The notes under the pieces: generated by a model
Databases searched by the model: none
Told to the model about the DNA's origin: nothing
What the model saw: only the letters and a program-made list of their open reading frames with translations
Shown: positions 1-4,481 of the stretch, in pieces
Numbering within the stretch: the stretch's first letter is position 1
Layout: the number at the start of each line of letters is the position of its first letter
Position numbers and translations under genes: made by a program
Source: a virus
Taxonomy: Duplodnaviria > Heunggongvirae > Uroviricota > Caudoviricetes
Length of the DNA: 4,481 nucleotides
Reading direction: 5' to 3' (one strand)
Virus record (IMG/VR): IMGVR_UViG_2700989487_000011

Positions 1-283
1 CGGAAGCCTGGCGAAGGATATCGTTACTGCGGCGCAGTTCACGATTTTCACGTTCCAGCTCTTTCAGACGCTGACGTTCAGCGGTGGTGAGTCCACCATC
101 ACCACTCCCGGTATCCCGCTCATGCTGACGAACCCACACACGCAGAGTCTCTGGTGTACAGCCAATCTTTGGGGCAATGGAACAAATTGCCGCCCATTGT
201 GAGTCATATTCGCCCTGACTTTCCAGAACCATACGAACTGCCCGTTGACGGACCTCGGGGGAAAAACGTGTATTTTTAGTCAT
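1..283 (-). CDS. IS3-family transposase OrfA, N-terminal 94 codons (partial, runs off the window)
   Basis: Hand translation from the ATG at 283-281: [94 protein letters not shown], no stop before position 1. RBS AGAGGT lies just upstream. Not in the ORF track because it is incomplete. Confidence 0.85.
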
Positions 284-299
284 CCTGTTTACCTCTTTC

Positions 300-337
300 T
301 CAGGGAGTTTAGTCTCCAGGATTCCCGGGGCGGTTCA
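300..337 (-). repeat. Terminal inverted repeat (left end) of the IS3-family element
   Basis: Element terminus TGAACCGCCCCGGG... at 337 downward, immediately upstream of the orfA RBS. The inner boundary of the repeat is approximate because the partner end is outside the window. Confidence 0.55.
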
Positions 338-348
338 ATTTGATTTGC

Positions 349-846
349 ATGACAGTTTCAGGCCTGATCTTTATTTTCCTTTTCTTCTGGTGGCGGGCAG
401 ATATTTACAGGGTCACGTTTCTTAATCAGAGTATATCCCACTATTACATTCTGTTTAGCATGGGAATAGCTTTTCTGTTATCTCTGTTTTGGGTTAAGAA
501 GGGGATAGTAAAACAAAGCGGCTGGAAGAGTCTGTCAGCATACCTTAAGGTTTATGCAGGGATGTGCATATTTGCTGGATTTTTTCTGATTATACCCCTT
601 ACAACACTAACTTATTTTTTGCCTGGAGAGACATCGTCTTATGTTGCACCGTATCGGTATACTTCCGGTAGTTCAAAAAGTTGTTCTGGAGCTGAGGTGG
701 ATGACCCCGATCTACATGAGAATATTCGCATTTGCTATCCGTATGGCAATTATGAGTACGATAATATTATCTATGTTGAAAAGAAAATTAATACATTAGG
801 TGCGGTAGTAACATATGCACAGACCGCGCGTGATGATACTGAATGA
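349..846 (+). CDS. Small integral membrane protein of unknown function (3 predicted TM helices, about 70-aa hydrophilic Cys-containing C-terminal domain); prophage accessory gene
   Basis: ORF track 340..846, but codon 340 is TTG; the first ATG is at 349 (MTVSGLIFIFLFFWW...). Hydrophobic stretches at about residues 4-15, 31-49 and 63-90, with a K-rich loop between helices 2 and 3. About 40% GC by hand count. No obvious Shine-Dalgarno; the IS end is 11 bp upstream. Confidence 0.6.
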   Translation: MTVSGLIFIFLFFWWRADIYRVTFLNQSISHYYILFSMGIAFLLSLFWVKKGIVKQSGWKSLSAYLKVYAGMCIFAGFFLIIPLTTLTYFLPGETSSYVAPYRYTSGSSKSCSGAEVDDPDLHENIRICYPYGNYEYDNIIYVEKKINTLGAVVTYAQTARDDTE

Positions 847-880
847 GATAGTATATAGCGGGCAAGTTTTAGTTAATTTA

Positions 881-915
881 TCGAGGTAATATAATTTACC
901 TCGACTCGTTTATTC
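881..915 (+). terminator. Candidate intrinsic terminator downstream of the membrane-protein ORF
   Basis: Perfect 9-bp inverted repeat TCGAGGTAA (881-889) / TTACCTCGA (896-904) with 6-nt loop TATAAT, followed by CTCGTTTATTCT. It sits 35 nt after the 846 stop. The stem is AT-rich and the U-tract imperfect. Confidence 0.3.
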
Positions 916-1056
916 TGGTATTAATATTTCGCTTTACGATCGATTTTTATCTGATGATATCATGCGGTTTTCATATACTGACTTACTGTCTTTTCTCCGT
1001 TAGCGATTTTCTCCTGCTCAGCGATGATTTTATCTTTGGCTTCTAGTTAATTTCGC

Positions 1057-1278
1057 TCACTTCGAACCTCTCTGTTTACTGATAAGTTCCAGATCCTCCT
1101 GGCAACTTGCACAAGTCCGACAACCCTGAACGGCCAGGCGTCTTCGCTCATCTATGGGATCGCCACACTCACAACAATGAGTGGCAGATATAGCCTGGTG
1201 GTTCAGGCGGCGCATTTTTATTGCTGTGTTGCGCTGTAATTCTTCAATTTCTGATGCTGAATCAATGATGTCTGCCAT
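1057..1278 (-). CDS. TraR/DksA-family C4 zinc-finger protein (RNA polymerase secondary-channel binder family; possibly a lambda Orf73-type homolog)
   Basis: 73-aa ORF with CxxC-x17-CxxC motif (CCECGDPIDERRRLAVQGCRTCASC), and a size and layout like F-plasmid TraR. The only SD-like sequence, GGAAG, directly abuts the ATG. Confidence 0.7.
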   Translation of the reverse strand: MADIIDSASEIEELQRNTAIKMRRLNHQAISATHCCECGDPIDERRRLAVQGCRTCASCQEDLELISKQRGSK

Positions 1279-1330
1279 CTTCCATTAATCCCTGAATTGT
1301 TGGTTAATACGCTTGAGGGTGAATGCGAAC

Positions 1331-1354
1331 AATAAAAAAGGAGCCTGTAGCTCC
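1331..1354 (-). terminator. Candidate Rho-independent terminator on the minus strand between the hypothetical ORF and the TraR-like gene
   Basis: Minus strand reads GGAGC-TACAG-GCTCC followed by TTTTTTATT (plus-strand A-run 1331-1339). GC-rich 5-bp stem, 5-nt loop, T6 tract, starting about 20 nt after the stop codon at 1377-1379. Confidence 0.4.
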
Positions 1355-1376
1355 CTGATGATTTTGCTTTTCATGC

Positions 1377-1658
1377 TCACCGTTCCTTAAAGACGCCGTT
1401 TAACATGCCGATCGCCAGGCTTAAATGAGTCGGTGTGAATCCCATCAGCGTTACCGTTTCGCGGTGCTTCTTCAGTACGCTACGGCAAATGTCATCGACG
1501 TTTTTATCCGGAAACTGCTGTCTGGCTTTTTTGATTTCAGAATTAGCCTGACGGGCAATACTGCGAAGGGCGTTTTCTTGCTGAGGTGTCATTGAACAAG
1601 TCCCATGTCGGCAAGCATAAGCACACAGAATATGAAGCCCGCTGCCAGAAAAATGCAT
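1377..1658 (-). CDS. Small hypothetical protein in the position of lambda orf61 but apparently not the same gene
   Basis: Open frame of 93 codons from the ATG at 1658. An alternative in-frame ATG at 1592 (MTPQQENALR..., 71 aa) has a weak GGGA upstream. No recognisable motif. Start codon uncertain. Confidence 0.5.
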   Translation of the reverse strand: MHFSGSGLHILCAYACRHGTCSMTPQQENALRSIARQANSEIKKARQQFPDKNVDDICRSVLKKHRETVTLMGFTPTHLSLAIGMLNGVFKER

Positions 1659-1668
1659 TCAGTGGTTG

Positions 1669-1860
1669 TCATACCAGGTCTCTCTCATCTGCTTCTGCTT
1701 TCGCCACCATCATTTCCAGCTTTTGCGAAAGGGATGTGGCTAACGTATGAAATTCTTCGTCTGTTTCTACTGGTATTGGCACAAACCTGACTCCAATTTG
1801 AGCAAGGCTATGTGCCATCTCAATACTCGTTCTTAACTCAACAGGAGATGCTTTGTGCAT
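1669..1860 (-). CDS. orf63: Lambda orf63-type small early protein
   Basis: 63-aa ORF with SD GGGAGG 4-5 nt upstream of the ATG at 1860. Its position and length match lambda orf63 immediately downstream of orf60a in the exo-distal direction. It overlaps orf60a by 28 nt. Confidence 0.7.
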   Translation of the reverse strand: MHKASPVELRTSIEMAHSLAQIGVRFVPIPVETDEEFHTLATSLSQKLEMMVAKAEADERDLV

Positions 1861-2015
1861 ATCGCCTCCCGTTTATTATTTATCTCCTCAGCCAGCCGCT
1901 GGGCTTTCAGCGGATTTCGGATAACAGAAAGGCCGGGAAATACCCAGCCTCGCTTCGTAACGGAGTAGACGAAAGTGATCGTGCCTACGCGGATATTATC
2001 GTGAGGATGCTTCAT
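1833..2015 (-). CDS. orf60a: Lambda orf60a-type small early protein
   Basis: ORF track gives 1833..2021 (MAMKHPH...). SD GGGGAG spacing favours the second ATG at 2015 ([11 protein letters not shown]..., 60 aa). That ATG overlaps the exo stop as tcat at 2012-2015 (ATGA coupling). Confidence 0.75.
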
Positions 2016-2692
2016 CGCCATTGCTCCCCAAATACAAAACCAATTTCAGCCAGTGCCTCGTCCATTTTTTCGATGAACTCCGGCACCATCTCGTCAAAAC
2101 CCGCCATGTACTTTTCATCCCGCTCAACCACGACATAATGCAGGCCTTCACGCTTCATACGCGGGTCATAGTTGGCAAAGTACCAGGCATCTTTTCGCGT
2201 CACCCACATGCTGTACTGCACCTGGGCCATGTAAGCCGACTTTATGGCCTCGAAACCACCGAGCCTGAACTTCATGAAATCCCGGGAGGTAAACGGGCAT
2301 TTCAGCTCAAGGCCGTTGCCGTCACTGCATAAACCATCGGGAGAGCAGGCGGTGCGCATACTTTCGTCGCGATAGATGATCGGGGATTCAGTAACATTCA
2401 CGCCGGAAGTGAATTCAAACAGGGTTCTGGCGTCGTTCTCGTACTGTTTTCCCCAGGCCAGCGCCTTAGCATTAACTTCCGGAGCCACACCGGTGCAAAC
2501 CTCAGCCAGCAGGGTGTGGAAGTAGGACATTTTCATGTCAGGCCACTTCTTTCCTGAGCGGGGCTTTGCTATCACGTTGTGAACTTCTGAAGCGGTGATG
2601 ACGCCGAGCCGTAATTTGTGCCATGCATCATCCCCCTGTTCGACAGCTCTCACGTCGATCCCGGTACGCTGCAGGATAATGTCCGGTGTCAT
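2012..2692 (-). CDS. exo: Lambda exonuclease (Red-alpha), 5'-3' dsDNA exonuclease
   Basis: 226-aa ORF ([37 protein letters not shown]...) recognised as lambda Exo. SD AAGGTGG upstream; its ATG overlaps the bet stop (ATGA). Confidence 0.95.
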
Positions 2693-3474
2693 GCTGCCAC
2701 CTTCTGCTCAGTGGCTTTCTGTTTCAGGAATCCAAGAGCTTTCACTGCTTCGGCCTGTGTCAGTTCTGACGATGCGCGAATGTCGCGGCGAAATATCTGG
2801 GAACAGAGCGGCAATAAGTCGTCATCCCATGTTTTATCCAGGGCGATTAGCAGAGTGTTAATCTCCTGCATGGTTTCATCGTTAACCGGAGTGATGTCGC
2901 GTTCCGGCTGGCGTTCTGCAGTGTATGCAGTATTTTCGACAATGCGCTCGGCTTCATCCTTGTCATAGATACCAGCAAATCCGAAGGCCAGACGGGCACA
3001 CTGAATCATGGCTTTATGCCGTAACATCCGTTTAGGATGCGACTGCCACGGCCCCGTGATTTCTCTGCCTTCGCGGGTTTTGAATGGTTCGCGGCGGCAT
3101 TCATCCATCCATTCGGTAACGCAGATCGGATGATTACGGTCCTTGCGGTAAATCCGGCATGTACAGGATTCATTGTCCTGCTCAAAGTCCATGCCATCAA
3201 ACTGCTGGTTTTCATTGATGATGCGGGACCAGCCATCAACGCCCACCACCGGAACGATGCCGTTCTGCTTATCAGGGAAGGCGTAAATTTCTTTCGTCCA
3301 CGGATTAAGGCCGTACTGGTTGGCGACGATCAACAATGCGATGAACTGCGCATCGCTGGCATCGCCTTTAAATGCCGTCTGGCGAAGAGTGGTGATCAGT
3401 TCCTGTGGGTCGACAGAATCCATGCCGACACGTTCAGCCAGCTTCCCTGCCAGCGTTGCGAGTGCTGTACTCAT
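2689..3474 (-). CDS. bet: Bet (Red-beta) single-strand annealing recombinase
   Basis: 261-aa ORF ([37 protein letters not shown]...) recognised as lambda Bet. SD GAGGT upstream of the ATG at 3474. Confidence 0.95.
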
Positions 3475-3479
3475 CCGTT

Positions 3480-3896
3480 TTATACCTCTGAATCAATATC
3501 AACCTGATGGTGAGCAATGGTTTCAACCATGTACCGGATGTGTTCTGCCATGCGCTCCTGAAACTCAACATCGTCATCAAACGCACGGGTAATGGCTTTT
3601 TTGCTGGCCCCGTGGCGTTGCAAATGACCGATGCATAGCGATTCAAACAGGTGCTGGGGCAGGCCTTTTTCCATGTCGTCTGCCAGTTCTGCCTCTTTCT
3701 CTTCACGGGCTATCTGCTGGTAGTGACGCGCCCAGCTCTGAGCCTCAAGACGATCCTGAATGTAATAAGCGTTCATGGCCGAACTCCTGAAATAGCTGTG
3801 AAAATATCGCCCGCGAAATGCCGGGCTGATTAGGAAAACAGGAAAGGGGGTTAGTGAATGCTTTTGCTTGATCTCAGTTTCAGTATTAATATCCAT
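3480..3896 (-). CDS. gam: Gam, RecBCD inhibitor (host-nuclease inhibitor)
   Basis: 138-aa ORF ([32 protein letters not shown]...[35 protein letters not shown]...) recognised as lambda Gam. Internal Met41 (MNAYYIQ) corresponds to the short GamS form. Lies 5 nt upstream of bet. Confidence 0.93.
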
Positions 3897-3994
3897 TTTT
3901 TATAAGCGTCGACGGCCTCACGAAACATCTTTTCATCGCCAATAAAAGTGGCGATAGTGAATTTAGTCTGGATAGCCATAATTGTTTGATCCAT
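3851..3994 (-). CDS. kil: Kil, host cell-division inhibitor (FtsZ antagonist)
   Basis: 47-aa [47 protein letters not shown], which is the C-terminal part of the 89-aa track ORF. Good SD CAGGAG about 9 nt upstream of the ATG at 3994. Overlaps the gam start by 46 nt. Confidence 0.8.
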
Positions 3995-4127
3995 TTTTTG
4001 GGACTCCTGGCTGATTAAGTATGTCGATAAGGCGTTTCCATCCGTCACGTAATTTACGGGTGATTCGTTCAAGTAAAGATTCGGAAGGGCAGCCAGCAAC
4101 AGGCCACCCTGCAATGGCATATTGCAT
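3963..4127 (-). CDS. cIII: CIII, FtsH (HflB) protease inhibitor that stabilises CII
   Basis: Hand translation from the ATG at 4127-4125 gives MQYAIAGWPVAGCPSE..., with stop TAA at 3965-3963 (54 codons). Strong SD AAGGAG upstream. Too short for the ORF track. Overlaps kil out of frame. Confidence 0.85.
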   Translation of the reverse strand: MQYAIAGWPVAGCPSESLLERITRKLRDGWKRLIDILNQPGVPKNGSNNYGYPD

Positions 4128-4199
4128 GGTGTGCTCCTTATTTATACATAACGAAAAACGCCTCGAGTGAAGCGTAATTGGTATGCGGTAACGCCGCGC

Positions 4200-4442
4200 T
4201 CAGGCGGCCTTGATAGTCATATCATCTGAATCAAATATTTCTGATGTATCGATATCGGTAATTCTTATTCCTTCACTACCATCCATTGGAGGCCATCCTT
4301 CCTGACCATTTCCATCATTCCAGTCGAACTCACACACAACACCATATGCATTTAGGTGATGCTGCCAACTTACTGATTTAGTGTATGATGGTGTTTTTGA
4401 GGTGCTCCAGTGGCTTCTGTTTCTATCAGCTGTCCCTCCTGT
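4200..4442 (-). CDS. ea10: Ea10-like protein, C-terminal portion only; no usable start in frame (disrupted or mosaic, possibly a pseudogene)
   Basis: Hand translation of the frame ending at stop TGA (4202-4200): ...SWQHHLNAYGVVCEFDWNDGNGQEGWPPMDGSEGIRITDIDTSEIFDSDDMTIKAA*, matching the lambda Ea10 C-terminus from memory. An in-frame TGA at 4445-4443 closes the frame. The only in-frame ATG is at 4286 and a GTG at 4337. Confidence 0.5.
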   Translation of the reverse strand, partial: TGGTADRNRSHWSTSKTPSYTKSVSWQHHLNAYGVVCEFDWNDGNGQEGWPPMDGSEGIRITDIDTSEIFDSDDMTIKAA

Positions 4443-4481
4443 TCAGCTACTGACGGGGTGGTGCGTAACGGCAAAAGCACT
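4370..4481 (-). CDS. 3' end of an unidentified ORF entering from beyond the right edge (different frame from the ea10 remnant)
   Basis: Hand translation of the alternative minus frame: VLLPLRTTPSVAEQEGQLIETEATGAPQKHHHTLNQ* with stop TAA at 4372-4370, open to the window edge. Product unknown and could be a chance open frame. Confidence 0.3.
   Translation of the reverse strand, partial: VLLPLRTTPSVAEQEGQLIETEATGAPQKHHHTLNQ

Follow-up and report, generated by a model that had tools for sequence, protein, structure and literature searches.

A copy of IS629 lies within the coding sequence of a moron-like gene in a prophage of the phage 434 type, where the trinucleotide ATT was duplicated and nothing was deleted, and the 3' remnant of the gene is probably silent. 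A probability of about 85% was assigned to this reading as a whole. On this reading, an IS629 copy transposed into an accessory gene of the prophage, which is integrated next to ybhC, and hit codons 8/9 of a 176-aa protein with three predicted transmembrane (TM) helices and a C-terminal beta-domain. Positions 338-846 are thereby parted by 1.3 kb of IS sequence from the start codon, the ribosome-binding site (RBS), and the upstream regulatory region of the gene.

Contig and surrounding prophage

The window, which is the whole stretch of 4,481 nucleotides analyzed here, constitutes the entire draft contig JXVW01000214.1 of assembly GCA_000948465.1 (L007, identical to the window). Because the contig starts inside IS629 at its left end and stops inside IS1 at its right end, the window represents the non-repeated DNA left between two repeats that interrupted the short-read assembly. 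The genes that follow the membrane-protein ORF are all located on the minus strand and make up the early-left region of a lambdoid prophage: a TraR/DksA zinc-finger gene (1057-1278), a DUF1382 gene and a DUF1317 gene, exo (2012-2692), bet (2689-3474), gam (3480-3776), and kil with cIII (3963-4127). The lambda cIII thermoregulator RNA element (RF01804, 88.5 bits) was detected at 4082-4140 on the minus strand, at the 5' end of cIII, which is the position expected in an early-left operon of the lambda/434 type. Across positions 338-4100, a single mismatch in 3,763 bp separates the window from phage 434 (99.97% identity). At the right end of the contig, an IS1 terminus (GGTGATGCTGCCAACTTACTGAT...) occupies 4355-4481. 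The target of this IS1 was a homologue of the ea10 ssDNA-binding-protein gene of phage 434 and lambda (31216-31584 in the 434 record), and the 45-aa ORF at 4200-4337 on the minus strand is the C-terminal remnant of that homologue. A repeat scan and an Rfam scan of the region around the IS629 junction returned nothing relevant.

Identity of the insertion sequence

On the minus strand, positions 1-337 correspond to the left end of an IS3-family element, IS629; they contain the left inverted repeat (IRL, approximately 313-337), followed by the leader and by codons 1-94 of orfA (283 down to 2). The terminus at 337 was established by reading the sequence and re-checked by script (300-337 reads TGAACCGCCCCGGGAATCCTGGAGACTAAACTCCCTGA when reverse-complemented). 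The orfA gene starts with the ATG at 283 on the minus strand, is read away from the membrane-protein ORF, and matches PF01527 (HTH_Tnp_1) in a profile search. The initial annotation had the transposase diverging from the membrane-protein gene, with any read-through antisense to orfA, and this orientation was borne out.

The window's own contig stops inside the element, and the far side of the IS was read in a sister assembly, L004 (GCA_900450275.1), in which a 1-Mb contig is 100% identical to all 4,481 bases of the window, both IS junctions included. The complete element in L004 is 1,310 bp long, and its end is identical to window positions 1-337 at 337 of 337 nucleotides. It is bounded by imperfect terminal inverted repeats that begin TGAACCGCCCCGG (5'-TG...CA-3'), with the first 13 nt identical and 22 of the first 25 matching, and it encodes orfA (108 aa) and, in the -1 frame, orfB with an rve core (PF00665 at 1e-25). 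Nucleotide identity is 99.6% to the annotated IS629 of the O55:H7 phage JLK-2012 and 95.6% both to the IS629 of VT2-Sakai and to IS1203v. IS629 target duplications measure 3-4 bp (PMC3271280). Assignment at the isoform level was made at 95% or more nucleotide identity to a named copy; a length of about 1,310 bp with inverted repeats, two ORFs in a -1 frame arrangement, identity in the isoform range, and a duplication within the 3-4 bp range were all found for this element. At the level of sequence, the match to IS629 is far beyond chance, and the earlier designation as an IS629-like element is sharpened to IS629 by the 99.6% identity to the JLK-2012 copy. Because identity to the O55:H7 phage copy is 99.6% against 95.6% to the O157 copies, the element appears to be an IS629 of the Shigella/O55:H7 type and would fit 'sub-type II' of the published subtype scheme, which includes a sub-type of that name for Shigella/O55:H7 (PMC3271280).

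In its length of 1,310 bp, its TGAACCGCCCCGG... termini, and its prophage target, the element resembles the IS629 copies (isoforms IS1203 and IS3411) of EHEC, EPEC, and Shigella prophages, and it shares the orfA/orfB -1 frameshift layout and the 3-bp duplication with IS629 insertions elsewhere. Of the IS629 copies in O157:H7 genomes, 62% reside in prophages (PMC3271280). The present insertion differs from other IS629 insertions in its site, which is missing from 5,426 complete E. coli genomes, and in the closer relationship of the copy to those of O55:H7 and Shigella.

Insertion site in sister assemblies

The element in L004 stands between ...CCTTATT on one side and ATTTGATT... on the other, where the intact locus L003 reads ...CCTTATTTGATT... 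without interruption. In longer flanks, ...GATTCGTATCCTTATT precedes and ATTTGATTTGCATG... follows IS629, and the corresponding sequence of the intact locus is ...CCTTATTTGATTTGCATG... The xis-side flank joined to the far end of IS629 reads ...AAAGATTCGTATCCTTATT, and the xis-proximal flank sequence is ...GGGCGCTAAACATGAAAAAAGATTCG. The trinucleotide ATT is present on both sides of the IS in L004 and once in L003, which constitutes a 3-bp target-site duplication whose right-hand copy occupies 338-340 of the window. When the IS and one ATT were removed in silico, 2,687 bp became collinear with L003 at 99.96% identity with no gap, and the 176-aa ORF was restored. Given the target-site duplication and this gapless collinearity, the IS629 event is read as a simple insertion within codons 8/9 and not as a replacement or a deletion.

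These comparisons bear on several points of the initial annotation. A complete element with matching inverted repeats, anticipated there on leftward extension, was found in L004, flanked by ATT/ATT. The native promoter and RBS are indeed lost from the remnant, both lying beyond the IS. The upstream DNA was not replaced, as had been proposed: the promoter region and codons 1-8 persist across the IS in L004, with a 3-bp duplication and no deletion. Nor does the suggestion of a prophage altered on its integrase-proximal side hold for L004, in which, apart from the IS itself, int, xis, and the attachment flank are intact and the chromosomal genes ybhC and ybhJ are present beyond them.

In the genome from which the window derives, the IS might instead mark a rearrangement or deletion, produced for instance by recombination between two IS629 copies, with the integrase side missing. 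The contig ends in the IS, so that the other flank is out of view; a second, likewise oriented IS629 end some 10 kb distant in L004 would be a possible substrate; and matching duplications were reported at 21 of 47 IS629 sites in O157:H7 (PMC3271280). This alternative is very unlikely in view of the complete identity of the window to L004 over 4,481 bp, with both IS junctions, the clean target-site duplication and intact int and xis in L004, and the recurrence of the same junction in a third assembly, L006 (E. coli O145:NM PARC449).

In all, the junction occurs in three NCBI assemblies (L004, L006, and L007). L005, a fourth contig, ends 2 nt short of the ATG at 349 and probably carries the same junction. 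Of 5,426 complete E. coli genomes, 908 contain the intact locus and 0 the junction, and the exact junction was likewise found in none of the GTDB species representatives or in IMG/VR; the source and sister contigs came to light through a look-up of the exact protein. The IS629 junction is a rare, derived, lineage-specific allele.

Further insertions were observed in the same prophage. Besides the IS1 in ea10, an IS629 end identical to window positions 1-337 and in the same orientation lies at 19738-20074 of L004, following a truncated replication-O gene (88 aa; 18538-18804); the match covers the 337-nt end, behind which a full second copy is presumed. With at least three IS insertions the prophage is probably defective, and the early region, bracketed by two IS629 copies in direct orientation, could be deleted through them. 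A different IS629-like insertion is present in a related ybhC prophage of four genomes (L002 3070-4283; E. coli O157:H7 Z1830-Z1833). It is situated at the int/xis boundary, where int is frameshifted; in these four O157:H7 genomes the membrane-protein gene is intact and a truncated bet is joined to the nin region.

Native start of the disrupted gene

The IS terminus at 337 is followed by 11 bp, ATTTGATTTGC (338-348), and by the ATG at 349-351; an in-frame TAG is located at 310-312 and the stop codon of the ORF at 844-846. These positions agree with the initial annotation. The 12 codons at 313-348 form an open frame devoid of ATG or GTG, in which the TTG at 340 is the sole alternative start. 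Position 338 of the window corresponds to 4001 of L003 and 3001 of the phage 434 locus L001. From 338 onward, phage 434 and many E. coli prophages adjoining ybhC contain the sequence at 100% identity, and the reading frame there runs on upstream of 338. The initial annotation had considered that related prophages might carry 338-348 as the native region upstream of the same start codon. These 11 bp are native sequence; they are coding and continue into further coding sequence, and the gene does not start there. Accordingly placed on the native gene, the plus-strand segment 338-846 is a 3' fragment that begins with the second and third bases of codon 8 and runs through codons 9-176 to a TGA.

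The start of the native gene was determined by comparison with 13 homologues from Escherichia, Salmonella, Enterobacter, Klebsiella, and Cedecea (42-78% identity), all of which start 33 nt upstream of the position of ATG349. They share the N-terminus MK(K/N).SYP.L, in which M1, Y6, and L9 are invariant, and most of them have Val or Leu at the position of ATG349 (Met12). In one E. coli allele group (L008-L013), an in-frame TGA lies 55-57 nt upstream of the equivalent of ATG349; longer starts are therefore ruled out, leaving the ATG at -33 or ATG349. The Salmonella and Enterobacter copies have Shine-Dalgarno (SD) sites, AGAGGA and AAGGA, right before the -33 ATG, and the differences between E. 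coli and Salmonella in codons 2-11 are at synonymous third positions. Based on the homologue alignment, the TGA of the allele group, the SD sites in other genera, and the synonymous changes, the native protein is assigned 176 aa beginning MKKDSYPYL, and the ATG at 349-351 is its internal Met12 codon.

Were ATG349 the true start, as the initial annotation had assumed, the IS would sit in the 5' UTR 11 bp upstream, only the promoter and RBS would have been lost, and the coding sequence could be re-expressed. Gene callers do place the start of a 165-aa 'hypothetical protein' at this codon, in the window contig and in several IS-free contigs, and RefSeq holds the product as WP_052677247.1. Eleven upstream residues are nevertheless conserved across genera with invariant M1, Y6, and L9, Met12 is replaced by Val or Leu in most homologues, and TM helix 1 is predicted to begin at residue 5. 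The SD sites of the orthologues stand before the upstream ATG, whereas the native sequence ahead of ATG349 offers no SD at usable distance (anti-SD energy +0.6 kcal/mol). A start at ATG349 is accordingly regarded as extremely improbable, and the start 33 nt upstream is retained; it was the hedged option of the initial annotation, a truncated longer N-terminus, that proved correct, the first 8 codons having been cut off. Overall, the original observation is confirmed and its interpretation is partly supported.

Three conflicting models of this one gene are in circulation: the 165-aa WP_052677247.1, a 200-aa PGAP model (L003 3907-4509), and the 188-aa model of the phage 434 record, which has a TTG start (L001 2943-3509). 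The 200-aa and 188-aa models were rejected on the basis of the homologue starts and the in-frame TGA in L008-L013, and they appear to be over-extended.

Expression of the remnant

Before reaching 338-846, a transcript from the native promoter would have to run through the full length of the IS, in the antisense direction relative to the transposase genes. Translation of the 5' stub would end 22 codons into the IS, the product being MKKDSYPY followed by 22 IS-encoded residues (MKKDSYPYLNRPGFPGECFICELRLPDHRF-stop), and the remainder of such a transcript would be untranslated and exposed to Rho-dependent polarity; about 1.2 kb of untranslated RNA would be a likely substrate for Rho termination. 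The gene is most likely inactivated, and the annotated 165-aa ORF would be a silent pseudogene remnant.

Promoter-like sequences were sought with a consensus scan that detects sigma-70-like sites, weak or non-canonical outward IS promoters being outside its reach, and on the plus strand none was found in 1-348, at the junction, or in the full IS. One plus-strand match at 349-377 was discarded: it lies inside the ORF and would start transcription downstream of both candidate start codons. In IS2, another member of the IS3 family, the outward -35 element is located in IRR, and IRL carries inward promoter elements (PMC3219604). The membrane-protein gene faces IRL, and hence the outward-promoter end of an IS3-family element is not next to it. 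The terminal hexamer of the IS, GGTTCA, matches TTGACA at 2 of 6 positions. The arrangement is similar to known hybrid or outward IS promoters (the IRR -35 of IS3-family elements; IS1, IS2, IS5, and IS10) in that an IS end abuts an ORF at a workable -35/SD distance. It differs from them in that IRL faces the gene, no outward -35 or other promoter-like site was found at the IS end, and the ORF is truncated by its first 8 codons.

It is conceivable that sense RNA, if present, would yield a 168-aa product without the first 8 residues. The TTG at 340-342 on the plus strand is the native Leu9 codon and opens a listed ORF (340-846); initiation at this codon is hypothetical. A G-rich GGGGCGG (327-333) from the IS terminus lies 6 nt upstream of this TTG; its anti-SD duplex energy is -7.2 kcal/mol, comparable with the values for exo, bet, and gam of the window, and the IRL terminus of IS629 might supply an SD for TTG340. 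A protein look-up gave no record of the 168-aa product. These features, together with a frame open from 313, the retention of 21 of the 25 residues of helix 1 (5-29), and the presence of one weak terminator-like site and no more on the plus strand inside the IS, would favor a remnant expressed as a shortened protein of 165-168 aa from TTG340 or ATG349, through IS read-through or an unrecognized outward promoter. Such expression is judged unlikely: the scan described above yielded no plus-strand promoter-like site, IRL is the inward-promoter end in IS3-family elements, Rho would tend to terminate transcription within the roughly 1.2 kb of antisense RNA that goes untranslated, the cytoplasmic N-terminus rich in Lys is gone, and TTG is a weak start codon. 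A silent remnant remains the preferred reading.

The membrane protein and its cassette

The 176-aa protein was modeled with AlphaFold2 (pLDDT 86.6, pTM 0.73). The model contains TM helices at residues 5-29, 38-61, and 70-101 and a beta-domain at 105-171 (window positions of about 628-828); Met12 and the IS cut both fall within predicted TM helix 1. The C-terminal domain is confidently predicted as a five-strand beta-domain with two nearly invariant cysteines (C147 and C164 in the numbering of the 200-aa model) and, by the positive-inside rule, should face the periplasm. A match to PHROG 1416, annotated as 'unknown function', was obtained over the C-terminal 88 residues (E = 2e-50). Altogether 74 homologues were found, and in the aligned representatives from Escherichia, Salmonella, Enterobacter, Klebsiella, and Cedecea the two cysteines are nearly invariant; the profile match and the conserved architecture place the protein in PHROG 1416 and in an enterobacterial family with three TM helices. 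The sole Pfam match of the membrane protein was a sub-threshold one to DUF6057, NCBIfam and PADLOC gave no match, and Foldseek returned no structure with E <= 0.001 from PDB or BFVD. The best Foldseek match, a weak OB-fold-like similarity of the C-terminal domain, was not relied upon. A literature search on the phage 434 gene found nothing.

The intact gene lies between xis and exo, antisense to the pL operon, with terminator-like hairpins on either side. The upstream hairpin is located at L003 3684-3734, and the downstream one at 881-904 of the window (881-914 with its T-tract; plus strand), where a 9-bp stem with a loop of 6 and the tail CTCGTTTATT resembles an intrinsic terminator closing the membrane-gene unit; the intact locus has this site too. 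Upstream of the gene, a conserved stretch of about 110 nt (L003 3883-3978; approximately 4890-5000 in L014, L015, and L016) is shared by lambdoid prophages of E. coli and P2-like prophages of Salmonella and contains direct repeats spaced by 10 bp, TTGTG(N5)TTGTGCAG, of which L015 has three copies. In the phage 434 record the TTGTG-N5-TTGTG repeats are annotated as a site bound by CII. The analysis did not bear out a CII-type promoter ahead of the intact gene, there being no convincing -10 at lambda pRE spacing and the motif occurring in P2-like prophages as well. P2-like phages are not known to have a CII homologue, and the conservation of the repeats in P2-like prophages makes the reading as a CII-binding site uncertain. 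This conservation suggests either another regulator or a gene that moves together with its control region as a cassette.

A 70%-identical orthologue is found in Salmonella P2-like prophages between the portal gene gpQ and the replication gene gpA (L014-L016 5001-5531), and in one instance it adjoins a YafO toxin gene. The gpQ-gpA interval is a variable hotspot of anti-phage defence in P2-like prophages (PMC9122126). In Enterobacter, an orthologue of about 43% identity (L017-L019 5001-5510) is chromosomal and directly downstream of a LysR-type regulator gene. The antisense orientation to the operon, the flanking terminator-like hairpins, the conserved upstream region, and the orthologue in the gpQ-gpA hotspot of Salmonella P2-like prophages are features shared with phage morons (lambdoid accessory genes; the old/tin locus of P2), which are units of promoter, gene, and terminator placed on the opposite strand to the operon around them. 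The gene differs from characterized morons in having no Pfam, NCBIfam, or PADLOC match and no significant fold match. As to a role in anti-phage defence or superinfection exclusion, PADLOC returned 0 families, and the support found is the hotspot location of the orthologue. A tentative and rather doubtful proposal from these sequence features is that the gene is a horizontally shuttled cassette for an inner-membrane protein that could act as a new single-gene superinfection-exclusion or lysogenic-conversion factor and could have a disulphide between the conserved cysteines. If so, the IS629 allele would be a natural null mutant of an exclusion or conversion factor.

Implications

The insertion is an ordinary IS629 disruption of a prophage accessory gene, and it is already known in kind. 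Its main value lies in the annotation corrections, by which the 165-aa WP_052677247.1 (labelled Escherichia coli) should be regarded as the 3' part of a gene split by an IS, and in the pointer to an uncharacterised mobile membrane-protein cassette. The insertion could also be used as a strain marker. For the biology of attaching-and-effacing E. coli, it provides one more case of a prophage being eroded by IS629.

Follow-up and report, generated by a model that had tools for sequence, protein, structure and literature searches.

A phage 434-type early-left operon gene predicted to encode a TraR-type zinc-finger protein of the lambda Orf73 kind

The orf73 gene and its setting in the early-left operon

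The window, namely the whole 4,481-nt stretch of DNA analyzed here, carries an intact ORF at 1057..1278 on the minus strand (hereafter orf73), which runs from an ATG start codon to a TGA stop codon, the stop codon lying within the end coordinate. Its translation, MADIIDSASEIEELQRNTAIKMRRLNHQAISATHCCECGDPIDERRRLAVQGCRTCASCQEDLELISKQRGSK, has 73 amino acid residues, and the N-terminal half quoted in an earlier sequence-only reading of this DNA was correct when compared with the translated ORF. A Shine-Dalgarno-like AGGGA was found at 1289..1293 (minus strand), 10 nt upstream of the ATG, and a ribosome binding site is annotated at the corresponding place in the phage 434 record. Directly upstream of orf73 lies an ORF of 31 amino acids (1285..1380, minus strand); its TAA at 1285..1287 is located only 6 nt before the orf73 ATG, so that translational coupling of the two ORFs is possible. 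The 31-aa ORF starts with GTG in the window and with ATG in lambda, and its size and position match the 31-residue "orf2313" peptide from lambda ribosome profiling. A codon comparison of four lambdoid copies of orf73 (window, lambda, and two others) gave pN/pS values of 0.09 to 0.29, which argues for a real gene under purifying selection. Two other ORFs that lie within or across orf73, at 1047..1151 (minus strand) and 1181..1288 (plus strand), were set aside as spurious.

The co-oriented block upstream of orf73 spans 1285..4354 on the minus strand. Starting from the remnant of ea10 (4200..4354), which is interrupted by IS1, the block contains cIII (3963..4127), kil (3851..3994), gam (3480..3776), bet of the RecT family (2689..3474), exo of the YqaJ family (2012..2692), orf60a (DUF1317; 1833..2021), and orf63 (DUF1382; 1669..1860), the genes from cIII to orf63 being assigned from Pfam matches together with the 434 and lambda annotation. 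A full-length orf61 of 93 aa (1377..1658) and the 31-aa ORF complete the block. The order exo-orf60a-orf63-orf61-31-aa ORF-orf73 is that of lambda and 434, and in lambda orf73 likewise follows directly after orf61 and the 31-aa ORF. The sequence-only reading had placed the gene in the early-left operon of a prophage, and the operon position was borne out, because orf73 lies on the same strand as, and downstream of, cIII-kil-gam-bet-exo in the order of the lambda and 434 pL operons. The 93-aa product of orf61 corresponds to the full-length form described for Stx phages. The 61-aa Orf61 of lambda results from an extra T in the T-run at 1527..1532 (T7 in lambda, T6 in the window), which shifts the frame after ...SEIKK; a published remark that lambda Orf61 looks truncated agrees with this difference.

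Two terminator-like hairpins were found between exo and orf73. The strongest one on the operon strand (1929..1951, minus strand) has nine pairs, six of them G-C, and is located inside orf60a just past exo. The other, GGGAGCUACAGGCUCC followed by a U run (1338..1356, minus strand), forms an 8-bp stem inside the 31-aa ORF, approximately 60 nt upstream of orf73. This hairpin is shared with lambda, but its z-score was only -1.63. The hairpin at 1929..1951 is probably lambda tL3, which the description of pKD46 puts just after exo. The hairpin at 1338..1356 was also considered as tL3, but a position just after exo fits 1929..1951 better; a literature search for lambda tL3 returned no coordinates. 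Since both hairpins precede orf73, its expression probably depends on N antitermination, that is, on an N-modified polymerase.

On the other side of orf73, homology to lambda stops 12 nt past the stop codon, at about 1045. The ea22 gene is absent downstream of orf73, and a convergent membrane-protein gene on the plus strand takes its place, as in 434. The orf60a-orf63-orf61-orf73-ea22 "conserved block" of lambda, phi24B, and 933W is therefore without ea22 here, again as in 434. A noncoding spacer (847..1056) separates the convergent membrane-protein gene from orf73 and contains a hairpin at 881..904 on the plus strand.

The segment 338..4354 was 100% identical to Escherichia phage 434 (OL657226), and the orf73 counterpart in that phage, CPT_434_37 ("zinc finger domain protein"), is identical to the window gene in both protein and DNA. 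The two ends of the window are of different origin. Positions 1..337 are the end of an IS3-family element, with the N terminus of the transposase orfA encoded on the minus strand; phage and genome records annotate DNA matching this part as IS629/IS3 family transposase. The element removes approximately 58 nt from the start of CPT_434_36, a 434 gene annotated as "putative membrane protein," and the residual ORF (340..846, plus strand) had no Pfam match. At the opposite end, 4355..4481 is the left end of IS1 (GGTGATGCTGCCAACTTACTG...), inserted inside ea10; it stands between the cIII-to-orf73 block and pL, nutL, and N, wherever these are located. Phage 434 has neither of these elements. The junction between the IS3-family element and the phage DNA (325-364) had no match in representative bacterial genomes, and this left junction was not covered anywhere in 5,426 complete E. 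coli genomes. The right junction was likewise absent from the 5,426 complete E. coli genomes; two matches that spanned its full length were rejected, as each was split into two pieces 600 to 700 bp apart and was not the same junction. The presence of IS elements at both ends suggests a chromosomal, probably degraded, prophage.

Family membership and key residues of the orf73 product

To place the orf73 product, the protein was compared with family models and solved structures. It matched Pfam PF01258 (DksA/TraR C4 zinc finger) with 35.8 bits over residues 33 to 64, above the gathering score of 24.9 bits, and PHROG 54 ("DksA-like zinc-finger protein") over residues 1 to 71 with an E value of 2e-25. 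In RefSeq E. coli genomes that contain identical DNA, orf73 is named "TraR/DksA family transcriptional regulator." Against NCBIfam TIGR02419 (phage/conjugal plasmid TraR family), the score was 55.7 bits (E value of 5.6e-15), which is below the cutoff of 59.7; the match was nevertheless full-length (residues 3 to 64 of the protein versus 1 to 64 of the model). We regard this shortfall as a near miss on a strict threshold; the motif, the length, and the colinearity of the protein were all of the TraR type. The equivalog model for F-plasmid TraR, NF010268, was not reached (26.3 bits versus a cutoff of 108). Because the cutoffs of TIGR02419 and NF010268 were both missed, the orf73 protein is a phage-branch relative, homologous to F TraR but not orthologous to it. 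NCBIfam NF008243 (PRK11019, "DksA/TraR family C4-type zinc finger protein"), which we assume from its similar size to be the model of YbiI, gave 39.2 against a cutoff of 96.

A search of solved structures with the single orf73 sequence found YbiI (2KGO; E value of 2.9e-5), TraR (5W1S chain M; E value of 8.4e-5), and also TraR in 6N57 (chain M). YbiI, an E. coli chromosomal protein, was thus the best single-sequence match in the PDB, through its zinc-finger region. We also built an alignment of 12 sequences, consisting of the window copy, the lambda copy, and ten further phage homologues with 38 to 92% identity from phages of Escherichia, Enterobacter, Klebsiella, Pseudomonas, Yersinia, Vibrio, and Salmonella. 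The profile of this alignment matched TraR end to end (positions 1 to 70 versus 1 to 72) with an E value of 7.1e-15 and YbiI with an E value of 1.3e-13, the latter match beginning at residue 30 of the 108-residue chain in 2KGO. For DksA (1TJL), the E value was 5.6e-4, and only positions 19 to 70 aligned, with DksA residues 98 to 149 (of 151); the orf73 protein has no counterpart of DksA residues 1 to 97. Because the profile covers all of TraR but only the C-terminal part of DksA, the orf73 product is best described from its sequence as a TraR-type short member of the DksA/TraR family and not as DksA. The assignment to TraR/DksA-type zinc-finger proteins made from the sequence alone was therefore upheld by the PF01258 and PHROG 54 matches and by the end-to-end profile alignment with TraR, and the comparisons that it had proposed, with DksA/TraR structure profiles and by alignment with F TraR and lambda Orf73, gave the same answer.

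The orf73 protein has six cysteines, at positions 35, 36, 38, 53, 56, and 59. The CxxC-x17-CxxC signature named in the sequence-only reading, together with a TraR-like size, was confirmed: the pattern occurs once in the 73-residue protein, as C35/C38/C56/C59. These cysteines align with the TraR zinc ligands C37/C40/C58/C61, and all four are invariant among the 12 phage homologues. A CxxC-x15-20-CxxC pattern arose in only 0.35% of shuffles of the same Cys-rich sequence; the cysteine pattern is more than an effect of chance or composition. The predicted C4 zinc-binding globular region (codons 35-59, C35-x2-C38-x17-C56-x2-C59) occupies 1102..1176 on the minus strand and includes the extra cysteines C36 and C53. 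Within the alignment, C36 (1171..1173) was found only in E. coli lambdoid copies. C53 (1120..1122) is kept in 10 of the 12 phage homologues, across six host genera, and F TraR has Val at this position; located three residues before the second CxxC, this conserved cysteine may be an alternative ligand for zinc or play a part in redox chemistry.

Residues outside the zinc-binding region were also shared with TraR. A DxxDxA motif (D3 I I D6 S A8; codons 3-8, 1255..1272, minus strand) is located at the start of the predicted N-terminal helix, and its D6 and A8 are invariant in the 12 phage homologues. An Arg pair, R46/R47 (1138..1143, minus strand), aligns with TraR R48/R49; in the alignment, R46 never varies and conservation of R47 is at least 90%. 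According to PMC9239242, TraR R48/R49 contact the secondary-channel rim helices and β′ Si3. E64, which is invariant as well, aligns with TraR E66, the acidic residue of the C-terminal helix. F TraR (5W1S, 6N57) is also a 73-aa protein and is colinear with the orf73 protein over its full length; the two share the DxxDxA motif, the C4 arrangement with 17-residue spacing, the Arg pair, and the acidic residue of the C-terminal helix. They differ in that overall sequence similarity is low (the single-sequence E value of 8.4e-5), in that the orf73 protein has two extra cysteines, and in that orf73 belongs to a phage early operon whereas TraR is encoded in the tra operon.

A single-sequence AlphaFold2 model of the orf73 protein was of low confidence (pLDDT 58.5, pTM 0.30), being weakest around residues 30 to 50. 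It contained helices at residues 5-30, 43-47, and 56-70, and these predicted positions fit the layout of TraR. For lambda Orf73, a high-confidence model (pLDDT 93) and a docked model with RNA polymerase are available in the literature. The N-terminal half had been expected to form a coiled coil that enters the RNA polymerase channel. This expectation did not hold, because TraR-type proteins are the equivalent of DksA's C-terminal half and insert a single N-terminal helix carrying DxxDxA, and the profile aligned with DksA residues 98 to 149 only. DksA and the orf73 protein have in common the region of the C4 zinc finger and C-terminal helix as well as PF01258, but the orf73 protein is half the size, lacks the N-terminal region, and would have one helix where DksA has a two-helix coiled coil.

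Lambda Orf73 and the function expected of the window copy

The lambda counterpart of orf73 is located at NC_001416 30392-30613 and is unannotated in that record. Three synonymous changes and one nonsynonymous change separate the window and lambda genes, and the proteins are identical at 72 of 73 residues, the only difference being A49 in the window versus V49 in lambda. Codon 49 of the window gene (1132..1134, minus strand) is GCC (Ala), the lambda codon is GTC (Val), and the position aligns with TraR I51. The A49 form is common to the 434, ev207, and Stx1_112808 copies, and the difference is a conservative hydrophobic change. Lambda Orf73 has the same length as the window protein, with all six cysteines, the DxxDxA motif, and R46/R47. 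The window gene is the 434 allele of lambda orf73, a characterized TraR homologue. The finding is already known in detail, and this is a routine copy of a familiar phage gene.

Lambda Orf73 was tested directly by Gopalkrishnan et al. (2022, mBio; PMC9239242). In purified form, it competed with DksA for binding to E. coli RNA polymerase at the DksA site and inhibited rrnB P1 with an IC50 of approximately 50 nM, similar to TraR, in the absence of ppGpp; rpsT P2 was also inhibited without ppGpp, and D3N and D6N variants were much weaker (PMC9239242). In cells, lambda Orf73 complemented a dksA null mutation and slowed host growth, and induction of pL in a defective prophage reduced the rRNA precursor to 29% and rpsT mRNA to 45% (PMC9239242). 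Lysogens with intact orf73 gave a 3- to 4-fold higher phage yield than D3A/D6A or in-frame deletion mutants (PMC9239242). By contrast, thrABC, argI, and rpoH P3 were activated weakly if at all, for which the authors suggested C36 and C53 as a possible reason, acting through how the globular domain folds (PMC9239242). With dnaA P2, the IC50 in vitro was approximately 420 nM, and dnaA mRNA in vivo was changed weakly if at all (PMC9239242). Lambda Orf73 and TraR thus match in their RNA polymerase site and in their IC50 at rrnB P1, but TraR-activated promoters respond only barely to Orf73. DksA and lambda Orf73 both act in the secondary channel of RNA polymerase and compete for one site; TraR lacks the ppGpp-binding residues of DksA, and the window protein would, by analogy, have no requirement for ppGpp, unlike DksA.

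These published data bear on two functional claims made from the sequence alone. Binding to the RNA polymerase secondary channel and reprogramming of host transcription have been demonstrated for lambda Orf73, which differs from the window protein at one residue (PMC9239242). Mimicry of DksA/ppGpp stood for the inhibition of rRNA and ribosomal-protein promoters but not for the activation of amino-acid promoters, which in lambda Orf73 is weak if present; because inhibition is strong and activation weak if any, lambda Orf73 mimics DksA/ppGpp only in part.

Since all the residues named for TraR are present and the single difference from lambda Orf73 is conservative, we assign the same mechanism by analogy, with high confidence, to the A49 protein. 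Our preferred reading, with a probability of roughly 0.93, is that the gene is a 434-type early-left orf73 whose product would act as a TraR-type, ppGpp-independent RNA polymerase factor that lowers host ribosome synthesis and raises phage yield. The protein would consist of three parts, an N-terminal helix with D3-x-x-D6-x-A8, a small zinc globule, and a C-terminal helix, with one zinc ion on C35, C38, C56, and C59 holding the globular domain and R46/R47 on its surface. It would bind free RNA polymerase without contacting DNA; the N-terminal helix would enter the secondary channel and reach the active-site region, the globular domain would rest against β′ Si3 and the rim helices, and the C-terminal helix would touch β Si1. 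Such an arrangement is seen in the cryo-EM structures of TraR summarized in PMC9239242: the secondary channel takes up the N-terminal helix, whose DxxDxA lies at the active-site region, while the zinc domain is seated on β′ Si3 and the rim helices and β Si1 is occupied by the C-terminal helix. The bound enzyme would then change its conformation, and short-lived open complexes at rRNA and ribosomal-protein promoters would be lost with no need for ppGpp. Upon loss of repressor, and with the help of N antitermination, the operon would be transcribed, host ribosome synthesis and growth would fall, and phage yield would rise a few-fold.

Expression at this locus, alternative roles, and significance

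Whether the protein is made in this genome is a separate matter. Because IS1 sits between the block and pL/N, the expression of orf73 in this IS-bounded copy is uncertain and may be reduced or lost. It is possible, although we consider it the less probable account, that orf73 is an intact but silent passenger in a degraded prophage, its block cut off from pL, N, and nutL by IS1 and the IS3-family element, so that the protein is absent in this genome or is made only by read-through from IS promoters. The IS1 end in ea10 (4355..4481) and the IS3-family end at 1..337 are consistent with such a state, as are the two terminator-like hairpins between exo and orf73, which probably call for an N-modified polymerase, and the absence of both IS junctions from the 5,426 complete E. 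coli genomes. However, orf73 is intact, as is each of the nine ORFs that precede it in the block, and the 100% identity of 338..4354 to a viable phage means that any decay is very recent. N-modified transcription can also pass terminators, including those inside IS elements, and silence would concern expression at this locus and not the identity of the gene.

A second alternative, which we consider unlikely, accepts that Orf73 binds RNA polymerase but holds that its main role lies in the lysis-lysogeny decision or in the block of host replication initiation ("bin") and not in lytic yield. Zdrojewska et al. (2019), as cited in PMC8614690, reported less survival and lysogenization without orf73, and earlier work associated orf73, ea22, ea8.5, and orf55 with a failure of the host to initiate replication; the inhibition of dnaA P2 in vitro (IC50 of approximately 420 nM) points in the same direction. 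On the other hand, clean point mutants and an in-frame deletion cut the yield 3- to 4-fold after induction, the response of dnaA mRNA in vivo was weak at most, and the earlier deletions may have been polar. An earlier study ascribed to orf73 a pro-lysogenic role that reduces yield, so reports on its physiological purpose differ.

It is very improbable that the product is a TraR homologue by sequence but functionally impaired, with C36/C53 or A49 causing the zinc domain to misfold. Lambda Orf73, with the same two extra cysteines, did fail to activate three test promoters, its authors suggest that these cysteines could alter how the globular domain folds, and our single-sequence model (pLDDT 58.5) was weakest at residues 30 to 50; yet at rrnB P1 lambda Orf73, which has all six cysteines of the window protein, is as good an inhibitor as TraR, C53 is kept in 10 of the 12 phage homologues, and A49 falls at a conservative position (V in lambda, I in TraR) and is common to 434 and other lambdoid phages. 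More speculative still, orf73 could have been freed from repressor and N control and show weak constitutive transcription, driven for instance by an outward-reading IS promoter, in which case the host would gain a domesticated, ppGpp-independent DksA-like brake on ribosome synthesis; or C36 and C53 could make the zinc domain redox-sensitive, which would link Orf73 activity to oxidative stress. Neither idea is supported by anything in the window, and we consider both far-fetched. Finally, the view that the ORF arose by chance and its cysteine pattern by coincidence, for which one could cite the short length of 73 aa and the absence of orf73 from the annotation of the lambda RefSeq record NC_001416, is refuted by the curated PF01258 threshold that the protein passed, the profile match to solved TraR (E value of 7e-15), the pN/pS values of 0.09 to 0.29, and the ribosome profiling and protein-level experiments in lambda.

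Under the preferred reading, the proper label for orf73 would be a lambda Orf73-type TraR homologue, a ppGpp-independent secondary-channel factor that shuts rRNA and ribosomal-protein promoters in lytic growth. Vaguer names persist: the 434 record has "zinc finger domain protein," many Stx-phage records have "hypothetical protein," and the lambda RefSeq record has none. The window copy is of little importance beyond correct annotation. Closely related copies of orf73, with 95.9 to 98.6% identity, are carried by Shiga-toxin phages, and Orf73 may therefore influence the yield of toxin phages after induction, a subject of already active published work.

Follow-up and report, generated by a model that had tools for sequence, protein, structure and literature searches.

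A broken ea10 gene at the end of a lambdoid-prophage contig is almost certainly a simple IS1 insertion

Why does ea10 appear to be broken in a 4,481-nt stretch of viral DNA (Caudoviricetes; IMG/VR record IMGVR_UViG_2700989487_000011; "the window" below means this whole stretch)? The frame that ends at the ea10 stop (4200) is closed upstream by an in-frame TGA at 4445-4443 and has its first ATG only at 4286, and a second frame comes in from the right edge of the window and ends at 4370. These coordinates, taken from a first-pass annotation that was made from the letters alone, are all correct. That annotation concluded that ea10 is disrupted and offered two causes: a frameshift or nonsense mutation that had turned the gene into a pseudogene, or a recombination joint at which another gene had replaced its 5' part. 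We find that the disruption is real and that there is a homology breakpoint upstream, but that neither of the two causes holds. Instead, ea10 is almost certainly split by a simple insertion of IS1 at nt 215-223 of the gene in a lambdoid prophage. Table 1 lists the features.

Table 1. Features of the window, with positions counted from its first letter (a dot marks a feature without a strand; L004 is a sibling assembly described in the text)
Feature	Position	Strand	Details
IS3-family element, end (337 nt)	1..337	.	Part of a 1310-bp element (L004 8680..9989)
HTH_Tnp_1 ORF	2..283	-	In the IS3-family element
Truncated ORF of a hypothetical gene	349..846		165 aa, ATG start
cIII	3963..4127	-	Intact; pL operon, next gene downstream of ea10; gene order shared with phage 434 and the ESDR8 prophage
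cIII thermoregulator RNA	4082..4140	-	Intact; Rfam RF01804, 88.5 bits (gathering score 50), full model length
ea10 3' fragment	4200..4354	-	Gene nt 215-369: codons 73-122, the stop and 2 nt of Leu72
Target-site duplication, left copy	4346..4354	.	9 bp, ATGCATTTA; on the gene strand TAAATGCAT, which is ea10 nt 215-223
IS1 (IS1A/IS1B type), first 127 nt	4355..4481	+	Contig stops inside
IS1 left terminal inverted repeat	4355..4377	+	GGTGATGCTGCCAACTTACTGAT; pairs with the right end in L004, GGTAATGACTCCAACTTATTGAT
"Second frame" ORF, 36 codons	4480..4370	-	Ends in TAA (4372-4370); reads MLLPLRTTPSVAEQEGQLIETEATGAPQKHHHTLNQ, ending ...LIETEATGAPQKHHHTLNQ
insA 5' end	4410..4481	+	GTG start; first 24 codons, VASVSISCPSCSATDGVVRNGKST
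"In-frame TGA"	4443..4445	-	Inside IS1; stop of a 71-codon antisense IS1 ORF

The ea10 remnant and the sequence beside it

Over its whole length, the ea10 fragment aligns with the ea10 gene of phage 434 with no gaps and a single substitution (pairwise alignment). Its frame ends with a TGA at 4202-4200 and encodes the C-terminus ...LNAYGVVCEFDWNDGNGQEGWPPMDGSEGIRITDIDTSEIFDSDDMTIKAA. The 51-aa C-terminal fragment matches Pfam's DUF2528 (the Ea10 family, PF10800) at profile positions 59-104 of 104, with a score of 69.9 bits (the gathering score that serves as the cut-off is 22 bits) and E = 3.1e-19, which bears out the earlier description of an Ea10-like C-terminus without a start. The position of the fragment is also that of ea10: by synteny with phage 434 and the prophage of E. 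coli ESDR8, it lies in the pL operon, with cIII on one side and N-proximal genes on the other. There is no full-length ORF of about 122 codons that begins at a start codon of its own, as the window has only nt 215-369 of the gene; the start codon and the ribosome-binding site of ea10 are gone. (A GTG at 4337 opens a 45-aa ORF in the ea10 frame, and an exact-sequence look-up of this ORF found no record.) So, the remnant is a gene fragment that belongs to DUF2528 by sequence and synteny, and it is not a functional member of the family.

Similarity to phage ends at a single point. In a megablast comparison of window positions 3400..4481 to 50,697 phage records, 308 records matched, and in the best 15 of these 308 the coverage ends at query position 955, which is window position 4354 (the identity is 99.1-99.9% in the listed matches). 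Similarly, the alignment to phage 434 continues without gaps from the cIII-ea10 spacer through ...CATATGCATTTA at position 4354, and past 4354 there is no similarity. The first-pass annotation had suggested extending the window rightward and aligning it to ea10 at the nucleotide level, to distinguish a 1-2 bp indel from a homology breakpoint. This shows a homology breakpoint at 4354/4355 and no such indel.

What follows the breakpoint is the left end of IS1. At all 127 of their 127 nucleotides, positions 4355 to 4481 are identical to features that at least 5000 plasmid records annotate as "IS1-like element IS1A/IS1B family transposase". The terminal repeat of IS1 is canonically about 23 bp long, and the imperfect inverted repeats of this element, which start with GGTGATGCTGCC and GGTAATGACTCC, match at 21 of their first 30 positions (the right repeat is at L004 14752..14774). 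The 24 codons of insA are recognized by Pfam as Zn_ribbon_InsA (PF03811, E = 7.6e-13), and a gene is also called here in the assembly L007. The 9-bp sequence just before the breakpoint, ATGCATTTA, has a single occurrence in intact ea10. Thus, the window's own share of the insertion is the left repeat, 24 codons of insA, and one copy of the target duplication.

A frameshift or nonsense pseudogene, caused by a 1-2 bp indel or a point mutation, should show colinear homology on both sides of the lesion, with the upstream sequence still being ea10. In the window, homology stops at 4354 and no ea10 sequence comes after it. The appearance of an in-frame TGA and of a second open frame is all that speaks for this explanation. 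Given that there is no alignment gap in the fragment, that everything past the breakpoint is IS1 at 100% identity, and that the true 5' part of ea10 lies 768 bp away in L004 (see below), we consider its probability to be negligible. As for the TGA itself, we considered it as a nonsense mutation of ea10 and rejected it, because the site is inside IS1. The 71-codon antisense ORF that it terminates is called as a gene in L004 (14095..14310 on the minus strand, which corresponds to window positions 4443..4658).

The second frame also lies wholly within IS1, antisense to the left end of the element and to the start of insA, and we judge it to be a chance non-coding ORF. The first-pass annotation had seen in it the unrelated-looking C-terminus of another gene; a Pfam search with the peptide found no family at E ≤ 0.01. 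This matters for the idea of a mosaic or recombination joint, at which the 5' part of ea10 would have been swapped for a phage gene encoding ...LIETEATGAPQKHHHTLNQ. Lambdoid phages are mosaic, and the abrupt breakpoint at 4354/4355 would suit a joint of this kind. However, the far side of the breakpoint is the terminus of an insertion sequence rather than phage DNA, and the supposed incoming gene runs antisense to insA and yields a peptide without a family match. Also, a 9-bp duplication flanks the element and its precise excision restores ea10, as we describe next. A mosaic joint is therefore extremely unlikely.

The complete insertion in sibling assemblies

Exact look-up of the protein encoded by the 165-aa ORF near the left end of the window led to the assemblies L007 and L004 and to other sibling contigs. 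(The same kind of look-up with the sequence of a 168-aa ORF at the left edge, with a TTG start, found no record.) The window is identical to L007, which is JXVW01000214.1 from GCA_000948465.1 and has a total length of 4481 nt, so it is a whole draft contig. L004, a 1-Mb contig (UASG01000011.1 from GCA_900450275.1), is 100% identical to positions 1..4481 of the window, with no mismatch or gap and with both of the IS junctions included.

In L004, IS1 is complete (768 bp, 14007..14774), and the best plasmid copies listed match it at 99.7% identity. It encodes a 91-aa InsA (PF03811 and PF12759) and has the A6C frameshift motif at nt 307, and an InsAB' gene of 232 aa with the DDE_Tnp_IS1 domain (PF03400) is called. 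The target duplication ATGCATTTA is present on both sides of the element. The right copy comes directly after the right end of IS1, so that the order at this junction is the IS1 end ...AAGTTGGAGTCATTACC, then ATGCATTTA, and then AGTCGCTTGAAATTGC..., where the sequence resumes that of phage 434 ea10. What lies beyond IS1 on this side is the 5' 223 nt of the gene. In other words, the 5' part of the gene was not replaced: it is intact 768 bp further on, past the full IS1. Against the DUF2528 profile, one half of the split gene covers positions 1-57 and the other covers 59-104.

If IS1 and one copy of the repeat are removed in silico, the result is a 122-aa Ea10 in which one residue differs from the Ea10 of phage 434. 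E. coli ESDR8 (L002) has the 1200-nt product of this excision exactly, so an ea10 allele with an empty site exists in nature, and L004 and L002 are colinear apart from two IS elements. The sole difference from phage 434 Ea10 is G110E, a change from GGA to GAA in codon 110 (window position 4240). This substitution is older than the insertion of IS1, because the intact ESDR8 allele, which exactly matches the excision product, has the same residue.

Every feature of IS1 that we could test is found here, partly in the window and partly in L004: the inverted repeats, the near-identity to known copies, insA and insB' with a -1 frameshift at the A6C motif, the length of 768 bp, and the 9-bp duplication. 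The element thus shares with the 768-bp IS1 of Enterobacteriaceae its repeats, its frameshift motif, the zinc ribbon and helix-turn-helix of InsA, and the DDE_Tnp_IS1 domain, and we see no substantive difference between the known copies and the one in L004.

Could the junction be an artifact? Since the window comes from a short-read draft and stops 127 nt into a multicopy repeat, it could conceivably be a chimera of a prophage contig and a pile of IS1 reads, with no real IS1 in ea10. But L004, L007, and L006 (E. coli O145:NM PARC449; PMC4563881), which were deposited separately, all share this junction exactly, and the 1-Mb contig spans the whole of IS1 and includes the matching 9-bp duplication. 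We give a chimera practically no chance.

Elsewhere, we did not find the junction. Searches with its exact 36-nt sequence gave no match in species-representative genomes, viral contigs, or metagenome contigs. It is also missing from the 5426 complete E. coli genomes that were compared, and among the best 15 phage records listed, no match continues past 4354. The allele is thus rare, and two sibling assemblies supply its context.

The right flank of IS1 is beyond the edge of the window, which raises the possibility that in the window's own genome an IS1-mediated deletion, inversion, or other rearrangement has occurred and that IS1 is not followed by the 5' part of ea10. Such an event has a parallel: in the prophage of M159-1 (L003), IS1 lies at another position in ea10, and beyond it come a DUF3800 pseudogene and lysis genes. 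Nevertheless, L004 matches all 4481 nt of the window at 100%, including the independent IS3-family junction at 337/338, and in L004 the insertion is simple and has its target duplication, so we think that a rearrangement is highly unlikely. From the 100% identity to L004, the window's own genome probably has the same right-hand junction. If the insertion is simple there as well, the right end of IS1 would join ATGCATTTAAGTCGCTTG and would continue onward into ATGCATTTAAGTCGCTTGAAATTGC.

Origin and consequences of the insertion

We propose that the 768-bp IS1 transposed into ea10, in the leftward early operon, pL, of a lambda/434-like prophage. The host is an E. coli of O145 type, in which the prophage is integrated beside ybhC. 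IS1 transposes by making a staggered 9-bp cut that results in a direct duplication. In this case, the InsAB' transposase would have acted on the terminal repeats, and the repair of a staggered 9-bp cut in the target would have duplicated ATGCATTTA. The target covers codons 72-75 (nt 215-223) of a gene that is 62% A+T, and the direction of insA is opposite to that of ea10 and of pL transcription.

The anatomy of the split gene suggests a loss of function: Ea10 is presumably inactivated, because its 3' part has no start codon or ribosome-binding site. The 5' half is predicted to encode residues 1-74 of Ea10 and one Trp before it reaches a TAA in the right end of IS1. In phages lambda and 434, ea10 is at the same site, directly upstream of cIII in the pL operon; in contrast to those genes, it is split here at nt 215-223 and the window has only the last 155 nt. 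The phage 434 record labels the protein "ssDNA binding protein". The gene itself is accessory and dispensable.

Effects on the rest of the operon are also plausible. Insertions of IS1 classically have polar effects on the genes downstream, and here IS1 may exert some polarity on cIII-kil-gam-bet-exo. Antitermination by N can override such polarity and might relieve it in this prophage; an N gene (107 aa, PF11438) is called upstream in L004.

IS1 has entered ea10 more than once. Among the 5426 complete E. coli genomes, there are five full-coverage matches in which IS1 is at other positions in ea10, with three distinct spacings. These are in the prophages of M159-1, M171-1, PEC148, 2023CK-01509, and SW07164, which have the same gene and the same element family as the window but different insertion points. 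M159-1 (L003 2601..3578) retains 225 nt of ea10, as compared to 155 nt here, and the DNA on its far side is unrelated, a sign of an IS1-associated deletion or rearrangement, unlike the simple insertion in L004. NCBI annotates analogous remnants beside IS1 as partial genes ("DUF2528 family protein, incomplete"). One could ask if insertion of IS1 into ea10 is recurrent and selected rather than a form of neutral decay. If so, the effect could be that less of the toxic kil and gam is expressed from a cryptic prophage whose pL operon is interrupted just upstream of cIII-kil-gam, while bet and exo are retained. We think that selection is very unlikely. Chance suffices to explain the repeated insertions, because there are about 10 matching places per genome (the median; these are mostly IS1 copies) and the target is AT-rich.

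An insertion of this sort is already known and is ordinary, and nothing about it departs from known biology. Its biological weight is small: it is one more IS1 insertion in a decaying, IS-ridden lambdoid prophage.

The end of the contig and the surrounding prophage

The window is bounded on both sides by multicopy IS repeats, with its right end 127 nt into IS1 and its left end within an IS3-family element. The draft assembly stopped inside the multicopy IS1, so the window shows only the cIII-proximal junction. A stop at exactly 127 nt into the element possibly reflects the break of a de Bruijn assembly with k = 127. (The draft contig of L006 ends exactly at the right end of IS1, and this likewise looks like a repeat-induced break.) A practical lesson is that when a broken gene with an unrelated upstream frame is seen at the end of a draft contig, the first thing to test for is the terminus of an insertion sequence, because assemblers halt inside such repeats and because antisense ORFs within them can mimic foreign genes.

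At the other end of the window, the IS3-family element is a simple insertion into a gene for a 200-aa hypothetical protein, next to xis and int. It leaves the truncated ORF at 349..846, and the gene is intact in E. coli ESDR8 (L002 2407..3009). A second copy of the element in L004 (18765..20074) is 99.85% identical and in the same orientation, and it is located just after a truncated Phage_rep_O gene (88 aa, 18538..18804). The prophage as a whole looks defective, because the IS3-family copies interrupt the 200-aa gene and adjoin the truncated replication gene O. The two direct copies bracket about 8.8 kb that includes the recombination and immunity genes, in an arrangement like that of a composite transposon. 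There is also a third copy at L004 1..896, which is partial, diverged (about 95% identity), and inverted.

Finally, the kil frame is annotated inconsistently. It contains an 89-codon ORF at 3851..4120 on the minus strand that is called as an 89-aa "Lambda_Kil" in L005, while other assemblies call a 47-aa kil at 3851..3994, which overlaps cIII. The discrepancy is in the annotated start site, and there is no sequence difference in the window.
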